64,000 nucleotides of DNA, from positions 3,323 to 67,322 of the forward strand of contig CAZPDF010000005.1 in the NCBI GenBank assembly GCA_964585475.1, given 5' to 3'. Numbering within the stretch: the first letter of the stretch is position 1; each line of letters begins with the position of its first letter. This DNA is from an uncultured Candidatus Saccharibacteria bacterium. GTDB lineage: Bacteria; Patescibacteriota; Minisyncoccia; Sungbacterales; HO2-52-23. Below the pieces are notes generated by a model, which saw only the letters and a program-made list of their open reading frames with translations, was not told the origin of the DNA and did no database searches. Positions 1-64,000 of the stretch are shown here, piece by piece. The position numbers were made by a program, and so were the translations under genes.

Positions 1-313
1 TTCGTGTAGCAAGTCCTAAACCGGGCAGTATTATAACGAGCCCCCTTGAAATTAGGGGAGAGGCGCGGGGGATTTGGTTTTTTGAGGCATCATTTCCGGT
101 GCGGCTTCTTGACGGTAACGGATCGGAGATTGTGAGGGATCACGCTGAAGCCGAAAGCGATTGGATGACGGAAAATTTCGTGCCGTTTAGGGCCATCCTT
201 AATTTTAGGACGTCGAATACGCGAGAAGGAACTTTGATTTTGGAAAAAGATAATCCGTCCGGGCTTCCGGAGAATGATGACGAGCTGCGAATACCGATTA
301 GATTTCGCTAAGT

Positions 314-829
314 TTGTTTTGGTATATGGATCAAGCCATTTTTCGTCCTATTCTTATTACGGTTGTCGTTTTCACCATCCTCGTTGGGATCGCTTTTTTT
401 ATTTCCCCGTATCTCTTTCCGAAAGTCGAGGAGGGAAGTGGCGTCGTGCCCAAAACGCCTGTATCAGAACACCCGCCTGAAATTCCTGCGGTTTCTCCGC
501 CGATCAGGATAAAGAATGAAGAGGAATTTAGGGGGGCCGAGGTAAGATATTCAGATCGAGGATTTTTACCAAAAAATATAGATCTTTCGCGCCAAGCCCC
601 GGAAGATAACTGTTTTATAAAGATTATAAATGAAAGCATTTTGCCGCTCACCATTCGTTTAAGTCCGCATAGCCCCAAAGACGATCGCGGTTTTCACTAT
701 ACCCCTATTCCTCCGGCAGAAGCTCTCATTATTGATCCGCGATACGGCACCATGGAGAATTTATCTTTTCATAATCACGCCAAGCCAATAGACGAGTTTT
801 CGGTTACGCTCGACCCGATCTGTTTTTGA
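314..829 (+). CDS. hypothetical protein with N-terminal transmembrane segment
   Basis: 171-aa ORF with a hydrophobic N-terminus (ILITVVVFTILVGIAFFISPYLF). No recognisable motif. A hairpin plus T-run lies downstream at about 886-915. Confidence 0.3.
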   Translation: MFWYMDQAIFRPILITVVVFTILVGIAFFISPYLFPKVEEGSGVVPKTPVSEHPPEIPAVSPPIRIKNEEEFRGAEVRYSDRGFLPKNIDLSRQAPEDNCFIKIINESILPLTIRLSPHSPKDDRGFHYTPIPPAEALIIDPRYGTMENLSFHNHAKPIDEFSVTLDPICF

Positions 830-1001
830 TTGGATTTGTCATTATCACTCCGCAAGATTTAAAATTGATCCCTGTGTTTACATAAAATAAGGCCGTCCAA
901 GGGCTGGACGGCTATTTATGCGGCGGCGCAAACCGGGATTTTCTCAGCTACAACACGACGACGAGGGTTCATTTTGTTCCATTACTGACTTTTGCTACAG
1001 T

Positions 1002-1433
1002 TCAGGGCGTTTTCTTAGGTTTGTTTATAAGCACAAAGTGGGGAATCGGCGGACCCAAATACGAGTTGGCGAGATCCTCAAAGTCACGGGAAAAAGAACG
1101 GTTTTTTTCGCGATCCATACCCATGTGCTCGGCGAGTTTCCTGATATGCTGCAGAAAAGCGGGATGAATAACGCGTTGCCATTTGGGGTCGTTACAGCCG
1201 CGAGGACACTCGACTCGACCAGCTACGGGGTGCAACCATGAGCCCTCCCCTTCACATGCGGAGCAATCCGGATCCGGACGGATAACCTTGATCCATTTTG
1301 TCGTTGGCGTGAGGCGGCGTGCGAGCGCTCTGATAAGCGGGGGTCCAAAGAATATCAGAGAAAAAAACAGGAGGAAAAATGTCCGCGACTCGATTAGGGT
1401 CATTGCCGTCTCTTCCCATGGCTTTTCTATCAT
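1002..1433 (-). CDS. hypothetical membrane-anchored Cys-cluster protein
   Basis: 143-aa ORF with an N-terminal hydrophobic stretch and a CxxC...CxxxC cluster (CSACEGEG...ECPRGC). It is more protein-like than the overlapping + strand ORF. Confidence 0.3.
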   Translation of the reverse strand: MIEKPWEETAMTLIESRTFFLLFFSLIFFGPPLIRALARRLTPTTKWIKVIRPDPDCSACEGEGSWLHPVAGRVECPRGCNDPKWQRVIHPAFLQHIRKLAEHMGMDREKNRSFSRDFEDLANSYLGPPIPHFVLINKPKKTP

Positions 1434-1527
1434 TATAAGATGTAGCGAAAAAATAGCAAATGAAAATCAGCCCGTCTTCTAATGGTTCACCAATAGTTAA
1501 TTAAATGAGCCACCGTGAGGTGGCTTC

Positions 1528-2706
1528 TTATGATCGTGACGCTTCAACTGCCGCAGTAACCAGATTTTTAACCAATTCCCGCGTTTTTCCGTTAGAGTCA
1601 AATTCCGGCTTGAATTCCGTGATGTGGAAGAAATGGCAAGGCAGGGGAGATTTATGTATGGCTTCCATCGCCTCTCGTATCATGGTTTGATCCGGCACGG
1701 CAATACCCGGACATTCGATTTTGTGCCGGTAGTAGGATATATACCAGAGGTCGCGGATGAGGTTATATAAAGCGCGGTTTTTGTTCCGTAGTTTTGTCAT
1801 CTGGAAACGCTCTTGGGCCTCCCTACGCAGTCTTTGGGGGAGATGAGGACCGTAATCTACGCCCTGGATTACTTTGGAATCGAATGCGTCCAGATCAATT
1901 TCAAAGCCGAAACTCTGAAAAGTCGCCTCCCGCCCTGGTCTCATCTTTTTTCTTATCGCAAGCTGATTGAATCCGTGAGTATCGGCAAGGTAATAGGAGT
2001 TAAGAATCGAGAGGCCGTCCTCCACCGCAGTTTTAAAATCAGGTATGCCCTCGGCAGGAATTACACTAAAAAGATCTTTGAGGCCGGCGTGTTGGCCCTG
2101 GGAGTGTCGCAAAATGGCGTAGAGAAGATCCAATGGCGAGCGCCTGAAGTGCAGGACTTCGGGAAGAAGAATAAATGGTTCGAGAAACGCCATCTCAAGT
2201 TTCCGCGCTCCAAGAAAGAGGACAAACTCAAGAAGATTATGGTCAAGCGCCAAGCGGTAGGGGTTGGGTTTCGCGAGAAGCTTCCCGTGGGTTCGGTAGC
2301 TATAAATATCCATGTGTTGATCGAATACAAGGTTCATGTTTACTGGCCAGCCTTTTCGCCGGAGACATTTGATAATTGCGTATGAAACGGCGTTATCCGG
2401 CGAGAAAACTATGTCACTGGCCTCTACGTGTCGCATGATACTCGTATCCAATTCTTCGCGATTGGCAAGATCAAGATAAACAGTTTTTACGCCGAGCGTC
2501 TTCTCAAAACTCTCAAGCAGTGGTCGAATCAGTTCCTCGCTGGTTTTCGGCGGGGGTTTGGCGGGTCCTGCAGAGGTGGGGCATCCGGTTCCGAGCTCTA
2601 TGTTGGCAAAGACCACTTTGTTGATTGGCTGAATGAACAAATTACTTCTCCGATTATTCGATGGGGAGATTATAGCAGGAGATGCGGACTTTTTCCATAG
2701 CAACAA
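1528..2706 (-). CDS. hypothetical protein, possible SAM-dependent methyltransferase-like (MnmC/DUF752-like) N-terminal domain
   Basis: 392-aa ORF. The N-terminal IELGTGCPTSAGP resembles a glycine-rich MTase motif I. The rest is not recognised and the true start may lie downstream. Confidence 0.3.
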   Translation of the reverse strand: MLLWKKSASPAIISPSNNRRSNLFIQPINKVVFANIELGTGCPTSAGPAKPPPKTSEELIRPLLESFEKTLGVKTVYLDLANREELDTSIMRHVEASDIVFSPDNAVSYAIIKCLRRKGWPVNMNLVFDQHMDIYSYRTHGKLLAKPNPYRLALDHNLLEFVLFLGARKLEMAFLEPFILLPEVLHFRRSPLDLLYAILRHSQGQHAGLKDLFSVIPAEGIPDFKTAVEDGLSILNSYYLADTHGFNQLAIRKKMRPGREATFQSFGFEIDLDAFDSKVIQGVDYGPHLPQRLRREAQERFQMTKLRNKNRALYNLIRDLWYISYYRHKIECPGIAVPDQTMIREAMEAIHKSPLPCHFFHITEFKPEFDSNGKTRELVKNLVTAAVEASRS

Positions 2707-2740
2707 AAAAGCCGCGGCAAGGCGCCTGCGGCATTGAAAC

Positions 2741-3262
2741 CTATTCTGACAAAATTTCGTGTACTAACCCCAGCATCAATGCGTCTGCGGAAGTGAGAAC
2801 CGTTTCAGAGAGCATCATATTGAGGAAGGCCTTCTTCTCAATTTTACCGCCAGTTTTCTCTGCTACGATTTCAGCCAGTTTATCCTCACAGTGCCTAAGG
2901 TCTTTTCCGAGCCCATTAATCGTCGCCGTGCTGATCCGCACATCCTTGAAGTGCCTTCCCATCTGGTGAATGTATAAAGTTGTGTGCGGAGTGACGAATC
3001 TTCTCTCACCCGCCAGCAGTATGAGCAAAGCGGATGAATCCACCGAGCCCGAGCCAATGGTATGAAGCTTAGGTTTCCACACCAACCTGACCAGATCGTA
3101 GAAAGAAAAGGCGATATCCGTAAATCCACCCTCGCTTGTCAGGATAAGGCGTATTACCTCGTCCTTATTTTCCTTTAACAGGTTGAGAATGCCCTTACTT
3201 ACTTCTTCGAAATTCTTTACGTTGACATCTCCAACCCACGGCAAGGTGCGGTCAAGATTCAT
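2741..3262 (-). CDS. ClpP-family (S14) serine protease-like protein
   Basis: TSEGGFTD and GSGSVDSSALLILLAG resemble the ClpP SPGG and active-site Ser motifs, and IHQ is present. At 173 aa it is shorter than canonical ClpP. Confidence 0.5.
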   Translation of the reverse strand: MNLDRTLPWVGDVNVKNFEEVSKGILNLLKENKDEVIRLILTSEGGFTDIAFSFYDLVRLVWKPKLHTIGSGSVDSSALLILLAGERRFVTPHTTLYIHQMGRHFKDVRISTATINGLGKDLRHCEDKLAEIVAEKTGGKIEKKAFLNMMLSETVLTSADALMLGLVHEILSE

Positions 3263-3345
3263 ATACCCCCCATTTGGTGCTAAATTTTTAAGAACAGTAA
3301 AACTAAAATAGCATAATATAGATTATTCGTCAAGCCATTTTTCTA

Positions 3346-4383
3346 CTATATGAACGTGGCTCCTAAAAGATCAGGATGCCCCAGAAGAAATGCCTGTGTC
3401 TCTATACTCTTTTTCCCCTCAAGTTTGAGTTTTTTTACAAGAAGTCCTCCTTTGCCGCACTTTACGAGTATCACGTCTTTTTGCTCGCCCGAGATATAAC
3501 CCGGAGAGCCGGCCGGAATATCATCTCGAACCGTATCTGCCTCCTCGATCTTAATGCGGCAGATTTTTTCCCCAGATGGCCAGATGGTCCACGTTCCTGG
3601 CCACGGATTGAAAGCGCGAACCATCCGCTCGATTTCTTCTGCTGGCCGCGACCAATTAATTCTGCCGTCGTCTTTTTTAAGAATTTTGGAATAAGTCGCT
3701 TGGGAATCGTTTTGTGGTACCGGCGTAATCTCTCTCCTGATCCATTTTGGTAGCGTTTCAATTAAAAGCTCTGCCCCCAATTTCGCCAGCTCATCGTGTA
3801 GGGTTTTGTAATTTGTAATTTGTAATTTGTAATTTTCCAATTGTCGCCATGCGACAATTGGACCGTGATCCATCTGTTCATCCACTTTTATGATCGTTAC
3901 TCCGGTCTCCGTATCGCCTTTAAGAATGGTGTATTGAATCGGCGAAGGCCCGCGCCAACGAGGGAGGAGGGAGGGATGAATGTTCAAGAACCCGAGTTTC
4001 GGAATTTCTAGAATCTCTCTTAGAATAATTTTTCCGTAAGCCGCTACAATACAAAGATCCGGCTGAAGTTCTGAAAATTCTTTCGCAAAAAAAGGATTGG
4101 ATTTCAACGTTTCCGGCTGAAAAACCGGAATTTTACCCCGCACCTTTTCTGAACTGCGCTTCGCGCGAGAATCTACTGGTTCAGAAAAGGTGCGGGGTTT
4201 ATGTTTCTCGGCAAATACCTTCACCGGCGGGGGAGTGAGAATCTGTTTTCGGCCAACCGGCTCATCAGGATTTGTTACCACGGCAACAATGTTACAGCCA
4301 GCTTCAATAAGCGCCTCAAGCGAGGGAAGCGCAAATTCCGGCGTACCCCAGAAAATTATTTTAATTTCTTTTACCTGCGTCAT
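3346..4383 (-). CDS. fmt: methionyl-tRNA formyltransferase
   Basis: IIFWGTPEFA...VVTNPDEPVGRK, NIHPSLLPRWRGPSPIQ and the C-terminal domain are present. It is paired with def. It contains two unusual in-frame inserts (see repeats). Confidence 0.9.
   Translation of the reverse strand: MTQVKEIKIIFWGTPEFALPSLEALIEAGCNIVAVVTNPDEPVGRKQILTPPPVKVFAEKHKPRTFSEPVDSRAKRSSEKVRGKIPVFQPETLKSNPFFAKEFSELQPDLCIVAAYGKIILREILEIPKLGFLNIHPSLLPRWRGPSPIQYTILKGDTETGVTIIKVDEQMDHGPIVAWRQLENYKLQITNYKTLHDELAKLGAELLIETLPKWIRREITPVPQNDSQATYSKILKKDDGRINWSRPAEEIERMVRAFNPWPGTWTIWPSGEKICRIKIEEADTVRDDIPAGSPGYISGEQKDVILVKCGKGGLLVKKLKLEGKKSIETQAFLLGHPDLLGATFI
3804..3838. repeat. heptanucleotide microsatellite (ATTTGTA)x4-5 inside fmt coding region
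   Basis: The sequence ttttgta atttgta atttgta atttgta attt is seen directly. It encodes NYKLQITNYK in the Fmt interdomain linker. Confidence 0.8.
4135..4198. repeat. perfect 20-bp-arm palindromic element inserted in-frame in fmt
   Basis: The arms accccgcaccttttctgaac / gttcagaaaaggtgcggggt surround a 24-nt loop. The element encodes the extra segment SEPVDSRAKRSSEKVRGKIP, absent from typical Fmt. Confidence 0.8.
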
Positions 4384-4550
4384 GTGACACTTTTTATATT
4401 TCTTCCCAACAACGTTCTTACATTCTCAAGTATGTTGGTATGTTTTTATCTCCCATGACACATTTTATATTTCTTTCTGGACTATTCGCTTATTCGTACG
4501 AATAAGCGAATAGTCTCCCACATCGCATGACACTTTTTATATTTTTTTTC
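4381..4550. repeat. def-fmt intergenic array: three ~25-bp direct repeats (catgacacWttttatatttctt) at ~73-bp spacing plus a perfect 32-bp palindrome (4482-4513)
   Basis: Copies lie at about 4381, 4454 and 4526. The first contains the fmt ATG. The palindrome is ctattcgcttattcgta|cgaataagcgaatag. Confidence 0.7.
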
Positions 4551-4555
4551 GCCAA

Positions 4556-5137
4556 TCACTTTGTCATGGAACGGCTCTCGATTATTCTCTCCGCTTTATC
4601 TATAAAAAGCGTCCCGTCCAGATGATCCAGTTCGTGCTGCACCACCCGGGAAAAAAAACGCGAGGCGCCGCGGGTGAATTTTTTGCCATGCTCATCATAT
4701 GCCACCACCGTGATTTTTTCGTGCCGCTTTACGGAGCCGAATTTCCCCGGGACCGAAAGGCACCCTTCTGCTCCATCCAGTTTGTTTTTGGACATCTTTT
4801 TTATTGTGGGATTTATGAATACATAATATTTCCATTCCCGCATTTCATACGGTTTTTCATTCTTTTCCGAGATGTCATCCTCGCGTTTGCGCTTCCATCC
4901 TGCCTTCTCCGCCTTATCGATCTCTTCCGCTTCTTCGGAGATGATAAAGATGCGCAGGGATTCTCCTATCTGCGGCGCGGCAAGTCCTACCCCGTCAGGA
5001 GTAATTTTGAGCGTTTCTTTCATATTCGAAATCAACCTTCGTATTTTGGGAGTAGCAAGGTCTTTAATTTGGACCCCACGAGCGACTTGACGAAGTGTGG
5101 CCTGCGGAGTTTTAATTATGGATAGCACCCTGGACAT
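4556..5137 (-). CDS. def: peptide deformylase
   Basis: GVGLAAPQIG, EGCLSVPG and HELDHLDG metal-binding motifs are present. An acidic/basic insert of about 40 aa (EEAEEIDKAEKAGWKRKREDD...) is also present. Confidence 0.9.
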   Translation of the reverse strand: MSRVLSIIKTPQATLRQVARGVQIKDLATPKIRRLISNMKETLKITPDGVGLAAPQIGESLRIFIISEEAEEIDKAEKAGWKRKREDDISEKNEKPYEMREWKYYVFINPTIKKMSKNKLDGAEGCLSVPGKFGSVKRHEKITVVAYDEHGKKFTRGASRFFSRVVQHELDHLDGTLFIDKAERIIESRSMTK

Positions 5138-5152
5138 AGTTAGGTGGAATAG

Positions 5153-5533
5153 ATGGATTTGTTAATTAATGCCCTTTTCGGACTCTTTCTTGTTTTTTGG
5201 GCCGTGTTTACGGCGAAATTCTATCTTGGTATCCTTTGGAAGTTACGGGAGAGGAATGTCCCGCTGCGTGGAAAAGTGATCGTGATGGTCGCGATGGGCT
5301 GGTTTTCTTGTCTCGGTTTACTTATCACCTTATTAGCGCTCGATTATTTTTCTATATTCTTTCCGCGCGATCCTATAGAGCGGTTCATCTATTTTGATCT
5401 TCTTGAACAAAAGTATGCGTTGGCGGTAGGAATTTATATGGCGGTTGCGTTCTATTTGAGTTATTGCCACCATTTTCCTAAGAAGTACCCCCCAAGCCAG
5501 ACAGCCCGAAAAGTTGATATTCACTATTTGTGA
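5153..5533 (+). CDS. hypothetical small integral membrane protein
   Basis: 126 aa with 3-4 hydrophobic helices. Confidence 0.35.
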   Translation: MDLLINALFGLFLVFWAVFTAKFYLGILWKLRERNVPLRGKVIVMVAMGWFSCLGLLITLLALDYFSIFFPRDPIERFIYFDLLEQKYALAVGIYMAVAFYLSYCHHFPKKYPPSQTARKVDIHYL

Positions 5534-5826
5534 GATTCTCGCGGAGATTTTTTTCTCCGCTTTTCCTTTTTTCTCTTGTTCAATTTTGCGCCTGGTCGTT
5601 TAGAGAGGCCTTTTAAAGCCGCAAAAAAATATTTCCCGCGCGCCTCCAGCGGCAAATCGTCTTTCTCAAGCACCCTCCGCGCGAGGGCCCGCAGGTCAGA
5701 TTCATAGTAAAGTTTAGCAATGCCAAGATAAGCTGCAAAGCGCTTGGGTTCCGACATCATGCGTGACACGTCATCGGCTAGGACGTGTTCCCGTGAGTGA
5801 AGGTGTGTATCCGGGGTCAATCTCAT
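5524..5826 (-). CDS. hypothetical protein with highly basic C-terminus
   Basis: 100 aa with a KLNKRKKEKRRKKSPRESHK tail. Confidence 0.3.
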   Translation of the reverse strand: MRLTPDTHLHSREHVLADDVSRMMSEPKRFAAYLGIAKLYYESDLRALARRVLEKDDLPLEARGKYFFAALKGLSKRPGAKLNKRKKEKRRKKSPRESHK

Positions 5827-5912
5827 ATCCTTACTATTTTATTACATTTCTTGACATTCGTAAATCGGTTGGATAACCTTGATTTAGATCTCTTTGCGGA
5901 GGGAGGAGAAGA

Positions 5913-6743
5913 ATGCCGACTTTTGTTATTGAACTGACGATGTTAAAATTCCTCTCTTCGGTTCTCCGCGATTTCGATTCAAGCTTCGTAATTGTGAATA
6001 GCTTGGACGATCCGCGTCTCTTGGTAAAAATTTTGGAAAGAGACGATTTCCCGTTGGGTACGGAGGTGATTACTTCGGAACTATCTGCGGTGTCCTGCGA
6101 AGAATTATGGAAAGAATTTAGTATCGACCGCAGAGATGTTGCAAAAGAACTTGCCAGTCGTGGTATCCCGGACGAATTAAAGTCCGTTTCGTTCAAGAAG
6201 CAGTTGAGATTGTGGCTCGGTATGCCGGTGATGGAAGGTGGGAAATGCTACAACGCTTATATTTTGCTTGACCGGGGAGAAATAAAATTCATTCACCGCA
6301 AGCGCCACATATACACGAAAGAGGAAAAGGCGATTTTTGATCGCCCTCGCATCTACGACGGTCATTTCGAAGGACGCACAGTTCTTATTTGCCACGAGCT
6401 TTTCGGCGCCTGGGATCCTACATGGCATAAATGCCATACCCCGGAAGTAAGAAGCAGGAAATCAAGGATAATTCTGGTTCCTGCCTACTGGGGTTGGGGG
6501 GCCGGCAACCCAAAAACACTAATACGGGCTGCACGGGAGGTTGTTTGGAGAGTTAAAGAGCCGAGTGACCGCAAGTCCGCCATGCACCCATCCGGTGCGC
6601 TTTTGCTTCTTGCCAATGCCAAGTGGGCTGCAGTGTTCGGGCCGCTTGAGAAAGGAAGACAAAAAGGCGGCTGTTACGCCCGTCTTGATAAACCCGGCTG
6701 GATCCGCGTTTCCCGAACCTCCCTTTCCACCAATGAGTTATAA
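5913..6743 (+). CDS. carbon-nitrogen hydrolase (nitrilase superfamily) family protein
   Basis: IHRKRHIYTKEE matches the nitrilase K-x-HL motif, and VLICHELFG matches the catalytic Cys motif. Confidence 0.55.
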   Translation: MPTFVIELTMLKFLSSVLRDFDSSFVIVNSLDDPRLLVKILERDDFPLGTEVITSELSAVSCEELWKEFSIDRRDVAKELASRGIPDELKSVSFKKQLRLWLGMPVMEGGKCYNAYILLDRGEIKFIHRKRHIYTKEEKAIFDRPRIYDGHFEGRTVLICHELFGAWDPTWHKCHTPEVRSRKSRIILVPAYWGWGAGNPKTLIRAAREVVWRVKEPSDRKSAMHPSGALLLLANAKWAAVFGPLEKGRQKGGCYARLDKPGWIRVSRTSLSTNEL

Positions 6744-6827
6744 TCCACATTGCCGCGTATAGTTTCCGCAGAGTTGACGAAATAGAACAGATGTGCTACT
6801 CTATCTTTAGCACAAAAGAGGTTCGCC

Positions 6828-7058
6828 GTGAAGGAATATACGACTCTACGGGAGGCGATTAGAGTTCTTGGTAAACACGTGAAAGAAGAGGATGTAGAGA
6901 TTGCAAAACTTTACAAGGAAAGCAATCCAAAATTGGATCGAGGAGCTCTTGGTACTCTACTTGAGCACGAGGGTCTAGGCATAGGTCATCATACCCATAG
7001 TGGGTGTGCCGATCGATGCGAATACATAAATTTGGTTTTGGATAGAATTCCAATCTAA
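6828..7058 (+). CDS. hypothetical small protein
   Basis: 76-aa ORF followed by a hairpin/T-run terminator. Confidence 0.25.
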   Translation: MKEYTTLREAIRVLGKHVKEEDVEIAKLYKESNPKLDRGALGTLLEHEGLGIGHHTHSGCADRCEYINLVLDRIPI

Positions 7059-7061
7059 CTA

Positions 7062-7090
7062 CCCGCACGGCTCTGTCCTGCGGTATTTTT
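7062..7090 (+). terminator. rho-independent terminator-like hairpin + T-run
   Basis: The sequence is cccgcacggctctgtcctgcgg tatttttta. Confidence 0.45.
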
Positions 7091-7203
7091 TATACAAAAG
7101 CAGGAATCAATTTCAAATCTTCCCCTATCCTTACTCAATCCAGAGTTCTAAACGTAGCTAGTTTCGCGACTTTCTTTTTTATAAAATTTGTGATATCATT
7201 TTT

Positions 7204-8529
7204 ATGATGAAGAGGGGATCAGTTGATGAGGTTATTTATTTTATCGGCATTGGCGGCATAGGAGTATCCGCCCTTGCTAAATATTATCTTTCTACTGGTG
7301 CTAAAGTAAGCGGCTCGGATTTGGTATCTTCCGAAAACACTGATGAGCTTAAGAAATTGGGCGTAGCGATACGAATAGGCAAGCAAGCGAGAAAAAATTT
7401 GCCAAAAGACGTTACGTTTCTTATTTATACCGCCGCCACGCCGCGCGATAACCCGGAACTGCAGGAGGTACGCCGGAGAAAGCTTAAAGTTCAAAGTTAT
7501 CCCGAGGCAATAGGGGATCTTACCAAGCGATACAAGACCATAACCGTATCCGGCGCCCACGGGAAAAGCACCACGACTGCTCTGGCCGCGCTGGTGCTTG
7601 AAGAAGGATATTTTGACCCTACCGTTATTGTCGGAACGCGGGTGAAGGAATTTGGCAATTCAAACTTCCGCCTGGGCCGCGGCTCGCATTTGGTTCTTGA
7701 AGCCGACGAGTGGAACAAATCGTTTTTAAAGTATGCTCCCCAAATCGCTATCGTGACGAATATTGATGCGGAGCATTTGGATACGTATAAAACAGTTGAC
7801 GCGGTGGAGCGCGCATTTGCCGAGTATCTGGGGAAGGTGCCGGCGGAGGGCGCGATCATTGCCAATCGCGATGACCGGCGGCTTGCCAAAATCGCCAGAA
7901 AATTCGGTAAGAAGGTGATATGGTATTCGCGAGGTGACGAGGAGGCCGGTGCCATGAGGCATTTTCTGCGAGTGCCCGGAGAGCATAACGTCGTAAATGC
8001 GCTGGCCGCATTGCGGCTGGGTCAGGTCCTCGGAATACAGTCGCCCTCGATTTGGCGCGCCGTATCGCGCTTTAGCGGTACGTGGAGAAGGTTTGAATTT
8101 AAAGGGATTTCGAAGGGCGCTTTTATTTTTACCGATTACGGGCATCATCCATCGGAAATTCAAGCGACGCTATCTGCCGCGAGGGAGCGTTTTCCATTCC
8201 GGCGCATATGGTGCGTATACCAGCCGCATCAGTATCAGCGCCTCGCTTATTTATGGGACGATTTTATTGGCGCATTTGACATGGCGGACCGTGTATGTCT
8301 GCTTCCTGTTTATGATGTTGTCGGGCGGGAGACGAAGACGGCAAAATCGCGGGTGAGTTCCGAAAAACTTGCGCATGCGATTGCATCGCGCGGCAAGGAC
8401 GTCTATTACCATACATCTTTTGCTCAAGCGAAGTCATTCATAGATTCCAAGATCCGCCCCGGAGATATCCTGCTTATTATGGGAGCGGGCGACATCTATC
8501 AACTGACAAATCAGATAACGGCGCACTGA
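7204..8529 (+). CDS. murC: UDP-N-acetylmuramate--L-alanine ligase
   Basis: GIGGIGVSALAKYY, GAHGKSTTTA (P-loop), and Mur ligase middle and C-terminal domains are present. Confidence 0.9.
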   Translation: MMKRGSVDEVIYFIGIGGIGVSALAKYYLSTGAKVSGSDLVSSENTDELKKLGVAIRIGKQARKNLPKDVTFLIYTAATPRDNPELQEVRRRKLKVQSYPEAIGDLTKRYKTITVSGAHGKSTTTALAALVLEEGYFDPTVIVGTRVKEFGNSNFRLGRGSHLVLEADEWNKSFLKYAPQIAIVTNIDAEHLDTYKTVDAVERAFAEYLGKVPAEGAIIANRDDRRLAKIARKFGKKVIWYSRGDEEAGAMRHFLRVPGEHNVVNALAALRLGQVLGIQSPSIWRAVSRFSGTWRRFEFKGISKGAFIFTDYGHHPSEIQATLSAARERFPFRRIWCVYQPHQYQRLAYLWDDFIGAFDMADRVCLLPVYDVVGRETKTAKSRVSSEKLAHAIASRGKDVYYHTSFAQAKSFIDSKIRPGDILLIMGAGDIYQLTNQITAH

Positions 8530-9329
8530 TGAGTAACGTAGAAATAAAGAACCACCAAATAAATATTAAGGGGCTTAATGTCTATTACAGAACCGCAGGC
8601 GATTCAAATAACTCGCCCGTAATACTATTAAACGGCTGGGGCGCACGGACTACAGGCTTTTTACTGGGAAGCGACAAGGTTATTAGAGAGTTAGTAAGGC
8701 ACCGATTTTACGTGTATTCTCCCGAACATCCGGGCCTTATGCGTTCCGAGACGCCGAAAGAGATTTGGGGATTTAAAGAATATGACGAGTATCTTGAAGA
8801 GTTTATCCAAAAACTCAACATTAAAAATTTTATTCTCATCGGTCAATCATTTGGCGGAGCAGTGGCAACGGCTTATGCTGCCGAGCATCCATCGGATATA
8901 AGGGTACTGGTTCTAGTAAGCGCTGGTCTCTCAAGTGATAAATTGCATGGGTTTCTCTTCCGCCATCTTTTATATGGGAAATGCTTTAGTTTAACCCTCC
9001 GATCAAAATTTGTATTAAAAACAGTTAAGAAATTGTTTGCATCGGCAGTTCTTGGAATACCGTGGAGTCATTTGGAAAAAGAGAACTTGGAGAACCGAGC
9101 AACTATGGGCGAGATCTTTTCGCAGTGGTCGTTAGAAAATATGTATAAAAAGGTAACAACCAAAACTATCTTAATCTGGGGAAAATACGATCAGTTTTTT
9201 CCTATTTCTTCAGCCCGAAAGGTGGCCACAGAGTTACCAAACGTAAGGTTATATGTAGTTAATGCCGGTCACAGCGTTCTTTACAGGAATCCTAAAAGGA
9301 CGGTTGAGCTTATAGTGAGCGCTCTATGA
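8529..9329 (+). CDS. alpha/beta-fold hydrolase
   Basis: GQSFGG nucleophile elbow with the fold pattern. The start overlaps the murC stop (ATGA). Confidence 0.7.
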   Translation: MSNVEIKNHQINIKGLNVYYRTAGDSNNSPVILLNGWGARTTGFLLGSDKVIRELVRHRFYVYSPEHPGLMRSETPKEIWGFKEYDEYLEEFIQKLNIKNFILIGQSFGGAVATAYAAEHPSDIRVLVLVSAGLSSDKLHGFLFRHLLYGKCFSLTLRSKFVLKTVKKLFASAVLGIPWSHLEKENLENRATMGEIFSQWSLENMYKKVTTKTILIWGKYDQFFPISSARKVATELPNVRLYVVNAGHSVLYRNPKRTVELIVSAL

Positions 9330-9373
9330 TTTTTTTATAGGTAAAGAACGTTTAATATACCCACAGTGGACTG

Positions 9374-9480
9374 ACCCCGTTAGAGATGCGGAATGGAGTA
9401 ACACCGGTTATATGCATGTGGCTGCAGAGCGACTCTTATCCCTTACTTCAATCTGGAATAAATCTCTAACGGGGTTGACC
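9374..9480. repeat. ~107-bp inverted-repeat element with termini gaccccgttagagat / atctctaacggggttgacc
   Basis: Seen directly. It belongs to a CCCCGTTA-terminated IR family also present at 21274, 25126 and 58607. Confidence 0.7.
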
Positions 9481-9517
9481 GCCTTTTTAATTTTTGCGAT
9501 AATTGAACTAACAATTT

Positions 9518-10747
9518 ATGTCAGAGTTTGATTGGAGGCGTTACACCAAGGCCATAAGCATACTCGTCGCCCTGCTCCTTCTTGGAGCGAGTTTTTTTGG
9601 AGGGGTGTATTTTGGATATCAGAATCGCCCGGCGGTGGAGAAGGTTTTGAGCGTCGCGGGTCAAAATCCGCCTCCGCAGTTCCAGGATGTTGATTTTAAC
9701 CTTTTCTGGGACGTATGGTCACGACTTGAGCAAAAATACGTTGATAAGTCAAAAATAGACCGCCAAAACATGGTTTACGGCGCCGTATCCGGCCTGGTCA
9801 AATCGCTTAAAGACCCCTATAGCGAATTTTTGCCGCCCGCGGAAACAAAACAGTTTCAGGAGGATGTGAGGGGTTCATTTGAGGGCATTGGTGCCGAGAT
9901 CGGGATGCGCAAGGGGATTCTTACGATTGTTGCTCCCTTAAAAGATAGTCCTGCGGAAAGAGCAGGTATCAAGGCCGGGGATAAAGTGCTCAAAATTGAC
10001 GATACGGTGACTGCTGATCTTATGCTGGATGAGGCCGTGCGTCTGATCCGGGGCCTAAAAGGGACAGAGGTGCGGCTTACCATTATCCGAGATTCATTTG
10101 ATAAAACGCAGGAATTCAAGATAATCCGCGATACCATCCGGGTGAAGGTTTTAACAACCGAAACCCGGCCGGAAGGGATATTTATAATAAAGCTGAATCA
10201 TTTTACGGAAAACGCCGCTTTTGAATTCCGCAAAGCGGTTCAGGAATTTTTTAGATCAGATTCCAAAAAAATAGTGCTGGATGTTCGCAATAACCCTGGT
10301 GGATTTTTGCTGGTTTCCGTGGATATCGCGAGTTGGTTCCTGCCGCCTGGAGAAACGGTGGCGCGCGAACGTTTTGCCGATGGCAGTGAGGATATGTACC
10401 GTTCCAGCGGCTATCGCTTGCTTGAAAAAGTCCCCATGGTGGTTTTGATAAACGAGGGGTCGGCGTCCGCATCCGAAATTTTGGCAGGGGCCTTGCGCGA
10501 TACAAAGGGGGTGAAACTCGTAGGGATGAAAACTTTCGGAAAAGGATCGGTGCAGGAGGTTCAGCCGCTTCCGGACGGTGCTTCGCTAAAACTTACCATT
10601 GCTAAGTGGCTGACTCCTAAGGGCGAGGAAATTAATGGAATTGGGCTTGAGCCGGATGTGAAAGTGGAATTGCCTCCGGCCGAGGAGCAGGACCCGAAAA
10701 TAGATCCGGTTTTGGAGAAAGGGATTGAGGTGCTGAAAGGATTATAG
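9518..10747 (+). CDS. ctpA: carboxyl-terminal processing protease (S41 family)
   Basis: N-terminal TM, a PDZ domain (GIKAGDKVLKIDD), NNPGG, and the LINEGSASASEILAGALRD catalytic Ser region. Confidence 0.85.
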   Translation: MSEFDWRRYTKAISILVALLLLGASFFGGVYFGYQNRPAVEKVLSVAGQNPPPQFQDVDFNLFWDVWSRLEQKYVDKSKIDRQNMVYGAVSGLVKSLKDPYSEFLPPAETKQFQEDVRGSFEGIGAEIGMRKGILTIVAPLKDSPAERAGIKAGDKVLKIDDTVTADLMLDEAVRLIRGLKGTEVRLTIIRDSFDKTQEFKIIRDTIRVKVLTTETRPEGIFIIKLNHFTENAAFEFRKAVQEFFRSDSKKIVLDVRNNPGGFLLVSVDIASWFLPPGETVARERFADGSEDMYRSSGYRLLEKVPMVVLINEGSASASEILAGALRDTKGVKLVGMKTFGKGSVQEVQPLPDGASLKLTIAKWLTPKGEEINGIGLEPDVKVELPPAEEQDPKIDPVLEKGIEVLKGL

Positions 10748-10909
10748 TTTACGCTGTGTTTCCCTCGACAATATGATTTTGAAACACGATTCGCTCGTCC
10801 AGCGACTCGCTCACTAAGCATCAGGCGCGGCACTCGCCTTCGGCGAGACCATGCTGCCGCGCCTTCTGATTGTTTCAAAATTATATTGCCTCGACCACAG
10901 CGTAACTAT
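10745..10909. repeat. ~165-bp element with ~40-bp imperfect terminal inverted repeats (tagtttacgctgtg...ttttgaaaca) and nested GC-rich hairpins
   Basis: Arm 1 is 10745-10786 and arm 2 is 10871-10909 (about 85% match). The interior has ggcgcggca...tgccgcgcc and ctcgccttcggcgag hairpins. Confidence 0.7.
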
Positions 10910-10980
10910 TAGTGGTGGTGTGGGGATTGACGAAAATAAAAAAGGCACGCGCTAGGGGCGCATGCCCATGAAGGGTTTTG

Positions 10981-11484
10981 TTAACCGAAGTGCAGTTCCT
11001 CCTCCTGATCTGCTGAAAGGGCCAGCGCGCACTGGAGTCGTTTTTCGTTCAGTGCACGACTGGCGTACAGTCGACCAATGAGTTTCGAAAGCATCAGATG
11101 GCGCAACTGCTTCTCGGAGGTTAGCAGGACAGAGTGCGGATCGTTTCGGCCAGGATCCGTTACCGTAACATCGGAGTTGCACACGATGTGGTGCAGCTCG
11201 ACGAATTTAGGACCTTCCCATGCAACCTCTGCGCTCCACGCTACTTTGAGTCCTTCCGGACCCTCGCAGTGCGGAGCATACGTTGACAGCCGGACGCTGA
11301 ACTGGAGATTGAGTTCTTGCTCCAGTTCATCCAACAGAGCGAGAAGTGTTTCGCGAAACTCCCGGTGTCCGGGATCGTCCCACTGGAAGCGGTGGTTGAA
11401 CTGAACTGTTGCCATTTTTCCCTCCATGCCGCTCATCCTTTGGATTGCGGCTCTGGAATGGGTGAAAGAACGGAATGCCGTCAC
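10981..11484 (-). CDS. hypothetical protein in locally GC-rich (~55%) segment
   Basis: 167-aa ORF with possible internal starts. Composition differs from the flanks. No motif recognised. Confidence 0.35.
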   Translation of the reverse strand: MTAFRSFTHSRAAIQRMSGMEGKMATVQFNHRFQWDDPGHREFRETLLALLDELEQELNLQFSVRLSTYAPHCEGPEGLKVAWSAEVAWEGPKFVELHHIVCNSDVTVTDPGRNDPHSVLLTSEKQLRHLMLSKLIGRLYASRALNEKRLQCALALSADQEEELHFG

Positions 11485-11548
11485 TGACCGTCCGCTATGA
11501 ACCTTCAGACGGCCTATATAAATTACGCAAACTTATTTATAAAGTCAA

Positions 11549-11821
11549 ATGGAGAAGCGGGTAGAAATTAAAGTAACCGGTTCTGTACAAGGAGTTTTCT
11601 TCCGTACAGGTGTTAAGGTAGAGGCAGAACGTTTTGGCCTTACCGGTTGGGCAAGAAACGAGCCCGATGGTTCGGTACGTATTATGGCAGAAGGCGAAGA
11701 AGAGAATTTGCAAAAGTTAGTGGAGTGGTGTAGAAAGGGAACGGAGTATTCCCATGTGGATAAGGTGGAGGTTGAATGGGGAGAGGCAAAAGGGGAGTTT
11801 TATATCTTTGAGGTTAGGTAA
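11549..11821 (+). CDS. acyP: acylphosphatase
   Basis: VTGSVQGVFFR and GWARNEPDGSV acylphosphatase signatures in a 90-aa standalone protein. Confidence 0.8.
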   Translation: MEKRVEIKVTGSVQGVFFRTGVKVEAERFGLTGWARNEPDGSVRIMAEGEEENLQKLVEWCRKGTEYSHVDKVEVEWGEAKGEFYIFEVR

Positions 11822-11826
11822 AATAT

Positions 11827-11906
11827 CTTTACGAATTACGAATAAGTATGAAGGTATGAATAAAAATCCAGATTCGTAAATTCGTAGAAATTCGTATTTC
11901 GTAAAG
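11827..11906. repeat. MITE-like element with TIRs ctttacgaaWtacgaat...aattcgtatttcgtaaag (copy 1)
   Basis: It fills the acyP-rplI spacer and shares both termini with the 32068-32220 copy. Confidence 0.75.
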
Positions 11907-11909
11907 TTC

Positions 11910-12356
11910 ATGAAAATAATTCTTCTCCAAGACATCCCCATATTGGGCAAAAAAAGCGACGTAAGGGACGTGAGCCCCGGCTACGCCCGCAATTTTTTGT
12001 TTCCGCGAGGAATGGCCAAATCAGCAACGGAATTAGCAGTAAAAATGGTTGCAGTGCAGAAAGTCCACGAAGAGCAAGAAAAATCACAAGAATATCAGAA
12101 ATATAAAGCTCTTGTGGATAAATTAAAGTCGCTTGTACTCACTTTTAAAGTTAAACTAGGGACTAAGGGCAGAGCGTTTGGATCGGTAACCGCAGTAAAA
12201 ATTCGAGATGCATTGAAAAAGCAGGGAATTGGAATAGAAAAGGAGTGGGTTCTGCTTGAGGAATTCATTAAGACCGCCGGGGAGCACCAGGTAAAAATAA
12301 AGTTTCCGCACGGCTTAACCGGGGAAGTAAAAATCGTTGTGGAATCGGAGACATGA
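11910..12356 (+). CDS. rplI: 50S ribosomal protein L9
   Basis: MKIILLQDIPILGKKSDVRDVSPGYARNFLFPRG N-terminal signature. Confidence 0.9.
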   Translation: MKIILLQDIPILGKKSDVRDVSPGYARNFLFPRGMAKSATELAVKMVAVQKVHEEQEKSQEYQKYKALVDKLKSLVLTFKVKLGTKGRAFGSVTAVKIRDALKKQGIGIEKEWVLLEEFIKTAGEHQVKIKFPHGLTGEVKIVVESET

Positions 12357-13663
12357 TACTTAAAAATGTAGAAAAGGAAATACTTGCCAAACAGAAAAAG
12401 GGAGAATGGATCCTCCCTTTTTATGATAAATTTTGTCTCTCGAACATTCCGGCAACGATTCTGGATCTTTTTTCTTTGTCTGCCCAGCGCTCGCTTCTTC
12501 CGTTTTTTCCGGAAAAATACCGGAAATTGGCCGGAACCAAACATCTCAAAGTAGTTCTTCTCGTTATTGATGCGTTTGGTTATTATGCGTGGCTTCAAGC
12601 GGCCAAAGAAAAATCATTTTATCGCACCATCACTAAGAAAGGAACGCTCCTGCCTTTAACTTCTGTGTTTCCGTCCACAACCACGGCCGGTATCACTTCG
12701 CTTCAAATAGGGCTCACACCCCAAGAACATGCATTTTTTGAATGGCATCTTTATTTGAGGGAACTCGATGAGGTGATATTGTCACTGCCGTTTTCTCCCA
12801 TAAAGCCCAAAGCCCAGGATAAGCTTTTAGAGCGCGGGGTAGATCCTAAAATTATACTGGAATCGCAGGTGGACCGACACATCATTTATAGAAAATTGCG
12901 CAAGGCAGGAATACCTTCGTATGTATTTGCTTCTGAACCGATCGCCAAGAGTGTCTATACTACACGGATTTTCCAGGGCGGCAGCGTCGTGGCCTATAAG
13001 AGATCGTCGGATCTCGTCGTGGCGTTGCGAAAACATTTAATAAACGCGCGCGGCCGGTCATATTTTTATACTTACTGGGACGGCATTGACGGCATGGTGC
13101 ATAAATATGGCCCCAATACCGAAGAGTATCTGGCGGAGGTGAGAAATTTTTCTGTACTTCTGGAAAGAGAATTGTTGGGGAAATTGCCCCCCAAAATAGC
13201 ACGGGATGTGGTAATTTTAGTTACGGCTGACCACGGACATGTACCTATTAGTCCGGCGAGGACCATTTATCTTAATCAATACCGCTGGCTTGTGAAAAAT
13301 TTTGAAAAGAGCAGGCGCAGAAAACCGATTTTGCCTTGCGGAAATCCTCGCGATATATTTTTGCATATTCAGCCGTCGAAACTGCCGGAAGTAATACGTA
13401 AACTTCACCACGTCCTTCAAGGAAAAGCTAAGGTCATAAGAGTTGAGGATGCTATTAGGGAAGGATTTTTCGGCGTAAACTCGGCAGGCAGAAAATTTAG
13501 AGAGCGCGCAGGGAATCTTTTAATCTTGCCTTCCGGGAATAATTCTATTTGGTACGAGCACATTGCGGGGAAGAAACTGGATCATCTCGGTCACCATGGA
13601 GGACTTTTGAAAGAAGAAATGCTGATTTCTTTGGCTATAGCGCGGCTTTCCGATCTGATATAA
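12353..13663 (+). CDS. alkaline-phosphatase-superfamily metalloenzyme (phosphoglycerate/phosphopentomutase or nucleotide pyrophosphatase-like)
   Basis: VLLVIDAFGY, FPSTTTAG (Ser/Thr nucleophile) and TADHGH metal ligands are present. Confidence 0.55.
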   Translation: MILKNVEKEILAKQKKGEWILPFYDKFCLSNIPATILDLFSLSAQRSLLPFFPEKYRKLAGTKHLKVVLLVIDAFGYYAWLQAAKEKSFYRTITKKGTLLPLTSVFPSTTTAGITSLQIGLTPQEHAFFEWHLYLRELDEVILSLPFSPIKPKAQDKLLERGVDPKIILESQVDRHIIYRKLRKAGIPSYVFASEPIAKSVYTTRIFQGGSVVAYKRSSDLVVALRKHLINARGRSYFYTYWDGIDGMVHKYGPNTEEYLAEVRNFSVLLERELLGKLPPKIARDVVILVTADHGHVPISPARTIYLNQYRWLVKNFEKSRRRKPILPCGNPRDIFLHIQPSKLPEVIRKLHHVLQGKAKVIRVEDAIREGFFGVNSAGRKFRERAGNLLILPSGNNSIWYEHIAGKKLDHLGHHGGLLKEEMLISLAIARLSDLI

Positions 13664-13669
13664 AATAAC

Positions 13670-13710
13670 ACCACATAGTTATTTAGAGTTTAGGGTTTAG
13701 AATTTAGAGT
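13670..13710. repeat. tandem TTTAGA-type repeats (tttagagtttagggtttagaatttagagttt)
   Basis: The same motif recurs at 50048-50075, at 50178-50210, and in-frame at about 16650-16695. Confidence 0.7.
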
Positions 13711-13713
13711 TTT

Positions 13714-15360
13714 ATGTCAAGATACATTTTTGTCTGCGGCGGGGTGATGTCCGGAATCGGAAAAGGAGTGGCTACCGCTTCCATCGGTCGGATTTTAAAA
13801 AGCCGCGGATTCCGGGTTACTGCCGTAAAAATTGATCCTTATTTGAATGTGGATGCAGGCACCATGAACCCCATTGAACACGGGGAAGTTTTTGTTACGG
13901 AAGACGGCATGGAATGCGATCAGGACGTGGGGAATTACGAACGGTTTCTCGGCGAGAATATTCCTAGAGAGAACTATATGACGTCCGGATCGATTTACCA
14001 AACGGTGATTGAGCGGGAGCGGAATTTGGAGTATGACGGGAAGTGTGTGCAGATTGTGCCGCACATCCCGGAAGAAGTTATTAGGAGGCTTGACCGCGCA
14101 AGCAAGAAAGCCAAAGCCGATTTTACGGTGGTAGAGATCGGAGGGACGGTCGGGGAGTACGAGAATATATTATTTCTTGAAGCAGCCCGCATGATGCGTC
14201 TTGCGCGTCCGGGAGAGGTGCTTTTTGTTTTGGTCTCCTACCTGCCTATTCCAAGCATGATTGGCGAGATGAAGACCAAACCGACCCAGCACGCGGTTCG
14301 TGCTATGAACGCTGCGGGGATCCAGCCGGATGTCATTATTGCGCGCTCGGTCGTGCCTATGGACGAGCCGCGGAAGAGAAAATTGGCGGTTTTTTGCAAC
14401 GTATTGGAGGAGGATATAATTTCCGCGCCGGATATTAAGTTCATTTACGAGGTGCCGGTAAATTTTGAAAAGGATGATCTGGGGGATAGGATTTTAATGA
14501 AGCTTGGGTTGCGGGCAAGAAAGCGTGACCTCGGCGAGTGGCGGGAGATGGTCAGGCGCATTAGGCGACTCAAGAAGTCGGTTAAAATAGGCATAGTCGG
14601 AAAATATTTCGGAACGGGCGATTTTATACTTAAGGACTCTTATATTTCGGTGATTGAGGCGGTCAAGCATGCGAGCTGGCATCACGGACGGGCGCCCGAG
14701 ATTCAATGGCTTGATGCGGAAAGTTATGAGAAAAGCGCCAAGGCGCTTGAGGAAATTAAGTCGTTTGACGGCATTATTGTGCCGGGCGGATTTGGGAGTA
14801 GAGGAGTGGAGGGGAAAATCAAAACAATTGAATTTTGCCGCAAAAATAAAATTCCTTTCCTCGGACTTTGCTACGGTTTGCAGCTTGCGGTTATCGAATT
14901 TGCGAGAAACGTCTGTGGACTGCGAGGGGCTCATACCACCGAAGTGAACCCAGAGATAAAATACCCGGTGATTCACACGATGCCGGAACAAATGGTGAAT
15001 ATTCGCGAGAAACATATGGGCGGATCCATGCGGCTCGGGGCATATAAATGTAAATTACGGGAGGGGACTATCGGTTTTCGCGCCTATGGATCAAAGTCAA
15101 TTTCCGAACGGCATCGCCACCGCTATGAAGTTAATAACGAATACCGGCACCGTCTCGAGAAAAAAGGGATGATATTTTCGGGGATTAATCCGGAGCGAAA
15201 CCTTGTAGAAATCGCCGAATTAAAGGATCACCCCTTTTTTCTCGGAACGCAGTTTCATCCAGAATTTAAGTCAAGGCCATTAGAACCTCACCCGGTCTTC
15301 AAAGAGTTTGTTAGGGCCGCAGTAAGCTGCCACAGCAAAAATAACGTACCTCTTAGCTGA
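13714..15360 (+). CDS. pyrG: CTP synthase
   Basis: MSRYIFVCGGVMSGIGKG N-terminus, synthetase domain, and a C-terminal GATase domain with GLCYGLQ. Confidence 0.95.
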   Translation: MSRYIFVCGGVMSGIGKGVATASIGRILKSRGFRVTAVKIDPYLNVDAGTMNPIEHGEVFVTEDGMECDQDVGNYERFLGENIPRENYMTSGSIYQTVIERERNLEYDGKCVQIVPHIPEEVIRRLDRASKKAKADFTVVEIGGTVGEYENILFLEAARMMRLARPGEVLFVLVSYLPIPSMIGEMKTKPTQHAVRAMNAAGIQPDVIIARSVVPMDEPRKRKLAVFCNVLEEDIISAPDIKFIYEVPVNFEKDDLGDRILMKLGLRARKRDLGEWREMVRRIRRLKKSVKIGIVGKYFGTGDFILKDSYISVIEAVKHASWHHGRAPEIQWLDAESYEKSAKALEEIKSFDGIIVPGGFGSRGVEGKIKTIEFCRKNKIPFLGLCYGLQLAVIEFARNVCGLRGAHTTEVNPEIKYPVIHTMPEQMVNIREKHMGGSMRLGAYKCKLREGTIGFRAYGSKSISERHRHRYEVNNEYRHRLEKKGMIFSGINPERNLVEIAELKDHPFFLGTQFHPEFKSRPLEPHPVFKEFVRAAVSCHSKNNVPLS

Positions 15361-15413
15361 AGCTCTCGGGGTATTCTGCCAGAGAATATAAAAACGGGGG
15401 GTGGAAACCCCCT

Positions 15414-15914
15414 TTATTTTTTAGCGCCAGGCGAACCGGATCTTATCAATGGTTTTCGGCATACCGCCCATATAACCAATTCGTATGCCTTGTTATAGTC
15501 TTCCTCGTCCTTTAGTGCAAGTTTAATATGGTTATCCGGATCAATTTCTTTCTCCGCGCCCGGTATGTAAACTATTGCGGCAAAAACATTTAGATTTGAC
15601 TGATCTTGTTCGATCAAGATTTCAGGATCATTTCTCATCCGTTCGACGCCAAAATACTTCCTCAGAAGACTCTTACAAAATTGCTTAAGCTGTTCTTCGG
15701 TTACTCCGGGCCTCCCGATTATAATCAATTTTTTCGGCTCGTAGGTTTCTACTCTTCCGCAGAAAATCCCATTGCACCTTCGTTCATCCGGGACCCAATC
15801 CTCCAGCTTGCTGTCTCTTTCGACTTTATGAAAATCAAAGATAAAAATGCCGCCGCATCCCTCATGTATAGTCGGTTGAGGGGTTCGGCGTGTCTGACCT
15901 TCTTTGGCAGTCAT
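15414..15914 (-). CDS. hypothetical protein
   Basis: 166 aa with several Cys. Not recognised. Confidence 0.3.
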   Translation of the reverse strand: MTAKEGQTRRTPQPTIHEGCGGIFIFDFHKVERDSKLEDWVPDERRCNGIFCGRVETYEPKKLIIIGRPGVTEEQLKQFCKSLLRKYFGVERMRNDPEILIEQDQSNLNVFAAIVYIPGAEKEIDPDNHIKLALKDEEDYNKAYELVIWAVCRKPLIRSGSPGAKK

Positions 15915-15930
15915 TGGCCGATCCCCCGGG

Positions 15931-16209
15931 TCAAGGAGCTACTACATTTACCACCTTAGCATATCGCTTGCTGCCGTCAAAATGCACTTTTCTCTTAGTT
16001 AGAAATTTGACAAAACCCGACTTTAAGGCAAATAATGTGTCATCGCCGCCCCTTTTAACTCCTTGGCCTGGAAAGAATTTTGTACCTCTTTGGCGGATAA
16101 TAATATCGCCGGGTTTTACCCGTTCTCCGTCAAACTTCTTTACGCCTAAGTATTTGGGTTGCGAGTCGCGGCCGTATTTGGCCGCACCTGAAGATTTGGT
16201 ATGTGCCAT
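15931..16209 (-). CDS. rpmA: 50S ribosomal protein L27
   Basis: [28 protein letters not shown] signature. No rplU (L21) is found upstream. Confidence 0.9.
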
Positions 16210-16423
16210 TGTTGCTCGCCATTATGCTTTTTCGACACGACTCGGTCACTCCTGCGGTGACCTCGCTAAGGGTCGGACAAAATTTTCATGCTGCGGTATG
16301 AAACCAAGCAATTTTGTCCTCCCATTGTCTCAAAAGCACAATGCGCTCGCTGTTAGATTTTCTTAGTGTAGACCCCAGGATACTCTTTATATTTATAAGT
16401 TTTTCTCCGCAAAATAGAGAGGG

Positions 16424-16852
16424 GTGCCATACATTATGATTATGCTATACGAATACCTCCAAAAAGTCAAATCCTTTATTTCGGCCAATAAATCCGACCT
16501 CTACGTTGCGGCTATTATCTTTTTGGTCGGCCTTTCCAGTTTCGGCTTGGGGCGCCTTTCGGTTTTGTGGCCCACGAAAGAACCAATTAGAATTGAGAAT
16601 CTAGAATCTGGAGTACAGGATCTAGAAAAATCAACATCTGACGGTAACACCGATAACCCATCATTAAATTCTAAATCCCAAATTCTAAATTCTGGTGGCA
16701 AGTACGTTGCGTCCAAAAACGGCACGGCGTATCATTATCCGTGGTGTTCGGGAGCTTTAAGGATTAAGGAAGAAAATAAAATCTGGTTTGAAACCAAAGA
16801 AGCGGCGGAAAAAGCCGGATATAAGCCGGCAGGGAATTGCGAGGGATTATAG
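16424..16852 (+). CDS. membrane-anchored Ada-like metal-binding domain protein
   Basis: N-terminal TM. The C-terminal YHYPWCSG...IWFETKEAAEKAGYKPAGNC resembles the Ada N-terminal Zn-binding domain. The middle carries in-frame ttctaaat/atctagaa repeats. Confidence 0.45.
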   Translation: MPYIMIMLYEYLQKVKSFISANKSDLYVAAIIFLVGLSSFGLGRLSVLWPTKEPIRIENLESGVQDLEKSTSDGNTDNPSLNSKSQILNSGGKYVASKNGTAYHYPWCSGALRIKEENKIWFETKEAAEKAGYKPAGNCEGL

Positions 16853-16943
16853 CCGTTTTCTAATCAATAGCTTGACCTTTTGTTGGTGATTTGATATATT
16901 CTACTTGTTCATTAAAACCTAAAACATAGTAGGAGGGTGAGAA

Positions 16944-17276
16944 ATGGACGAACTCAGTCGTACTATTATCTTTATGACTGGTAGCCCCATCGTGGTTATG
17001 GCCATTCTATTCGGAATTTTCTTTTGGAAGACCAGAAAAGAAGGGTCCGGAATTAGCGAAAAAAGACTCTGGCAAGTAGTTGTGAAAGGGTATGTCGATC
17101 CACGGAATAACAGTCCCCTGAAAAGTATTTACTGCCACGCAGAAGACGAGGGACAGGTTTGGCGGATATTTGCGAACGAATGGATGGAGGATAGTATCGT
17201 GGCAGTAAGCGAGGTAGCCGCAGTTCCAAAGGATGGCTACTACTGGAATTACTGGGCTCACGCGGGTTCACAGTAG
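16944..17276 (+). CDS. hypothetical small membrane protein
   Basis: 110 aa with an N-terminal TM helix. Confidence 0.3.
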   Translation: MDELSRTIIFMTGSPIVVMAILFGIFFWKTRKEGSGISEKRLWQVVVKGYVDPRNNSPLKSIYCHAEDEGQVWRIFANEWMEDSIVAVSEVAAVPKDGYYWNYWAHAGSQ

Positions 17277-17400
17277 GTATAACTAACATATCAGCCGGAG
17301 AAACAGAATCATCTTCCGGCTATTTTATTTCTTCCTCCGGTTGCTTATATAAGCAGACAGTGCTATTTTTATATTATCTTTCCTGAAAGGATATGCCGAT

Positions 17401-17745
17401 ATGGACCTTGAAAACCTTGTGCAGAGACTGGCATCCAAGATCAGGCCGGGAACTCTTTTAACCATCGTCACGAGTGATCTCGGAGTAAATTTATGCCTTG
17501 ATGATAACGGACATTGGCATGAGTGTTTTAGCACCGTTGATAAAAATCTAGAAAACGACCCGATTGAAACAATCTTAATGATCCTGGTTGCCATGAAGGG
17601 CTATGTCATGCCGAGTCGCAGCAAAGATGTTGATCCTCTTATCTTCCCAAAGCAAATAGAATATTATATAGAATCAAACAAGCAAAAACTGATTGCTGAA
17701 CTGATGACGGCTTTAAATCATGCTGATCAAGCGCTCACTTCTTAA
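17401..17745 (+). CDS. hypothetical protein
   Basis: 114-aa ORF. Nothing recognised. Confidence 0.3.
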   Translation: MDLENLVQRLASKIRPGTLLTIVTSDLGVNLCLDDNGHWHECFSTVDKNLENDPIETILMILVAMKGYVMPSRSKDVDPLIFPKQIEYYIESNKQKLIAELMTALNHADQALTS

Positions 17746-18971
17746 AGGGGCGTTTTTTCTTGACGAGACGGTTCCTTTATACGTTTTATAGAAGCACTTA
17801 ATATGGCATATTCTTTGGAAACGGTACGGGTATTCTCAACAATTAGCCGGGTTTCTTCCGGAATTTCTTTGAGAACACGCCGCAATTTCATCTCGTCAGC
17901 CCTCAGAATCTCCTCCCATTTTCCGATAGGGGAGAGGAGAGATTTTACTTTATCCCAGTCATAGTCATAGCGCTGGACAGTTTTTTTGGAAATCATGCCT
18001 TCCTCGCCGAAAACCCGCGTGAGCCCTTCCTTTCCCATATATTCCTTAATCTGCCCTTGAAGTTCTCCCATCCGCGCCTCATTCCGCTGTTCCGACTTTT
18101 TCAGTTCAAAATACTCTTTTATCGCGGCTTCGATCTGGTCTTTGGTTACTGTATCTTGATTATCGGTTTTTCGATAAAGATGGCGCCACGCGGGACAAAT
18201 GGGTTTAAATGCACACCAATCGCATAAAGGCCCGGGCATCGGCTCGAATTCCTTACCTTCATGGATTTTCTTCTGAATTTCAGTAATGGTTTTTAAAACA
18301 TGCTCTTTGGTTTTTTCCGTGGTTTCGGTGGTAGGCCGAGTGCTTAATTTTTCTCCGTGTTTCAAAAAATAAAGGGAGAGCTTGATGTCTTCCGGTTTCA
18401 AATGCGGCCAGCGTTTTTGCAGCCCGAGCGAATAAAGGGAAAGCTGAAGATCGCGGTTTAGCGCATCCTGCGAGGGCATGCGTTTTGAGGTTTTATAATC
18501 AATAATTTCGTACGTATCATCGGAAAGTTTGTCGATGCGATCAATTACGCCCGCCAAAATATGCGTCTCCCCGGTTTTTTCATCAGAGATTGCGACCTCA
18601 AAACGCGATTCAAGATCAACTATGGTGAAATTCCAAGGAGCGTTTCTCTCATAAAACTTTTTCAGCATCCGTACGCCTTCTTCAAAATAGGCCCTTTCTT
18701 CGGTTTCGGTCCAGGTACGTTTGAGCGGATCGTTCTTTGATTCTTGTTCGAAAACTTCGCGTGCGGGCCAATTCTCCCGAAAGTATCCGATTACTTCATC
18801 CAGAGTAGGGAAGAGGGGATCACGCTTAAACATGAATTTGAGCGTCTGGTGGATCAGAGTGCCAAAAATCGCCTCGCGTCCTTTGGGAGTGCGAATTCGA
18901 TCAATTTCCTGGAATTTATATTTTTGCGGGCACTGAAGATAGGTGCCTATTGACGAATAGGAGGTGCGCAT
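17742..18971 (-). CDS. PD-(D/E)XK nuclease family protein (RecB/AddB-nuclease/Cas4-like with C-terminal Cys cluster)
   Basis: GVIDRIDK...EIIDYKTSK matches the PD-(D/E)XK core. The C-terminal CDWCAFKPICP is a Fe-S-type Cys cluster. Confidence 0.7.
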   Translation of the reverse strand: MRTSYSSIGTYLQCPQKYKFQEIDRIRTPKGREAIFGTLIHQTLKFMFKRDPLFPTLDEVIGYFRENWPAREVFEQESKNDPLKRTWTETEERAYFEEGVRMLKKFYERNAPWNFTIVDLESRFEVAISDEKTGETHILAGVIDRIDKLSDDTYEIIDYKTSKRMPSQDALNRDLQLSLYSLGLQKRWPHLKPEDIKLSLYFLKHGEKLSTRPTTETTEKTKEHVLKTITEIQKKIHEGKEFEPMPGPLCDWCAFKPICPAWRHLYRKTDNQDTVTKDQIEAAIKEYFELKKSEQRNEARMGELQGQIKEYMGKEGLTRVFGEEGMISKKTVQRYDYDWDKVKSLLSPIGKWEEILRADEMKLRRVLKEIPEETRLIVENTRTVSKEYAILSASIKRIKEPSRQEKTPL

Positions 18972-19025
18972 GATACTACTTACTTTAGCTTAGCAAAAAT
19001 TCTTTCACAAGATGGAGGAGGATGC

Positions 19026-19691
19026 GTGAGGGAAGCAGAGAGGAGAAGTAGCTCTTTATATATAATCTGTGAAGCAAAAGATACGGGTCGGCCGCTTTCT
19101 GTTATTGGACTTACCCCAGATGCATTTCCGCAGGACTATTCCGCTATAGACAGGGCAGTTGCTTTAGAAAATTTTTGCGCCGGTGCCGAGCACCCGCAAA
19201 AGGTTTTGACCCATACGAATACAGTGCCTTATGCCATCCGCGATGAGGGGATAGAGAAGGTGTATGTTAATTCTTTGCGGGCTTTTGCAAAGTTAATCAA
19301 GCAGTTCTCTGCCGAAGGATGGGTTTTTCAAAAAGGCCGTAATGAGTCTCGGCAATGGAAAGATCAATTAGGAATTAATAGAGATTGGGGCGAGAGACTC
19401 GGTTTTTGGGATAGTTTCAGCGATAAGGTCGTTGGCATCGTGGAGAGGCATCCAGCCGCCGTAGCTATAGTAGCCATCCCGGTAGCGTTAATGCTGGGCA
19501 TTATTGCTCTGGGGGTCGTTGTGGCCTTTGGCGTGATTGCCTTTATAGCCACCGTCGCTTTAATTGCAGTCGTTCTTGCAGGGATCGTAGCCCTTTTTCT
19601 TGCAGTCATGGTTTTGGAAAGCGCGAGCGTGGTAAGAGTGTCCTGGAAGAAATTACTGCGGGGGGCTAGAGGCAAATGGTCAACATTATAG
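19026..19691 (+). CDS. hypothetical protein with C-terminal hydrophobic (Ala/Val/Ile-rich) membrane region
   Basis: 221 aa with a long C-terminal hydrophobic stretch. Confidence 0.35.
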   Translation: MREAERRSSSLYIICEAKDTGRPLSVIGLTPDAFPQDYSAIDRAVALENFCAGAEHPQKVLTHTNTVPYAIRDEGIEKVYVNSLRAFAKLIKQFSAEGWVFQKGRNESRQWKDQLGINRDWGERLGFWDSFSDKVVGIVERHPAAVAIVAIPVALMLGIIALGVVVAFGVIAFIATVALIAVVLAGIVALFLAVMVLESASVVRVSWKKLLRGARGKWSTL

Positions 19692-19891
19692 TTAGATACT
19701 GTTTTAACCCGGAATGCCGGAGACCCATAACCGAGTGTAACGGCTTTGTGATCGCTCGCGATTTTCTTGCATTTTGGGAGGGTAGGCTTCCGGCCGAGAA
19801 AGTACGGGAACTTTGCGGCATGTGCCGCGAAAGGTTATACGGAAAAAATGAGGAGTTCCTCGCGCTTATTGAGGCGACTCAACCTAAATAG
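19676..19891 (+). CDS. hypothetical small zinc-ribbon-like protein
   Basis: CFNPEC...CNG...CGMC Cys pairs in 71 aa. Confidence 0.25.
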   Translation: MVNIIVRYCFNPECRRPITECNGFVIARDFLAFWEGRLPAEKVRELCGMCRERLYGKNEEFLALIEATQPK

Positions 19892-20325
19892 GGACTTTTA
19901 GGTAGAGGCGTCCTTGACATAAAAAGCCTGTTTTGATAGATTTAGCCAGGATCATTATGATGAAAACTGATCAGGAGGCATGAAATGTCGTGGGAAGAGG
20001 AGATGGAGCACGGCCGGGCTTTGCAGGAACGGCTTAAGGGCCTAAGGTTTTGCGATCTCAATCCAACATTCGAAGAGTTGCGCTCGATCATAGACGTAAT
20101 GAATGTGGGATACGGGCATGGAGCAAATCGATATGCCAATGGTGTGGTTGAGAAAATTCTTGCCAAATATGACAGCCGCCAGACAATGTCGCAAGCCCGC
20201 GGATGAATGTGGAGTAGATCACCGCAACAAGCACGTTGCGGTTTTTTAATGGGGGAGGTGTGGATAAGCCGATCTTGCTTTATATGCTGTACTTCGTATA
20301 ATGTACGTAAATCCACCTAACCAAT

Positions 20326-21327
20326 ATGATAAAACCCGTCCTTCAATATCTAACCGATTTTCTTACCTTCTGCGAGGTTGAGAAAGGACTTACTCCGACC
20401 ACGGTCAAAAACTATGCCCGTTTCTTAAATAAATTTTTTATCTGGCTTGAGAAGAATAACTTGAGCAATCTTACTCCTGATAAACTTTCCGAGGATATAA
20501 TTTGGAAATATAGAGTTTGGCTTTCCCGCTTGCCCAACATGGTGCGCCATGCCTCCCGCGGGCTTAGTCCGTCCACCCAGTCGCGCTATCTAATTGCGCT
20601 ACGCGCCCTCCTGGCCTATTTCCACGAAAAAGATATACCATCTCTGCCTACCGAGAAGATCAAGCTGCCGAAAGACCGCGAACGGCAAGTCAAATTCTTG
20701 GATTTAGAACAAGTTGAAAAATTGCTTGTTTCACCCAATACCTCCACCCTTACCGGCATGCGGGACCGGGCGATACTTGAAACCTTGTTTAGTACCGGGG
20801 TTCGCGTATCTGAACTTATCTCCCTTGACCGGAAACATCTGGTTGGCTCCAAGGGCAAAAAAGATTTTGAAATGAGTGTGGTTGGCAAGGGCGGGTATAT
20901 CCGGACGATTTATTTTTCCGAAAGGGCCATCTTTTGGATACAAAAATACCTTGCGGCACGCAAGGATGAGGAGCAGGCTCTATTTATAAGAATTAGGGGC
21001 CCTAAAAATGCCTCCCCCACCAGATTAACGCCTCGGGGTATAGAGCTTATCGTAGAAAAATATGCCAAGTTGGCCGGCCTTTCCATTCTGGCTACGCCGC
21101 ATACACTGCGTCATAGTTTTGCCACGGATCTCTTGAATCAGGGAGTTGATTTGCGAACCGTGCAGGAATTCTTGGGGCACCGCAATATCGCAACTACTCA
21201 AGTGTATACGCATGTGACAAGTAGACGCCTTCGCGAAGTCCATCGCAAATATCACGGCGGGAAAATGCTTCATCCCGTTAGAGAAAAACACCGCAAACCA
21301 TTTTTGGTTTCAAATAATTTGATATAA
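20326..21327 (+). CDS. tyrosine-type site-specific recombinase (XerC/XerD/integrase family)
   Basis: N-terminal SAM-like domain. The catalytic R...HTLRHSFAT...GHRNIATTQVYTHV with Tyr is present. The C-terminal extension and stop are supplied by an IR element. Confidence 0.85.
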   Translation: MIKPVLQYLTDFLTFCEVEKGLTPTTVKNYARFLNKFFIWLEKNNLSNLTPDKLSEDIIWKYRVWLSRLPNMVRHASRGLSPSTQSRYLIALRALLAYFHEKDIPSLPTEKIKLPKDRERQVKFLDLEQVEKLLVSPNTSTLTGMRDRAILETLFSTGVRVSELISLDRKHLVGSKGKKDFEMSVVGKGGYIRTIYFSERAIFWIQKYLAARKDEEQALFIRIRGPKNASPTRLTPRGIELIVEKYAKLAGLSILATPHTLRHSFATDLLNQGVDLRTVQEFLGHRNIATTQVYTHVTSRRLREVHRKYHGGKMLHPVREKHRKPFLVSNNLI

Positions 21328-21375
21328 AACATCCCTTTAATCCTAAATTTGATTTGTCTGTTTTTCTCTAACGGG
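21274..21375. repeat. ~100-bp element with perfect 15-bp terminal IR cccgttagagaaaaa / tttttctctaacggg overlapping recombinase 3' end
   Basis: Seen directly. Arm 1 encodes the last residues and stop of the recombinase. Confidence 0.75.
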
Positions 21376-21392
21376 ATTCATAGCTGATTCCC

Positions 21393-21791
21393 CTACTGCG
21401 TGCCCAGGGCCTTGGATAATGATTCGATCAAGGAGATAATGAATTGGAAAAATATCTTGAGGATTTTAGCGAGCCATCCAAAGAATTTGGCAAAATCTAT
21501 TCCTACCTCTTCTTGAATTTCTTTATTGATCTCAGCTAATTTTGGAGAAGCACTTTTTAGGGCTTCTTGCGGAATTGGAATATTAAGGTTTTCTTGTCCG
21601 GAAACCGGGATAGTGATATTTTGTTTAAGCGTATCAAACCACCTATCCGGATTGATTATTTCTCCAATGACAGTCGCGCTAAAGCCGTCCCCTTTCACAT
21701 AAAAAGCATTTACACTCAAAGGTAGAAGCAGTATTGCCGCTGCCAACCATTTTATAGATACTAGCAAATGTCTAGTGTAAAAAATATGCAT
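21393..21791 (-). CDS. hypothetical secreted protein
   Basis: 132 aa with a signal-peptide-like N-terminus. Confidence 0.35.
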   Translation of the reverse strand: MHIFYTRHLLVSIKWLAAAILLLPLSVNAFYVKGDGFSATVIGEIINPDRWFDTLKQNITIPVSGQENLNIPIPQEALKSASPKLAEINKEIQEEVGIDFAKFFGWLAKILKIFFQFIISLIESLSKALGTQ

Positions 21792-21841
21792 ATGTACGGC
21801 GTTTATATGATAATTATATTATACCATATTGCCGTCAATAT

Positions 21842-23170
21842 TTAAAGATAATCCAGCGGATTTAAATAACCGTTAATCGGGGAAATAGGAACGGTCATAA
21901 TTGTGCCGCAGGTACGCGAGCGGATTTTTTCAATCCGAACCGCCTGGCTTGCGAATACTGTAAAGTGTAAATGCGGACCCGTTGCGTAGCCGCTTGCGCC
22001 GGAAAGGCCAATTGGCCCTCCCCTACTCACTTCTTGTCCCGAGCGAACGCTGATACCCGCAAGGTGTGCATACAATGTTGATAGATTATTTCCATGCCGG
22101 ATAAGAATCCATTTGCCGTAGGATGCTCTCCTGCAGGCAAGATCAGTATCCCCGACTGTTTCCACCGTTCCGTTGGATGCGGCAAAAACCGGCGTACCTT
22201 GCACAGCGCGAAAGTCAACTCCATTGTGTCCTTTGCCAGAATACCCCCCGACTGCGGCAAATGACGTATAGCCGAAGTATTGAGTGATACAATTTTTAAG
22301 ATCGCCTCCCTTGCTCCAACAGGAAGCAAGGGAGATATCCGGAAGCGGCCACCCCAAAACCCCTGTGCCCGTTGGAGGCAAGGATGCCGGATCAATGGTA
22401 ATGCGCATTTTTTCTTCAATTTCCCGGATTTCTTCTTCCAGCGCATTTCTCTTTTTCTCCCGATCGCGCAGGATCTCTTGGTATTTTTTCTCCTGACTTT
22501 GGGTGGCGCGAAGAAGATCGGATCTATCCTTTTTAGTGTTTTCCTGCAGGGTCCTTCGCGTACGCAATGAGTCCTCTAAATTTTCTAGTTCATCCTTTTT
22601 ATCTTCCGCCTCGGCTTTTTTAATCTGTAACTCATTCCGTAGAGTGCGCAGGGTATCGAGCGATCCAAGGATCTTTTTTTTGAGGAGCGCTGCATAATCA
22701 ATTTGCTGGAAGAAATCGGAAAGGAAACGGTTTTTGAGTAAGATTTCAAGGAGCGATTGCTGCTCGCTTTCCACGAACGATTGCATAAGATTGGCAAGTC
22801 CGAGGCGCAATCTTTGGATGGCAATTTCTTTTTCTCTGATTTCAAGGTCCAGGGTTTCAATTTCAAGTTCTGACTTTTGAATTTTCCGCTCGGTAAGGGA
22901 AATGTCTCTTTTTAGTTGCGCAATGGTGCGATCCACCCGGGCTAGCTCCTCTTTCAGGGTTTTCCCCATTTGTTGTTTCTCCGCAATTTCATCCCGGTAT
23001 TTTTTTGCTTCCTCCTCGAGTTTTTTGATCTCCTCGTTTTTAGCCGTAACCGATGTCCGCAGTTCTTCAAGCGTTGCCGCTTTACTGTATGCGGCCAAAA
23101 ACAACAAAGCGATGAGAAATATCGCTAAGGTAAGACATATTTTAGCAGTTCCATATCTCATCTTTTGCAT
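21842..23170 (-). CDS. M23 family metallopeptidase with N-terminal coiled-coil (EnvC-like)
   Basis: TM, a long coiled-coil, and a C-terminal LytM domain (GKGHNGVDFRA, LIRHGNNLSTLYAHL). Confidence 0.85.
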   Translation of the reverse strand: MQKMRYGTAKICLTLAIFLIALLFLAAYSKAATLEELRTSVTAKNEEIKKLEEEAKKYRDEIAEKQQMGKTLKEELARVDRTIAQLKRDISLTERKIQKSELEIETLDLEIREKEIAIQRLRLGLANLMQSFVESEQQSLLEILLKNRFLSDFFQQIDYAALLKKKILGSLDTLRTLRNELQIKKAEAEDKKDELENLEDSLRTRRTLQENTKKDRSDLLRATQSQEKKYQEILRDREKKRNALEEEIREIEEKMRITIDPASLPPTGTGVLGWPLPDISLASCWSKGGDLKNCITQYFGYTSFAAVGGYSGKGHNGVDFRAVQGTPVFAASNGTVETVGDTDLACRRASYGKWILIRHGNNLSTLYAHLAGISVRSGQEVSRGGPIGLSGASGYATGPHLHFTVFASQAVRIEKIRSRTCGTIMTVPISPINGYLNPLDYL

Positions 23171-23232
23171 TCATCATATCATTCTCTTGACAGCTTTTGA
23201 AATGTCCCGTTAAATGGGGTTAGTACCCGAAA

Positions 23233-23520
23233 ATGAGCGAGGAAACACTTATGGCAGGCGAACATACCGTAACAGTAACTCTACAAAAACCTCTCAAACA
23301 AGTCATTGAAGAAATTATTGCCGAAGATAAAAAATTCGGACGTTCTTATGATGAACTCTGGGCGGAGCTACGAAAACGTCTACCCTTGGCCGAATGGCCG
23401 ATTGGCCTAGTTCTTTCAGAGATTATCGAAGAACTTATCACTGATCGTAAGATAAAATTGTGGTTTGTCCAAGCCAAAGAAAATATAAACGTTACTATTG
23501 TTCGGTTTCTATTACGCTAA
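23233..23520 (+). CDS. hypothetical protein
   Basis: 95-aa ORF followed by a clear terminator. Confidence 0.35.
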   Translation: MSEETLMAGEHTVTVTLQKPLKQVIEEIIAEDKKFGRSYDELWAELRKRLPLAEWPIGLVLSEIIEELITDRKIKLWFVQAKENINVTIVRFLLR

Positions 23521-23526
23521 AATTAA

Positions 23527-23552
23527 TACGAGGCCTATCCTCGTATTTTTTA
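23527..23552 (+). terminator. rho-independent terminator
   Basis: The sequence is tacgagg cctat cctcgta tttttt. Confidence 0.6.
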
Positions 23553-23563
23553 TTTATGCAGAT

Positions 23564-23599
23564 TCACTAAAGTTTTGACGATCGTCAAAACTTTAGTGA
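23564..23599. repeat. perfect 36-bp palindrome tcactaaagttttgacga|tcgtcaaaactttagtga
   Basis: Seen directly between the terminator and the gltX 3' end. Confidence 0.8.
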
Positions 23600-23641
23600 C
23601 ATTGATATGCCAAAAACATTAGGACCGGGGTGTTCATGTTA

Positions 23642-25108
23642 TCATGTCTTATAAAAGTTTTTCGCTTTTGCTAGACGTTTCAGCGTTTCCTCGACTCCCA
23701 AAACCTCCATTATCTCAAACGGCCCCGGAGACGTTTTTTTGCCGGTGAGGGCAACGCGGAGAGGCCAGAGGATTTGTCCCCTATCCCCGCCTTCGCCCTT
23801 CAGGCTACGGCGGGCAAGCCCTCCCCCGATTTCTTCAAAGAAAGTTTTTTCAAGATTCACCTTATTGAAGTCCGACTTGGGTATGGCCGCTATGATCTGT
23901 AGAGATTTATCAAGCGAGGCACCAATTTCTTCATCCGTCATATTTTTCCAGCGCAAAAGTTCCTTATCATATTCGGGGGTTTTGAAAAAATAATCGGTCT
24001 TCGCTTCGAGTTCGGATAGTTTTTTCAACCGCGGCTGCTCAAGGGCTAGTATCTTTAAAACATAGCCCTGGGGCTTCTTGGCCGCCGGGAGAAAAGGGTG
24101 CGCCCATTTTAAGAGTTCCTCGGTGGATAAACTTCTAATGTATTCTGAATTCATCCAGTCGAGTTTCTGTACATCGAATATCGCGCCGGATTTCTGTACT
24201 CTACCCAGGGAAAATTTTCTAGTTAGCTCCTCTTTGGTGAAAATTTCACGATCATCTCCCGAGTTCCAGCCAAGAAGAACCATAAAATTTAAGAGCGCCT
24301 CTGGAAGATATCCCGCCTCCCGATATTCAATAAGGGAGGTTGCGCCGTGGCGTTTGGAGAGTTTGGAGCGGTCCGGGCCGAGGATTAAGGGAAGATGCGC
24401 ATACTGCGGCATTCTGAAGCCAAGCGTCTCGATAAGTAGCATCTGCTTAGGAGTGTTTGAAATATGATCTTCGCCGCGGATCACGTGCGAAATTTGCATT
24501 TCTTCATCGTCCACCACTACAGCAAAATTATAAAGAGGAACATCCGTGCGCTTAGCAATAGAAAAATCACCCAAAAGGTCTGATTCAAAACTAACCTCTC
24601 CGCGGACAAGGTCTTGAAATACGATTTTTCGTCCGGCAGGAGTTTTGAAACGGATAATATAATCCTCCTTGGCTTTAGTAAGAATTTCTGCTTCTTTCGG
24701 GTCGAGAGTTCTGTATTCACAAAGATGCAGGGGCGGTTTTTTGGCTTCGAGCAGTTTTGCTTTTTCCTCCTCAAGTTCTTTTTCTGAATGAAAACAAAAA
24801 AACGCCTTTCCTTCTTTACGGAGTTTCTCGCAATATTTTTTATAAGTTTCTATCCGCTCGCTTTGGCGGTACGGCCCGTATGGGCCGCCCTTTTCTGGAC
24901 TTTCGTCGGCCTCTATTCCTAGCCATTTAAGGCCTTCAAAAATATCCTTCTCGTATTTTTTATCCGAGCGCTCAAGATCGGTATCCTCAATACGCAACAC
25001 AAAAACGCCGCCATGTTTTTTGGCAAATAAATAATTAAATAATGCAGTCCTTGCAGTACCAACATGTAATGGGCCAGTTGGGCTTGGGGCAATACGTACT
25101 CTAATCAT
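23642..25108 (-). CDS. gltX: glutamyl-tRNA synthetase
   Basis: MIRVRIAPSPTGPLHVGTARTALFNY (HIGH) and KLSKRHG (KMSKS-type) motifs. The start is reassigned to the internal Met at 25108. Confidence 0.9.
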   Translation of the reverse strand: MIRVRIAPSPTGPLHVGTARTALFNYLFAKKHGGVFVLRIEDTDLERSDKKYEKDIFEGLKWLGIEADESPEKGGPYGPYRQSERIETYKKYCEKLRKEGKAFFCFHSEKELEEEKAKLLEAKKPPLHLCEYRTLDPKEAEILTKAKEDYIIRFKTPAGRKIVFQDLVRGEVSFESDLLGDFSIAKRTDVPLYNFAVVVDDEEMQISHVIRGEDHISNTPKQMLLIETLGFRMPQYAHLPLILGPDRSKLSKRHGATSLIEYREAGYLPEALLNFMVLLGWNSGDDREIFTKEELTRKFSLGRVQKSGAIFDVQKLDWMNSEYIRSLSTEELLKWAHPFLPAAKKPQGYVLKILALEQPRLKKLSELEAKTDYFFKTPEYDKELLRWKNMTDEEIGASLDKSLQIIAAIPKSDFNKVNLEKTFFEEIGGGLARRSLKGEGGDRGQILWPLRVALTGKKTSPGPFEIMEVLGVEETLKRLAKAKNFYKT

Positions 25109-25308
25109 GGGGAAAGAGCGGCCCGCCCCGTTAGATATTTGGTAAAACCAAAATCTAACGGGGTAAATGCAGTACCGATGTGCAGTGGGCCGGTTGGACT
25201 TGGAGCAATACGGCAACGAATGGTTGTGATTTCCTTCATGTCTTGAGCCTGATGAACAATAAGATTTCCGCGCATATCAGCGTTAAGCGGCATGGCAGGG
25301 AATAGCAA
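25105..25308 (-). other. upstream leader ORF duplicating the GltX N-terminus (..IRCRIAPSPTGPLHIGTA..), stop overlapping gltX ATG
   Basis: Tandem duplication of the gltX 5' end (25169-25239 against 25054-25108), separated by a ccccgttagat...atctaacgggg hairpin (25126-25163). The TGA stop overlaps the gltX ATG as ATGA. Confidence 0.5.
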
Positions 25309-25382
25309 TTAAGATCAAAGTTTGTGCCGCTTAGGTCCGCGTCAGATCCGCGGAGATGACTGTATGGATAGTATTCAGCATG

Positions 25383-26510
25383 TTATATCCTTTGGTGCTG
25401 GCCTAGCTTCAGGAGCTCTTTAGCAAGTATTTCTGCGGAGTCGACGCGGGCAAATCTCTGGGCGGTTTCGCGCATCTCCTGCATTTTTGGGGGGTTGGCA
25501 ATAAGTTTTCTTATTTCGGCCAGCAAGACATGCGGGGTCAAATTTTCCTCCTCAATTACCACCGTAGCGCCGGTGGCCGCATATTCGTACGCGTTCTTTC
25601 TTTGATGATCTTGGGCGGCGTTATGAAGCGGTATAAGTATGGAGGGTTTGCTCCAGGCGGCAATTTCATAAATTGAGGTTGCGCTTGCGCGGGAAACAAC
25701 TATCTCTGATAAGAGATAAAAAGCACGCAGTTCCCGCTCGTCAAGAAATCCAAAAGGATGATAGCGTTCTTTATGTGCAAATTCCAATACGACCCCCGCC
25801 TCCCCCTTGTTGTCTTCAAAGTTTTTCGTGCCGGTCTGGTGCAATACTTCAAATTCTTCGGTTAATTCCTTCAATATCGGTATGATAGCTTCGTTAATTT
25901 TTTCCGCGCCTTGCGAAGCGCCGATAAACCCAATGATCGGCAGACCGGATGATATATCAAGTTCGTTCCTGGCCTGTTCGCGGTTACCTCCAAGGATCCG
26001 TTTGCGGATTGGTATCCCCACCAGGGCGGTTTTGGATGCAGGAAAATATGAAAATGCTCCGGGGAATGCGACGCCGATGCGTTTGGCAAAATGGCCCGAA
26101 TAAAGACTAACTTTCCCAGGCACTGCATCCGAATCGTGGATTATGAGCGGGATCCGGAGAAGGCGCGCGGCAATGAGCGCCGGAAGCGCGCCGTAACCCC
26201 CTTTTGAAAAAACCGCATCGGGCATGATTAGGAACATGTTCCAAATCGCCCGGCAAGCAGCTAATGCGGTTTTGAATATATCCAGAAAATTCTGGAGCGA
26301 AAAGTAGCGGCGCATTTTACCGGAGTCCAGGGGTATAATGATTATTTGTTCCTCCTCGAGATCTGCTTTGGCAAAATCCGTCGGCCCCATGAAATATATT
26401 TCAAGATCCAAAATCCGCTCCTCCTCCGCGACTCGCTTGAGCTCGCGAATTATGGCCAGGATCGGAAAGATATGCCCTCCGGTGCCGCCGCCGGTGAATA
26501 GTATGCGCAT
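25383..26510 (-). CDS. murG: undecaprenyldiphospho-muramoylpentapeptide beta-N-acetylglucosaminyltransferase
   Basis: MRILFTGGGTGGHIFP N-terminus and a GT28 C-terminal domain. Confidence 0.9.
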   Translation of the reverse strand: MRILFTGGGTGGHIFPILAIIRELKRVAEEERILDLEIYFMGPTDFAKADLEEEQIIIIPLDSGKMRRYFSLQNFLDIFKTALAACRAIWNMFLIMPDAVFSKGGYGALPALIAARLLRIPLIIHDSDAVPGKVSLYSGHFAKRIGVAFPGAFSYFPASKTALVGIPIRKRILGGNREQARNELDISSGLPIIGFIGASQGAEKINEAIIPILKELTEEFEVLHQTGTKNFEDNKGEAGVVLEFAHKERYHPFGFLDERELRAFYLLSEIVVSRASATSIYEIAAWSKPSILIPLHNAAQDHQRKNAYEYAATGATVVIEEENLTPHVLLAEIRKLIANPPKMQEMRETAQRFARVDSAEILAKELLKLGQHQRI

Positions 26511-26530
26511 TTTTCTTCTCAGCGCACAAT

Positions 26531-26627
26531 TTCAGCGTAGTAATCAGCGTCTTATCAGCGGTTTCCAAGGTTAGTCCGCTGATTTAACGCTGATCCGGCA
26601 CGCTGATCGAGCGCTGAATAATCAGGT
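26531..26627. promoter_or_regulatory. array of heptamer CGCTGAT (x4 direct, ~11-bp period) and inverted ATCAGCG (x2-3) between murG and ftsW
   Basis: Direct copies at 26577, 26588, 26601 and 26612. Inverted copies at 26543 and 26554. The helical-turn spacing suggests a regulator binding array. Confidence 0.4.
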
Positions 26628-27710
26628 GTGTTTTGATATATTCAATAATACTCCAATGCTGGCCAGAGTCATAACCAGCGAAGTCCCGCCGTAGCTGATA
26701 AAGGGCAGAGGAATGCCGGTTAAAGGAAGGAGTCCGGAAATAGCGGCCATATTTATGAATGCCTGAACCGTGATTTCCACCGAAAGACCGGCTGCCAAAA
26801 GTTTGCCGAAGGTATCGGGGGCGCGTTTGGCAATAAGAATTCCGCGCCAAAGAAGTAAGGCAAAAAGACAAATTAAAGCGACCGATCCGATAAATCCGAG
26901 CTCCTCCGTAAAAATAGCAAAAATAGAATCGCCGAGGGGCTCGGGCAAGTAACTATATTTTTGTATCCCTCGGCCAAACCCCATACCCCAAAATCCGCCG
27001 GAACCGATGGCGATGGAGGCCTGCGTAATATGATATCCGATGCCTTGGGGGTCAAGCGAGGGGTTTAAAAATACCAAAACCCTAGCGATACGGTACGGAG
27101 CCATCTGGATAAGAAAATATAGGGCGCTTAAGCCAAATACTCCCAAGGTAATAATTTGCGATATCCTTCCGCCCCCGAGAAAATAAAGTATTCCGGCGCT
27201 CGCGACAACTACGCCCAGCGTTCCAATGTCTGGCTGCATGATTAAAAACATTCCCACGATCGAGAGCATGGTAGCAAAAGGGAGTAGGCCGTAGGAGATG
27301 CTGGTTAAATCCTGCCGCCTGGCCGTAAGCCAGCTGGCGAGATACGCAATAAAAGAAAATTTCAGAATTTCCGACGGCTGAAAGGTAAAACCGCCTAGTT
27401 TAATCCAGCGCCGCGCTCCCCCGTAAGAGAAACTTAAATCCGGAATGAAAAGAAGGGCCAGGAGCAGGAAGGAAATAAGCATAAGCGGCACGGCCAATTT
27501 TCTCCATACTCTGTAAGGGATGCGGGAAAAAAGAAGAAGCACCGGAATTCCAATGAGGCCGCCGTAAAGAAGTTGTCGAAGAACGTAGTAGCCGATCGAA
27601 CCAAAGTTTTTTTGTGCAAGAGCGACCGAAGCAGAGGCAAGGATTAAAAACCCGGCGCCGAGTAGCGCCAAAGTAATATAAAAAAGAGGTTTATCCGCGG
27701 TATGCGGCAT
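26622..27710 (-). CDS. ftsW: peptidoglycan glycosyltransferase FtsW/RodA (SEDS family)
   Basis: Ten TM helices and SEDS conserved segments (GGARRWI, PSE, QPDIGT). Confidence 0.9.
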   Translation of the reverse strand: MPHTADKPLFYITLALLGAGFLILASASVALAQKNFGSIGYYVLRQLLYGGLIGIPVLLLFSRIPYRVWRKLAVPLMLISFLLLALLFIPDLSFSYGGARRWIKLGGFTFQPSEILKFSFIAYLASWLTARRQDLTSISYGLLPFATMLSIVGMFLIMQPDIGTLGVVVASAGILYFLGGGRISQIITLGVFGLSALYFLIQMAPYRIARVLVFLNPSLDPQGIGYHITQASIAIGSGGFWGMGFGRGIQKYSYLPEPLGDSIFAIFTEELGFIGSVALICLFALLLWRGILIAKRAPDTFGKLLAAGLSVEITVQAFINMAAISGLLPLTGIPLPFISYGGTSLVMTLASIGVLLNISKHT

Positions 27711-27722
27711 GTTTTTCCTTTG

Positions 27723-27885
27723 AGGTCATCTCTAAACTCCCCTTTCTACTACAACCGCCTAATTTCGGCTGCGGCTTCGTCCGTCCTCCTTGGCGTATAT
27801 TGCCCATATACGCCTTCGTCGTCCGTCCTCGCCTCGCTCGAAATTAGACAGTTTCGTTACGAAAAAGAGTTTGGAGATGACCTCC
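27723..27885. repeat. nested inverted-repeat element spanning ftsW-murD spacer and the last codons of murD
   Basis: Outer IR gaggtcatctc / gagatgacctc (27723-27733 and 27875-27885). Inner IR cctaatttcg / cgaaattag. Direct cttcgtccgtcct x2. Central ggcgtatat-tgccc-atatacgcc hairpin. Confidence 0.7.
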
Positions 27886-29221
27886 TTAAATTATGAACTG
27901 CCGAAACGAATTGTGCTCCGCGGTCAAACTCATTTAAAAAAAGTCCAAAACTTGCCGCCCCGGGAGACAGCAATACATAATCCCCTCTTTCGGCAAGCCC
28001 GTATGCTAGTCGAACGGCATCCTGCATTCTCGGCGCGGTATGAAGCGCCTGATCCCGCTTCCCCGATAGATATTTTTTTAGCTTATCTGTTGCGTTTCCC
28101 GGCAAAAATATTGTGATATCTACCTTTTCTTTGATAGTATCAGCCAGATCAGAAAAGTTAAGTTTTTTGTCCGATCCGCCGCAAATAAGAATTAATTTAT
28201 GCCCTTTTGAAATTTTTTCTCGGAAGCGTTTTAGAGCTGCCATTGTTGCTTCTGGAATGGTTGCGGTCGTATCATTGATAAAATGAACCCCATCCATAAT
28301 CGCTATTTGCTCTTCTCGGCCCTCCAGGCCCCTGAAGGAGCGCAATATTCTTTTCACGGTTGCCTCGGGCACGGAAAAGTGTTTGGCAACCGCCAAGGCG
28401 ATGGCCACGGATGCACGGTAGTGCGCCCCGAGTTTCTCATCCACCAGCGGTATAAATTTTTTTGGCAGGCGTGCCCAAATTATGCGTGAGCGGGCACTTT
28501 GCGCCATGGCTCGGACGGTTTTATCGCCCGGATTCGCAAAAAAGTAATCCCCCTTTTTCTGGTAAGAAAAGACTGTTTTCTTCGCACGCAGATATTCAGC
28601 AAGTGAACCATGCCAATTCAGGTGATCACGGAAAATATTCGTGAGGACGGCGATAGGCGGGCTCTTTCTTTCTTGCGCAAGGTCTTGCAGTTGGAAACTC
28701 GATAATTCAAGTACTGCCCAGTCACCCGCTTTCATCAGCGGAAGAAATTCAAGTACTGATTTGCGTATGTTTCCGCCGAGAAACACCCGTCGCCCTTTTT
28801 TAGCGCGTAGAAACCTCCAGATGAGGAAGGCAGTGGTTGATTTTCCTCGGGTGCCGGTTATTCCGATAATTTTCCCCGGGCATAAATTGAAAAAAATTCC
28901 AACGTCGCTCGTTATTGGAATTCTATGCGATCTTGCTAATTTTAAAAAGGGAGAGCTTGGCGGAACGCCTGGGTTTTTAATAATTAAGTCCTGCGATAAA
29001 AAATCTTTGCGGCGATGGCGGCCCAACACATAGTGAATGCGGCGGTAACGTGAAAGTTGTCGTATGGATTGGCGGAGAGATTTCGGGTTTCGTAGGTCGG
29101 TAACGGTAATTTCGGCCCCCAAGTTAGCTAAAAATTTAGCTGTGCCCGCTCCTCCGCCATGGAGTCCTAGCCCCATCACTAATATGCGCTTTCCGCGAAA
29201 ATCTATCGTACGCCGTTTCAT
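27857..29221 (-). CDS. murD: UDP-N-acetylmuramoylalanine--D-glutamate ligase
   Basis: ILVMGLGLHGGG and GITGTRGKSTT P-loop with Mur ligase domains. Confidence 0.9.
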   Translation of the reverse strand: MKRRTIDFRGKRILVMGLGLHGGGAGTAKFLANLGAEITVTDLRNPKSLRQSIRQLSRYRRIHYVLGRHRRKDFLSQDLIIKNPGVPPSSPFLKLARSHRIPITSDVGIFFNLCPGKIIGITGTRGKSTTAFLIWRFLRAKKGRRVFLGGNIRKSVLEFLPLMKAGDWAVLELSSFQLQDLAQERKSPPIAVLTNIFRDHLNWHGSLAEYLRAKKTVFSYQKKGDYFFANPGDKTVRAMAQSARSRIIWARLPKKFIPLVDEKLGAHYRASVAIALAVAKHFSVPEATVKRILRSFRGLEGREEQIAIMDGVHFINDTTATIPEATMAALKRFREKISKGHKLILICGGSDKKLNFSDLADTIKEKVDITIFLPGNATDKLKKYLSGKRDQALHTAPRMQDAVRLAYGLAERGDYVLLSPGAASFGLFLNEFDRGAQFVSAVHNLRRSSPNSFS

Positions 29222-30792
29222 GTGCGTTTAATGACATGGCCAGCACGTATTCCGGTGTACCTTCCGTTCTCAACTGCCACTTTGCCGTTAACCAGTACCC
29301 ACTCAATCCCTGAAGGATAGCGAAAGGGGTTTTTATATGTTGCCCGGTCCCGGATGAGCCGCGGATCAAATACAGCGATGTCGGCAAAATTGCCTTTCTT
29401 AAGAACGCCCCGCCCTTTAATGCCGATTCTTTCTGCCGGCCGTGAGGCGATTTTTTGTATCGCTTCTTCCGCCGAAAGAACCTTCAAGTCGTTTACAAAA
29501 TGGTGCCAAAAATGAGAAAATGCGCCGAAGGAACGCGGATGCACGAGATTACCGGATTTTTGCTCTTCCTGCGAATATCCAGCGCCATCAGACGCGACGA
29601 TCGAGTTGGGGTATGCTACGGCGAGGGCTGTATTTTTTGTTGAAAGGGTTTTGCCGACAATTTTTACGCGGCCTTCATTCGCGCGGATGGTATCAAGGAT
29701 GGCTTCGGCAGGCCGAAGGCCTGAATGTTCGGCAATTTCTGCGAGTGTTTTGCCGACTATGGAATTCATTTTTGCCGAGACAATAAGAATTTTATCATAA
29801 TGGAGGGTGGATGCCTCGATGGCTTCAATTATCCTTTCTCGCTCGTCAGGTTTCCTGATTTTTTGAAATAGTTCCCGGAAACCGTTTTCCCGCGCCCAAG
29901 ACGGTACTAGAAGGTACAAAAGTGAGCCCGTGGTGCTATACGGAGACACGTCAAAGGTAATATCCGCTCCGGAGGTACTGGCGTTTTGTATCATCTCAAG
30001 GGCTTTCGGGAGAGCCGGCCACGTCTTTCTACCTATGGCTTTCAAGTGGCTGATTTCTACCGGAATTGCGGCCTCGCGCGAAATTCTAATAACCTCATTG
30101 ATGCTTGCAATTAGTTCTCTCCCCTCGGAGCGGAGATGGATTTTTAAGAGTCCCCCCTGTTCTTTAAGAGGCGCGCATAAATCAAGTAGTTCTTCCGTGG
30201 CGGCAACCCGCTCGTGGCCGTAGGCAAGACCGAGCGAGAATCCAAATGCTCCTTCTTTCAACCCCTCGCTAAGAAGAAGTTTTACCCGCGCTCTCTCATC
30301 TATATTCAGGGATCGTGATTCCCCTCCAATGACTCCGCGCCGTAGCGTTCCGTGTCCCACCAATGTTCCAAAGTTAATCCCGAGCCGCAGTTTTGCAACC
30401 TCATCCAGAAATTCGCCAACCCGAGTCCAATTTACATTAATCTCTGATGGATTGGCCCATTTGCGCACCGCCTCAAGCGCATGGCTACTGCCGAGAGGCG
30501 CCAAAGATGCTCCGCAATTTCCTCCGATTATCGTTGTCACCCCCTGCATAAGAAGCGACTCCTGTGCCGGATATTTAAATAGCGTAAGATGGGTATCCGA
30601 ATGGTTGGTAATATCAATGAAACCGGGGGTCACGTATTTTCCGGCAGCATCCACGATTATTTTTGCTTGAGGAGGATCAAGCGAGCCGATGGCAGCGATT
30701 TCTTTGCCGTTTATGCCAACATCAACCGTCCGCATCTTGGTTTTGGTGCCGTCGAGCACCGCCCCGCCTTTGATGATAATGTCGTAAGCCAT
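29218..30792 (-). CDS. amidohydrolase family protein (N-acyl-D-amino-acid deacylase / D-aminoacylase-like)
   Basis: MAYDIIIKGGAVLDG...GFIDITNHSD metal-dependent hydrolase N-terminus and a composite domain. It sits inside the dcw cluster. Confidence 0.75.
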   Translation of the reverse strand: MAYDIIIKGGAVLDGTKTKMRTVDVGINGKEIAAIGSLDPPQAKIIVDAAGKYVTPGFIDITNHSDTHLTLFKYPAQESLLMQGVTTIIGGNCGASLAPLGSSHALEAVRKWANPSEINVNWTRVGEFLDEVAKLRLGINFGTLVGHGTLRRGVIGGESRSLNIDERARVKLLLSEGLKEGAFGFSLGLAYGHERVAATEELLDLCAPLKEQGGLLKIHLRSEGRELIASINEVIRISREAAIPVEISHLKAIGRKTWPALPKALEMIQNASTSGADITFDVSPYSTTGSLLYLLVPSWARENGFRELFQKIRKPDERERIIEAIEASTLHYDKILIVSAKMNSIVGKTLAEIAEHSGLRPAEAILDTIRANEGRVKIVGKTLSTKNTALAVAYPNSIVASDGAGYSQEEQKSGNLVHPRSFGAFSHFWHHFVNDLKVLSAEEAIQKIASRPAERIGIKGRGVLKKGNFADIAVFDPRLIRDRATYKNPFRYPSGIEWVLVNGKVAVENGRYTGIRAGHVIKRT

Positions 30793-30883
30793 ATCTTATA
30801 TTATATCAGTTAATGACGTTTTTCTGCAAAGAAACCTCGGTTTCTGGCCGAGGAAGGATATTTAGCTGTTCTGGTCGGAGCGA

Positions 30884-32065
30884 TTAGCGCCCTATCAACG
30901 CAATGGCCATACCTATAATTGCGGCCACTACGCTAATCACCCAAAATCTCATCGTGACTTTATACGGAGGCCATCCCAGGGCCTCAAAATGATGATGGAG
31001 GGGCGCTATAAGAAACACCTTTTTTCCGCGAAAACGCTTGGATGCGAATTGGATGATGTCAGACACAACTTCAGCCATCAGTATAAGGCCAATAATGGGC
31101 AGAACCACGACCGAATCGGTAAGAAAGGCAACTACAGTGAGAGAGGTGGTAAGTCCGAGGATGCCCGATTCCCCCATATAGAAGCGGGCCGGAGGGATAT
31201 TGAACCAAAGAAAGGCAAGAATGGCTCCGAGAATGACGGCGGCAAATGCGGCCACATCAATCTGTCCTCTGAAAAATGCTATACCCGCATAGGCCGCAAA
31301 AGCGGAGGCAAAAACCCCGCCTGCCAAACCGTCAATGCCATCCACGATGCTGGAAGAAAAAAGCAGGATCATGGTGAATATAAAAAGCGGTATGTACCAA
31401 AGGCCTAGATAAAGATCTCCGAAGCCGGGGATATAAATGGCCCGCCAATCAAGCTTGAAATAAAACCACCAGGCGCCGGCAGCGGCAATGAGAAATACGA
31501 CCAAAAGCCGGTGGCGGAATTTTACCCCCCCACCTTCCTGGATGCCTTGCCTCCATGGCTTAAGAACGGCTAGGAGCTTGCGAGTAAAAGAAATTTTGGG
31601 TGTGACTTCGTTTGAAAAGGTGGGGGGGTTTATTCCCCCGGCAACATATCCGCCGCGTCCGTACACTTGCAAGAGATCGTCAACTAATCCTAAAACGGAA
31701 GCGGCGAGAAGTATAAATAACGGAAGCCATGTCTGATTTCTTGAAAGAAAATTTGCTTTATCCCAAAATGAACTATCGGTGGCGTAGGCCACAAGCCAGA
31801 TAATAAGCGCCAAGGCAATGGTGGTTGCCCAGATGAGCACCCCGCCCAGACGCGGCACGCTAACCTCGCGATCTTTATGCAGGGCCGCAAACAAAGGGGT
31901 TTGAGATCCGTCCGGAGACAGCGTACGCACTTCTTTCCGCCAGAGCTTATGGGTATAGAGAAATTTGGTAAGAAGCGGCGTCCAAAGAATGGCCAAGACG
32001 AAAGATACGGCGGAGAGGCCGAATACTTTGATGACGCTTACAATGTTGTTAACTTGGGACTCCAT
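30884..32065 (-). CDS. mraY: phospho-N-acetylmuramoyl-pentapeptide-transferase
   Basis: Polytopic with a DGIDGLAGG motif. The N-terminal region has the typical cytoplasmic loop. Confidence 0.9.
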   Translation of the reverse strand: MESQVNNIVSVIKVFGLSAVSFVLAILWTPLLTKFLYTHKLWRKEVRTLSPDGSQTPLFAALHKDREVSVPRLGGVLIWATTIALALIIWLVAYATDSSFWDKANFLSRNQTWLPLFILLAASVLGLVDDLLQVYGRGGYVAGGINPPTFSNEVTPKISFTRKLLAVLKPWRQGIQEGGGVKFRHRLLVVFLIAAAGAWWFYFKLDWRAIYIPGFGDLYLGLWYIPLFIFTMILLFSSSIVDGIDGLAGGVFASAFAAYAGIAFFRGQIDVAAFAAVILGAILAFLWFNIPPARFYMGESGILGLTTSLTVVAFLTDSVVVLPIIGLILMAEVVSDIIQFASKRFRGKKVFLIAPLHHHFEALGWPPYKVTMRFWVISVVAAIIGMAIALIGR

Positions 32066-32067
32066 AT

Positions 32068-32220
32068 CTTTACGAAATACGAATTAGTACGAATTTACGA
32101 ATTCTCCGGAACCGACATACGAATAGATTAACACGGTTCCGGTTACGAATAGTTCGTACCCGAACGCCCAGATGCGTATACGGCGTTAGGTACATCCGTA
32201 AAAATTCGTATTTCGTAAAG
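32068..32220. repeat. MITE-like element with TIRs ctttacgaaatacgaatt / aattcgtatttcgtaaag (copy 2)
   Basis: Perfect 18-bp TIRs. The internal ccggaaccg...cggttccgg IR exactly fills the mraY-dacA spacer. It shares termini with the 11827-11906 copy. Confidence 0.8.
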
Positions 32221-33189
32221 CTAAAAACTTTCTTCGAGCCACTGAATCAGTTTTCTTCCGTCTTCGAATCTATCCTCCGATCCAAGAATGATGATGGCGG
32301 CGGCCCCGCGCGGCCTGACAGGATAGATAAGAAGCAGTGCCCCTTTCGCTTCATCGGTGAAGCCGGTTTTTCCTCCAAGGATGGCCGGAAACTCTTTCAG
32401 AAGGATATTGGTATTGAACAGAGAATATTCGCGTCCGGATACGGAATAGATTTTTGTTTCTATATTTCGTGAAATTTCCCAGATTTGGCGGTGATTATAC
32501 CACGCGTATTCCGCGAGGTCTGCCAAGTTCTCCACTGTGCTAAGGTGACTCTCTTCGTCCAAGCCGGTCGGATTCCGGAAGGAGGAATTTCTCATTCCAA
32601 GCACACGAGCGCGGTTATTCATCAGATCGACAAAGGTTTTAATCCGATCTTCAAACGTGCCGCCGCCCTTATTTTCGCCCGCGGCTTCAGCCAAGGCCAG
32701 GGCGGCGTCGTTAGCGGAATTGATCAAAGCAAGGCGTATGGCATCATCACGGAAAAAAATTTCTCCGGCCGGTGCCGCGCTCAATTTCGGCTCGGCACGA
32801 AGTTTCGAGTCATTTGAGAGACGGATTTTATCGGTCGCCTCCAATTCCTCTCGCGCAACAGCGGCAGTCAAAATTTTGGTCAAACTTGCCGGGGCAAGAC
32901 GTTTTTCCGGACGCCGTGACAGAAGCGGGCGAATATCTCCGAAGAGACGGACCAAATACGCTTCTGCATCTATATTCGGCTCCGGGATATTTTTTTTCAC
33001 CGTTGGAGTTTCTTCCGCCGTTGCGACGGCTGTGTGACGCGATTCTCTAGGCAGGTTTTCGTCTCTTGAGTAGTAGTTGAAACCTCCGTGGAGTGCGGAG
33101 AGAAGAACAGGCACGCTTATAAGAAGCCCCAGAGTTTCGATTATAATCCGGCGTTTTTCAAATGGATCGCGAGGCACCAAAAAAACCAT
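32221..33189 (-). CDS. D-alanyl-D-alanine carboxypeptidase (S11 family serine peptidase)
   Basis: SxxK (ASLTK), SxN (SAND) and KTG (KTGFT) motifs with an N-terminal TM. Confidence 0.8.
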   Translation of the reverse strand: MVFLVPRDPFEKRRIIIETLGLLISVPVLLSALHGGFNYYSRDENLPRESRHTAVATAEETPTVKKNIPEPNIDAEAYLVRLFGDIRPLLSRRPEKRLAPASLTKILTAAVAREELEATDKIRLSNDSKLRAEPKLSAAPAGEIFFRDDAIRLALINSANDAALALAEAAGENKGGGTFEDRIKTFVDLMNNRARVLGMRNSSFRNPTGLDEESHLSTVENLADLAEYAWYNHRQIWEISRNIETKIYSVSGREYSLFNTNILLKEFPAILGGKTGFTDEAKGALLLIYPVRPRGAAAIIILGSEDRFEDGRKLIQWLEESF

Positions 33190-33255
33190 GATTAGGCGTT
33201 CTCCTTATCTTTACCCGGTAGTAGTCGTCGACAACATTCGTCTTTTGTCGAGCAC

Positions 33256-33822
33256 TCAACGTATTGAGTGCTCGACAGTCGAAGAGTTACTACCGGGCTT
33301 AGTTTCAAATATTTCCATCTTTTCTTTTTCAAATTCGGTAAAATGCGGCAGTTCTTGAATGCGAGTAACCCCGAGATACTTCAAAAATTCGGCACCTACG
33401 CTATAAAGATACGACCGGGCGTCTTTGGGGTTATCTATCCGTTCCACCAGCCCCCGCATTAAAAGATTTCGAAGGGTAAAGGATGAATTAACGCCCCGGA
33501 TGTATTCAACCTCGGCTCGGGTCAGCGGCCCCTTATAAGCGATAATGCTCAAGGTCTCCAAAGCCGCTCGGGAAAGTTCTTCCGTAAACTCGTTTTTTAC
33601 GAGATCCTCCACATAGCGGGAATTTTCCGGACTTGAACCGAGCTGCCATTTGTCTTCATGGCGGATTAGCGTAAAACCGCGATTGGCATAGTCCCCGGCA
33701 AGTTCTTCAAGGGCGGAGACCACCTCTTCTTTTTTTGCTTTGGTGATTTTGGCAAGCTTTTCCAAAGCCAGCGCCTCCCCGTGGACGAAAAGAATTGTTT
33801 CGAGTATGGATTTAAGGGCCAT
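33256..33822 (-). CDS. scpB: segregation and condensation protein B
   Basis: ILETILFVHGEAL winged-helix signature in 188 aa, adjacent to scpA. Confidence 0.85.
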   Translation of the reverse strand: MALKSILETILFVHGEALALEKLAKITKAKKEEVVSALEELAGDYANRGFTLIRHEDKWQLGSSPENSRYVEDLVKNEFTEELSRAALETLSIIAYKGPLTRAEVEYIRGVNSSFTLRNLLMRGLVERIDNPKDARSYLYSVGAEFLKYLGVTRIQELPHFTEFEKEKMEIFETKPGSNSSTVEHSIR

Positions 33823-33859
33823 TTCAGTTTACTAAAGTCATTCGTATGCCACCTGTGCG

Positions 33860-34561
33860 TTAAAGACGCTTAATTCTGATATCAGCAAAGATTTTGTCCT
33901 GTTTTAGTTCGACAAACCTCTGTTTGGCAAGTTCGAGTATGGCGAGAAAACTTACAATAACTTCCACCTTTTCTTTGGTTCCCAGAACTAGGTCCGAGAA
34001 AGCCCGTTCGATGGTATCTTGCAGGAAAGAGCGGATATGCATAATTTTTTCCTCAAGCGAAATTATCTTTTTAATTTTTTCCTCGGCGAGCCGTTCAATT
34101 TTGGGTAGTGAGGCGAGAAAAGAGCGGAAAATCTGGGCAAGTACACTCGAATTTAATTTTGGCGGAGGATAGAAGACGGGCTCCATTCCGAAGTACGCCT
34201 CGCGGGTGAGAATATAACGTTTTTTCGACTCCACCTCCCGCAATTCTTTCATGAGCTCGCGGATTTGTTGAAGTTTCTTAAGACGCATTTCCAGCTCATC
34301 AATAGAGACCTCTTCCTCCTCCGATAATTTGAGATTAGGAAGGAGAGTTTTGGATTTGATAAGGAGAAGTTCGGCTGCGATTACCAAAAACTCAGCAAGT
34401 TCCTCCGGATCAATCTTGCCTAAGGTTTTGAGATGCTTAATGTAGCCATCCGTTACCTTAGCCAGCGATATTTCAGAAATAGAGAGTTTCTCCTTGTCTA
34501 TGAGGTCAAGCAACAATTCAAGCGGCCCTTCGAATTTATCCTGTTTTACCACATAGGCCAT
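33860..34561 (-). CDS. scpA: segregation and condensation protein A
   Basis: FEGPLELLLDLIDKEKL signature. Confidence 0.85.
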   Translation of the reverse strand: MAYVVKQDKFEGPLELLLDLIDKEKLSISEISLAKVTDGYIKHLKTLGKIDPEELAEFLVIAAELLLIKSKTLLPNLKLSEEEEVSIDELEMRLKKLQQIRELMKELREVESKKRYILTREAYFGMEPVFYPPPKLNSSVLAQIFRSFLASLPKIERLAEEKIKKIISLEEKIMHIRSFLQDTIERAFSDLVLGTKEKVEVIVSFLAILELAKQRFVELKQDKIFADIRIKRL

Positions 34562-34591
34562 AGTGTTACTCTAAACGAGATTTTGTTCGCG

Positions 34592-35986
34592 TTATTTCCT
34601 TTTGGTTTTAATTTCAAGGCCGAGCTCCTTAAGCTGGCTCGCATCAATTTCGGATGGAGCATCCATCATAAGATCCCGGGCATCCCCTGTTTTTGGAAAA
34701 GCGATGACTTCGCGAATATTTGGTTCACCCGCGAGCACCATAATTAACCGGTCGATCCCTGGGGCAATTCCTCCGTGCGGAGGAACGCCATATTCAAACG
34801 CCTCTAACATATGCCCGAATTTTTTCCTGATATTTTCTTTGACATTACCCATGATTTCAAAGACCGTCTCGAGCATCTTGGGATCATGGATTCTTATAGA
34901 TCCGCCGCCTATCTCATATCCGTTTAGAACAAAGTCATATTGCTCGGCTAATTGTCCCTCTGGGTTCCGCCGTAATTCCTCCGGATCTTTGGTTTTTGGT
35001 GCGGTAAATGGATGGTGCACCGCGTCCCATCTCTTTTCTTCTTTTTTCCACTCAAAAACCGGAAAGTCAACTACGAAAAGAAAAGCGAGCTCATTAGGGT
35101 CGTTTTTATTCTTTCTTAAATCCGGCTTATCGGTTCCGTATTTTTCCATGACTTCCCCGTAGGATGGGCGCGGGAACGGTATGGAGGTGATATGTTTTTC
35201 GGGACAGACCCTTTTTACAATATTTATGTAAAGATCCTCGGTGAGATTTAGTATCTCTTCTTGGGTGGTGAAACTCATCTCCAAGTCGAGTTGCGTAAAC
35301 TCCGGCTGTCGGTCCCCCCTCGTATCTTCGTCACGGAAACAACGCGGGATCTGAAAATAACGCTCGATACCAGCCACCATAAGAAGCTGCTTGTATTGCT
35401 GCGGGGATTGCGGCAAGGCGTAAAACTTTCCCGGATAGAGACGCGAAGGCACCACATAATCACGTGCACCCTCGGGAGTGGATTTCGTGATAATCGGAGT
35501 CTCAACTTCAATAAAGTCATTTTCGTGAAGGTATTGACGTATAAAAGAAACTACTTTATCTCGCAAAATCAGATTTTTTTTCAACCGGTCGCGGCGAAGA
35601 TCCAAATAACGGTACTTTAAGCGATTCTCCTCCCCTATCTCATAGCCTTCAGTGTCCAGAGCAAAAGGAGGAGTTTTTGACTCATTTAAAATTGTGAGTT
35701 TTTTTGCCTCTATCTCAATCGTTCCGGTTGGAAGGTCGGGATTTTCCATATTCTCGGGTCGTTCTTTTACCGTCCCCTCCACGGAGACAACCCATTCCGG
35801 ACGCAGGCGACTTGCCTCCTCAAGTAGAGAGGCATTTTTGGGATTAAAAACTACTTGCACTATCCCCCATCGATCACGAAGATCAATGAAGATAAGCTTT
35901 CCATGATCGCGTCTCGTTTGCACCCAACCCATAAGGGTAACTAATTCACCCATTTTATTTACCGTATCCTTAGTCAGTGTTCGCAT
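34592..35986 (-). CDS. aspS: aspartyl-tRNA synthetase (archaeal/eukaryal-type, probably non-discriminating)
   Basis: OB-fold N-terminus, QSPQQYKQLLM, class II motif 2 FRDEDTRGDRQPEFTQLD, and motif 3 GGGSIRIHD. The 464-aa length fits the short form. Confidence 0.9.
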   Translation of the reverse strand: MRTLTKDTVNKMGELVTLMGWVQTRRDHGKLIFIDLRDRWGIVQVVFNPKNASLLEEASRLRPEWVVSVEGTVKERPENMENPDLPTGTIEIEAKKLTILNESKTPPFALDTEGYEIGEENRLKYRYLDLRRDRLKKNLILRDKVVSFIRQYLHENDFIEVETPIITKSTPEGARDYVVPSRLYPGKFYALPQSPQQYKQLLMVAGIERYFQIPRCFRDEDTRGDRQPEFTQLDLEMSFTTQEEILNLTEDLYINIVKRVCPEKHITSIPFPRPSYGEVMEKYGTDKPDLRKNKNDPNELAFLFVVDFPVFEWKKEEKRWDAVHHPFTAPKTKDPEELRRNPEGQLAEQYDFVLNGYEIGGGSIRIHDPKMLETVFEIMGNVKENIRKKFGHMLEAFEYGVPPHGGIAPGIDRLIMVLAGEPNIREVIAFPKTGDARDLMMDAPSEIDASQLKELGLEIKTKRK

Positions 35987-36076
35987 GGGAGGTAATATAA
36001 CATAAGTTCTCTAAATTTTCAATTAAAAATTAGAGAATTAGGGCTTGATTGGAAATTGAAAAGTGATAATTGGAAA

Positions 36077-37699
36077 TTACTTTTGTCGAATAGGCAATTC
36101 TATAAAAAACGTGCTTCCCTTCCCCACCCCCTCTGACTCGGCCCCAATCCATCCTCCGTGGTCCTCCACAACTCGTCTCGCAAAATATACACCGAGTCCC
36201 ATGCCTTCCGGATCTACTTTTCTCGATTCTTCAGTTCGAAAGAATTTAGTAAATAGACGCTCCTGGTCAACCTCTTTTAGACCGATGCCGCTATCGCGAA
36301 TGCTTACCCTCGCAAGATTTTTTCCATCTCTCGTGGTTTTTTCTACCCGAATATGGATCTCTCCCCCATTCGGAGAATATTTTATGGCATTATCCGTGAG
36401 GTTATTGATGGCTTCCCGCACTTTATCGGAATCGAATAAAAACGGTTCTATTGGTGCGGCTTTATCAACCGTAAGGGTAAGGTTTTTTTTCTCAGCCAGG
36501 GGCCGAAATTCTTCTGCCACGCTTTCTACTACGCTACTTATATTATGCTCGATGAATTTGTAGCGTATGGTACCGGCTTCAATGCGAGAAAGATTAAGAA
36601 GGTCCGTGACAAGTTTTACCAATTGGTTGGTTGAAAGAAAAATTTTTCTTATCGCATCTTTTGCCCCTATGCTCAAATTACCGAGTGTTCCTTCAGCCAG
36701 TACCGAAGAATATCCCCGGATGACGGTTAAGGGAGTCCGCAACTGATGGGACGCTACGGAAATGAATTCTGACTTTGCCTGATCAAGCCGCAGGAGTTCT
36801 TCGTTGCTTTTCTCAAGCTTTTTTGCCAGTTTGCTAATATGCTCTTTATCCCGTACTTCTTTTACACTTGCCCGTATAAGCAGCATGCCAACCATAGTGG
36901 AGATTATCAGGATAGAACCATTGATGAGCATTTCCGCATTATCGCGGCTTAGCAGAAACCTAACTAAAAGTATAAGGGAAAGCAAACTAACAAAAATTTC
37001 TACCGCAATTATTTTTACATTCAAAAGATTATGGCGGATAATTGCAAATCCTATGAAGCTTACCATGATAAGCGTACTTATGGGCCCCATAAAAATATAT
37101 TGATGCGTGGAAAATTGCGTAAGGAAAACATTGGTAATACCGGAGATAATCGAGGTGGCGAGAGTTCCCAGGATGACCAGAAGAATTTGAGTTTTAATGC
37201 TTTTCTCGACGGATTCATAGTAATTTTTTATGAGTCGCCGAAAAGCGTCTCCGAGGGTGATGACAAAAAATAGAATATAAAGGGAATGTAACGGGCCCAG
37301 AGCTATAATTTTATTAGGTGATGCAAGGTTAGAGATTCCTACGATGAAGCCCGGAAGAAAGAGAGCAAGACAAATATTGAGAAAACCGCCAATCAAGATT
37401 ATGTTGCGAAGACGTTTTGGGACGACAGACAACGGCGATCCGAAATAAATTGCAAAGTGCCAGAAACTTGCCATGATAATAACCCCCGCAATAAAGGAAG
37501 CGGCAAGACTGTAGAATGCAACCGAGGACTCGGTGGTGAAACGAAGAGAAATAATTGCTACTACCCAAAGTATAATTCCCAGGACGGTAATGGCGTAACT
37601 TATATCCGCGCTTTTTCTTGGTCCGTGAGCAAAAATAATGATAGCAAGGAGTACGTTTACTACTCCGGCCATGACAAGCAGGATTGAAATTGTATCCAT
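36077..37699 (-). CDS. sensor histidine kinase (multi-TM sensor + HisKA + HATPase_c)
   Basis: Six or more TM helices, an ASHQLRTPLT H-box, and N, G1 and G2 boxes (DNAIKYS, DSGIGL, GMGLGV). No adjacent response regulator. Confidence 0.85.
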   Translation of the reverse strand: MDTISILLVMAGVVNVLLAIIIFAHGPRKSADISYAITVLGIILWVVAIISLRFTTESSVAFYSLAASFIAGVIIMASFWHFAIYFGSPLSVVPKRLRNIILIGGFLNICLALFLPGFIVGISNLASPNKIIALGPLHSLYILFFVITLGDAFRRLIKNYYESVEKSIKTQILLVILGTLATSIISGITNVFLTQFSTHQYIFMGPISTLIMVSFIGFAIIRHNLLNVKIIAVEIFVSLLSLILLVRFLLSRDNAEMLINGSILIISTMVGMLLIRASVKEVRDKEHISKLAKKLEKSNEELLRLDQAKSEFISVASHQLRTPLTVIRGYSSVLAEGTLGNLSIGAKDAIRKIFLSTNQLVKLVTDLLNLSRIEAGTIRYKFIEHNISSVVESVAEEFRPLAEKKNLTLTVDKAAPIEPFLFDSDKVREAINNLTDNAIKYSPNGGEIHIRVEKTTRDGKNLARVSIRDSGIGLKEVDQERLFTKFFRTEESRKVDPEGMGLGVYFARRVVEDHGGWIGAESEGVGKGSTFFIELPIRQK

Positions 37700-37784
37700 A
37701 GAATCAGAGTTCTAGTATATGAATTAAAAAAACCTCACAGGTATAATATCACACCCGTGAGGTGCTATCCAGCTTTTGGCTGGT

Positions 37785-38858
37785 CTAGACGCGGACTATG
37801 GCCGAGCCATATTGCCATCCCGCCCCAATTGCTGCAAAAAGGACCAGGTCACCTTTTTTAATTCGTCCACTCTCCTTGCCCTCATGAAACGCAACAGGTA
37901 GCGTTGCCGTATCAAGATTGCCATAGTGATCTACGTGGACAATCACTTTTTCCCAGGGAATTCCCAGACCGTGTGCAATTCTTTTCAGAAGACGGTAGTT
38001 CACCTGATGAAAAACAAAATGATCGATCTCTTTCAGGGTCATGCCAGAACGATTTAGAATGGACCGAATCGTATGATGAAAATGTGACGGACCTACATTT
38101 TTAACCGTACCCACATTCATGTTAAACCGGTGGAGGCCCCTGTGTACCGTATCATGGGTGGCTGGATTTTGTGAACCTCCTCCCTCGAATATTACCGGGT
38201 TGTCCTTACCATGAGCGCCCGCATAAGTGAAGAGTATCCCGTCTTCTCCTTCCTCGGCACGTAAGATCAGTGATCCAGCGCCCTCCCCAAAAATATACGC
38301 ATTGATAAGATTTTTACCAAGAAGTACCATCCGCTCCTGTGGATCTTCAAGTGAATTAACCGCCTGTATGTAGGGTCCCACGGATACACTTCCTACCAGG
38401 AGGATAGTCCTATACTTACCAGCTCTAATTTCAGAATCGGCAATATCAAGAATATAAATAAATCCACCGCAACCTACTGCAGTTGCACCAAGTGCTGGTG
38501 TATCTTCGTTTAGCCCCAGACGCAGATGGAGCATGGTAGCAGGATCCGGCATAAGGTATTCCGGCGTGGAAGTTGCATAGAGTACCCGATCAATTTCTTT
38601 GGCTTCAATATTAGCGTCTTCTAACGCAAACACTGCTGCCGCAAAAGCATTATCAAGATCATAGTAGCCAGAGCGCATCATACCAAGGTTGAAATCAAAG
38701 GAATTACGTCGTTCCTTTATGCCTAGTTTTCTTTCAACCCAAGAAGGAGTCCACTCTTCCGACTGCGGTTTTGGAAAGAACTCGCCAATAACCTGATTGG
38801 TAATCGGGAATGGAGGAAGAAATGCTCCGCTGCCCAAGATTTTAGCCCTTAGCGCCAT
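37785..38858 (-). CDS. 3-oxoacyl-ACP synthase III (FabH/KAS III)-like condensing enzyme
   Basis: Active-site Cys in AVGCGGF, His in HQVNYRLL, and Asn in GNLDTATLP. The start overlaps the ddl 3' end by 17 nt. Confidence 0.7.
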   Translation of the reverse strand: MALRAKILGSGAFLPPFPITNQVIGEFFPKPQSEEWTPSWVERKLGIKERRNSFDFNLGMMRSGYYDLDNAFAAAVFALEDANIEAKEIDRVLYATSTPEYLMPDPATMLHLRLGLNEDTPALGATAVGCGGFIYILDIADSEIRAGKYRTILLVGSVSVGPYIQAVNSLEDPQERMVLLGKNLINAYIFGEGAGSLILRAEEGEDGILFTYAGAHGKDNPVIFEGGGSQNPATHDTVHRGLHRFNMNVGTVKNVGPSHFHHTIRSILNRSGMTLKEIDHFVFHQVNYRLLKRIAHGLGIPWEKVIVHVDHYGNLDTATLPVAFHEGKESGRIKKGDLVLFAAIGAGWQYGSAIVRV

Positions 38859-39915
38859 CGTATCTTCTCCCCGATTTTCTAAGAGCGCTGTTTATAATTA
38901 TATCAAGTAATTGTGAAAAGCCAATTCCTGTTACACGTGCCGCATCCGGCAATAAGCTTGTCGAAGTCATGCCGGGAATGGTGTTTATTTCGAGGATATA
39001 AAGCTTTTTGTCGTTTCCGAGGATAAAGTCGGAACGCGACATGTCGGAACAGCCAAGAGCCGCATGGGCCGTGCTTGCCGCGCTCTTGATTTCTTGGAGA
39101 GTTTTATCCGAAACACCCGGCGGCGGAATTACGTGTTCCGAACCGCCTGTTTCGTATTTGGAGCGATAGTCGTAAAAACGTCCTGCTTTGGGCAAAATTT
39201 CAATTGGCGGGAGCGTGACAAGTTTTCCTTTTTCATCTTCCAAAACAGCGCACGTTATTTCTCTGCCCTTGATAAATTTCTGCAGTATAACTCGCGGAGA
39301 GTGACGAAACGCTTCTCTTATTCCCGACCGAAGCTCTTTTTTATTACGCGCGATGTTCACCCCCACGCTTGATCCTTGGTTCGCGGGTTTAACCACTATC
39401 GGCCAGGAAAGGGTTTTAATAATCTTTGTGAGCAGATGAGAATTTCTTAGGTCGTCCTTGGTGATTACTTCATATTCAGGAACCAGGAGTCCCGCCTCGT
39501 TAAAAATCGCGCAGGATCGGGGCTTATCCATTCCTAAGGCGCTTGCGAGAACCCCTGATCCCGTATAGGGAATGCCTATGCCTTCTAGAAGTCCTTGAAT
39601 AGTGCCATCTTCTCCGTATTTTCCATGCATGGCGATAAAGGCCACGTCTGGCTTTTCGCGGCGAAACTTGTGGAGCGCCGTTTTTTCGCGGAGCATCGCG
39701 GCTTTTGTGGCTACATCTGGTTTCTTAAGCAATGTTGCCGAATTTTCCGGAAGAAGCCATCCCCCGCTTTTACTGATGATGACGGGAAACAATTCGTACT
39801 TATTTTTATCCAGATTTTTCATAATCTCCTCTCCTGTATCCAAAGATACCCCGTGTTCAGATGAGGGCCCGCCCATTAAAACCAGAATTTTTATTTTTCT
39901 CTTGCGATGCGCCAT
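38842..39915 (-). CDS. ddl: D-alanine--D-alanine ligase (ATP-grasp)
   Basis: KILVLMGGPSSEHGVSLDTG N-terminus and an ATP-grasp core with a C-terminal EINTIPGMT motif. Confidence 0.8.
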   Translation of the reverse strand: MAHRKRKIKILVLMGGPSSEHGVSLDTGEEIMKNLDKNKYELFPVIISKSGGWLLPENSATLLKKPDVATKAAMLREKTALHKFRREKPDVAFIAMHGKYGEDGTIQGLLEGIGIPYTGSGVLASALGMDKPRSCAIFNEAGLLVPEYEVITKDDLRNSHLLTKIIKTLSWPIVVKPANQGSSVGVNIARNKKELRSGIREAFRHSPRVILQKFIKGREITCAVLEDEKGKLVTLPPIEILPKAGRFYDYRSKYETGGSEHVIPPPGVSDKTLQEIKSAASTAHAALGCSDMSRSDFILGNDKKLYILEINTIPGMTSTSLLPDAARVTGIGFSQLLDIIINSALRKSGRRYDGAKG

Positions 39916-39960
39916 ATATTAACTGTAACGCCTTTATCTAGTAAAAGTAATTGCCGACTC

Positions 39961-40998
39961 CTATCGGAATCGGCTTAAAATTGAACGGGCCCTGCAGGAT
40001 TCAGGCCAGGATTCGCAACGGTGATACTTGCCTTCCAGAGAAAAAGGAGCAAGGGCATATTCCGGCTTTTCTTTTATGCGCCGGCCAAAGTATGGAATCC
40101 AAATAATTCCGACGGGAACATATACGAAAAGCGTGAATCCTTCAGCGACAAGATGCGAAGCGCTGTTTCTTTGTCTTCCAAGGAGCATGGCAAACCTGAA
40201 CCAGCTTGGATGGATATTTCTCCTTCTAGTTTCGCGCTTCAGCTCGTCAATGGCCCAAAGATCCTGCGTTGCAAATTCGGGGTAAAGTATCCCCTTTCCT
40301 CTTTTTTGGGACCAGGCCGTAAGTTCCAAGGCGCGTTCGCAAAGTGCGGAGAATCGTTCACGGATCTCATTCGAATCCCGGAGAATGGATTGCTCGGAAG
40401 ACGTGTATGCTCCCTTGCAGAGTCGAAGCCCGAGGATCTTACCTTTCGGGAGATACTCGACATAGTGAGGTAATACGTTATCGAAAAATTCAATGCTGTC
40501 GAATTCTCCGGTTCCGTATGCTTGGAGCGCTACGCCGACAAAATCGTTGTGGCGGTGCACCTCTTTCGCAAGAAGCCAAGTATCTCTTCTGCTCTTCAAT
40601 AATTCCGCATCCAGCCACGGCCGGACTCCAGAGAGATGCGCTCTCTCCAAAACTTGTGAAATTTCTGGAAAATCTTTTTGCCAGACGCCATGACGCCAAA
40701 CCGTGCGCGGTTCGTGAATTCCGTACTGGCTCGGCTTCATCGAGACGTCGGCCAGGAGTTTTTGTCCATGAACCCCGTCAATCAGATGCTGATACGCTAC
40801 CCCGGTTTTTATTATTTCGGTTTTGTCCGAAATATCCTCGCCGATGTAGTCAATGATGGCTCCAAATCCCATAGAATTAAGCCATGCAGTTTTGGTCAGG
40901 GCATGCCTGAGTTGGAGTCCGGCGAAAAAGCGATGTACCATGGGCCACGCGGCAACATACGCCAACCGGTTGAAAACCGGGCTTCGTACTAAGTTCAT
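39961..40998 (-). CDS. proline dehydrogenase family protein
   Basis: GVALQAYG, LRLCKGAYTS (compare RLVKGAY), FATQDLWAI (compare FATHN) and VYVPVG...PYFGRRIKE (compare vPYG..pYL.RR) are present. It lies in a GC-richer segment. Confidence 0.55.
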   Translation of the reverse strand: MNLVRSPVFNRLAYVAAWPMVHRFFAGLQLRHALTKTAWLNSMGFGAIIDYIGEDISDKTEIIKTGVAYQHLIDGVHGQKLLADVSMKPSQYGIHEPRTVWRHGVWQKDFPEISQVLERAHLSGVRPWLDAELLKSRRDTWLLAKEVHRHNDFVGVALQAYGTGEFDSIEFFDNVLPHYVEYLPKGKILGLRLCKGAYTSSEQSILRDSNEIRERFSALCERALELTAWSQKRGKGILYPEFATQDLWAIDELKRETRRRNIHPSWFRFAMLLGRQRNSASHLVAEGFTLFVYVPVGIIWIPYFGRRIKEKPEYALAPFSLEGKYHRCESWPESCRARSILSRFR

Positions 40999-41103
40999 CC
41001 TATGCCTCGTAGCTTAATTAAGGATCAAAACTTCCGCTATCATCCCAAAAATTTGTGAGGGTGTCAAATAATTCCAATAAAAAGCCGCGCCGGTAGAGGC
41101 GGG

Positions 41104-42429
41104 CTATGCGATAAAAAGCTGTGCGTTCATGGCGAGGCGAATATAGCTTTCAGGTACGATGGCGTCATCCGTGAAGCCAAGCTCCGTAATCACGGTCATG
41201 AGTTCGTCCTCCGTGGTACGCGTGTACCCCTTGATCTCGGTGAATTCTCCGAGCTTATTAACGGAATCCCGGTGCATGATGAAGCCGTCGCGGCTGAATA
41301 GCTCGCGCGATTTCTCAATTATGTACACTGGCGTGAATTCGGAGAGAAGCTCGCTCATGCATTCCCTTGAGATGGGGATTGGAATCTTTGGGCGGAAGCG
41401 CGTACTAAAGGATTCCTTCTTGTAGATAAAGTAGTGCTGTTTTTCCCCGCAAGAGCTCATAACGAAACATTCGTTGTCTTCAAGGAACCGCCTGTTTTTG
41501 GGGGTAAGGTAGGTATCATGCTCCGAAACCGCCCCCTCGAATCTCCAGCCGCATTTCCGAAGCTCTTCGTGTGTCCGCGCGCCGCGAAGCTTGATCTCCG
41601 GGCCGGTAACGCAAGCCCTTTCTTTCATGAGGTCGATACTCCACGGGAGTACTTCATCTTCGGAGAGCGCAAGCCGCCGCTCCAAGCTTTCGATCATGTG
41701 AGCCACAAGTTTGTGTTCGGTCTCTTCCTCGGGTTCGCTCGAGGTATCAATGATGTTAAGCGAGAGGTGGGGAATTTCTCGCGTGAGCGTTTCGCAGATA
41801 TGCATTACGCAATCACGATAGCTTGCAAGAAATGTCGGGTTCATCTTTGACCCGAAGATCACCTTTCCCTCGCGCCATGCCGGGCCGAACTCGCGGTCGA
41901 GCGCCACCTCCGGCGTTACCGTGAGGCATTCGATAAAATCAAACTCTTTCAGCCAGTCGGTCTGCATAATGAAGGCTTTGAGCACCTTGAAGAGATGGCC
42001 GCTGATTGCCCCGTCGCGCCGGTCTTTCTCAAGCCATACGAGCGTATCAAGAATTCCGCGGTTTGCGAGCATCATGTGGTAGTCGCGGTTCACCGCACCT
42101 TTGAGCAGACGGTCAAATGAATATACAAAGTGCTGCATCTGGGAGCTTAGAGTGTGATCCTTGGGGCGTTTGCGGATGTCGTCCGCTTCAGCGCTTTCCT
42201 GATGGACAAGCACCCGGAACTTGCTTTGCCTGAACCAGCGATCAAGCCGCACAAGCTGTCTATCCTTTCCGGCCTTTGCCATGCCGAAGAGTTCGCCCAG
42301 CGCCGGTTTTACCGGACGCTCGCTCTTCCGTCTTGGTTCATCCAGCCGTCTCAAAATTCCAAGAGCTTTTGCGCGAAGCAGGGCTTCATTATAAATGAGT
42401 CCGCTTTCCATGCGTCTCCTCCTACTCAA
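41104..42429 (-). CDS. hypothetical protein with C-terminal CYTH-like (class IV adenylyl cyclase / triphosphate tunnel) domain
   Basis: C-terminal EIKLRGARTHEEL...EKSRELFSRDGFIMHRDSVNKLGEFTEIKGY parallels the CyaB EVELKF...EKQRSIYF..HITVDHLTGLGDFAEI. The N-terminal 250 aa or so are unknown. Confidence 0.4.
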   Translation of the reverse strand: MSRRRRMESGLIYNEALLRAKALGILRRLDEPRRKSERPVKPALGELFGMAKAGKDRQLVRLDRWFRQSKFRVLVHQESAEADDIRKRPKDHTLSSQMQHFVYSFDRLLKGAVNRDYHMMLANRGILDTLVWLEKDRRDGAISGHLFKVLKAFIMQTDWLKEFDFIECLTVTPEVALDREFGPAWREGKVIFGSKMNPTFLASYRDCVMHICETLTREIPHLSLNIIDTSSEPEEETEHKLVAHMIESLERRLALSEDEVLPWSIDLMKERACVTGPEIKLRGARTHEELRKCGWRFEGAVSEHDTYLTPKNRRFLEDNECFVMSSCGEKQHYFIYKKESFSTRFRPKIPIPISRECMSELLSEFTPVYIIEKSRELFSRDGFIMHRDSVNKLGEFTEIKGYTRTTEDELMTVITELGFTDDAIVPESYIRLAMNAQLFIA

Positions 42430-42524
42430 AGAGCTAGTACGTCTTTTATTAGTACGTCATGAAATAAACTGCGTCAAGAATTGCGTCTTATCCAATTTTA
42501 TGGTAATTTAGGTTGAGTATTTAT

Positions 42525-42598
42525 CCGCCCGTAGCTCAGCCTGGTAGAGCACCTGCCTTTTAAGCAGTGTGTCGGAGGTTCAAATCCTCCCGGGCGGA
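42525..42598 (+). tRNA. tRNA-Lys (anticodon UUU)
   Basis: Cloverleaf with acceptor ccgcccg/cgggcgg, D-arm gctc-agcctggta-gagc, anticodon loop cTTTTaa, T-arm ggagg-ttcaaat-cctcc, and discriminator A. No encoded CCA. A hairpin/T-run terminator follows. Confidence 0.8.
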
Positions 42599-42629
42599 TT
42601 TAAAAAGTGTAATAAAAAAACCGCGAGTA

Positions 42630-43061
42630 TTACATACCCTGCGGTTCTGTTTTTTGTTGAATTTGCTGTTGCAAATCCTCTGGTAGGAGTCCGGCGATTG
42701 ATCGTCCGTTGATCTTTGGGAGTCTTAAGGCGTTTATAGCCGTCAGGCTGTCATTGGTGAGCCCAGCGTAGTATTCGCGCATGATTCTCGTCATCTCCGT
42801 GTGAGACATGTTTGGGTCATTGAAACGAGCCCACTTGGAGCGTTCCGCGGCGGTAATGCTGCTAAACCTCTTTACTACCGTATCTTCAGTTACCTCAAGG
42901 AGAAGCGAGAGACCGTCCAGGAAGTGCCCCTCGATTAGCTGTCCTTTCTTAAAGTCATTTGAACCTTCCCTATAGATACGAAAATCTAGGCAATCTTCTC
43001 CGGTCAAAAAGTTTCCGATAAGTCCTTCTACGAAAATCAGTCGCCACGCCTGCTTTGCCAT
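42630..43061 (-). CDS. hypothetical protein
   Basis: 143-aa ORF. Its 3' end overlaps the tRNA terminator hairpin. Confidence 0.3.
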   Translation of the reverse strand: MAKQAWRLIFVEGLIGNFLTGEDCLDFRIYREGSNDFKKGQLIEGHFLDGLSLLLEVTEDTVVKRFSSITAAERSKWARFNDPNMSHTEMTRIMREYYAGLTNDSLTAINALRLPKINGRSIAGLLPEDLQQQIQQKTEPQGM

Positions 43062-43174
43062 TATCTATCCTCCAACACGGATCTAAACGAATTATGTTCT
43101 GACGAAAATTACTCGTCAAGTAGCTCCTACAGAGCTGATTTTAAAAGTCCTGCGGTCTTCGCAGGACTTATGCT

Positions 43175-43885
43175 TTATGCCCCGGAACGTCGTTCGCGGG
43201 ACTTGAATTCTTTGATCATGGAAGCAAGTTCGTTCATCGTAAAATCCGGCCAGAGCGTTTCGGTGGAGAAGAAATGCGCCTTTCTCAATTGCCACATGAG
43301 CTCTCCATTTGAAAGATGCATTTCCCCGCCGGTGCGAACATACATATCCACGCATCCGAGAAATCCGCTTGGCATGCACTGGTCAATCAAGTTGGCAGTT
43401 GTTGGGATGCTTCTCGGAATACCGCGCATGCGGTCAATCGCCCCAAGAAACTCTTCGTCGCCGTTATATGCGAGAAGAAGCGTAAAGGTTTGGCCGCATC
43501 TTGACTTTGTTTCTTCTTGAAGAGTATCTACTTTGAGGGCAAGACGCGCAGGAACTAGATTTCTATTCCAATAATCCCCTACTACGCGGAAACGAATGTC
43601 GCGCTTCTTAAATTCGGCGTCTTCCCGAAGTTCTTCAATGCCTTGGTCAAGAAGCCGGAAGAGGTTCCCCACCTCTTCAGGTTCCCTATTTTTGCCATTA
43701 TCTTTTGAAAGAGCCCAGAAGATAAAATTGTCTACGTCATGGTCCCAGACATCGCGTAGGATGCATTTCAAGGCGTCATACCCCTTCCGGTGGCCCTGGT
43801 AGCGCTCTAAACCCTCTTGCATCTCGTATCGCCTGTTTCCGTCAGGAACACAGCATATAGCAAGACCCTGCGTCTGGATTTCCAT
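43175..43885 (-). CDS. uppS: undecaprenyl-diphosphate synthase (cis-prenyltransferase)
   Basis: VPDGNRRY N-terminus, and VRTGGEMHLSNGELMWQL...ETLWPDF matching the UppS RTSGE..LSNFLLWQ..WPDF block. Confidence 0.75.
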   Translation of the reverse strand: MEIQTQGLAICCVPDGNRRYEMQEGLERYQGHRKGYDALKCILRDVWDHDVDNFIFWALSKDNGKNREPEEVGNLFRLLDQGIEELREDAEFKKRDIRFRVVGDYWNRNLVPARLALKVDTLQEETKSRCGQTFTLLLAYNGDEEFLGAIDRMRGIPRSIPTTANLIDQCMPSGFLGCVDMYVRTGGEMHLSNGELMWQLRKAHFFSTETLWPDFTMNELASMIKEFKSRERRSGA

Positions 43886-44146
43886 CCCGTTTTTTCCTTA
43901 AGCAGGTTATTTGATATTTTACGATATTTTCTGATATAATGCAATAGCAGGAAATTCGGGCCTATAGTTCCGACCTTCATTAAAGTTATATAGGAAGTCG
44001 AGAATCCACGATTTGACCAAATGAAGACTTGGTCAAATCGGGACTTAGTGGCAGTGTCCCGATTCAATTTTGATTGAATCGAGGATGCTCGATTTTCAAA
44101 GAAAATCGGCACATCCGGTTTGTTCACCCTCCCACCTTTTATGTTA

Positions 44147-44217
44147 GGGCTCATAGCTTAGTGGTAGAGCACCCGGTTTGCATCCGGGAGATCGGGGTTC
44201 GATTCCCCGTGAGTCCA
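44147..44217 (+). tRNA. tRNA-Ala (anticodon UGC)
   Basis: Acceptor gggctca/tgagtcc with a G3:U70 identity pair. Anticodon stem cccgg/ccggg with loop ttTGCat. T-arm cgggg-ttcgatt-ccccg. Discriminator A. Confidence 0.85.
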
Positions 44218-44342
44218 TTGGTAAAGGTGGGAGGGCAAGTCCGGTAGATGGGAGTTCCTCCGATTTTGTCTGCGGTATTACCGCAGCTACAAAATCGAGA
44301 GTCCTCGATGTGGTAAATCAAATCAAAGATTTGAACCACATC

Positions 44343-44362
44343 GGGAGATTCCCCGTAGGTCC
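44343..44362 (+). repeat. partial direct duplication of tRNA-Ala 3' end (gattccccgtaggtccat vs gattccccgtgagtccat)
   Basis: Seen directly 125 bp downstream of the tRNA. It is att-site-like. Confidence 0.6.
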
Positions 44363-44474
44363 ATCGAGCTAAGATTGAGGGGGGTTGTTACCAAGCCAAG
44401 CGTTCAGACAATCCAAAAAATCGTCAAGTCGTTAGGCGTTCCTATGGAGGATTTATTAAAATAATTTTTACAAT

Positions 44475-45410
44475 ATGAAAATAGAAATCTTTGAAGAAGA
44501 CGGCGACAATACACTCTCATTTGACGACAAGTACGCCGATTTTACAATTGACATATACTCTGATTCAAAAACCTATCAATCAAGAATGAACTTGAAGGAC
44601 GATGTCTATTATCGTACCGAAAAATTTGAGTATCGTATCAAAACTGACCCTTTGAAAGTAGAGACTAGATTAACCGAACGAGTAGATGAACCCCCAGAAA
44701 GATACTGTGTGAAAGACGGAGTTGTTTTAGAGTCAGATATTCTTGCTGATAGAAAGGAAATGGCTATGTCCTCAATGACTAAAGAGTTTATTGATGGTCT
44801 TAAAAAAGAAGTTGAATGGCACGAGGATTGGGTGGGCAATCCTGTCTCAATGTACATACTTTCTAAACATCCTGAAATAGTTACGCCAGACGATTATCGC
44901 CGAAACTTGCGACAATTGTCAGAAAAAATAAAGAACGCAACTCTCAAGGTAGAAAAAGCACTTGAGTCAGACAAAATGGGTTTGCAGGTAACGGATGAAT
45001 GGGTAGATTCAGGGCGAACAATCTGGCTTTCAAAATCAAAACAGGATGAGTTGTCGGAAGAGGAAGTCAAAAAAGCTATTGAGCATCAGCACAAACTCCA
45101 AGAACAATTTTTTGATGAGAAATCAAGTGAATATGTAGGCGTTTCTGAAGGTGAATTTAGGTCAAGTGTCGACATACTGGAAAATATTGAGACATTTCTA
45201 AACAAAAAGCCCGCCTCTGTAAAAAAAGAAGCTGACCAAAAAATCTCAAAAACGAAGGGGTATATTATCTCTGTACTTTTGACTCTATTTCTTTCATGGG
45301 TCATAAGTTGGTTTGTTGATATAAACCCATTTTTGATTTTTGTTATTGTGCAGGTTGTTGCGTTTGCACAAAGCATTATTGGAGGTTGGTTGGGTAAGTT
45401 TTTTGAATAA
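44475..45410 (+). CDS. hypothetical protein with two C-terminal transmembrane helices (AT-rich island gene 1)
   Basis: 311 aa, roughly 36% GC. A cytoplasmic domain precedes VLLTLFLSWVISWFV and LIFVIVQVVAFAQSIIGGWL. Confidence 0.4.
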   Translation: MKIEIFEEDGDNTLSFDDKYADFTIDIYSDSKTYQSRMNLKDDVYYRTEKFEYRIKTDPLKVETRLTERVDEPPERYCVKDGVVLESDILADRKEMAMSSMTKEFIDGLKKEVEWHEDWVGNPVSMYILSKHPEIVTPDDYRRNLRQLSEKIKNATLKVEKALESDKMGLQVTDEWVDSGRTIWLSKSKQDELSEEEVKKAIEHQHKLQEQFFDEKSSEYVGVSEGEFRSSVDILENIETFLNKKPASVKKEADQKISKTKGYIISVLLTLFLSWVISWFVDINPFLIFVIVQVVAFAQSIIGGWLGKFFE

Positions 45411-45425
45411 GTAAGATTATATTTT

Positions 45426-45875
45426 ATGAACCAAACAAAATCAATTTCATTTCAAGGACAGGAATACTTTGATGATAGACTGTATGTTTTATATTTGTGC
45501 AAAGGCACTGTTGAAATTGAACCTGATAGCGATGGGGCTGTTTGGACGAGAATTTATCACGAACAGGCACCAACCGATCACATTTGGTGCGTAGCAACAT
45601 ATAGAAATTGTAATCGTTATCCTTTATATCGAGTAGATAGTTTTTATAAAAAAGAAGATGCGGTATTGTATATGAAGAAAATTGAGCCAGAAACTCCCCT
45701 GATCAGTTTAAGTGGCAAGTCTCCACTCCACCCAGTTTCTTATGAAGAATATCTATCATGGAAAAAAGAAAATGATATTAAAGAATATGATTGGCAGTCG
45801 CTGTATTCGCCTGATGGGAAAAATGCTAGTGAATCTATAGGGCAAACAAAGGAACAATTTAAGGGGATAATGTAA
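45426..45875 (+). CDS. hypothetical protein (AT-rich island gene 2)
   Basis: 149-aa ORF. AT-rich. Confidence 0.35.
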   Translation: MNQTKSISFQGQEYFDDRLYVLYLCKGTVEIEPDSDGAVWTRIYHEQAPTDHIWCVATYRNCNRYPLYRVDSFYKKEDAVLYMKKIEPETPLISLSGKSPLHPVSYEEYLSWKKENDIKEYDWQSLYSPDGKNASESIGQTKEQFKGIM

Positions 45876-45916
45876 GAATCAACATTTGGTAAGGACTACC
45901 CTTACTAACCCAAAAA

Positions 45917-46435
45917 ATGAATAATCAAGAAAAACATAAATACGCCTACGCTCTTACGAGCGTAGCTTCTACCGGGCTTTCTTTTATAGAAAATTCTTTA
46001 TCGAGCATAATGAACGAAGCAACAGACATGGCTTATTTAAGATCATTCTACATTTTGTTGTCTTACAATTTTGAACTTGTTTTAAAATCAAGAGTAGTAA
46101 TGATAAAAAGTTTTTCTGACAAAAAATCTATAAATAATGAGTTAGGAAAATTAGGTCACGATATAACAAAAATAGGAAAAACTCTCGCCACCAATTTGGA
46201 AGAGTTAGGTGTAAAAGAAATAATCGAGAATGGGAGCCAATATAAAATTGTCACTACTGACAACAAGGAAATTTATATAGAAAACTTTACGAAAATTAGA
46301 TACGATTTTCTCGATGATGTGATGCGTAATGTAGACAATCAAGAACACACACGGATAAAAGAATATGCCGATATATTAGTTTCTATTTTGAGAAAGGCGA
46401 AACAGAAGAACGAGGAAGCAAAAAATCAACCGTAG
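45917..46435 (+). CDS. hypothetical protein with HEPN-like Rx6H motif (AT-rich island gene 3)
   Basis: 172 aa, predicted helical. MRNVDNQEHTR fits the HEPN Rx4-6H catalytic motif. Confidence 0.35.
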   Translation: MNNQEKHKYAYALTSVASTGLSFIENSLSSIMNEATDMAYLRSFYILLSYNFELVLKSRVVMIKSFSDKKSINNELGKLGHDITKIGKTLATNLEELGVKEIIENGSQYKIVTTDNKEIYIENFTKIRYDFLDDVMRNVDNQEHTRIKEYADILVSILRKAKQKNEEAKNQP

Positions 46436-46489
46436 TATCTAGCAAGAACAGTAGAGGGAGCAACCCACGCCGTTTTATAATTCCATCAA

Positions 46490-47686
46490 ATGATCAAATT
46501 TTTACTTAGCATCGGGATCATTATATTTTTACTGGGCGGCTCCTCTTTGTTGTGGTGGGACGAGACCGGTGTTGACGTAGACGAAACGGCGGGCATCGCT
46601 TCGCCTCCGTCTCAACCAAGAATCACCGAGCCGCCGTTGCCGGATGTTACAAAAAAACCAAATGATACCGTTGAGAAAGCTAAAATTCCGGAAAAGGTCA
46701 TAACGCCGGAGATTACGGCGAAGGCGACGTCAACTTCGGATGTTTTACGCTGTTTCGGATCCACGCCGGATCAATTTAAATGCTACCGCGAATATTACGG
46801 TGAACTTATTGCCAAAGATGGAGCCAAGCCCGCAATTATTGATATTAAAGGCAGGTACGCTGATTCGTTCGTGAAGTCCCAGTGCCATCAGCTCATGCAT
46901 ATTATTGGCCGCGCCTCGGCGGATAAATATAAAACCGTAGCTGAGGCGTTTCAAGAAGGCGATCCTTTTTGCTGGTCAGGATATTACCATGGAGTTATGG
47001 AAGGGGTAGCACTACACCTCGGGAGAGAAAAACTTGCGCAGTCTCTTGATATAATATGTGCAGGAATTCCCGGCAAAGAGCGATTCTCGTTTGATTATTA
47101 TAATTGTGTACACGGCTTGGGACATGGCATCATGGCGATTTTGAATGACGAGCTTATGGATACGCTCGCTATGTGCGATAATCTTAGCGGGTCTTGGGAG
47201 CAATCCTCATGCTGGAGCGGAGCGTTCATGGAAAATATAATAGCCAATGGCATAGACCACCGTTCAAAATACTTGAAAGATAACGACCCCCACTACCCCT
47301 GCGACGCCGTAGATGAAAAATATAAAGGCGTTTGCTATATTATGCAGACCTCGCGGATGTTGGCCCTGACCGGTTACGATTTTGTGAGAGTTTATGCGCT
47401 ATGTGCCGCAGCGGAGGAACCCTATATCAATATCTGCTATCAGAGTTTAGGTCGCGATGCGTCTGGCTCAACCGTAAGCGATGTAGAACGAACCAAGGCA
47501 TATTGTCTTCTTGGCAAAGACAACCGTCAGCAATCAAACTGCGTGATAGGGGCGGTAAAGGATTTCATATCCTACTTCCACTCGGATAAACAGGCGCGCG
47601 AATTTTGCTCCGCACTTCCGGAGGATCTTCAGTCGATCTGTACGTCAACAGCGGAGAGTTACTACCTCTCGTTCAGGCCGTCTTAA
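46490..47686 (+). CDS. hypothetical membrane-anchored Cys/His-rich protein
   Basis: N-terminal TM, more than 20 Cys, and a duplicated C.H...H..G segment (CHQLMHIIG / CVHGLGHGIM). Confidence 0.4.
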   Translation: MIKFLLSIGIIIFLLGGSSLLWWDETGVDVDETAGIASPPSQPRITEPPLPDVTKKPNDTVEKAKIPEKVITPEITAKATSTSDVLRCFGSTPDQFKCYREYYGELIAKDGAKPAIIDIKGRYADSFVKSQCHQLMHIIGRASADKYKTVAEAFQEGDPFCWSGYYHGVMEGVALHLGREKLAQSLDIICAGIPGKERFSFDYYNCVHGLGHGIMAILNDELMDTLAMCDNLSGSWEQSSCWSGAFMENIIANGIDHRSKYLKDNDPHYPCDAVDEKYKGVCYIMQTSRMLALTGYDFVRVYALCAAAEEPYINICYQSLGRDASGSTVSDVERTKAYCLLGKDNRQQSNCVIGAVKDFISYFHSDKQAREFCSALPEDLQSICTSTAESYYLSFRPS

Positions 47687-48219
47687 TCCTCGCGTCCTCC
47701 GATACGCCGGAGAATTATGAGTGCGGCCAGCGGCAGGATAAACCACCAGATATGAAGATTTGGATTGGCAAAAAGATTTTTTGTAAGCGGAGCAAGCATT
47801 TTTAATTTGTCCGGGGGCAGAAAGCCAACGAGGATATGAATTAGAAGCCCCACTTGCAGAAAGCTCAACAAAAAAACCTGCCACCACGAAGTTGAGAAAG
47901 CAATGCTTCTTTTGCGCCGTCCGCCAAGCATGAAGGCAAAAAAGAGAAGCAAGGCGATAAAACCCGCAATTTTTATAAGAAAGGCCTCGGCAAAATTGAG
48001 CGACTGCGTCCATCGGTCAACCGGAAGAGAAGAAAAAAGCGCGAAGGCGACATAGGTATACATTATTGATGCCGCAATCCTGACTTTTCCGGCACTTATG
48101 CCATAAAAAAATCCTCCGGCGATCAGGGCAAAAACAGAAATTATATCCCAAGTGGGATGTGAAAGAATTTGCTCGGCGGTGGTTTTAAAATATATAAGCT
48201 CCGTAGGCATTGTTTCCAT
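47683..48219 (-). CDS. hypothetical integral membrane protein
   Basis: 178 aa with about five TM helices. Confidence 0.4.
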   Translation of the reverse strand: METMPTELIYFKTTAEQILSHPTWDIISVFALIAGGFFYGISAGKVRIAASIMYTYVAFALFSSLPVDRWTQSLNFAEAFLIKIAGFIALLLFFAFMLGGRRKRSIAFSTSWWQVFLLSFLQVGLLIHILVGFLPPDKLKMLAPLTKNLFANPNLHIWWFILPLAALIILRRIGGRED

Positions 48220-48243
48220 TATATAGTGCTATCTCTTTAACGC

Positions 48244-48270
48244 AAAATCCCGCCGGAGAGGCGGGATTTT
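48244..48270. terminator. bidirectional terminator-like hairpin aaaatcccgcc-ggagag-ggcgggatttt
   Basis: Perfect stem flanked by A and T runs, downstream of groEL. Confidence 0.45.
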
Positions 48271-48286
48271 GACATCAGCAAGGTAT

Positions 48287-48342
48287 GTTCTCGACAGGCT
48301 CGAACAATATTCTTCGAGCGAGCGAAGCTAGTCGAGAAGCTT
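48287..48342. repeat. palindromic repeat copy B (ttctcgacaggctcgaaca...cttcgagcgagcgaagc) of TTCGAGC/GCTCGAA family
   Basis: It shares 13-14-mers with the copies at 56214-56284 and 61891-61993. Confidence 0.6.
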
Positions 48343-48391
48343 CCTTTTATACCGACCTGCAAGCAGGTCGGAGGTTCATTCTCCGTATTGA

Positions 48392-50215
<1,824 letters not shown>

Positions 50216-50512
50216 TTATTCTAAAACGGCGAGTATATCTTCCTCCCTTGCAATTAAGTATTCTTTATCGTCGACTTTTATCTCATTCGGCCCGTATTTG
50301 GTGAAGAGAACAATGTCCCCTACTTTAACGCTCATGGGGATTCTTTTCCCTTCATCGGAAAGTTTGCCGGGGCCTACGGCAATTATTTTGCCCTGCTCCG
50401 GACGCTCTTTATCGGCGGTCTCGGGCAGATAAATTCCGGTCTTGGTTTTACCCTCCTTGGTCTCGTTCAAGGGTTCAACCACCACCCGGTCATTTAATGG
50501 CTTTATATTCAT
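50216..50512 (-). CDS. groES: co-chaperonin GroES
   Basis: [12 protein letters not shown]...GIYLPE...GKIIAVGPG signature. Confidence 0.95.
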
Positions 50513-50587
50513 GAAGCTTCTTAGCTTTTTTAGCTTCTTAGCTTTTTAAGGTGGAGTTCCTAAAAAGCCAATTCCTAACAAGCTATT

Positions 50588-50614
50588 TTAGCACTCTTGG
50601 TGTTCGACTGCTAA
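50588..50614. promoter_or_regulatory. CIRCE operator (HrcA binding site) upstream of groES
   Basis: TTAGCACTC-N9-GACTGCTAA has one mismatch to the consensus TTAGCACTC-N9-GAGTGCTAA. Confidence 0.8.
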
Positions 50615-50716
50615 CCATTATATGAAACCGCAAAATCTTGTCAAGAGGTTACGGGGTTGACCTCGCCGAAAATCTAAGTTTGAATACTAATTAGGGGTTC
50701 TTTATATAGCAAGGGG

Positions 50717-51466
50717 GTGACGGATTTGGGTACCCGCTGGGAACGATGGCGTGAGAAACGGAAGGGCAAACTCAAGAGGCGCTGGGAGCGATGGCTTGCA
50801 AAGCAGGACGAATGGACTCAAAGCGAGATTATCCGACGGGACGAGTGGTTAGAAAATTGGTGTTTGCGTACGTTTAAGTATGGGGTAACCGCTAATCGTC
50901 TGACCGCATGGAGCGCAGGACTCATTCTTCTCTGGATCATTCTTTATGACGGGTTAGGGGCTGATCGCCTCTGGCTTCATCTTCTCCTAGGCGTTGTTAT
51001 AGGAGCAATAGATGCTTGGGACGGATCGCAGGCAAGAAATAACGATAACGTTACCGGTTTAGGTGCGCTCGGTGATCACTTTCGGGATCTTGCCTATGTT
51101 CTCTATATGGAGAGGATCGCGCTTGATTACGGATTATCGCTCTACCCCATTTTTGCTTTTATCGTAGTTGAACTTTTTACGCTCTATTTCAAATGGTGTG
51201 CATTCTACAAATACGCGGGGGGTCTATATGGCTGGGAGAAATTAGCCGAGTTTGCCGAAGACAACTTTCAGAACACGGTATATGACAGGTGGCAGGGAAT
51301 CTTTATTTGCGTAGGGCTTGCTATCTTCGGCATAGGCGCTTCATATAAGGTTTCACCGCTTGAAATCATTGGCATGGGGGTTATCTGGATATCGATCGGC
51401 ATCGGCATAATGAATTTATATAAAGAAATGAAATGGAAACCGTTGCCGCCAGTAGAGCCTACTTAA
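50717..51466 (+). CDS. CDP-alcohol phosphatidyltransferase family protein
   Basis: DAWDGSQARNNDNVTGLGALGDHFRD fits DGx2ARx8Gx3Dx3D. Multi-TM. Confidence 0.6.
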   Translation: MTDLGTRWERWREKRKGKLKRRWERWLAKQDEWTQSEIIRRDEWLENWCLRTFKYGVTANRLTAWSAGLILLWIILYDGLGADRLWLHLLLGVVIGAIDAWDGSQARNNDNVTGLGALGDHFRDLAYVLYMERIALDYGLSLYPIFAFIVVELFTLYFKWCAFYKYAGGLYGWEKLAEFAEDNFQNTVYDRWQGIFICVGLAIFGIGASYKVSPLEIIGMGVIWISIGIGIMNLYKEMKWKPLPPVEPT

Positions 51467-51572
51467 GTCTTAGGGGGATCTAGCTTGACTCAATATAACA
51501 ACAAAAATGCCGCATATTTGCGGCTTTTTATAATCTTTGGTGGAAGATTATGGGCTCGCCCGTGGGTCTTTA

Positions 51573-52142
51573 TTATGCGGCGGGGCGGTGCAGAAGATGG
51601 CCGATTATGCTTAAACTTGCAAACAGGATTGCTGACCAAAGTGTCCATATGATAATTTCTATGGACATAATTTTTATCATACTAACAGGCAGCCCAAGTT
51701 CTACCAAGAGGAGCATTGCAACAAATGCTATCTCGCAGCGCATTTTAATTTTGCCAAAGATATTTGCGCCAAGTCTTTTTGGATCCAGGCCATATTTGTA
51801 AAGCCCAAAGACACCCAAAGACAAAAGTACGCCTTCAAATCCAACAAGGACAGTCCAAAGAGGAATAAGTGTCCCGGGAAGAAGAAACCATGAGGTTGGA
51901 AGAAAAAAAAATTTATCGGCTAGAGGGTCCAGTACTGAACCGAGTGCAGTTACCTCATCAGTTCTTCGCGCGACCCGACCATCCAGCCAATCAGTTAACC
52001 CTAGAGCGAGGAAAAGTATAAATGCTGGGACAAACCTCTTTTCAGAAAGTAAATACCATAGAAGTGGAGACCAAGTGATGCGGCAGAGAGTTATTAGGTT
52101 TGGAAGTTTTTCAAAATCTTTCAGAAAGTTGGCTGAAACCAC
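51573..52142 (-). CDS. CDP-alcohol phosphatidyltransferase (PgsA-like)
   Basis: DWLDGRVARRTDEVTALGSVLDPLAD matches the family motif. 189 aa with four TM helices. Confidence 0.7.
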   Translation of the reverse strand: MVSANFLKDFEKLPNLITLCRITWSPLLWYLLSEKRFVPAFILFLALGLTDWLDGRVARRTDEVTALGSVLDPLADKFFFLPTSWFLLPGTLIPLWTVLVGFEGVLLSLGVFGLYKYGLDPKRLGANIFGKIKMRCEIAFVAMLLLVELGLPVSMIKIMSIEIIIWTLWSAILFASLSIIGHLLHRPAA

Positions 52143-52196
52143 GGAGAAACCTCCAAACTCAACGTGCTATAAAAAGCTGTAGCACATTCTATGTCT

Positions 52197-55184
52197 CTAA
52201 GCAACTTTCTTAAGCCACTGCCCTGTGTAGCTAGCCTTATTGGTAATGATATCCGATGGTTTCCCCTCCGCGACAACATAACCTCCTTTCTCCCCCCCTT
52301 CCGGCCCAAGATCAACTATCCAATCCGCATTTTTTAAAACATCTAAATTATGTTCAATAACAAGCACGGTGTTCCCTTTCTCCACGAGAGCGTGAAGGAC
52401 CTGAAGAAGTTTCCGGATGTCGTCAAAATGAAGTCCGGTCGTTGGTTCGTCAAGAATATAGAGCGTGGTTCCCGTGTCGCGCCTCGAAAGTTCGGTTGCG
52501 AGTTTCACTCTCTGCGCTTCGCCCCCCGAAAGAGTTGGTGCCGGCTGCCCCAGCTTTATATAGCCAAGGCCCACATCTTGAAGTGTCTGCAATTTGGATT
52601 TGATTTGCGGCACGGCGTTGAAAAACTGCAGTGTTTCTTCCACCGACATGCCAAGGATGCTGGCAATATTTTTTCCGTTATACTCAATCTCCAAGGCCTC
52701 ACGGTTATAGCGCGTCCCGCGGCACTCTTCACATTCCACGTAAACATCGGGGAGAAAGTACATTTCTATTTTTTTCACCCCCTGACCTTCGCAGGTTTCG
52801 CACCTTCCGCCCTTTACGTTAAAACTGAAGCGTCCCGGCGTATATCCAAGGGCCCTCGCATCAGAGGTTCGCGCGAATAGACTACGGATAAAACCAAACG
52901 CTCCGGTATATGTTGCCGGATTTGAACGCGGCGTTCTTCCAATCGGTGATTGATCCACCACGACAGTTTTATTTATATGCTCTATCCCAACAATCTCTTT
53001 ATGTGCGCCTGGAAATACATGAGCTCGATGGAGTTTCGCGAGGAGTGCTTTAGCCAAGACGTCATTTACCAGTGTAGATTTGCCCGAACCCGAAACCCCG
53101 GCAACGCACACAAACTTGCCCAGCGGAATTTTTACGTCAATATTTTTAAGATTGTGCTCCGTTGCCCCTTTAATGGTAAGATATTTATCGCTAATCAGCC
53201 GCGAATTTTTACCCGAATCTTTGCTCGCCGCTTCGTTTCTATTCGAGATAATTTGAGATGAAATTTGAGATTGATTAGTGACTAACACTCTTTTCCTCCC
53301 GGAAAGGTACTCCCCCGTAAGAGTTTTTGCTCGAAAGAGTTTCTTGGGGTTACCCGTAAATATAACTTCGCCGCCGTGTTTTCCCGCGCCGTGGCCAAGA
53401 TCAATTATCCAATCGGCCGAACGCATGGTCTCCGCGTCATGCTCCACCACAATGACCGTATTTCCCAAATCGCGTAGGTCTTTTAAGGTAGCAATCAGCC
53501 GCGCATGGTCCCGTGGATGAAGACCGACCGATGGTTCGTCCAGTACATAAATAATCCCTGTCAGGCGCGAGCCGATTTGGGTGGCAAGTTGTATCCGTTG
53601 TGCCTCTCCGCCAGCCAGTGTCGTTGAATCCCGGGCGATGGTTAAATACTCAAGTCCCACATCGCGCAAGAATTCGAGGCGCTTCAGAATTTCTTTTACC
53701 AATGGAGTTGCGATTTTAAGATCTCCAGAAGATAATTTCGGTGACTTTCCTTTTAGAAGTTCTTTGAAATAATTGCCGGCTGTTTCTATATTTTTTTCGC
53801 TAAGTGACGCTATATTTTCCTCCCCGATTTTTACTCCAAGTGCTTCTGGTCTTAAGCGACGCCCATTACAAGAAGGACAAGTTTTTATAATCATATATTT
53901 CTCTATCTCGGCCCGGGTAAATTCCGAATCGGTTTCCTTCCATCTGCGTTTAAGGTTGGGTATTACACCTTCAAATACGCCGCTTGAACGCGTCTCCTTA
54001 ATTTCTCCTCCCTCCTCCCCGTTAAGAATGATGTCGATCGCCTGTTGAGAAAGTTTCCCTACGGGCGAATTTAAGGAGAATTTATGGCGCTTGGCAACGT
54101 CCTCCAGAATCCACCAATACCAACTCTGCCGTCCGAGGCGATGCGAGGCAGAAGCCCAAGGGCGGATCGCGCCTTCGGCAAGGGTGAGACGCTTATTTGG
54201 AATTACGAGTTCAGGGTCAACTTCGAGAGTGGAACCTAGGCCGGTGCACATAGGGCATGCTCCGTAAGGGCTGTTGAAAGAGAACGTGCGCGGCTCAATC
54301 TCCGGCAGATTTATGCCGCAGGCAGAACAGGCAAAATGTTCGGAGAAAATATAATCGCTAATCGAACTCGAATTTTCTCCCGAATACTCGCGGATCTTTT
54401 TTGCATCATTTGAGATCATTCGAGACGGAATTCGCGATTGATTAGGGACATTTACCACCATCGCCCCTTTACCAATTTTAAGGGCGGTTTCCAGAGAATC
54501 GCGGATCCGCGCGCGATCAATATCGGTACCAAGCGTAAAACGATCCACCACTACCTCGATTGTATGTTTCTTTTTTTTGTCTAGGGTTGCTGCAAGAGCG
54601 TCGTCGAGGAGTTTCAACTCTCTGTCAATGCGTACACGCAAAAACCCGCCCCGCTTTACCTCCTCAAGAATTTGTTTGTGCTCGCCTTTTTTTCCACGAA
54701 CGAGAGGGGCCAGAATAATTATTTCCTGTTTCTTGGGAAGTTTTGAAACTGCCGATAAAATTTCGTCCACCGTCTGGCGGCCTATAGGCTTATTGCAACT
54801 CGGACAGTGAGGTTTGCCGACACGCGCAAATAGGATCCGCATATAGTCATAAATTTCGGTGATAGTCCCGACGGTGGAGCGCGGGTTTTTGGAAACAGAT
54901 TTCTGATCAATGGAAATTGCCGGCGAAAGTCCTTCAATGGATTCAACATCCGGCTTATCCTTTACGCCCAAAAATTGGCGTGCGTATGAGGAGAGTGATT
55001 CTACATAGCGGCGTTCGGCCTCGGCATAAACAGTATCAAAAGCCAACGAGGATTTTCCAGAGCCGGAAAGGCCGGTTATCACCACGAGTTTATTCTTCGG
55101 GATATCAACGTCAATATTTTTCAGGTTATGCACCCGTGCGCCGCGAATTCTTATGAAATCCGAGAGTTCCTTTGCCATAGCCAT
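52197..55184 (-). CDS. uvrA: excinuclease ABC subunit A
   Basis: Two ABC modules ([14 protein letters not shown] and [13 protein letters not shown]), Zn-finger Cys pairs, and the N-terminal [19 protein letters not shown]. Confidence 0.95.
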
Positions 55185-55229
55185 ACATCCTACAGCATTT
55201 TTTTGAATAAATCAAGAAGCAAAATCCCG

Positions 55230-55871
55230 TCAGCGAGACGGGATACGAATTGGTACGGGCTGGGGGCGAGGCATGAATACGTTCCCTAATGAGGCCGCAA
55301 AACTTTCTAGCCATTTCCGCGCTTTTGATTTTGTAGCAGGAGGGAGATCGCAGGACCCAAAGTAAAGCGTAATTACTAACCAAAATAGGAAACTCGCGCC
55401 TAAAACCTTAAAAAAGAGCGGAACATTCGGTGTAGCCGTAGAGATTAGAAAGAACATCTTTAATATGAATGGCGGAATCACTAAGCTACAGAGAATTCTT
55501 ACCGGCGCTAAATCGAATTTAAGGTGATTTGCAAGCGATCGCATTTGTAGATCCTGCACTGTTTTTTCAAGCCGATTTACCCACCGGTATAATAAAATCC
55601 CCGGAACGAGTTCGATAAGTAAACTAGTGGATACGTCTAAATGTTTAGGCTCGTATAGTAAAACCCCGGCAAAATAAACGAGTAAACTAAGCGAGAAGAA
55701 TAGGGCGCTTTGTTTCGCGAACCAGAAACAATCTTGCCCAAATATTTTGTGCCACCAGCAACTGAAGGATTCGAACTTGTTAAGGATCCATTGATCGAAA
55801 GCCATGAGCAAGAGGATCTCCTTGCTGAATTGAGATGTCCACACTATACTCCTAGATATGCTTAATGTCAA
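55230..55871 (-). CDS. hypothetical integral membrane protein
   Basis: 213-aa ORF with about five TM helices. The start is uncertain. Confidence 0.35.
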   Translation of the reverse strand: MTLSISRSIVWTSQFSKEILLLMAFDQWILNKFESFSCWWHKIFGQDCFWFAKQSALFFSLSLLVYFAGVLLYEPKHLDVSTSLLIELVPGILLYRWVNRLEKTVQDLQMRSLANHLKFDLAPVRILCSLVIPPFILKMFFLISTATPNVPLFFKVLGASFLFWLVITLYFGSCDLPPATKSKARKWLESFAASLGNVFMPRPQPVPIRIPSR

Positions 55872-57327
55872 GAAATGGAAGAGGGCGCCGAATACACCCG
55901 GCGTTTATGCATTCCAAAAAGGTTCCGCACAACTTTATATAGGCAAAGCCGTAAATCTTAAAAAGCGGGTTGCTTCATATTTCCGGAAAAATATAAGCGG
56001 CAAAACGCGCGAACTTCTAAAAGAAGCGACAAAACTTGATTGGATCGAAACCGCGTCTGAAATAGAGGCCTTTCTAAAAGAGGCGGAACTCATTAAAAAA
56101 TACCGCCCCAAATATAATATCCTGATGCGGGATGACAAAAATTATTTTTATGTGGGGATTACCCAAGAGCAGTTTCCGAGAATTTTTCTAACCCATCAGC
56201 CCAACCAATATCTTTCGAGTGGAGCGAAGCGAAATCGAGAAAAATTCCATAAGGTAAATTCTCGACTTCGCTCGAACAGTAATTTTACTGGTCCTTTTAC
56301 GAGCGGAAATGCGCTGAAATCAGTCTTGCGGCTTCTGCGCCGTATTTTTCCCTACTGCACTTGCAAAACGTCGCACAGGCGGCCGTGTTTGAATACGGAG
56401 ATTGGGCGATGCCCTGGCTACTGTTGTCTCCAAGGCGAGCTACAACACACCAACATTCTCAAGTATGTTGGTGTGTTGTCAGAGCGAAAAAAAGAATACG
56501 GGACAAATATAAAAAATATAATTGCCGTGCTTTGCGGGAAAAAGAAGCGGATTCGAACGGAATTGAGACGCTCGATGAACGAGGCGGCAAAGAGGGAAGA
56601 CTTTGAAAAAGCGGCAAAAATTAGGGACCAACTCAATGGACTTGAAAATATATTTTCGCATCGGAAATTTTTAGAGGTTGAACCTCCCGTTGGGGGTTCA
56701 ACCTCCCCGAGACTACTATGGCCCAGGGTCGAAAAGTACATCCGGAGTCTCCTAGGAATAAAAAAGCCCATTTCTCGAGTTGAGGGCTATGACATTTCAA
56801 ATATATCGGGGGCCGAGGCGACCGGCTCAATGGTGGTATTTATTGAAGGGAAACCGGTAAAATCCGAGTACCGTAAATTCAAAATTAAGACCGTCCGGGG
56901 CATAAGCGATGTGGGTATGTTACGAGAAGTGGTCGCCCGGCGAATGGCACATGAGGAATGGCAATATCCGGACCTCATGTTAATTGATGGGGGGAAACCG
57001 CAGTTCAATGCGATACTTAGTACGCTCTCTAATCAGTCACGAATAAAAAGATCTCGAATAATCTCGAATGCCCAGCATAAAATTCGAGATATTTCGGGTA
57101 TGAATTCGGGACCGATTAAAGGGATTAAAGTGGCGGCGCTCGCTAAACGCGAGGAGGAATTATATACTGAAGGCGCGGGAAGGCCTATCCGTCTTTCCTC
57201 ACTCCCTGAAAATACTGCCAATTTCTTGAAACGCGTGCGGGACGAATCGCACCGCTTCGCCAAAAAATATCATCATAAGTTACGCGAAATAAGCTTTCGC
57301 AGTAATGCAGAAAAAAGCGAAATCTGA
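55858..57327 (+). CDS. uvrC: excinuclease ABC subunit C (short form lacking C-terminal HhH)
   Basis: GIY-YIG N-terminus (GVYAFQKGSAQLYIGKAVNLKKR), a Cys cluster, and a C-terminal RNase-H-like endonuclease domain. It contains an in-frame palindromic insert. Confidence 0.8.
   Translation: MLNVKKWKRAPNTPGVYAFQKGSAQLYIGKAVNLKKRVASYFRKNISGKTRELLKEATKLDWIETASEIEAFLKEAELIKKYRPKYNILMRDDKNYFYVGITQEQFPRIFLTHQPNQYLSSGAKRNREKFHKVNSRLRSNSNFTGPFTSGNALKSVLRLLRRIFPYCTCKTSHRRPCLNTEIGRCPGYCCLQGELQHTNILKYVGVLSERKKEYGTNIKNIIAVLCGKKKRIRTELRRSMNEAAKREDFEKAAKIRDQLNGLENIFSHRKFLEVEPPVGGSTSPRLLWPRVEKYIRSLLGIKKPISRVEGYDISNISGAEATGSMVVFIEGKPVKSEYRKFKIKTVRGISDVGMLREVVARRMAHEEWQYPDLMLIDGGKPQFNAILSTLSNQSRIKRSRIISNAQHKIRDISGMNSGPIKGIKVAALAKREEELYTEGAGRPIRLSSLPENTANFLKRVRDESHRFAKKYHHKLREISFRSNAEKSEI
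56214..56284. repeat. palindromic repeat copy C inserted in-frame in uvrC (gagtggagcgaagcgaaatcgag...ctcgacttcgctcgaacagtaa)
   Basis: It shares gctcgaacagtaa with copy D and gagcgaagcga with copies A and B. It encodes LSSGAKRNREKFHKVNSRLRSNS. Confidence 0.6.
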
Positions 57328-57457
57328 AAAACGTGCGGCCAAGAAAAAGCGTAGAAAGTACCCCATAAGCGGGCATTCGGTTTTTCTCATTCAAAAACTG
57401 CAACACAAAACGCGTCGGTGATCACCGACGCGTTTTGTAAAGTTTTATGGTTTAATG

Positions 57458-58564
57458 CTAAAGTCCTTCTTCTTTTAATTCTTGGGCGATTTCTTTTACC
57501 TTTCGGGCGCCCTTCCGCGGGATTTCGACCTTCATCTGAATTAAAAGATTGCCCCGTCCGTACCCCGAACTCGTATAAGCGCCCTTGCCTCGCGCCCGTA
57601 GCACATCTCCGGGTTGCGTTCCTTCCGGTATTTTAAGCTTTATTGAACCGTCTAAGGTATCTACTTCTACATTATCCCCCAGGATTGCTTGAGAAAGTTT
57701 TATCGTAAGCAGCATGATTATGTCATCTCCTTGCCTACGAAAAATCTTATGCGGCATAACGCGCAATTTAATATAAAGATCCCCGGGTACGCCGCCGCTA
57801 AATGATGCCTCCCCCTTCCCGGTTATTTTTAGGATCTCGCCATCCTGCACGCCTTTTGGAATAAATACTTCCAGTCTCTCCGCCGTAATCCTTGCGCCCT
57901 GCCCTCGGCAGAAAGTACATAGATTCTCAGGCCTCCTGCCGCTGCCGAGACACTCGGGGCACGCCGAAACCTGCGTAAAGGATCCGAGAAACGTTCTCTG
58001 GGTTTTTTGAATATTTCCCTTGCCCTGGCAGGTCTGGCAATTTTTCAATTTAGTGCCGGGCTCCCCGCCGGATCCTTGGCAATGTTCACAGCGCGCCATG
58101 CGTTCAAATTGAACCTCCTCTTTCCCACCCAAAACCGATTCCTCAAAAGGAATATCAAGGGGCAGGCGCACGTCCTTTCCCCTGCGCTCACGCGTTCTTC
58201 CCCGCGGAGCTGATCCCATTCCTCCACCTAAGAAATCCTCAAAAATATCTGAAAAATCAAAATCAGCAAAACCGCGGCCGTCGCCCGGCACGCCCTCGCC
58301 AAAATCAAAGCGGATTCCGCCGGGCCATTCAAATCCCCCCTGCTGGGGGCCCGCTCCCTCAAAAACGCGGCCGAATTGATCATATTGCGACCGTTTTCTG
58401 TCGTCGGCCAATACCTGATACGCCTCGTTAACCTCTTTGAATTGGGCTTCATCCCCGCCTTTATCGGGGTGGTATTTATGTGCAAGGGAACGATAGGCCT
58501 TCTTTATGTCTTCTTTGGTAGCGTTTCGCGGAACACCAAGAATTTTATAGTAATCTCCTGTCAT
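57458..58564 (-). CDS. dnaJ: molecular chaperone DnaJ
   Basis: J-domain (YYKILGV...HPDK), Gly-rich linker, four CxxCxGxG repeats, and a C-terminal domain. Confidence 0.9.
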
Positions 58565-58606
58565 AGATTAATACTAAGGTATGTAATGCGTGTTTAGCAA
58601 TATGTG

Positions 58607-58703
58607 AACCCCGTTACAACCCGACCTAAAATCTGGGGCTTCCATCTGGCTTTTTTAAAACTTTCCATTCCTCGCCGGTCTGAAAGCCGGAGTTTCCGAG
58701 TTG
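58607..58703. repeat. ~97-bp IR element with perfect 13-bp termini accccgttacaac / gttgtaacggggt in dnaJ 5' region
   Basis: Seen directly. The interior has a ccggtctgaaagccgg hairpin. It is related to the CCCCGTTA family. Confidence 0.7.
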
Positions 58704-58724
58704 TAACGGGGTGAATAAATGGAA

Positions 58725-59732
58725 TTAATTTAACTTAGCCGGTTTGGGTGTGGCAAGCGCTATCCGTTCCACCATCAATTGTTCCCCGCGGCGTGAGAGT
58801 ATTCCTAAAGTCAGCATAAGTTTCACCGACGCAAACGTCGTAAGAAGCGCCAAATAATATAGCGGTATGGTGAGAGTTTTCAGCGCAAAGAAAAATGTAA
58901 CGGCGGCAGCGTAGGGAAGAAATACTTTGTATGGCCCGAGCAGGGTTTCCAGACGTTGGGTAAGAGCAGTATAGAAGATATCCGCGATTTGCTCCTTACC
59001 GCTTAGTTTAAGGCCAAAGTTTTTGGCGAATTCATCGCGCTGCGCCAAAATTAATTTCTCAAACTCAATTTTGGATATTGAACCAAGAGGTATTTTTTGC
59101 GCCTCGAACTGCTCCACGAGAAGCTGCCTGATAGCTTCATCCACGGTTGCGTTAAGATCAAGACCCTGAAGCCCGCCCAGAGACGTAAGCGATTTTCCAA
59201 AAACTTCGAGTGCTGCCGTAAACGCGGATTTCGGAAAAATAGCTACGATGGCTTTATCTTCGGGGATAGCGCCCAAGAAAAAAACCGAAACAATAATTGA
59301 GAAGGCAGTAAAATATATCGGAAGGCCGGATTTCAGAAATTTGGTTATGCTGAATCCGAGCGATAACTCATACTCTTCGTGTATGCGAAACGCGGCAAAT
59401 GCCGCAAGCAGAATGCCCAAGGCCAGCGCTCCTAACGCTGCGCCCGATGGCGGCATAAAAAAATATGCTAAAGCCATGCTCGCGACAACGGCCGGATAAA
59501 GAACGTACTTTCCTTTTATAAAAAGAGCGCCAAGTGAAAAAAATAAAGCCGCAAGAACGAGAGTTGCGATCGAAGCAAGATATACAGTCGCCGTCCCGAA
59601 TTCCCCGGCAACGATTTGAGGCGCCACGTCCTGCCACAACCAAAATGCAACGGCGCTGGTGGAAACAGCAAGAAACGCGAGAATAAGTTCTTTGAGATTA
59701 AAGTTCAAGGTATGGGTGATATCCCTCAACAT
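58725..59732 (-). CDS. hypothetical integral membrane protein
   Basis: 335 aa with multiple TM helices. It sits between dnaK and dnaJ. Confidence 0.4.
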   Translation of the reverse strand: MLRDITHTLNFNLKELILAFLAVSTSAVAFWLWQDVAPQIVAGEFGTATVYLASIATLVLAALFFSLGALFIKGKYVLYPAVVASMALAYFFMPPSGAALGALALGILLAAFAAFRIHEEYELSLGFSITKFLKSGLPIYFTAFSIIVSVFFLGAIPEDKAIVAIFPKSAFTAALEVFGKSLTSLGGLQGLDLNATVDEAIRQLLVEQFEAQKIPLGSISKIEFEKLILAQRDEFAKNFGLKLSGKEQIADIFYTALTQRLETLLGPYKVFLPYAAAVTFFFALKTLTIPLYYLALLTTFASVKLMLTLGILSRRGEQLMVERIALATPKPAKLN

Positions 59733-59738
59733 TTTTTT

Positions 59739-59915
59739 CTATTTCTTCCAATCCGAAATTGCCACACGGTTTTTGCCGAGCGACTTTACCACGACCTTTT
59801 GGCGTTCTTGCCAGCCGAGATTACGGATGATCGAGGTTGGTATCGTAATATAGTACGTTCCTTTGGAGCGCTGGATATTTCGAACGTGATGTTTATAGAG
59901 TTTTCTTCGGGCCAT
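59739..59915 (-). CDS. AbrB/MazE/SpoVT-family small DNA-binding protein (58 aa; below ORF-track cutoff)
   Basis: Manual translation gives MARRKLYKHHVRNIQRSKGTYYITIPTSIIRNLGWQERQKVVVKSLGKNRVAISDWKK. It has the swapped-hairpin signature (ItIP..iR..lG...g..V). Confidence 0.45.
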   Translation of the reverse strand: MARRKLYKHHVRNIQRSKGTYYITIPTSIIRNLGWQERQKVVVKSLGKNRVAISDWKK

Positions 59916-59926
59916 ACACCTATGAT

Positions 59927-59972
59927 AAAAGAATCCTAGTCAGAATCCTAGGATTCTGACTAGGATTCTTTT
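59927..59972. repeat. perfect 46-bp palindrome aaaagaatcctagtcagaatccta|ggattctgactaggattctttt
   Basis: Seen directly, immediately 3' of the dnaK stop. It may act as a bidirectional terminator or attenuator. Confidence 0.8.
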
Positions 59973-59983
59973 GATGTTCCGCT

Positions 59984-61876
59984 CTACTCCTTTTTATCTT
60001 CGTCTTTTTTCTTCTCTTCAAATTCTGCCTCTTTGACGTCTCCCTCTTTTTTCTCTCCTTCGCCGCCCGCACCCGCCTGTTTATATAGTACCTCGCCAAT
60101 CTTTTGCAGTGAAGTTGAAAGATCCTGGCTCGCACGCTTAATCGCCTCGCCATCGCTGTTGTCTTTCACGCTTTTCAAAGCGCTGATTTTTGCCTCGATT
60201 TCGTTTTTTAGTTCAGCGCTGACCTTATCTCCCGCATCTCTCAATGCCTTCTCAGCAGTATAAATAAGCGTATCCGCTATGTTTTTACCCTCAATCAGTT
60301 CCCGCTTCTTGCGATCCTCCTCCGCATGAAGTTCGGCATCCTTCTTCATCTTCTCAATTTCCTCCTTGGAGAGAGAAGTTGAGGCCTCAATTCTAACCGA
60401 CTGCTCTTTTCCGGTGGCCTTGTCCCTGGCCTTTACGGATAAGACACCGTTCGCATCAATATCAAACGCCACCTCAACTTGAGGCATGCCTCTTGGAGCT
60501 GTCGGAATCCCATCTAAAATGAATCTTGCCAGAGTTTTATTGTTTTCAGCCATTTCGCGCTCGCCCTGCAAAACATGAATTTCAACCGAGGTTTGATTGT
60601 CGGCTGCGGTTGAAAAAACTTGGGATTTTGCCGTAGGAACGGTGGTATTTTTCTCAATGATTTTGGTCATAACACCGCCAAGGGTTTCGATTCCGAGCGA
60701 TAAGGGGGTCACATCCAGAAGCAATACGTCTTTTACTTCTCCCTGCAATATACCCGCTTGGATCGCAGCGCCGATCGCCACCACCTCATCCGGGTTGATA
60801 GTACGATTGGGTTCTTTGCCAACAAGCTTTTTTACTGCATCAATTATGGCCGGCATCCGGGTTTGCCCTCCCACCAATATTATCTCGTCAATGTCGGCCA
60901 TGGGAAAACCGGAGTCCTTGATGACTTGCCTGGTAATTTCGACTGATTTATCAATCATATCTCTTACTAATTCCTCCAGTTTTGCCCGGCTGAATTTCAT
61001 CACCAGATGCTTAGGACCGGATTCGTCGGAAGTTATGAAGGGAAGATTGATTTCTGTCTCGGGGGTGGTGGAAAGTTCATGTTTTGCTTTTTCGGCAGAT
61101 TCTTTAAGGCGTTGGAGCGCCAGAGTATCTTTGGATAAATCAATTCCCTGATCCTTCTTAAACTCCTCCACGATCCATTTGATTATCCGCTGATCAAAAT
61201 CGTCTCCTCCCAGATGCGTATCGCCGCCTACTGCTTTTACTTCGATCGTATCTTCGGTAACTTCCAGCACCGAGAGGTCAAAAGTTCCTCCCCCGAAGTC
61301 GTACACTACGATTTGTTCGTTCTTTTTCTTGTTGAATCCGTAAGCCAGAGCCGCCGCAGTCGGCTCATTCAAGATCCGGCGTACTTTAAATCCGGCAATT
61401 TCTCCGGCGGCCTGCGTGGCTTTTCTTTGCGAGTCATCAAAATAAGCCGGCACGGTGATCACCGCCTCGGTTATTTTTTCCCCGAGCTTATCCTCGGCAT
61501 CATGCTTCAATTTTTGGAGCACCATGGCGGAGATTTCTTCAGGGCGATATGCCTTGTCGCCCATTTTTATCTCAACTCCGTTGTTGGCCGTCTCTTTTAA
61601 TTCATACGGAAGCCACTCTTTATCGCGCTTTACTTCCTTATCGCTAAATTTCCGTCCGATAAGGCGTTTAACGGAAAAAAGGGTGTTCTTTGGATTGGTC
61701 ACGGCCTGCCTTTTGGCTAAAAGGCCCGCTAGGCGATCGCCAGATTTTGAGATCGCGACAATTGAGGGAGTCGTACGATTCCCCTCTTTACTTTCTATTA
61801 TTTTCGGTTCGCCATGTTCAATCACGGCCATGGCGGAATTGGTAGTGCCGAGATCGATTCCTAAGATTTTGGGCAT
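59984..61876 (-). CDS. dnaK: molecular chaperone DnaK (Hsp70)
   Basis: [18 protein letters not shown], a substrate-binding domain, and an acidic C-terminal tail. Confidence 0.95.
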
Positions 61877-61890
61877 TTTAGATGTTTATA

Positions 61891-61993
61891 CTTCGAGCCT
61901 GTCGACGGTTCGACAAACTCACCGCAGGGAAGAACATTCACATAATTTCTTTACCCTGAGCAGCGTCGAAGGGTCGACAAGCTCGAACAGTAA
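61891..61993. repeat. palindromic repeat copy D (ttcgagcctgtcgacggttcgac ... gtcgaagggtcgacaagctcgaacag) upstream of dnaK
   Basis: Arms of about 23 bp with 3 or so mismatches and a roughly 50-bp loop. It shares ttcgagcctgtcga with B (reverse complement) and gctcgaacagtaa with C. Confidence 0.65.
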
Positions 61994-62068
61994 CTTTATA
62001 GAGTTGACATTAAATTTTATATTTGATAGGATGTTTACGACCTGAGATTTGGAAAAGGAGGAGCGTCT

Positions 62069-62278
62069 ATGTGGGTTGCTGGAGGAATATTCTTTATACT
62101 ACTCGGGTTTCTTCTCTTCTGGGTGAGTGCCTTAGCGCATATTCCATTCCTCATGAAGGGGGTACTTATCGGATATGGTGCTATCTTCATTAGCGGAGCA
62201 ACTGGCATCATGTCCGAAAGGATATACAAACGCCTTCTTATCAAATCTCAATCCGTAAATCGTTCTTTGGAAAAATAG
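62069..62278 (+). CDS. hypothetical small membrane protein
   Basis: 69 aa with two hydrophobic helices. It is wedged between grpE and dnaK on the opposite strand. Confidence 0.3.
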   Translation: MWVAGGIFFILLGFLLFWVSALAHIPFLMKGVLIGYGAIFISGATGIMSERIYKRLLIKSQSVNRSLEK

Positions 62279-62280
62279 CC

Positions 62281-62640
62281 ATGTGGCCATCTTCTTCCAC
62301 CACTCCGAAACTCGATTGGATGGGGCATAAATTCATGCTGGTGACATCCATGCCGTTCTATCCCCATGGGCATCTTTATCCCGGCACGATTGTCACGACA
62401 ACCGGCAGGTTCTCTTCGGCGCTCAAAGATCCTGAATGTAAAAATATCAAACCATTAGATCCCCGACTCCTATATATCGGCATAACTCGCCCCGTTCGAA
62501 CTGGGGATGAGGTAGGACTCTCGGAAAACGAATGGCTGCGGGTAGTAGATCTTCTAAACTCAAACCAGGCAATTCCGGTCATCCTTGAATTTAACCAGAG
62601 GTCAGCTGAAAAACGGTTAAAAGCCTTGTTTCTATCTTAA
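62281..62640 (+). CDS. hypothetical protein
   Basis: 119-aa ORF immediately following the small membrane ORF. Confidence 0.3.
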   Translation: MWPSSSTTPKLDWMGHKFMLVTSMPFYPHGHLYPGTIVTTTGRFSSALKDPECKNIKPLDPRLLYIGITRPVRTGDEVGLSENEWLRVVDLLNSNQAIPVILEFNQRSAEKRLKALFLS

Positions 62641-62697
62641 TTCATTGATCACAAGTCTCCTTGGCAAGCACGCCGGGGAGATATTTTTTGCAAAAAA

Positions 62698-63237
62698 CTA
62701 TTTCTCTTTAGCTATCCTCACTCTTGCCGGGCGAAGCACTCGCTCGCGAAAGTAATAACCTCTCTGCACTACGTCCCCAATGCTTCCGGCTTCGAACTCC
62801 GATTCTATTTCGCCGATACTTTCGTGCTTTTCGGGATCGAATCTCTCCCCTTTCTCCACTTTCATCACTTCAAGCCCCCGCTTTCTTAAAATATCTTCAA
62901 ATTGCGAACGTATCAAAAGCACCCCCCTCTCTGTTTCCGGCTCGAGTCCATGCCCTACTGCCAGATCAAAACTGTCTAATATAGGTAAAACTTCTTCGAT
63001 AAAACCAGTGGTTACGAACCGCGCCAGATCTTCAAATCTTTTCCCTTCGTCCTTTCTATAATTTATTAAGTCGGCCTTGGCTCTCTGCCAACCCTCAAGA
63101 TAGTCTTTGCGCTCCGCATCGCATTTCTTTAAATCTTCTTTTGTCTTTTTAATCTTTTTCTGCAATTCACTCGCATCTCCTTCCTCATCAGGGACTAACT
63201 CGATATCGCTGGTGTCTTCATTTTTTTCTTCATTCAT
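62698..63237 (-). CDS. grpE: nucleotide exchange factor GrpE
   Basis: Acidic N-terminus, a coiled-coil, and C-terminal GrpE beta domain motifs (VLPILDSFD, VVQRGY). Confidence 0.9.
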   Translation of the reverse strand: MNEEKNEDTSDIELVPDEEGDASELQKKIKKTKEDLKKCDAERKDYLEGWQRAKADLINYRKDEGKRFEDLARFVTTGFIEEVLPILDSFDLAVGHGLEPETERGVLLIRSQFEDILRKRGLEVMKVEKGERFDPEKHESIGEIESEFEAGSIGDVVQRGYYFRERVLRPARVRIAKEK

Positions 63238-63940
63238 ACCGTTTCGACTTTAAACTTTTTATAAATGCCCTATGTTTCGGATAGTTCGTCCGCTTAGGCC
63301 CAATCATGGCCAGAAACCCGTTAAATCCGTGCGGATGAATCCATGAAGAAAAAATTATGGTATACGGATGCGCAAGCTTCAAAGGATTCTCCTCGCCGAT
63401 AAAAATTCTTTCTTCGTCCATAAAGCCGGGGTCCCGAAATAATTTTCCTAGTGCATCAATGTTATCGATAAATTCTCCGAAATCCCTCAAGCTTGCCGGG
63501 TTATGGAATTCCGGTTCGCCAAGTAGTTCCGAAAACCCGGTATTGTAAAAAGTCGCCTCATCCTGCAGTCCTCCTAAGGCAAACGCCGAAGAGATATGCG
63601 CTGCGGCTTTGCAAAGCTCTCGCACGAATTCTTCTTCCTTGAGCTCCCCATCAAATATATGCTGGATCATCCTCTCCTCCCGGGCAGAAAGTTCAAAATC
63701 TTCCAAGAGATTATCAACAAAAAAGCGGTATCCTTTGTCGGTAGGAATACGTCCGGCAGAAGTATGCGGCTGTTCCAAGTAGCCATATTCATCCAATTTA
63801 AACATTTCATTGCGGATGGTTGCCGTACTAAATTCCGGACTAAATTCATGCACCAATTCTCTCGACGCAACCGGCCGTGCTGTCCTGATATATTCTTTAA
63901 CAGTCGCCCCCAAGATAGTTTTTTGTCTGTCTTTGAGCAT
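63230..63940 (-). CDS. hrcA: heat-inducible transcription repressor HrcA (short form)
   Basis: N-terminal winged helix KDRQKTILGATVKEYIRTARPVASREL. Confidence 0.85.
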   Translation of the reverse strand: MLKDRQKTILGATVKEYIRTARPVASRELVHEFSPEFSTATIRNEMFKLDEYGYLEQPHTSAGRIPTDKGYRFFVDNLLEDFELSAREERMIQHIFDGELKEEEFVRELCKAAAHISSAFALGGLQDEATFYNTGFSELLGEPEFHNPASLRDFGEFIDNIDALGKLFRDPGFMDEERIFIGEENPLKLAHPYTIIFSSWIHPHGFNGFLAMIGPKRTNYPKHRAFIKSLKSKRYE

Positions 63941-63962
63941 GCTAAATTGTAGTGTATCTGAT

Positions 63963-63989
63963 TTAGCACTCCCATGTCAAGAGTGCTAA
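63963..63989. promoter_or_regulatory. CIRCE operator upstream of hrcA-grpE-dnaK
   Basis: Perfect TTAGCACTC-N9-GAGTGCTAA. Confidence 0.85.
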
Positions 63990-64000
63990 TATTGACAGTT

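Follow-up and report, generated by a model that had tools for sequence, protein, structure and literature searches.

Two ORF-less palindromic elements with heptamer-array arms in gene spacers of a Candidatus Sungbacteria contig, and their probable origin from a GxxExxY cassette

Introduction

What are the short palindromic sequences that fill two gene spacers of a Candidatus Sungbacteria (CPR) contig, and did they arrive there as mobile DNA? In the window (the whole 64-kb stretch of this contig that was analysed), the acyP|rplI spacer is filled by one such sequence (copy 1) and the dacA|mraY spacer by another (copy 2). The two were proposed in an earlier note, made from the letters alone, to be members of a MITE family with 18-bp terminal inverted repeats and to carry promoter activity for rplI and mraY. 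This reading was followed up by genome and metagenome scans, profile and structure comparisons, RNA folding and promoter scans, and the outcome was compared with repeat systems already described.

Two bodies of background bear on the question. We know of no transposition chemistry described for the GxxExxY protein family, and a survey that mentions the family gives the function of PF13366 as unknown. In the literature searched, in which subscription journals were sparsely covered, no paper on GxxExxY function was found, TACGAAT, MITEs or palindromic elements were not linked to CPR, and the association of GxxExxY genes with heptamer arms had no earlier account. The intervening sequences (IVSs) of 23S rRNA are patchy, horizontally transferred and regarded as selfish, and where rRNA IVSs come from and how they move have been unsettled points since about 1990 (PMC4990558).

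Results

Copy 1 was delimited at 11827..11906 (80 bp) and copy 2 at 32068..32220 (153 bp), exactly as first described, with common termini CTTTACGAAWTACGAAT / ATTCGTAWTTCGTAAAG. Copy 1 starts with CTTTACGAATTACGAAT and ends with AATTCGTATTTCGTAAAG, the two ends mismatching at 1 of 17 positions. Copy 2 starts with CTTTACGAAATACGAATT and ends with AATTCGTATTTCGTAAAG, and the perfect reverse complementarity of its ends was confirmed over 18 nt. Assignment of the two spacers was confirmed by Pfam matches of the flanking genes. Copy 1 is preceded by acyP (acylphosphatase; 11549..11821, + strand; PF00708, E 5.9e-26), whose stop codon lies 5 nt before the element, and followed by rplI (ribosomal protein L9; 11910..12356, + strand; PF01281 and PF03948), whose ATG lies 3 nt after it. 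Both neighbours of copy 2 are on the - strand: dacA (Peptidase_S11 D-Ala-D-Ala carboxypeptidase; 32221..33189; PF00768, E 5.2e-32) abuts the element with its TAG stop codon (0 nt), and mraY (30884..32065; PF00953) has its ATG 2 nt away, a start that is backed by the N-terminus MESQVNNIV..., conserved in 78%-identical relatives. There is no ORF in copy 1 or copy 2. Copy 1 was recovered in identical form from an independently assembled 562-bp contig (L001) and is therefore not an assembly artefact.

The window was searched with the 17-mer CTTTACGAAWTACGAAT at up to 3 mismatches. Four matches were obtained in 64 kb, all of them ends of copy 1 or copy 2, against 0.67 expected from shuffles. TACGAAT occurs 22 times (9.1 expected), 11 of these inside the two loci. 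The copies are homologous to each other over 39 nt on the left (85%) and 31 nt on the right (90%). Rfam at gathering thresholds returned only two tRNAs from the whole window, and an E-value search of copy 1 gave only sub-threshold look-alikes of miRNA hairpins.

Each end of the element is an arm of 34 nt in which four TACGAA hexamers stand at a fixed spacing of 7/10/8, the two arms being inverted around a centre of variable length (arm consensus N-TT-TACGAA-W-TACGAA-TNNN-TACGAA-TN-TACGAA). The inverted termini originally read as 18-bp repeats are real, and the ends proper are these longer arrays. The left arm of copy 1 (11827..11861, + strand) reads CTT, then TACGAA at 11830 and 11837 and TATGAA at 11847 and 11855, at 7/10/8 spacing (nhmmer arm model, 28.2 bits, E 7.6e-07); the centre, or loop, is AAAAATCCAG (11862..11871), and the right arm (11872..11906, - strand) holds four TTCGTA hexamers followed by AAG (42.1 bits, E 3.2e-11). 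In copy 2, the arm adjoining the mraY ATG (32068..32102, + strand) has CTT and TACGAA at 32071, 32078, 32088 and 32096, again at 7/10/8 (42.4 bits). Its centre of 83 nt (32103..32185) contains the hairpins CCGGAACCG...CGGTTCCGG and AACGCC...GGCGTT along with extra TACGAAT motifs. The arm at the dacA stop codon (32186..32220, - strand) has degenerate inner hexamers (TAGGTA, TCCGTA), two intact outer TTCGTA hexamers and a final AAG (28.1 bits over 32190-32220). All four window arms thus scored 28-42 bits.

Of 58 ORF-less arms, 53 kept the 7/10/8 spacing. Where the search pattern had left arm positions free, these still read TACGAAT-N-TACGAAT, and in partner arms the commonest base had a frequency of 0.90 at hexamer positions vs 0.64 in spacers. 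Centres range from 0 to >100 nt among family members and vary between copies within one genome, which is not predicted by recent copy-and-paste of a master MITE and counts against such copying. The centre of copy 2 had no relative among the fetched loci and, by similarity comparison, no recognisable GxxExxY remnant. Orientation relative to the host operon, read from the asymmetric spacers (TTTT vs TCAN), was classifiable in only 6 ORF-less copies (2 same, 4 opposite).

A scan of the genome collection with the terminus gave 61 loci, CPR for the most part, with several matches per genome. The earlier note had made its family depend on copies beyond these two; conservation of the termini reaches well outside the window, and the supposition of only two copies fails. 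At least 11 elements lie within the fetched loci of one genome (Sungiibacteriota JACPBG01), and TACGAAT arms were found in many CPR classes and some Bacteroidota, at a low copy density of about 1 per 30-65 kb. Viral contigs yielded no canonical element, their matches being chance or perfect tandem heptamer runs. Candidate attC, dif/Xer, LexA box, CIRCE box, DNA uptake sequence and parS identities were considered and rejected, as neither sequence nor copy density fits. Many 'solo' arms were seen to have a decayed partner arm, and no solo arm adjoins a GxxExxY gene.

Placement of the arms relative to genes was close to flush. Arm ends facing a gene start lay at 2 nt in 22 of 44 cases and at 3 nt in 9, and those facing a stop codon at 0 nt in 13 of 33 and at 1 nt in 6. 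The window copies were scored as flush placements of this kind (stop 0-1 nt, start 2-3 nt), with stop and start distances of 0/2 nt for copy 2 and 5/3 nt for copy 1. The majority of copies lie between co-directional genes. TACGAAT elements were seen in spacers and rRNA only, and none lies demonstrably within a coding sequence. The dacA|mraY site is empty in a relative (CP066690.1; 3-nt spacer) and occupied by an unrelated 105-nt spacer in L003. Near-identical 68-bp forms, spacers included, occur at different loci, upstream of rnc (L053) and of dnaE (L012/L063), and rpsE is flanked by two identical 86-bp copies (L052). Empty and filled states of the same junction and identical copies at different loci, among other evidence, suggest that the element moves. 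This comparison is one of loci and not of polymorphic sites within a population, which counts against it. Borders of 33 ORF-less copies, both window copies included, were inspected for the target-site duplications that the note had expected, and none was found.

Sense-strand RNA of copy 1 was predicted to fold into a single long hairpin (dG -29.4 kcal/mol, z -6.2), and that of copy 2 (- strand) likewise into a hairpin (dG -63 kcal/mol, z -6.3). G-U and A-C mismatches on the transcribed strand numbered 67 vs 81 relative to the cargo gene described below and 12 vs 13 relative to host genes, with no G-U excess in either count, and arm mismatches were mainly transversions in spacers; these figures thus do not demonstrate selection on the stem at the RNA level. 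Consensus scans of copies 1 and 2 returned neither a sigma-70-like promoter nor an intrinsic terminator. Where copies lie between co-directional genes, as most do, no promoter is needed. On this sequence evidence, the elements are not needed as promoters of rplI or mraY, and the promoter activity attributed to them was left without support.

Three long forms, L048 (527 bp), L054 (465 bp) and L064 (481 bp), were found by their arms alone. In each, one GxxExxY gene (E 1e-29 for TIGR04256, 3e-30 for PF13366) lies between arms that are matched by the same arm model as the window arms and those of many metagenome cassettes. The full-length centre is a single gene of about 130 aa (TIGR04256 / PF13366), running arm to arm in the orientation of the host operon. 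Between TACGAAT arms this 130-aa PD-(D/E)XK protein was the sole gene found, and no transposase was seen there. For the reverse test, 80 metagenome loci were fetched by protein similarity, giving 79 GxxExxY genes and 134 control ORFs. A gene was counted as flanked if two or more copies of one hexamer lay upstream and two or more copies of its reverse complement lay downstream. Inverted heptamer arrays flanked 47 of the 79 GxxExxY genes (about 60%) vs 8 of the 134 control ORFs. The heptamer is the same throughout an element and changes from one protein cluster to another (TACGAAT, TACGAAA, TACAAAT, TACTAAT, TACGGAT, TGCGAAT, ATCTCTAAT), and the short-long-short hexamer spacing is preserved across motif classes. 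Joint descent of linked DNA, instead of recognition, could produce this match of heptamer type to protein cluster. In 27 loci the cargo gene points the same way as the genes on either side, and in 0 loci it runs against the two of them (p = 1.5e-8). Omnitrophota, Bacteroidota, several CPR phyla and one DPANN archaeon have cargo proteins that share 60-76% identity with the query.

An AlphaFold2 model of the cargo protein (pLDDT 91.5; D...ExK motif conserved) had Cas4, lambda exonuclease, tRNA-splicing endonuclease and Hjc as its best PDB neighbours. By this model, the GxxExxY cargo is a predicted minimal PD-(D/E)XK nuclease. Genes for a four-helix-bundle protein (TIGR02436, IVS protein family) were found in L082, L120 and L131 with inverted arrays on both sides, and the cassettes that hold them carry motifs other than TACGAAT. 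Four-helix-bundle genes also sit in similar cassettes, so that a host factor, and not the cargo, could be what reads the arms.

Two further settings of such elements were observed. A Saccharibacterium (L011) has a 68-nt TACGAAT element inserted in its 23S rRNA gene, with 78 nt at the insertion vs 8 in the Rfam LSU model. Within the window itself, a sister family forms in-frame inserts of 32 codons, two in uvrA and one in uvrC, with the reading frame the same each time.

Discussion

Arms homologous to those of copies 1 and 2 enclose a GxxExxY gene, and the window copies are therefore read as ORF-less derivatives of a nuclease-carrying cassette; having no GxxExxY ORF or remnant, they are filed as derivatives and not as full members. 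As a whole, mechanism included, the explanation that we consider probable is that both loci are copies, without the ORF, of a small selfish cassette of palindromic layout. The element would be transcribed within the host operon, its arms folding into a long hairpin from which the insert is looped out. By analogy with 23S rRNA IVSs, and so by extrapolation from rRNA, the hairpin would probably be cut by RNase III, which would render the insertion nearly harmless. The heptamer arrays may be recognition sites of the cassette's own protein, and a full-length copy at another place in the genome may act in trans to maintain or move the ORF-less copies. As there is no GxxExxY gene within the 64-kb window, trans-mobilisation in this genome stays a proposal. 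In compact genomes, selection would leave only flush insertions.

The closest described counterpart was found in rRNA. In the Coxiella 23S IVS, terminal inverted repeats form a stem of 28 bp, which RNase III cuts, and 3 tandem heptamers with 1 degenerate heptamer stand directly before the ORF (PMC4990558). Judged by its layout, the putative parent cassette of the window copies matches this IVS in architecture. IVSs with an S23p / four-helix-bundle protein (Leptospira, Coxiella burnetii; PF05635 / TIGR02436) are of the same size as the full-length cassette (about 430-530 nt), place 3-4 heptamers right before the start codon of one small loop-filling ORF, and combine a terminal-inverted-repeat stem with heptamer arrays (z about -6.2 for the window hairpins). 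One TACGAAT copy lies itself inside 23S rRNA, and the four-helix-bundle genes of the fetched loci sit in the same cassette type. The two also differ. The window copies are ORF-less and lie between protein-coding genes rather than in rRNA, the heptamer is GACAGAT in Coxiella and TACGAAT here, and the cargo is a PD-(D/E)XK GxxExxY protein in the TACGAAT family and a four-helix-bundle protein (PF05635 / TIGR02436) in IVSs. RNase III excision is established for rRNA IVSs only, whereas in the window copies it is a hairpin that is predicted. The occurrence of the TACGAAT element type in rRNA genes as well links a large orphan protein family to rRNA IVSs.

The alternatives were weighed on the same observations. 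Separate local origin of two AT-rich low-complexity repeats by replication slippage draws some support from the fact that slippage does create heptamer tandem arrays, and perfect TACGAAT runs occur in unrelated viral and cyanobacterial contigs. It is effectively refuted by terminus statistics (a match of 17-18 nt, with 0.67 chance matches expected at up to 3 mismatches), by the collection scan, by a non-tandem spacing that is identical in most arms across many phyla, and by the conservation of partner arms that the search pattern did not select. A classical MITE, that is, a deletion derivative of an IS moved by a DDE-type transposase acting on 18-bp terminal repeats, with target-site duplication and an outward promoter for rplI and mraY, would account for small, dispersed, non-coding elements bounded by inverted repeats, for the empty junction in a relative (CP066690.1) and for identical short copies at different loci. 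The family does share size, dispersal, lack of coding capacity and terminal inverted repeats with classical MITEs, and to that extent, as well as in filling spacers at variable length, the MITE label holds. It does not extend to a target-site duplication, seen at 0 of 33 copies, or to a transposase parent: the longer form carries a PD-(D/E)XK GxxExxY gene and never a transposase, so the pair is not a classical MITE and IS. The ends are moreover four-hexamer arrays and not a single terminal repeat, a sigma-70-like consensus is absent from both window copies, and most copies lie within co-directional gene strings. We regard a classical MITE as very improbable.

More weight, short of making it likely, was given to an intergenic module that serves the host, either as operators for a cooperative repeat-binding host protein (e.g., ribbon-helix-helix) or as a hairpin for RNA processing, stability or translational coupling kept by selection. 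Its strikingly fixed geometry, with stop codons 0-1 nt and start codons 2-3 nt from the ends, hexamers that are conserved while spacers drift, hexamer spacing held across motif classes, solo arms directly 5' of start codons, and an orthologous copy kept upstream of dnaE in two species (L012, L063) would all suit such a role. The neighbours, however, are unrelated housekeeping genes (rplI, mraY, dnaE, rnc, rpsE, rpsH, atpA, proS, murB) and so form no coherent regulon; close relatives have no element at the same junction, and decay is visible in many copies. The element also interrupts 23S rRNA, its sister family lies in frame in uvrA and uvrC, and the element occurs patchily across phyla, along with a horizontally transferred cargo gene. 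A host-serving module is on balance unlikely, and the selfish cassette was retained as the preferred reading.

Other repeat systems share parts of this picture. Bacterial MITEs (Correia/NEMIS of Neisseria, RUP, ERIC, Nezha) are likewise short elements with inverted repeats at their ends and no coding capacity, scattered through intergenic DNA and transcribed along with their neighbours, and Correia elements can form hairpins that RNase III may process. Correia elements duplicate TA, whereas no target-site duplication occurs here, and the present elements also stand apart in having no cognate transposase, hexamer-array arms, low copy number and hypervariable centres. Rickettsia palindromic elements are palindromic selfish elements tolerated between genes and in frame in essential genes, a likeness that rests on the in-frame uvrA and uvrC inserts of the sister family; the TACGAAT family itself lies only in spacers and rRNA, and there is no sequence relationship between the two. 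We know of no protein gene associated with Rickettsia palindromic elements. REP/BIME sequences resemble the present family as extragenic palindromes that lie between genes in convergent or co-directional arrangement. Their movement is attributed to a single-copy domesticated enzyme (RAYT), an HUH tyrosine transposase, which would act in trans and without target-site duplication. REPs are single hairpins of 20-40 nt with a GTAG or CGTC tag (PMC3733652). TACGAAT arms begin with NTTTACGAA, without a GTAG/CGTC tag, and the fold of the protein that goes with them is PD-(D/E)XK. Cyanobacterial STRRs are heptanucleotide repeat arrays in intergenic DNA, and Nostoc scan matches have tandem TACGAAT, but these are perfect tandem runs without 7/10/8 spacing or an inverted partner arm; Nostoc and viral scan matches have only 2-4 tandem units and no palindrome.

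A wider reading, which we put forward tentatively and hold to be somewhat doubtful, is that palindromic cassettes with heptamer arms belong to a single large superfamily of minimal mobile elements, hitherto unrecognised, that unites 23S rRNA IVSs, GxxExxY/PDDEXK_3 and the four-helix-bundle 'IVS protein' family. The cargo would read the eight heptamers of its own arms, its specificity switching in concert with them between subfamilies (TACGAAT, TACAAAT, TACTAAT, TACGGAT and others), and would drive the copying of full-length and ORF-less forms into the few sites open to insertion in a streamlined genome: flush stop|start junctions, in-frame surface loops (UvrA, UvrC) and rRNA expansion sites.

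GxxExxY/PF13366 and the four-helix-bundle 'IVS protein' are large families without known function, and the GxxExxY gene shares its type of heptamer-armed palindrome with the ORFs of IVSs. Arms persist as ORF-less copies between genes, in rRNA and, in the sister family, in frame within genes. Cassette and ORF-less copies together give a concrete, testable model in which a protein would read its own heptamer arms. For the annotation of CPR and other streamlined genomes, spacers of this kind would be treated as inserts, not promoters, with start codons placed 2-3 nt past the element, and selfish DNA may account for 'insertions' of 32 codons in proteins such as UvrA.

Sequence and anatomy of the two copies

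Two ORF-less elements, at 11827-11906 (copy 1, 80 bp) between acyP and rplI and at 32068-32220 (copy 2, 153 bp) between dacA and mraY, read as an earlier note had given them, and its flanking genes were borne out by Pfam (acylphosphatase and L9; S11 D-Ala-D-Ala carboxypeptidase and MraY). With up to 3 mismatches permitted, the 17-nt terminus CTTTACGAAWTACGAAT was matched four times in the window against 0.67 expected, and the four matches are the four copy ends. In a repeat-finder alignment the two copies are 85% identical across 39 nt at their left ends and 90% identical across 31 nt at their right ends. TACGAAT was counted 22 times in the window (9.1 expected), half of these inside the two copies, and an independently assembled short contig carries an identical copy 1. 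The two-copy finding holds up and exceeds chance.

The ends are not the simple 18-bp terminal inverted repeats first described. Each is a 34-nt arm, inverted with respect to its partner, in which N-TT is followed by four TACGAA hexamers whose starts are 7, 10 and 8 nt apart. In copy 1, two hexamers of the left arm are intact and two read TATGAA, and all four of the right arm are intact; in copy 2 the mraY-side arm is intact and the dacA-side arm has two degenerate inner hexamers. Sense-strand RNA of each copy was predicted to fold into a single long hairpin (-29.4 kcal/mol, z -6.2 for copy 1; -63 kcal/mol, z -6.3 for copy 2).

The window belongs to a contig of Candidatus Sungbacteria (CPR/Patescibacteria). 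Its MraY is identical to a public database protein over that protein's 348 residues (89% of the query), and the next relatives are annotated as Sungbacteria/Sungiibacteriota. The public call is 348 aa, against a 393-aa ORF in the window (30884-32065). Relatives at 78% identity also conserve the 45 additional N-terminal residues, so the start immediately next to the element seems genuine and the database call appears truncated.

Family distribution and arm conservation

Termini of this type are conserved beyond the window: pattern CTTTACGAAWTACGAATWNNTA, scanned against one genome per species, returned 61 loci, with several matches per genome in many of the genomes. CPR lineages predominate (Sungbacteria, Saccharibacteria, Doudna-, Moran- and Azambacteria and other Parcubacteria), and several Bacteroidota MAGs are included. 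One Bacteroidota contig (locus L061) carries rnfC and rnfD, assigned from translated N-termini, so it is unlikely to be mis-binned CPR DNA. Matches in Nostoc and in viruses were rejected as members, being plain tandem runs without a palindrome; no canonical copy was found on viral contigs, and no Rfam family matched the element.

The scan loci share one plan of four TACGAA hexamers, a variable centre and four TTCGTA hexamers. With an nhmmer arm model, 38 paired elements were recovered among the loci fetched at that stage, in three size groups: 68 bp with abutting arms (…TACGAATTCGTA…), 78-114 bp, and three elements of 465-527 bp. At arm positions left free by the search pattern, TACGAAT-N-TACGAAT was kept in 57-73 of 74 arms. 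Among 41 partner arms not matching the pattern, the commonest base had a mean frequency of 0.90 in hexamers and 0.64 in spacers, and the exact 7/10/8 spacing was present in 53/58 ORF-less arms. Arm conservation is concentrated in the hexamers. Some centres in Saccharibacteria (loci L017, L043 and L044) hold a second, unrelated GC-rich palindrome (…CTCTCCCCACCTCCTGGGGAGAGGGG…), so the centre appears to be a nested-insertion site.

Association with GxxExxY genes

The long forms, from Sungiibacteriota (L048), Doudnabacteria (L054) and a Bacteroidetes MAG (L064), each contain one ORF of 99-133 aa matching TIGR04256 "GxxExxY protein" (E 1e-29) and PF13366 PDDEXK_3 (E 3e-30). For the reverse test from the protein side, 80 metagenome loci were fetched, encoding relatives 43-74% identical to the query. 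Inverted arrays bracket nearly every GxxExxY gene among them, and the ORF fills the centre, with its ATG abutting or overlapping the last left hexamer and its stop codon abutting the first right hexamer. A strict flank criterion required two or more occurrences of one hexamer in the 70 nt upstream and two or more of its reverse complement downstream. By this count 47/79 GxxExxY genes were positive, against 8/134 other ORFs of the same loci, some of the 8 being neighbours that share an arm. In the TACGAAA subfamily (L116, L133, L140 and L113), one complete palindrome stands on each side of the gene, as against two half-arms.

The repeat motif is uniform within one element and differs between subfamilies (TACGAAT, TACGAAA, TACAAAT, TACTAAT, TACGGAT, TACAGA, TGCGAAT and ATCTCTAAT), and motif type tracks protein clusters. 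The short-long-short spacing is kept when the motif changes; TACAAA arms are spaced 8/11/8 or 7/11/8. Concerted repeat change with kept geometry would be expected from a co-evolving, sequence-specific reader; the protein that the element encodes is the most economical candidate for it. Because arms and ORF are physically linked, the correlation is partly plain shared descent. Both neighbours were co-oriented with the cargo gene in 27 loci and both opposed in 0 (p = 1.5e-8), which fits expression by read-through and would also fit a strand-specific insertion mechanism. The ORF-less forms may have been derived by ORF loss, or ORFs may have entered the centres of pre-existing palindromes.

Close homologues, 60-76% identical, were found among annotated proteins of Omnitrophota, Bacteroidota, several CPR phyla and one Pacearchaeota archaeon. 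This range agrees with a survey of the PD-(D/E)XK superfamily, which records "multiple transfers" for PDDEXK_3 and gives no function (PMC3424549). No solved structure was detectable by sequence. An AlphaFold2 model built with 40 homologues was confident (pLDDT 91.5), and Foldseek returned only generic minimal PD-(D/E)XK neighbours at TM 0.4-0.6 (Cas4 SSO0001, lambda and alkaline exonucleases, a tRNA-splicing endonuclease and Hjc). Residues D72, E82 and K84 (D…ExK motif) are invariant. The model supports a nuclease, of a fold that does not discriminate among DNA, a DNA junction and RNA as substrate.

Placement between genes

Distances to neighbouring genes were taken for 108 distinct arm ends. 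Where an end faces a gene start (n = 44), the distance to the start codon is exactly 2 nt for 22 ends and 3 nt for 9; where it faces a stop codon (n = 33), the distance is 0 nt in 13 and 1 nt in 6. The window copies fit the start-codon peaks (copy 1, 3 nt; copy 2, 2 nt); copy 2 also fits at the stop codon (0 nt), and copy 1, at 5 nt, lies slightly beyond the 0-1 nt peak. In the complete relative genome CP066690.1 the native spacers are 1-3 nt, so part of the flush pattern follows from insertion into spacers this short. The sharpness of the peaks suggests a further cause, which could be a target preference or a selective filter; the latter could be translational coupling, preserved across a hairpin whose base would bring stop and start codons together.

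Confidently placed copies stand between co-directional genes in 17/23 cases. Promoter activity for rplI and mraY, proposed from the spacer-filling positions, is unsupported, as neither a sigma-70-like promoter nor an intrinsic terminator was found inside copy 1 or copy 2. A test for selection on RNA pairing gave no sign of it: G-U-compatible and A-C mismatches were balanced and most mismatches were spacer transversions. The hexamers, more than the base pairs, are the conserved objects.

Mobility and relation to known elements

CP066690.1, a complete Sungiibacteriota genome, has the same scpA-scpB-dacA-mraY order with a dacA|mraY spacer of 3 nt, and in another relative an unrelated spacer of 105 nt occupies the junction. 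The 68-bp copies before rnc in one genome (L053) and before dnaE in a second (L012) are identical, spacers included, except for the last base; two identical 86-bp copies lie on either side of rpsE in L052; and many family copies are visibly decaying. The empty site, the near-identical dispersed copies and the decaying copies were counted as support for mobility. The label MITE, under which the copies were first noted, holds to the extent that they are non-autonomous, dispersed and bounded by inverted repeats, but a classical MITE is wrong on the defining details: besides the array structure of the ends, no target-site duplication was present at 33 copies, no transposase was found, centres vary from copy to copy inside one genome, and the centre of copy 2 has no relative and no recognisable ORF remnant.

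A better match is offered by intervening sequences (IVSs) of 23S rRNA. Four-helix-bundle genes in L082, L120 and L131 are flanked by inverted arrays of other motifs (TTTAGGR in L120), and for two of the three, membership of TIGR02436 ("23S rRNA IVS protein") was confirmed. In Coxiella burnetii, the 23S IVS is described as a selfish element of 428-444 nt with a 28-bp stem formed from terminal inverted repeats; three tandem GACAGAT heptamers and a degenerate fourth directly precede the S23p start codon, and the origin and mobility of this IVS are a standing question (PMC4990558). In a Saccharibacteria contig (L011, CAYNFS010000012.1), a 68-nt ORF-less TACGAAT element at 366-433 interrupts the 23S rRNA gene in its 5' part. 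Between about positions 224 and 233 of the Rfam LSU model, 78 nt stand in place of the model's 8, which makes the element a genuine rRNA IVS of the TACGAAT family. The closest known system to the window copies is therefore the S23p-type IVS, from which they differ in lacking an ORF, in lying between protein-coding genes and in belonging to a branch with nuclease cargo.

Sister arrays and other repeats in the window

Ten inverted hexamer-array structures were found in the window, against about 0.5 in shuffled sequence. The groES|groEL spacer (50048-50215) is 168 nt, against 25 nt in CP066690.1, and is made up of a GC-rich centre between inverted TTTAGRA/TCTAAAT heptamer arrays; TTTAGGR also flanks the TIGR02436 gene of L120. 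The ftsW|murG spacer (26511-26621) holds four TCAGCG followed by four CGCTGA. A different array, TTCAAAA / TTTTGCA, stands there in another relative (L003, 5994-6120), and 47 nt without arrays in CP066690.1 (L002, 18885-18931), so the junction was colonised independently.

Three 96-nt palindromic heptamer-array copies of a sister family, ATCNCTAATC…GATTAGYGAT (also given as ATCNCTAATCAATCTCNAAT...GATTAGYGAT), reside in frame within DNA-repair genes: two in uvrA (52197..55184, - strand) at 53187-53282 and 54354-54449, and one in uvrC (55858..57327, + strand) at ~57031-57126. Each adds 32 residues in one reading frame common to all three (VxNQSxIxSxxISN…SGxNSxxIxx; one encoded peptide is SNQSRIKRSRIISNAQHKIRDISGMNSGPIKG), corresponding to residues 246-277 and 635-666 of UvrA and about 391-425 of UvrC. 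Alignment to solved UvrA structures (PDB 2r6f) identifies the two segments in UvrA as insertions. In their in-frame residence inside genes these elements resemble Rickettsia palindromic elements, and arms of the same family bracket GxxExxY genes in L123, L126, L128 and L141.

Four tandem TTTAGRG heptamers form a solo arm (13681-13706) directly before the CTP synthase ATG (13714), an inverted TAGAAT / ATTCTA array (16585-16696) lies inside a hypothetical 142-aa ORF (16424-16852) without a Pfam match, and a perfect 46-nt GAATCCT-repeat palindrome (59927-59972; AAAAGAATCCTAGTCAGAATCCT and AGGATTCTGACTAGGATTCTTTT) lies in a 251-nt spacer. The spacer 4384-4555 contains a 26-nt direct repeat (TGACACTTTTTATATTTCTT-like) three times, at intervals of 71-72 nt, and a palindrome, GGACTATTCGCTTATTCGTACGAATAAGCGAATAGTC, with centre ATTCGTACGAAT; the 36-nt segment 4409-4444 recurs at 56442-56477 (83%). 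The tRNA-Ala gene (44147-44217), in a repeat-rich spacer of 589 nt (43886-44474), lies between the halves of a perfect 13-nt inverted repeat (CCCTCCCACCTTT ... AAAGGTGGGAGGG) that may be a processing stem. Two inverted repeats, TTAGCACTC-N9-GAGTGCTAA, at 50585-50614 and 63963-63992, one of them upstream of groES, resemble the CIRCE consensus and are suggestive of heat-shock control by HrcA in this CPR genome.

Interpretation

In the literature, of which coverage was incomplete, no earlier account was found that links the cargo gene to the arms or that reports such elements from CPR genomes. The best-supported reading is that the window copies are ORF-less members of a family of heptamer-armed, GxxExxY-associated palindromic cassettes, related in architecture to 23S rRNA IVSs. 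The data establish the anatomy and spread of the family, its association with the cargo gene and the co-orientation of that gene, the flush placement, an empty site and a copy in rRNA. By inference, the cargo protein would recognise the arms, ORF-less copies would be mobilised in trans, and the element RNA may be processed by RNase III.

Follow-up and report, generated by a model that had tools for sequence, protein, structure and literature searches.

Why should an essential gene be preceded by a second copy of its own first codons, placed in an open reading frame that ends on the gene's start codon? The window analyzed here, a stretch of 64,000 nucleotides from an uncultivated Parcubacteria genome that is Sungbacteria-like, carries such an arrangement between murG and gltX, the gene for glutamate--tRNA ligase (GluRS). 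In a protein search, the top matches to the window GluRS were 76% identical and were GluRS sequences of Candidatus Sungbacteria and Parcubacteria. The best matches carry PF00749 and PF19269, and a look-up of the exact sequence returned no record. The features of the region are collected in Table 1.

The gltX codons I-R-x-R-IAPSPTGPLH-x-GTA are copied 116 nt upstream of the genuine ones. The direct repeat covers 45 nt (25168-25212 versus 25052-25096) with 82% identity at that spacing, and 37 of 45 matches anywhere in the 551-nt region would be expected by chance with a probability of about 1e-8. Taken in codon register, the repeat is 54 nt long and runs from ATT to GCA (25221-25168 versus 25105-25052, 76% identity), with the upstream copy encoding IRCRIAPSPTGPLHIGTA and the downstream copy IRVRIAPSPTGPLHVGTA. 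The upstream open reading frame (uORF) that begins at ATG 25239 has 44 codons and the product MKEITTIRCRIAPSPTGPLHIGTAFTPLDFGFTKYLTGRAALSP; its codons 1 to 24, MKEITTIRCRIAPSPTGPLHIGTA, make up the segment U1, in which 25221-25168 is the homologous repeat proper. Further in-frame starts lie at ATG 25275, ATG 25293, and TTG 25308. The earlier note on this DNA had proposed both the duplication of the gltX 5' end and a uORF that crosses a hairpin and ends in a TGA overlapping the gltX ATG; both are borne out, and both recur in three independent metagenomic contigs that are related but strongly diverged (L001, L125, and L127). Two corrections apply to that description. The ATG had been counted as part of the duplication, but the upstream ATG stands six codons ahead of the repeat and the downstream one directly ahead of it, and the two are not homologous. 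Nor is the spacer unrelated sequence: its 3' part (25125-25109, CGG GCC GCT CTT ...) is a relic of the next gltX codons, R-A-A-L.

Table 1. Features of the murG-gltX region, in window coordinates
Feature	Positions	Strand	Details
gltX, glutamate--tRNA ligase, 488 aa	23642..25108	-	ATG 25108-25106, stop at 23642
Downstream functional repeat copy, gltX codons 2-19	25052..25105	-	IRVRIAPSPTGPLHVGTA
ATGA, gltX ATG overlapped by uORF stop	25105..25108	-	gltX ATG 25108-25106, uORF TGA 25107-25105
Tail, relic of upstream-copy gltX codons R-A-A-L-(F-N-Y)	25109..25125	-	CGGGCCGCTCTTTCCCC; sequence comparison
42-nt in-frame insert, TTTA + 38-nt hairpin (25163-25126)	25126..25167	-	CCCCGTTAGATTTTGGTTTTACCAAATATCTAACGGGG
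U1, upstream copy of gltX 5' end	25168..25239	-	ATG 25239-25237; counterparts in L001, L125, L127
Candidate 5' extension of uORF	25240..25308	-	in-frame starts TTG 25308, ATG 25293, ATG 25275
murG, context gene	25383..26510	-	

The same architecture is present in four independent assemblies, namely the window, L001 (Logan), L125 (JGI), and L127 (ENA), and since their sequences are diverged, an assembly artifact is ruled out. About 125 other gltX loci are single-copy; the duplication is thus missing from most relatives and present in three. All four uORFs have a start codon (ATG in the window, L125, and L127; TTG in L001), and none of the four loci has a stop ahead of the gltX ATG. The ATGA overlap of stop and start is found in L125 and L127 as well, with an in-frame fusion in its place in L001. 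Between the upstream copy and the gltX ATG lie 59, 47, or 50 nt in three loci, lengths that are all 2 mod 3, so that the overlap is kept; the fourth locus has 51 nt, and there the fusion is in frame. The frame is preserved although the hairpin insert measures 42 nt in one genome but 31 nt in others.

The set of carriers has some ascertainment bias, as L001 and L125 were discovered through an intact motif and L127 was not; a motif-independent search with the tail pattern returned known loci only. Nucleotide self-alignment of the upstream region against the gene start, run on all loci, flagged only the window and L001, missing L125 because its copies are saturated at synonymous sites; the loci were therefore screened for translated motifs. 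When the P0004 N terminus, with both copies in frame, served as a protein query, the search returned only short single-copy fragments, missed P0004 itself, and is therefore blind to further carriers. Three candidate carriers were rejected: the 40-aa C-terminal extension of MurG in L129, which ends in an ATGA on a MIRVR start and might have been a decayed relic, resembles the four leaders no better than chance allows (P = 0.17-0.34), and the long murG-gltX gaps of L123 and L124 are accounted for by an inserted gene or by sequence of no relation.

Single-copy relatives begin gltX 0-25 nt past the end of murG, which places the upstream copy at the ancestral position of the gltX start. The uORF ATG lies 1-2 nt past the murG stop in L125 and L127, and the TTG start of L001 overlaps the end of murG. 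The window has a spacer of ~143 nt between murG and the uORF that is absent from L001, L125, and L127, and the chain from murG is therefore broken in the window.

The hairpin of the window consists of a perfect 11-bp outer stem and an inner stem, and the 91-nt hairpin region has a predicted fold of -31 kcal/mol (z = -4.0). A hairpin is kept in all four loci (z = -4.0, -3.4, -5.6, and -6.1), with two compensatory pairs. L001, L125, and L127 carry a 27-nt palindrome, CCCCCACACYAAAWTTTRGTGYGGRGG, at the site of the window's insert. Hairpin and tail are 80-90% conserved amid synonymous sites that are saturated. No further copy of hairpin and tail was found within the 64-kb window, the window-type hairpin was seen in none of the 132 loci searched, and the 27-nt palindrome was not found in the viral contigs searched.

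The tail bears on how the arrangement arose. In L127 it reads CGT GCC GCG CTT TTC AAT TAT G, that is, RAALFNY, and when the hairpin and one CGTG are taken out of this locus, 28 residues align colinearly with GluRS and the repeat period falls to 107-31 = 76 nt. Since the spacer without the hairpin is the continuation of the upstream copy (R-A-A-L-F-N-Y), the comparison leads to a tandem duplication of ~76 nt as the origin. On this reconstruction, the first ~28 codons of gltX would have undergone an out-of-frame duplication; TAT, the Tyr codon in the first copy, would together with the next base have supplied the present ATG, from which the second copy begins MIRVR...; and a palindromic hairpin element would later have been inserted into the first copy, just past G-T-A-(R). 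The earlier suggestion of a recent duplication scar is right about the tandem origin and wrong about the age, since synonymous sites are saturated both between the copies and between the genomes.

The tail now lies directly ahead of a start codon, where it forms the G+C-rich -17 to -1 region of gltX. From -25 to -1, the G+C content of gltX is 0.72, the highest among 53 window ORFs (median, 0.40), and this stretch contains no Shine-Dalgarno motif. A Shine-Dalgarno-like motif was found in only 9 of 35 long window ORFs, whose leaders are typically rich in A+T. A distance of 17 nt separates the stable hairpin from the gltX start, but the predicted pairing of the AUG itself varies between genomes.

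We consider it somewhat better than an even chance that the 5' end of gltX underwent a partial tandem duplication (~76 nt) long ago and that the extra copy has been retained as a relay uORF; its translation and the dependence of gltX on it are both inferred. Ribosomes would initiate at the ancestral site, which in three of the four genomes adjoins the stop codon of murG, and while translating the uORF would open up both the hairpin and the G+C-rich tail, which may otherwise mask the Shine-Dalgarno-less gltX start; termination at AUGA would then be followed by reinitiation on gltX. A difference of 1 nt would give L001 an in-frame N-terminal extension in place of the overlap. A functional coupled leader is the best reading because the structure recurs, because the selection on it is of the coding type described below, and because the spacers preserve the frame; the earlier idea of a uORF whose translation opens the hairpin and is coupled to that of gltX finds its support in the same three observations.

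Coupled leader cistrons with an overlapping stop and start are known from operons of the trpE-trpD type and from the small ORF cbrX, which is coupled to cbrA (PMC6591292), and a synthetic leader of this kind, the "bicistronic design," has been used (PMC5995908). The likeness lies in a short upstream cistron that ends on or next to the main start codon and in the passage of ribosomes, which at gltX would melt structure around a start that may be poor by itself. The gltX leader differs in that it repeats, in diverged form, the first ~24 codons of gltX itself and arose by tandem duplication, and in encoding a peptide that is under purifying selection and has a palindromic element embedded in its frame.

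The least unlikely of the alternatives, although still improbable, is that the hairpin, placed between murG and gltX, terminates transcription, pauses it, or acts on mRNA stability in a REP-like manner, and that its folding is blocked by the ribosome on the uORF. The locus would then be a transcriptional device working by translation-dependent read-through or attenuation, possibly alongside translational coupling. The great stability of the hairpin is consistent with this, as are the 27-nt palindrome directly past an unrelated stop codon in L004 and long perfect palindromes at gene ends in the window (e.g., 23564-23599). Against it, the stem is followed by CGGGCCGCUCUUUCC and not by a U-tract, and a terminator scan does not call the hairpin; a search for a conserved alternative fold or antiterminator pairing found none; and a comparison with the Rfam covariance models at E ≤ 10 gave no T-box or other leader, only a chance match to a Wolbachia sRNA (E = 2.8).

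Leader-peptide attenuation is known for synthetase and amino-acid operons, such as pheST/pheM, trp, and his, which the locus resembles in that a synthetase gene is preceded by a hairpin and a short, presumably translated leader ORF. It lacks their run of cognate (Glu/Gln) codons, U-tract terminator, and antiterminator. The four leader peptides have 0-1 Glu and 0-1 Gln codons and so give no sign of sensing the cognate amino acid, and the attenuation considered in the earlier note is, as an amino-acid-sensing device, not sustained on any of these counts. Translational operators of the thrS type and T-box leaders likewise place a structured RNA immediately upstream of a synthetase start codon; the gltX hairpin differs from them in that its loops, AAAUUUU and UUU, contain no YUC triplet like the tRNA-Glu anticodon and in that Rfam yields no real match. 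Attenuation, T-box, and tRNA-mimic models are thus not supported.

We give little credence to a nonfunctional scar, in which duplication and hairpin would be neutral, gltX would be translated independently from its own ATG, and the uORF would be irrelevant. Most relatives do manage without the structure, and single-copy genes of the MIRVR type with A+T-rich leaders exist (L128 and L130). The upstream copies also carry changes seen in none of 244 GluRS sequences: R to C at an invariant Arg in L127, and loss of the GTAR Arg in the window and L125. Neutral sequence, however, should be randomized at all codon positions over this divergence; instead, a minimum count across the four genomes places 7/2/26 substitutions at the first, second, and third codon positions of the upstream copy (binomial P = 9e-7), the same pattern as in the functional copy (6/2/21), and pN/pS is about 0.1-0.2. 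Nor would neutrality account for the start codon kept in every carrier, the absence of stops before the gltX ATG, the frame-preserving spacers, or a hairpin and tail so well conserved among saturated synonymous sites. By its substitution pattern, the upstream copy is evolving like a translated gene, under purifying selection of the coding type. Two other sources of this pattern were considered and rejected. Gene conversion does not explain the conservation, as differences between copies within a genome are almost all synonymous; in L125, identity between the copies is 6% at third positions and 88% at first and second positions, which excludes neutral decay after gene conversion. An antisense ORF does not explain the codon periodicity, as the sole fitting antisense frame has stops in L125 and L127.

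Because the relay predicts an open frame and not a specific peptide, it leaves the amino acid conservation unexplained by itself. The conserved 12-residue segment might then be the functional product, either as a nascent-chain signal that tunes termination and reinitiation at the AUGA or as a micropeptide that would report on, or interfere with, GluRS folding or partners. The purifying selection acts on peptide sequence, beyond a mere open frame, and the exclusion of an antisense ORF strengthens this point. But the constraint is confined to about 12 residues, the four leader peptides have C-terminal halves that are unrelated in sequence and are read in different frames, and we know of no mechanism or precedent for a regulatory peptide of this sort. 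We therefore hold such a product to be unlikely, and equally so the more specific proposal that the leader is a selectively maintained copy of the synthetase beta1-HIGH segment acting as a sensor or effector, for example by setting reinitiation on gltX.

The distribution of the structure raises the question of single or multiple origin. L001 and L127 are mutual closest relatives (76% identity in GluRS and 84% in MurG), and the structure is therefore shared by descent across saturated synonymous divergence. Yet some single-copy relatives are nearer to L001/L127 by MurG than the window is (81% for L070 and 79% for L060, versus 65%), and this patchy distribution requires several losses or horizontal transfer. 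The characters also conflict, with the upstream-copy type (IRCR versus VRV) grouping the window with L001 and L125 with L127, and the tail sequence grouping the window with L125 and L001 with L127. A hairpin-tail-ATG module that spread horizontally or arose repeatedly, with upstream copies that are recent relics of the resident gene, would fit the patchiness and the conflict, as well as the resemblance of the window and L001 upstream copies to the N termini of the single-copy P0003 and P0007. We nonetheless judge it very unlikely: the duplication junction and the hairpin insertion site are identical in all four loci and so indicate one origin; synonymous sites are no less saturated in the downstream copies, next to the module, than in the upstream ones, and no recent transfer is visible; and the trivial version, an artifact, is contradicted by the four independent, diverged assemblies.

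Hardly credible is a translational bypass, in which ribosomes would hop one repeat period (104-116 nt) from a G, T, or A codon before the hairpin to the same codon downstream and so make a GluRS bearing the upstream N terminus: the hairpin does begin right past the putative take-off codons, and identity within genomes is higher, though the effect is weak, for the last three codons (7/12) than for the others (16/60; Fisher P = 0.04, post hoc), but the upstream copy of L127 bears Cys where 244/244 GluRS sequences have Arg, the take-off site is not followed by a stop, conservation extends to the downstream ATG and MIRVR start, which single-copy relatives use, and the hop would be more than twice any known bypass length. 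In phage T4 gene 60, the gap is 50 nt and a stop comes right after the take-off codon. The gltX locus resembles it in the direct-repeat codons flanking the gap and in the hairpin at the gap's 5' edge, and differs in the longer gap, the missing stop, the conserved downstream ATG, and an upstream copy that, in L127, is predicted to be catalytically defective.

On the reconstruction given above, the locus illustrates how an essential gene can live with an out-of-frame tandem duplication in its interior, the junction itself having made a new start codon. If the relay reading is true, the orphaned first copy became an ORF on which gltX now depends, and the uORF would be an actual example of one that came from its own gene and then became indispensable to it. 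The locus also offers a view of translation control, supported by comparative genomics, of a kind that is rare for Candidate Phyla Radiation bacteria, a group that cannot be cultured and in which Shine-Dalgarno sequences are mostly missing. Literature searches found neither a described gltX leader of this kind nor palindromic elements in the Candidate Phyla Radiation. The purifying selection on a 12-residue copy of the HIGH-motif segment is a testable oddity; were the peptide functional, it would represent a new type of synthetase regulation, a self-mimicking autoregulation at the peptide level that, to our knowledge, has not been described for any aminoacyl-tRNA synthetase.

The inserted element itself invites comparison with extragenic palindromes of the REP/REPIN type, which have many copies per genome, are mostly extragenic, and are associated with RAYT transposases (PMC3337134, PMC12306157). 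It agrees with these in size and composition (a G+C-rich imperfect palindrome of about 20-40 nt), being a G+C-clamped palindrome of 27-38 nt with a near-identical copy after the unrelated stop in L004. It differs in that this single extra copy, in another genome, is the only one seen, with none elsewhere in the 64-kb window or in the viral contigs searched, and in that the gltX element lies inside a translated ORF. Long perfect palindromes also stand at gene ends in the window, among them the one at 23564-23599, just 3' of gltX.

The gltX gene of the window encodes a glutamyl-tRNA synthetase (GluRS) whose nearest proteins come from Candidatus Sungbacteria and other Parcubacteria, with identities of at most 76%, and it is preceded by a second copy of its own 5' end. 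The 45-nt direct repeat has 82% identity at a spacing of 116 nt, a match with a chance expectation of ~1e-8 in this region; in codon register it covers 54 nt, the upstream copy encoding IRCRIAPSPTGPLHIGTA and the downstream copy, the functional start, IRVRIAPSPTGPLHVGTA. The 91-nt stretch around the hairpin folds at -31 kcal/mol (z = -4.0). These results bear out the earlier note, which had correctly described a duplication, a hairpin, and an upstream ORF (uORF) ending in a TGA over the gltX ATG.

Features of the gltX locus in the window, and sequences between hairpin and gltX start (tails) in four leaders
Feature	Position	Strand	Remarks
gltX	ATG 25108, stop 23642	minus	488 aa; directly downstream of murG
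murG	26510-25383	minus	directly upstream of gltX
Direct repeat	25168-25212 and 25052-25096		upstream and downstream copies
Hairpin	25163-25126	minus	between the two repeat copies
uORF	ATG 25239, TGA 25107-25105		44 codons, opened by upstream copy; further in-frame starts as far as TTG 25308; TGA overlaps gltX ATG
Tail, window			CGG GCC GCT CTT TCC CCA TGA
Tail, L125			CGG GCC GCA CTT TCC TAT GA
Tail, L127			CGT GCC GCG CTT TTC AAT TAT G; reads R-A-A-L-F-N-Y
Tail, L001			CGT GCC GCG CCT TAT TAT TAT GA

The feature is real, is derived from a duplication, and is conserved in three related metagenomic lineages. A single protein among the 120 best GluRS homologues, P0004 (530 aa), has a doubled N-terminus in frame, and its Logan contig, L001, carries the upstream copy, the hairpin, and the second copy with a period of 108 nt. 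Translated-motif screens of 57 GTDB species representatives and 64 JGI metagenome loci yielded one further carrier, L125 (period 104 nt). The fourth, ENA contig L127 (period 107 nt), was picked solely for the MIRVR start of its protein, P0013, and its sister position to P0004; these two proteins are mutual best hits (76%), and the MurG proteins of the pair are 84% identical. The comparison of relatives proposed in the earlier note thus found the duplication in three other contigs, and all other loci inspected, including the closest relatives (L059-L062, L070, L124, and L128), are single-copy, with gltX usually starting 0 to 25 nt past the murG stop. An assembly artefact is ruled out by the four independent assemblies with diverged sequences. 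Two of the four known carriers lie on short contigs, and two were found through an intact motif, which may have left decayed versions undetected; a search for the tail-plus-start pattern, independent of that motif, gave nothing beyond the known loci, and L129, L123, and L124, considered as decayed leaders, did not hold up.

Alignment of the four leaders showed that what follows the hairpin is no arbitrary sequence: the upstream gene copy resumes there. Removal from L127 of its 27-nt palindrome, CCCCCACACYAAAWTTTRGTGYGGRGG, and one flanking CGTG copy leaves a 28-residue stretch colinear with GluRS and cuts the period to 76 nt. From these sequences we infer an out-of-frame tandem duplication of ~76 nt, whose junction (..AAT TAT / G ATT..) would have given rise to the present gltX ATG; the palindrome would have been inserted later, just past the G-T-A-(R) of the upstream copy. 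The upstream copy sits at the ancestral start position, adjoining murG: its ATG lies 1 to 2 nt past the murG stop in L125 and L127, and in L001 the copy starts with a TTG that overlaps the end of murG. The murG of L125 is reduced to its last 13 codons (780-822; VIIAREILKIGLH*), fused behind an unrelated Cys-rich ORF, which places a rearrangement breakpoint ~40 nt upstream of the former murG stop. Only in the window is the uORF ATG set off from the murG stop by a further ~143 nt (25240-25382, minus strand), with a CCGCG..CGCGG hairpin at 25337-25357, three more in-frame start codons, and no called sigma-70-like promoter.

Recurrent or horizontal acquisition of the structure is suggested by the patchy distribution of carriers and by a character conflict, in that the type of upstream copy (IRCR versus VRV) joins the window with L001 and the tail sequence joins it with L125. 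A single origin is indicated, however, by the junction and insertion site, which are identical in all four carriers, and synonymous sites give no sign of a recent transfer. In MurG, the single-copy L070 and L060 are nearer to L001 and L127 than the window is, so one has to assume either repeated losses or an old transfer; the GluRS tree, being star-like, does not resolve the history of gains and losses.

Minimum substitutions in the upstream copy across the four genomes number 7, 2, and 26 at codon positions 1, 2, and 3 (P = 9e-7), the same pattern as in the functional downstream copy (6, 2, and 21), and pN/pS is ~0.1 to 0.2 in both. Third positions are saturated; the L125 copies agree with each other at 6% of third versus 88% of first and second positions, and the conservation is therefore not neutral decay after recent gene conversion. 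An antisense ORF was rejected as the cause of the periodicity, the sole matching antisense frame having stops in L125 and L127. Between the end of the upstream copy and the gltX ATG lie 59 nt in the window, 47 nt in L125, and 50 nt in L127, each 2 mod 3 and giving an ATGA overlap; the hairpin insert measures 42 nt in the window versus 31 nt in L125 and L127, and a 1-nt tail difference compensates, keeping the overlap. The 51 nt of L001 make an in-frame fusion, and in all four carriers the leader frame has no stop codon before the gltX ATG. A stable hairpin is predicted in all four (z = -3.4 to -6.1), with two compensatory pairs, and the tail is conserved at 80 to 90% while neighboring synonymous sites are saturated. 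As N-termini of the enzyme the upstream copies are not functional; Cys in L127 replaces an Arg invariant in 244 of 244 GluRS sequences, and the window and L125 copies have lost the Arg of GTAR.

Shine-Dalgarno-like motifs precede only 9 of the 35 long ORFs in the window, where leaders are typically A+T-rich. In the 25 nt leading up to the gltX ATG there is no such motif, and their G+C content, 0.72, is the highest among 53 window ORFs (median 0.40); the stable hairpin ends 17 nt before the ATG. In the most likely reading, the uORF serves as a relay that couples translation onto gltX, an essential synthetase gene, by steps all of which we infer: ribosomes would start at the ancestral initiation site, translation of the upstream copy through hairpin and tail would unmask the gltX start, and termination at AUGA would be followed by reinitiation on gltX. 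Such a relay would explain why the start codon is retained, why the frame stays open and is preserved through changes in length, and why stop and start overlap. It does not account for the selection on the peptide sequence, whose constrained core is 12 residues; a regulatory role of the peptide itself is conceivable but unlikely.

The hairpin is possibly a transcriptional element (a terminator, a pause, or a REP-like stabilizer), which could coexist with coupling, but it lacks a U-tract, no terminator was called, no conserved antiterminator was found, and the leader peptides are not enriched in Glu or Gln codons; the gltX leader matched no T-box or other curated leader. A ribosome hop across one repeat period would account for selection on a GluRS-like peptide, and within-genome codon identity is 7/12 at the last three repeat codons versus 16/60 elsewhere (P = 0.04; weak and post hoc), but it is contradicted by the Arg-to-Cys change in L127, by a take-off site that no stop follows, and by conservation of the downstream ATG. 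A neutral scar is contradicted by the distribution of changes over codon positions and by the way the frame is kept.

Besides the proposed relay, we note the gene order murD-ftsW-murG-gltX-(small ORF)-M23 peptidase, kept across many Parcubacteria (window 21842-29221, L060, L061, L127, L128, and L131) and thus embedding an aminoacyl-tRNA synthetase in a cell-wall and division operon, to which it is apparently translationally linked. In L129 (215-355), a ~40-aa C-terminal extension of MurG, without significant similarity to the duplicated leader, reaches an ATGA overlap at a MIRVR-type gltX start and may be another way to keep murG-gltX coupling.

The 27-nt palindrome of the L001, L125, and L127 leaders recurs in another contig (L004, 4423-4449), where direct TGAA repeats flank it and it immediately follows the stop of an unrelated 173-aa ORF. 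It is therefore assigned to a terminator-like or REP-like family, and its recurrence suggests that palindromic elements of one family are dispersed through these genomes. The window palindrome at the same insertion site is different and longer, with no second copy in the 64-kb window or among the loci. A 1.9-kb Parcubacteria contig (L111) has two copies of AAATGAAAAG-CCCCGCGGAAATTTCCGCGGGG-GA (907-928 and 1484-1505), which share the design CCCC..AAATTT..GGGG with the gltX-leader palindrome. The window also holds long perfect palindromes with 17- to 23-bp arms and no loop at 4480-4515, 57405-57438, 59927-59972, and 23564-23599, the last of them separating the gltX stop from a convergent ORF; they may terminate transcription in both directions, without U-tracts, or bind proteins.

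Rfam returned nothing but tRNA-Ala(tgc) (44147-44217) at 44009-44343 (plus strand), where a 13-nt inverted repeat (CCCTCCCACCTTT / AAAGGTGGGAGGG) lies on both sides of the tRNA. Its flanks contain at least six small hairpins, each starting CGAT(T) and ending (A)ATCG, and the region around the tRNA resembles a single large structured RNA or an array of repeats.

Follow-up and report, generated by a model that had tools for sequence, protein, structure and literature searches.

The window analysed here, a 64,000-nt stretch of Patescibacteria DNA, contains a tRNA-Ala(UGC) gene followed on the same strand by three protein-coding genes and then by a 398-aa Cys-rich gene. The tRNA gene appears intact from its sequence, with the G3:U70 pair present and no encoded CCA, and it stands between flanks that are densely packed with hairpins. 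The features are as follows, with coordinates counted from the first nucleotide of the window.

43911..43940, + strand: promoter-like site TTGATA-18 nt-TATAAT with an extended TG (11 of 12 consensus positions; a consensus match only)
44005..44043, no strand: hairpin H1, whose core is a perfect 12-bp stem, CGATTTGACCAA / TTGGTCAAATCG, at 44009-44020 and 44029-44040
44053..44089, no strand: hairpin H2 (GTCCCGATTCAAT..ATTGAATCGAGGAT), which includes TCCCGAT at 44057-44063 and overlaps the palindromic motif AATCGAGGATGCTCGAT at 44077-44093
44090..44108, no strand: hairpin H3, CGATTTTC-AAA-GAAAATCG
44127-44139, no strand: left arm of the 13-bp bracketing inverted repeat, CCCTCCCACCTTT
44147-44217, + strand: tRNA-Ala(UGC) (tgc), found by ARAGORN; Rfam tRNA model, 72.1 bits
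44223-44235, no strand: right arm of the bracketing inverted repeat, AAAGGTGGGAGGG
44258..44301, no strand: hairpin H4 (CCGATTTTGT CTGCGGT..ACCGCAG..ACAAAATCG)
44302..44346, no strand: hairpin H5 (CGATGTGGT..ACCACATCG), with ATCGGGA at its end
44337..44364, + strand: degenerate repeat of the T-arm and the 3' strand of the acceptor stem of the tRNA, with its core at 44347-44364
44475-45410, + strand: 311-aa gene
45426-45875, + strand: 149-aa gene
45917-46435, + strand: 172-aa stand-alone HEPN-fold gene, with RNVDNQEH at residues 137-144
46490..47686, + strand: 398-aa Cys-rich gene, marking the distal edge of the insertion

From its sequence, the promoter-like site is where transcription of tRNA-Ala likely begins, which would give a leader of about 205 nt; the tRNA-Ala leaders of relatives measure just 10-30 nt. 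The two arms of the bracketing repeat match at 13 of 13 positions, as the first-pass annotation had reported. Such a bracket is not a product of chance, since it is an outlier in the stem-length distribution of 89 tRNAs from about 1 Mb of fetched Patescibacteria DNA. In that sample, the longest perfect flank-to-flank stem is generally 1-7 bp, and four tRNAs, this tRNA-Ala among them, have stems of 12-20 bp. Three of these four are tRNA-Ala(tgc), and the stem sequences at the other three bracketed tRNAs differ from those of the window.

The bracket is only the innermost of several palindromes. The flanks consist of five strong hairpins, the stems of which are perfect Watson–Crick pairs with no G-U pair. 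Folding of 43990-44400 gives a z of -10.4. Either strand of the flanks folds equally well, with z between -5.6 and -7.8 (downstream flank with H4/H5: + strand -7.8, - strand -6.4). At six other loci, the counterpart spacers lack structure (z -2 to +1). The hairpins on the two sides are also related in sequence. TCCCGAT in H2 is the inverted partner of ATCGGGA at 44340-44346, and the motif AATCGAGGATGCTCGAT is found only at 44077-44093 and at 44293, with 0.15 matches expected by chance. The second copy of this AATCGAG..CTCGAT motif, at 44293-44309, is formed by the 3' foot of H4 together with the start of H5. A terminator reading of the hairpins was rejected, and no terminator lies between the promoter-like site and the downstream genes. 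A group I intron was likewise set aside: an Rfam search of 43800-44500 found only the tRNA, and the flanking fragments could not be joined into a tRNA.

Downstream of the bracket, the end of the tRNA recurs in altered form. Positions 44201-44218 and 44347-44364 are identical at 16 of 18 nucleotides, so that the reported duplication of the tRNA 3' end is real; its stated distance of 125 bp is approximate, the gap being 128 nt and the start-to-start distance 146 nt. The similarity reaches back to 44337 with a 3-nt gap (ATCGGGG-TTC-GATTCCCCGT.. against ATCGGGA-GATTCCCCGT..). At up to three mismatches, the tRNA 3'-end motif has two matches in the window, a number reached in none of 100 shuffles, and no similar copy was found at the distal end of the islet or elsewhere in the 64 kb. 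The copy is interpreted as the remains of a tRNA-Ala 3' end that is older or was displaced. Other Patescibacteria tRNAs have exact 14-17-nt copies of their 3' ends 150-290 nt downstream. When 11 other tRNA-Ala(tgc) genes were compared with both the 3' fragment and the inner tRNA, no signal emerged that would discriminate.

The region beyond the copy stands out in composition. GC content is 0.31-0.39 over 44400-46400 and 0.44-0.49 on either side. The gap between the tRNA and the 398-aa gene measures 2272 nt at 36.4% GC, between flanks of 47% GC, in keeping with the earlier description of three AT-rich same-strand genes of about 36% GC. Ancestrally, the gene next downstream of tRNA-Ala(UGC) is the 398-aa gene: in the relatives L042, L057, L062, L080 and L100 a 398-aa homologue lies 0-154 nt past tRNA-Ala(tgc) on the same strand, which makes the intervening 2.27 kb of the window an insertion. 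These empty-site relatives are distant, with 398-aa proteins 46-54% identical. Among contigs of the same species, only two short identical ones (L039 and L040) were found, and none that lacks the islet. The observations support an acquired islet, as the first-pass annotation had supposed, rather than conserved core of uniform composition.

Like known tRNA-linked islands, the islet is found 3' of a tRNA gene, has an aberrant base composition, is missing from the site in relatives and has a partial tRNA 3'-end repeat nearby. It differs from them in that bounding attL/attR direct repeats and an integrase are lacking, and in that it is made of three unlinked ORF-sized units. No recombinase or integrase domain was detected in the three islet proteins or in ten neighbours within about 7 kb. 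The tRNA copy is thus not an att site bounding the islet, as had been proposed, because it sits between the tRNA and the genes, has no distal counterpart and has no recombinase nearby.

The three genes are separated by only 15 and 41 nt, which gives them the appearance of a unit. Their distribution elsewhere is that of three separate families, each confined to Patescibacteria and each with more than 110 members. When 38 loci, each with 5-6 kb of flanking DNA, were searched by tblastn with the three proteins, never more than one family was found per locus. These 38 loci, about 30 of them distinct, represent the 172-aa and 311-aa families; with the closest homologues of all three proteins included, about 35 distinct loci were covered, and the families co-occur in none of them, not even beside homologues that are 88-93% identical. 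Nor do the families have a conserved neighbour in common, and among 27 loci no ORF cluster recurs within 3 kb of a 172-aa homologue. Moreover, nucleotide similarity to other loci is limited to the ORFs: it sets in 2-5 nt ahead of the ATG and ends at the stop codon. The three islet genes are therefore no conserved module or system, and the undescribed three-gene defence module suggested at first did not hold. A lineage-specific functional coupling may exist, since the genes abut so closely. Integron gene cassettes do not account for the arrangement: an attC hairpin needs at least about 57 nt per ORF, and only 15, 41 and, after the last ORF, 54 nt are available.

Searches of Pfam, PHROGs, NCBIfam and PADLOC returned nothing usable for the three proteins. 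The initial statement that they resemble nothing recognisable was thus accurate for curated libraries; each protein does, however, have more than 110 unannotated homologues. The sole PADLOC match, HEC-01A (E = 0.0085, 13.5 bits), is spurious, as the HEC-01A model describes an ABC ATPase according to its source paper. A viral origin was rejected, as the search of IMG/VR contigs found no relatives of the three families. At other loci, members of these families have defence-like neighbours, for instance restriction-modification genes (L001), an HpaII restriction-modification system with AIPR (L126), Schlafen/AlbA_2 with HD/Zeta (L121) and a 924-aa ABC-type ATPase (L010).

The 311-aa protein belongs to a family of at least 152 members. 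Its model (pLDDT 86) consists of a beta-sheet-plus-helix N-terminal domain (residues 1-245) and a C-terminal two-TM anchor with hydrophobic helices at 259-280 and 285-310, which bears out the two C-terminal TMs noted previously. It matched no known effector. Its closest homologues, 93% and 88% identical, stand alone among other genes, and a 330-aa protein upstream of the 172-aa homologue at L002 proved not to be a homologue. The 149-aa gene encodes a domain with invariant residues Y14, D16, R18, C25, H45 and C55. Close homologues number at least 131, clustering at 50% identity gives 241 clusters, and some relatives are fused to Sel1, TPR or RHS repeats. The closest homologues, 88% and 75% identical, are found in other contexts, and the gene is missing beside all other 172-aa homologues. 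The protein has no nucleotidyltransferase match, and its alignment profile found nothing among PDB sequences.

The 172-aa protein is the most informative of the three. Its AlphaFold model (pLDDT 91, pTM 0.89) shows the up-and-down alpha-helical bundle common to solved HEPN domains, with three beta strands inserted between helix 3 and the catalytic helix. The motif R137-NVDNQE-H144 lies at the start of the last helix (residues 143-169), of which H144 is the second residue; this is the HEPN-type Rx6H motif noted in the first-pass annotation. R137, D140, E143 and H144 are at least 90% conserved among 37 sequences down to 38% identity. Sequence profiles gave no meaningful E-value in Pfam, NCBIfam or PHROG, and a PDB profile search returned nothing below E = 0.1. 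The gene is under purifying selection, with dN/dS of 0.08-0.18. It has 26-40% GC in hosts of 33-56% GC, and one homologue with 84% nucleotide identity has 33% GC inside a locus of 56% GC; from such sequence comparisons, the gene appears to be horizontally spread across Patescibacteria. The closest homologue, 89% identical, sits among other genes. About a quarter of the loci of this family (7 of about 28) lie at most 1.5 kb downstream of a co-oriented tRNA gene (Ala, Ser, Val or Leu), against a background of about 9%, an enrichment that is only modest (binomial p about 0.004-0.02). At L014, an exact 15-nt copy of the tRNA-Ser 3' end lies beyond the homologue; it was not accepted as proof of an att site because a purD-like gene stands between the tRNA and the homologue. 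Some homologues are followed by a 69-aa ORF. This is no partner gene: it represents a multi-copy repeat of about 180 nt, which the window lacks.

AbiV, AbiU2 and AbiD/F-type HEPN proteins are stand-alone abortive-infection or defence proteins, and the 172-aa protein is like such proteins in being encoded by a single gene, in its helical bundle and Rx4-6H motif, in its accessory distribution and in its placement in variable or defence regions. It differs from them in being smaller, in its beta insert, in matching no HEPN profile of Pfam or PADLOC and in its confinement to Patescibacteria. Unlike the HEPN-MNT pairs (SO_3166, 5yep; 7ae2, 8xdj), its locus has no adjacent MNT nucleotidyltransferase or conserved neighbour. 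The toxins of such pairs carry the RX4HXY form; here the spacing is Rx6H and RX4HXY is absent. HEC-08 (bioRxiv 10.1101/2024.01.29.577857) is a documented precedent for defence by one HEPN gene, and there the Rx4-6H histidine is essential.

By analogy with other HEPN proteins, the product most likely dimerises, forms an R/H active site and cuts RNA, and it is a probable metal-independent RNase. Fold, motif and neighbourhood point to a single-gene phage-defence or toxin RNase as its most probable role, and a role in defence is plausible. Solo HEPN toxins usually depend on an antitoxin or a trigger; neither can be seen at the locus. It is rather unlikely that the protein is instead an accessory factor in RNA processing or nucleotide binding, neither toxin nor defence protein. 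Such a function would suit the lack of a conserved antitoxin or partner, the frequent position of the gene directly after housekeeping genes or tRNAs, which suggests constitutive co-transcription, and the several top structural matches to non-toxic HEPN domains, such as those of sacsin and of nucleotidyltransferase substrate-binding domains. However, the catalytic-type R and H are near-invariant, and the patchy, horizontally transferred distribution with its compositional mismatch fits accessory or conflict genes, as do restriction-modification and abortive-infection neighbours at some loci. What the product represents is a new, minimal, partner-less HEPN protein family.

The origin of the tRNA flanks may be considered separately. 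One unlikely explanation makes the tRNA-Ala itself the passenger: a palindrome-flanked cassette with a tRNA-Ala of its own, once mobilised by a GIY-YIG homing endonuclease, would have inserted into the resident tRNA-Ala and taken its place. Of the old gene, 44337-44364 would be a 3' remnant and 44040-44056 possibly a 5' remnant. TCCCGAT and ATCGGGA, as read in the sequence, would be the ends of this unit, and the rarity of perfect brackets and their bias towards tRNA-Ala(tgc) agree with it. The idea draws on L062, where a resident tRNA-Ala(tgc) is split between nucleotides 35 and 36 by a 368-nt insert that contains a GIY-YIG ORF (Pfam 1.6e-15) and a complete tRNA-Ala in a perfect 12-bp bracket; the 5' half of the outer tRNA is identical to nucleotides 1-34 of the L057 tRNA. 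Similarly, at L059 a tRNA-Pro in a perfect 20-bp bracket is followed by a tRNA-Pro 3' fragment that begins in the anticodon loop. Two sequences are common to the window and the L062 insert, the octamer TCCCGATT at the left junction and, shortly before the inner tRNA, the motif AATCGAGGATNCTCGAT. The local alignment scores 30 (shuffles: mean 17.3, sd 2.3, maximum 27), but this similarity is confined to about 35 nt. Furthermore, the window has no endonuclease ORF, its 3' fragment begins at the T-arm and not in the anticodon loop, and the candidate 5' fragment, besides being short, fits just as well as an inverted copy of the 3' one (74% complementary). Just two clear examples, L062 and L059, are available elsewhere.

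Group I introns recently described in Patescibacteria occupy the tRNA anticodon loop at position 35/36 (PMC13011429). The L062 insert resembles them in its insertion exactly at 35/36 and its homing-endonuclease-type ORF, but L062 differs from them in its complete second tRNA and its decayed outer tRNA, because of which it looks like replacement and not splicing. No signature of a group I intron was found in the window, L062 or L059. In a broader form, which is decidedly doubtful, mobile cassettes of Patescibacteria would enter the anticodon loop of a resident tRNA with their own bracketed copy of the same tRNA, sometimes with GIY-YIG, and the tRNA-Ala of the window, together with its 13-bp bracket, hairpin flanks, TCCCGAT/ATCGGGA ends and neighbouring tRNA 3' fragment, would be an ORF-less relic. 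If true, such cassettes would replace tRNA genes by homing and would not be introns.

A function at the RNA level is quite improbable. The bracket and hairpins would then belong to a functional tRNA-Ala precursor, as a processing stem for a double-strand-specific RNase or as a regulatory or stabilising leader and trailer. The elements do lie within the predicted transcript, which runs from the promoter-like site into the downstream genes, the 13-bp stem stacks beneath the acceptor stem in the predicted fold, and bracketing stems occur at the three other tRNAs, with differing sequences. On the other hand, perfect Watson–Crick stems that fold equally on both strands are typical of DNA palindromes, leaders and trailers are short and unstructured in relatives that share this gene order, and no Rfam family matched. 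Very improbable, finally, is a three-gene abortive-infection or defence cassette, made of a membrane effector, a middle gene and a HEPN RNase and delivered by integration at the tRNA-Ala 3' end with the partial tRNA copy as att: the tRNA-adjacent position, AT-richness, absence from relatives, confirmed HEPN fold, tight one-strand spacing and frequent defence neighbourhoods of homologues fit it, but the families never meet elsewhere, the copy lies proximal to the genes with no distal or third copy, no recombinase is close by, the 311-aa protein resembles no known effector and the only PADLOC match is spurious.

The locus is probably, though by no means securely, an insertion hotspot downstream of a tRNA gene that holds independent cargo genes, including a solo HEPN gene, with the hairpin flanks as scars of earlier insertions. 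Under this hotspot reading, the site between tRNA-Ala(UGC) and the 398-aa gene would have been filled at least twice. Small elements inserting at or into tRNA genes may have left the five hairpins, the 13-bp bracket and the decayed copy of the tRNA 3' end. The AT-rich block of 2 kb beyond these scars would consist of three single-gene cargoes, each independently acquired, co-directional with the tRNA and probably co-transcribed from its promoter. Each cargo would belong to a Patescibacteria-specific family that spreads horizontally and is solitary elsewhere, often amid restriction or abortive-infection genes.

The 172-aa gene adds a compact, partner-less HEPN family, missed by current family libraries, to a group of bacteria whose defence and conflict repertoire is poorly known. 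What looked like a cassette beside a tRNA would be a pile-up of unrelated single-gene cargoes, which calls for caution in predictions made from guilt by adjacency. In addition, the tRNA flanks described here, together with L062 and L059, offer a searchable lead on the invasion and replacement of tRNA genes in reduced genomes.

The anatomy of the tRNA-Ala locus is firmly established, and its features follow one another along the window in the order given here.

Features of the tRNA-Ala locus (window positions)
43911-43940: promoter-like site, TTGATA-18-TGnTATAAT
44005-44043: strong hairpin 1
44053-44089: strong hairpin 2
44090-44108: strong hairpin 3
44127-44139: left arm of the bracketing repeat, CCCTCCCACCTTT, perfectly complementary to the right arm
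44147-44217, + strand: intact tRNA-Ala(UGC), ARAGORN and Rfam agreeing
44223-44235: right arm of the bracketing repeat, AAAGGTGGGAGGG, perfectly complementary to the left arm
44258-44301: strong hairpin 4
44302-44346: strong hairpin 5
44347-44364: partial copy of the tRNA 3' end
44475-45410, + strand: gene for the 311-aa protein
45426-45875, + strand: gene for the 149-aa protein
45917-46435, + strand: gene for the 172-aa protein
46490-47686, + strand: Cys-rich 398-aa gene at the downstream edge of the islet

As the first-pass annotation had described, the tRNA sits inside a perfect 13-bp inverted repeat, its 3' end is partly duplicated downstream, and three AT-rich genes (the islet) follow. 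These plus-strand genes have a GC content of 0.31-0.39, against 0.44-0.49 on either side. The terminal 18 nt of the tRNA recur with 16 of 18 positions identical, 146 nt downstream from start to start, and the similarity reaches about 28 nt when a 3-nt gap is allowed. The window holds no third copy, and shuffling never yielded two. Across 89 tRNAs from roughly 1 Mb of Patescibacteria sequence, the longest perfect pairing between the two flanks extends over 1-7 bp in 85 and 12-20 bp in four; the tRNA-Ala of the window is one of these four, and its bracket is therefore not due to chance.

Comparison with 80 metagenomic loci encoding relatives of the 398-aa protein (43-60% identity) demonstrates that the islet is an insertion, as had been proposed. 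In five of them (L042, L057, L062, L080 and L100), tRNA-Ala(tgc) lies 0-154 nt upstream of the 398-aa homologue on the same strand, and four further loci carry host-like genes of normal GC between the two. In the window, the gap amounts to 2272 nt of 36.4% GC. Upstream of the tRNA, about 205 nt of hairpins separate it from the promoter-like site, whereas the leader of the relatives spans just 10-30 nt; the corresponding spacers of six other loci lack structure (z of -2 to +1, against -4.5 and -5.5 in the window). Given the short leader and short gap of the relatives, the ancestral arrangement was a promoter, tRNA-Ala and the 398-aa gene as one unit, which has since gained DNA both upstream and downstream of the tRNA. 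The 398-aa family (window 46490-47686, L041-L120), which has no Pfam match, very often adjoins a tRNA in Parcubacteria-type genomes, whether Ala(tgc), Ala(ggc), Pro or Ser, and represents a conserved tRNA-protein gene pairing.

The independence of the three islet genes is equally clear. Homologues number more than 110 for each protein, and the named ones belong exclusively to Patescibacteria, comprising Parcubacteria-type Giovannoni-, Kaiser-, Portnoy-, Falkow-, Jorgensen-, Yanofsky- and Nomurabacteria as well as Gracilibacteria; none of the three has a relative in IMG/VR. When 38 loci (about 30 of them distinct) with 5-6 kb flanks were searched by tblastn with all three proteins, each locus contained a single family, and all-against-all clustering of the ORFs lying up to 3 kb from the 172-aa homologue at 27 loci revealed no recurrent neighbour. 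A 311-aa homologue at 93% identity is flanked by genes for 176 and 274 aa, and another at 88% adjoins Schlafen/AlbA_2 and HD/Zeta-like genes. The closest 149-aa homologues (88% and 75%) keep other company than in the window, the latter being preceded by an HpaII restriction-modification pair and an AIPR gene, while a 172-aa homologue at 89% follows a protease-like gene. Nucleotide similarity between the window and other loci runs from 2-5 nt before the start codon up to the stop. The 172-aa gene has 26-40% GC in hosts of 33-56% GC; one copy of 33% GC within a 56% GC locus shares 84% nucleotide identity with the window gene. The islet is thus a stack of three independently travelling single-gene units brought together by happenstance, and not the three-gene defence or abortive-infection module once suggested, since the families never share a locus among those searched and no neighbour recurs around the 172-aa homologue.

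The 172-aa protein had been read as HEPN-type with an Rx6H motif, and its structural model bears this out (pLDDT 91.2, pTM 0.89, 37-sequence alignment). Long helices at 3-30, 38-63 and 143-169 are accompanied by short ones at 69-96 and by a small beta-sheet spanning 99-122. R137, D140, E143 and H144 are near-invariant, and H144 stands at the start of the last helix, where the Rx4-6H motif canonically lies. The gene is under purifying selection (dN/dS 0.08-0.18). No curated family detects the protein; a PADLOC match was weak and spurious, the matched model being an ABC ATPase. The protein represents a new, minimal, partner-less HEPN family and by analogy would act as a dimeric metal-independent RNase. 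A conflict role, as single-gene abortive infection or toxin, is tentatively suggested by the patchy, horizontally spread and compositionally foreign distribution, by the restriction-modification and abortive-infection genes that often adjoin, and by the precedent of HEC-08, a single-gene HEPN defence (bioRxiv 10.1101/2024.01.29.577857). A non-defence role in RNA processing or binding appears unlikely.

Several further observations concern this family. Two tandem paralogues occur at L016:137-1130, and at L025:5001-5516 the homologue is broken into two ORFs, possibly a pseudogene. In three lineages, the stop codon of the homologue is immediately followed by an intergenic repeat that is about 180 nt long and exists in multiple copies:
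L004:4234-4401, 6528-6734, 8508-8603 and 9356-9472: four repeat copies
L014:5526-5714: one repeat copy
L001:6548-6646: one repeat copy
The right end of the repeat looks like the T-arm plus 3' acceptor of tRNA-Ser(gct), and the repeat's minus strand reads as a conserved peptide ending ..KVHPEWFEVPKPKSDKG..DYSI before the stop. The repeat is not present in the window.

The 311-aa model (pLDDT 86) combines a seven-stranded sheet and helices with two C-terminal membrane helices. Across the family, the soluble domain (about 245 aa) is conserved and is joined to three unrelated alternative membrane tails, and the label of transmembrane effector is unsupported. An exhaustive profile search assigned the 149-aa domain to 241 clusters with invariant Tyr, Asp, Arg, Cys and His positions. 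Fusions in some proteins to Sel1, TPR or RHS repeats, an Adhesin_E domain or a prepilin-peptidase-like segment hint at a protein-interaction or immunity-type module.

The position of the islet behind a tRNA invites explanation. Of about 28 loci with a 172-aa family member, seven have a co-oriented tRNA no more than 1.5 kb upstream of the gene, its identity differing between loci; the proportion for ORFs generally is about 9%. This fits tRNA-downstream regions serving as landing pads rather than a tRNA-specific function. The islet genes would likely be read through from the tRNA promoter, as they share its strand and no terminator intervenes. The partial tRNA copy, previously taken for an att site, precedes the genes and so cannot delimit the islet; no integrase lies within about 7 kb. 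Exact copies of tRNA 3' ends, 14-17 nt in length, are also found 150-290 nt beyond the genes for tRNA-Lys, -Val, -Asn (twice) and -Arg (twice) in other loci, where they close the following units:
L053:613-778: unit ending in an exact copy
L066:3992-4120: unit ending in an exact copy
L097:1280-1757: two units in tandem
L026:899-1217: two units in tandem
Each unit also holds an inverted T-arm-like segment, and they look like miniature elements targeting tRNA 3' ends. Small tRNA-end-duplicating insertions are thus common in Patescibacteria.

The bracket itself is the innermost member of nested palindromes around tRNA-Ala, which had been overlooked. Most of the five hairpins have CGATT.../...AATCG feet, the motif AATCGAG-N4-CTCGAT stands once on either side of the tRNA, and 43990-44400 folds with a z of -10.4. 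These palindromes fold equally on both strands and have zero G-U pairs, which points to DNA-level events rather than selected RNA structure. Other long palindromes, perfect or near-perfect, are scattered elsewhere in the window, with arms reaching 23+23 nt and a loop that is minimal or absent:
59927-59972: palindrome
23564-23599: palindrome
4480-4515: palindrome
57405-57438: palindrome
56442-56479: palindrome

Related loci carry comparable brackets; with the window's own, three of the four bracketed tRNAs are tRNA-Ala(tgc). At L062:1737-2163, a 368-nt insert interrupts a resident tRNA-Ala(tgc) after nt 35 and before nt 36; the 5' half of this resident gene matches nt 1-34 of the L057 tRNA exactly. 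The insert carries a GIY-YIG ORF (1793-2041, Pfam 1.6e-15) and a second, complete tRNA-Ala (2052-2122) in a perfect 12-bp bracket, and the outer T-arm is partly lost through a 13-nt deletion. At L059:7431-7579, tRNA-Pro(cgg) sits in a perfect 20-bp inverted repeat, directly followed by a 3' fragment of tRNA-Pro that starts within the anticodon loop, near nt 37; a 5' half to go with it could not be found. L062 (by Rfam) and L059 show no group I intron signature; Patescibacteria tRNAs are known to contain such introns at 35/36 (PMC13011429). At L068:151-251 (minus strand), a perfect 13-bp bracket abuts the acceptor stem of tRNA-Ala(tgc). The window and the L062 insert have TCCCGATT and AATCGAGGATNCTCGAT in common at equivalent positions (alignment score 30, against 17.3 +/- 2.3 for shuffles), and TCCCGAT and ATCGGGA flank the window unit. 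These features are suggestive of an ORF-less relic of a tRNA-carrying cassette, a reading that is nevertheless rather improbable, the similarity being short and the 5' "fragment" ambiguous. Possible replacement of tRNAs by bracketed tRNA cassettes is the most unusual lead and rests mainly on the related loci.

Two atypical tRNA arrangements were also seen. Just behind a 398-aa homologue, L048:2055-2128 holds a tRNA-Ala-like element not called by ARAGORN, with acceptor GGGCCCT/AGGGTCC, G3:U70, an encoded CCA, and atypical D and anticodon arms. At L119:1835-2051 (minus strand), a truncated tRNA-Pro(ggg) consists of a 5' half that breaks off just past the anticodon; tRNA-Leu(cag) comes no more than 10 nt further on, with tRNA-Pro(cgg) behind it.

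Overall, the earlier interpretation survives in part: the acquired islet and the HEPN fold stand, the three-gene module and the att repeat fall away, and the transmembrane effector lacks support. What is new is one HEPN family and two uncharacterised Patescibacteria families at a tRNA-side hotspot, a novelty that is modest.
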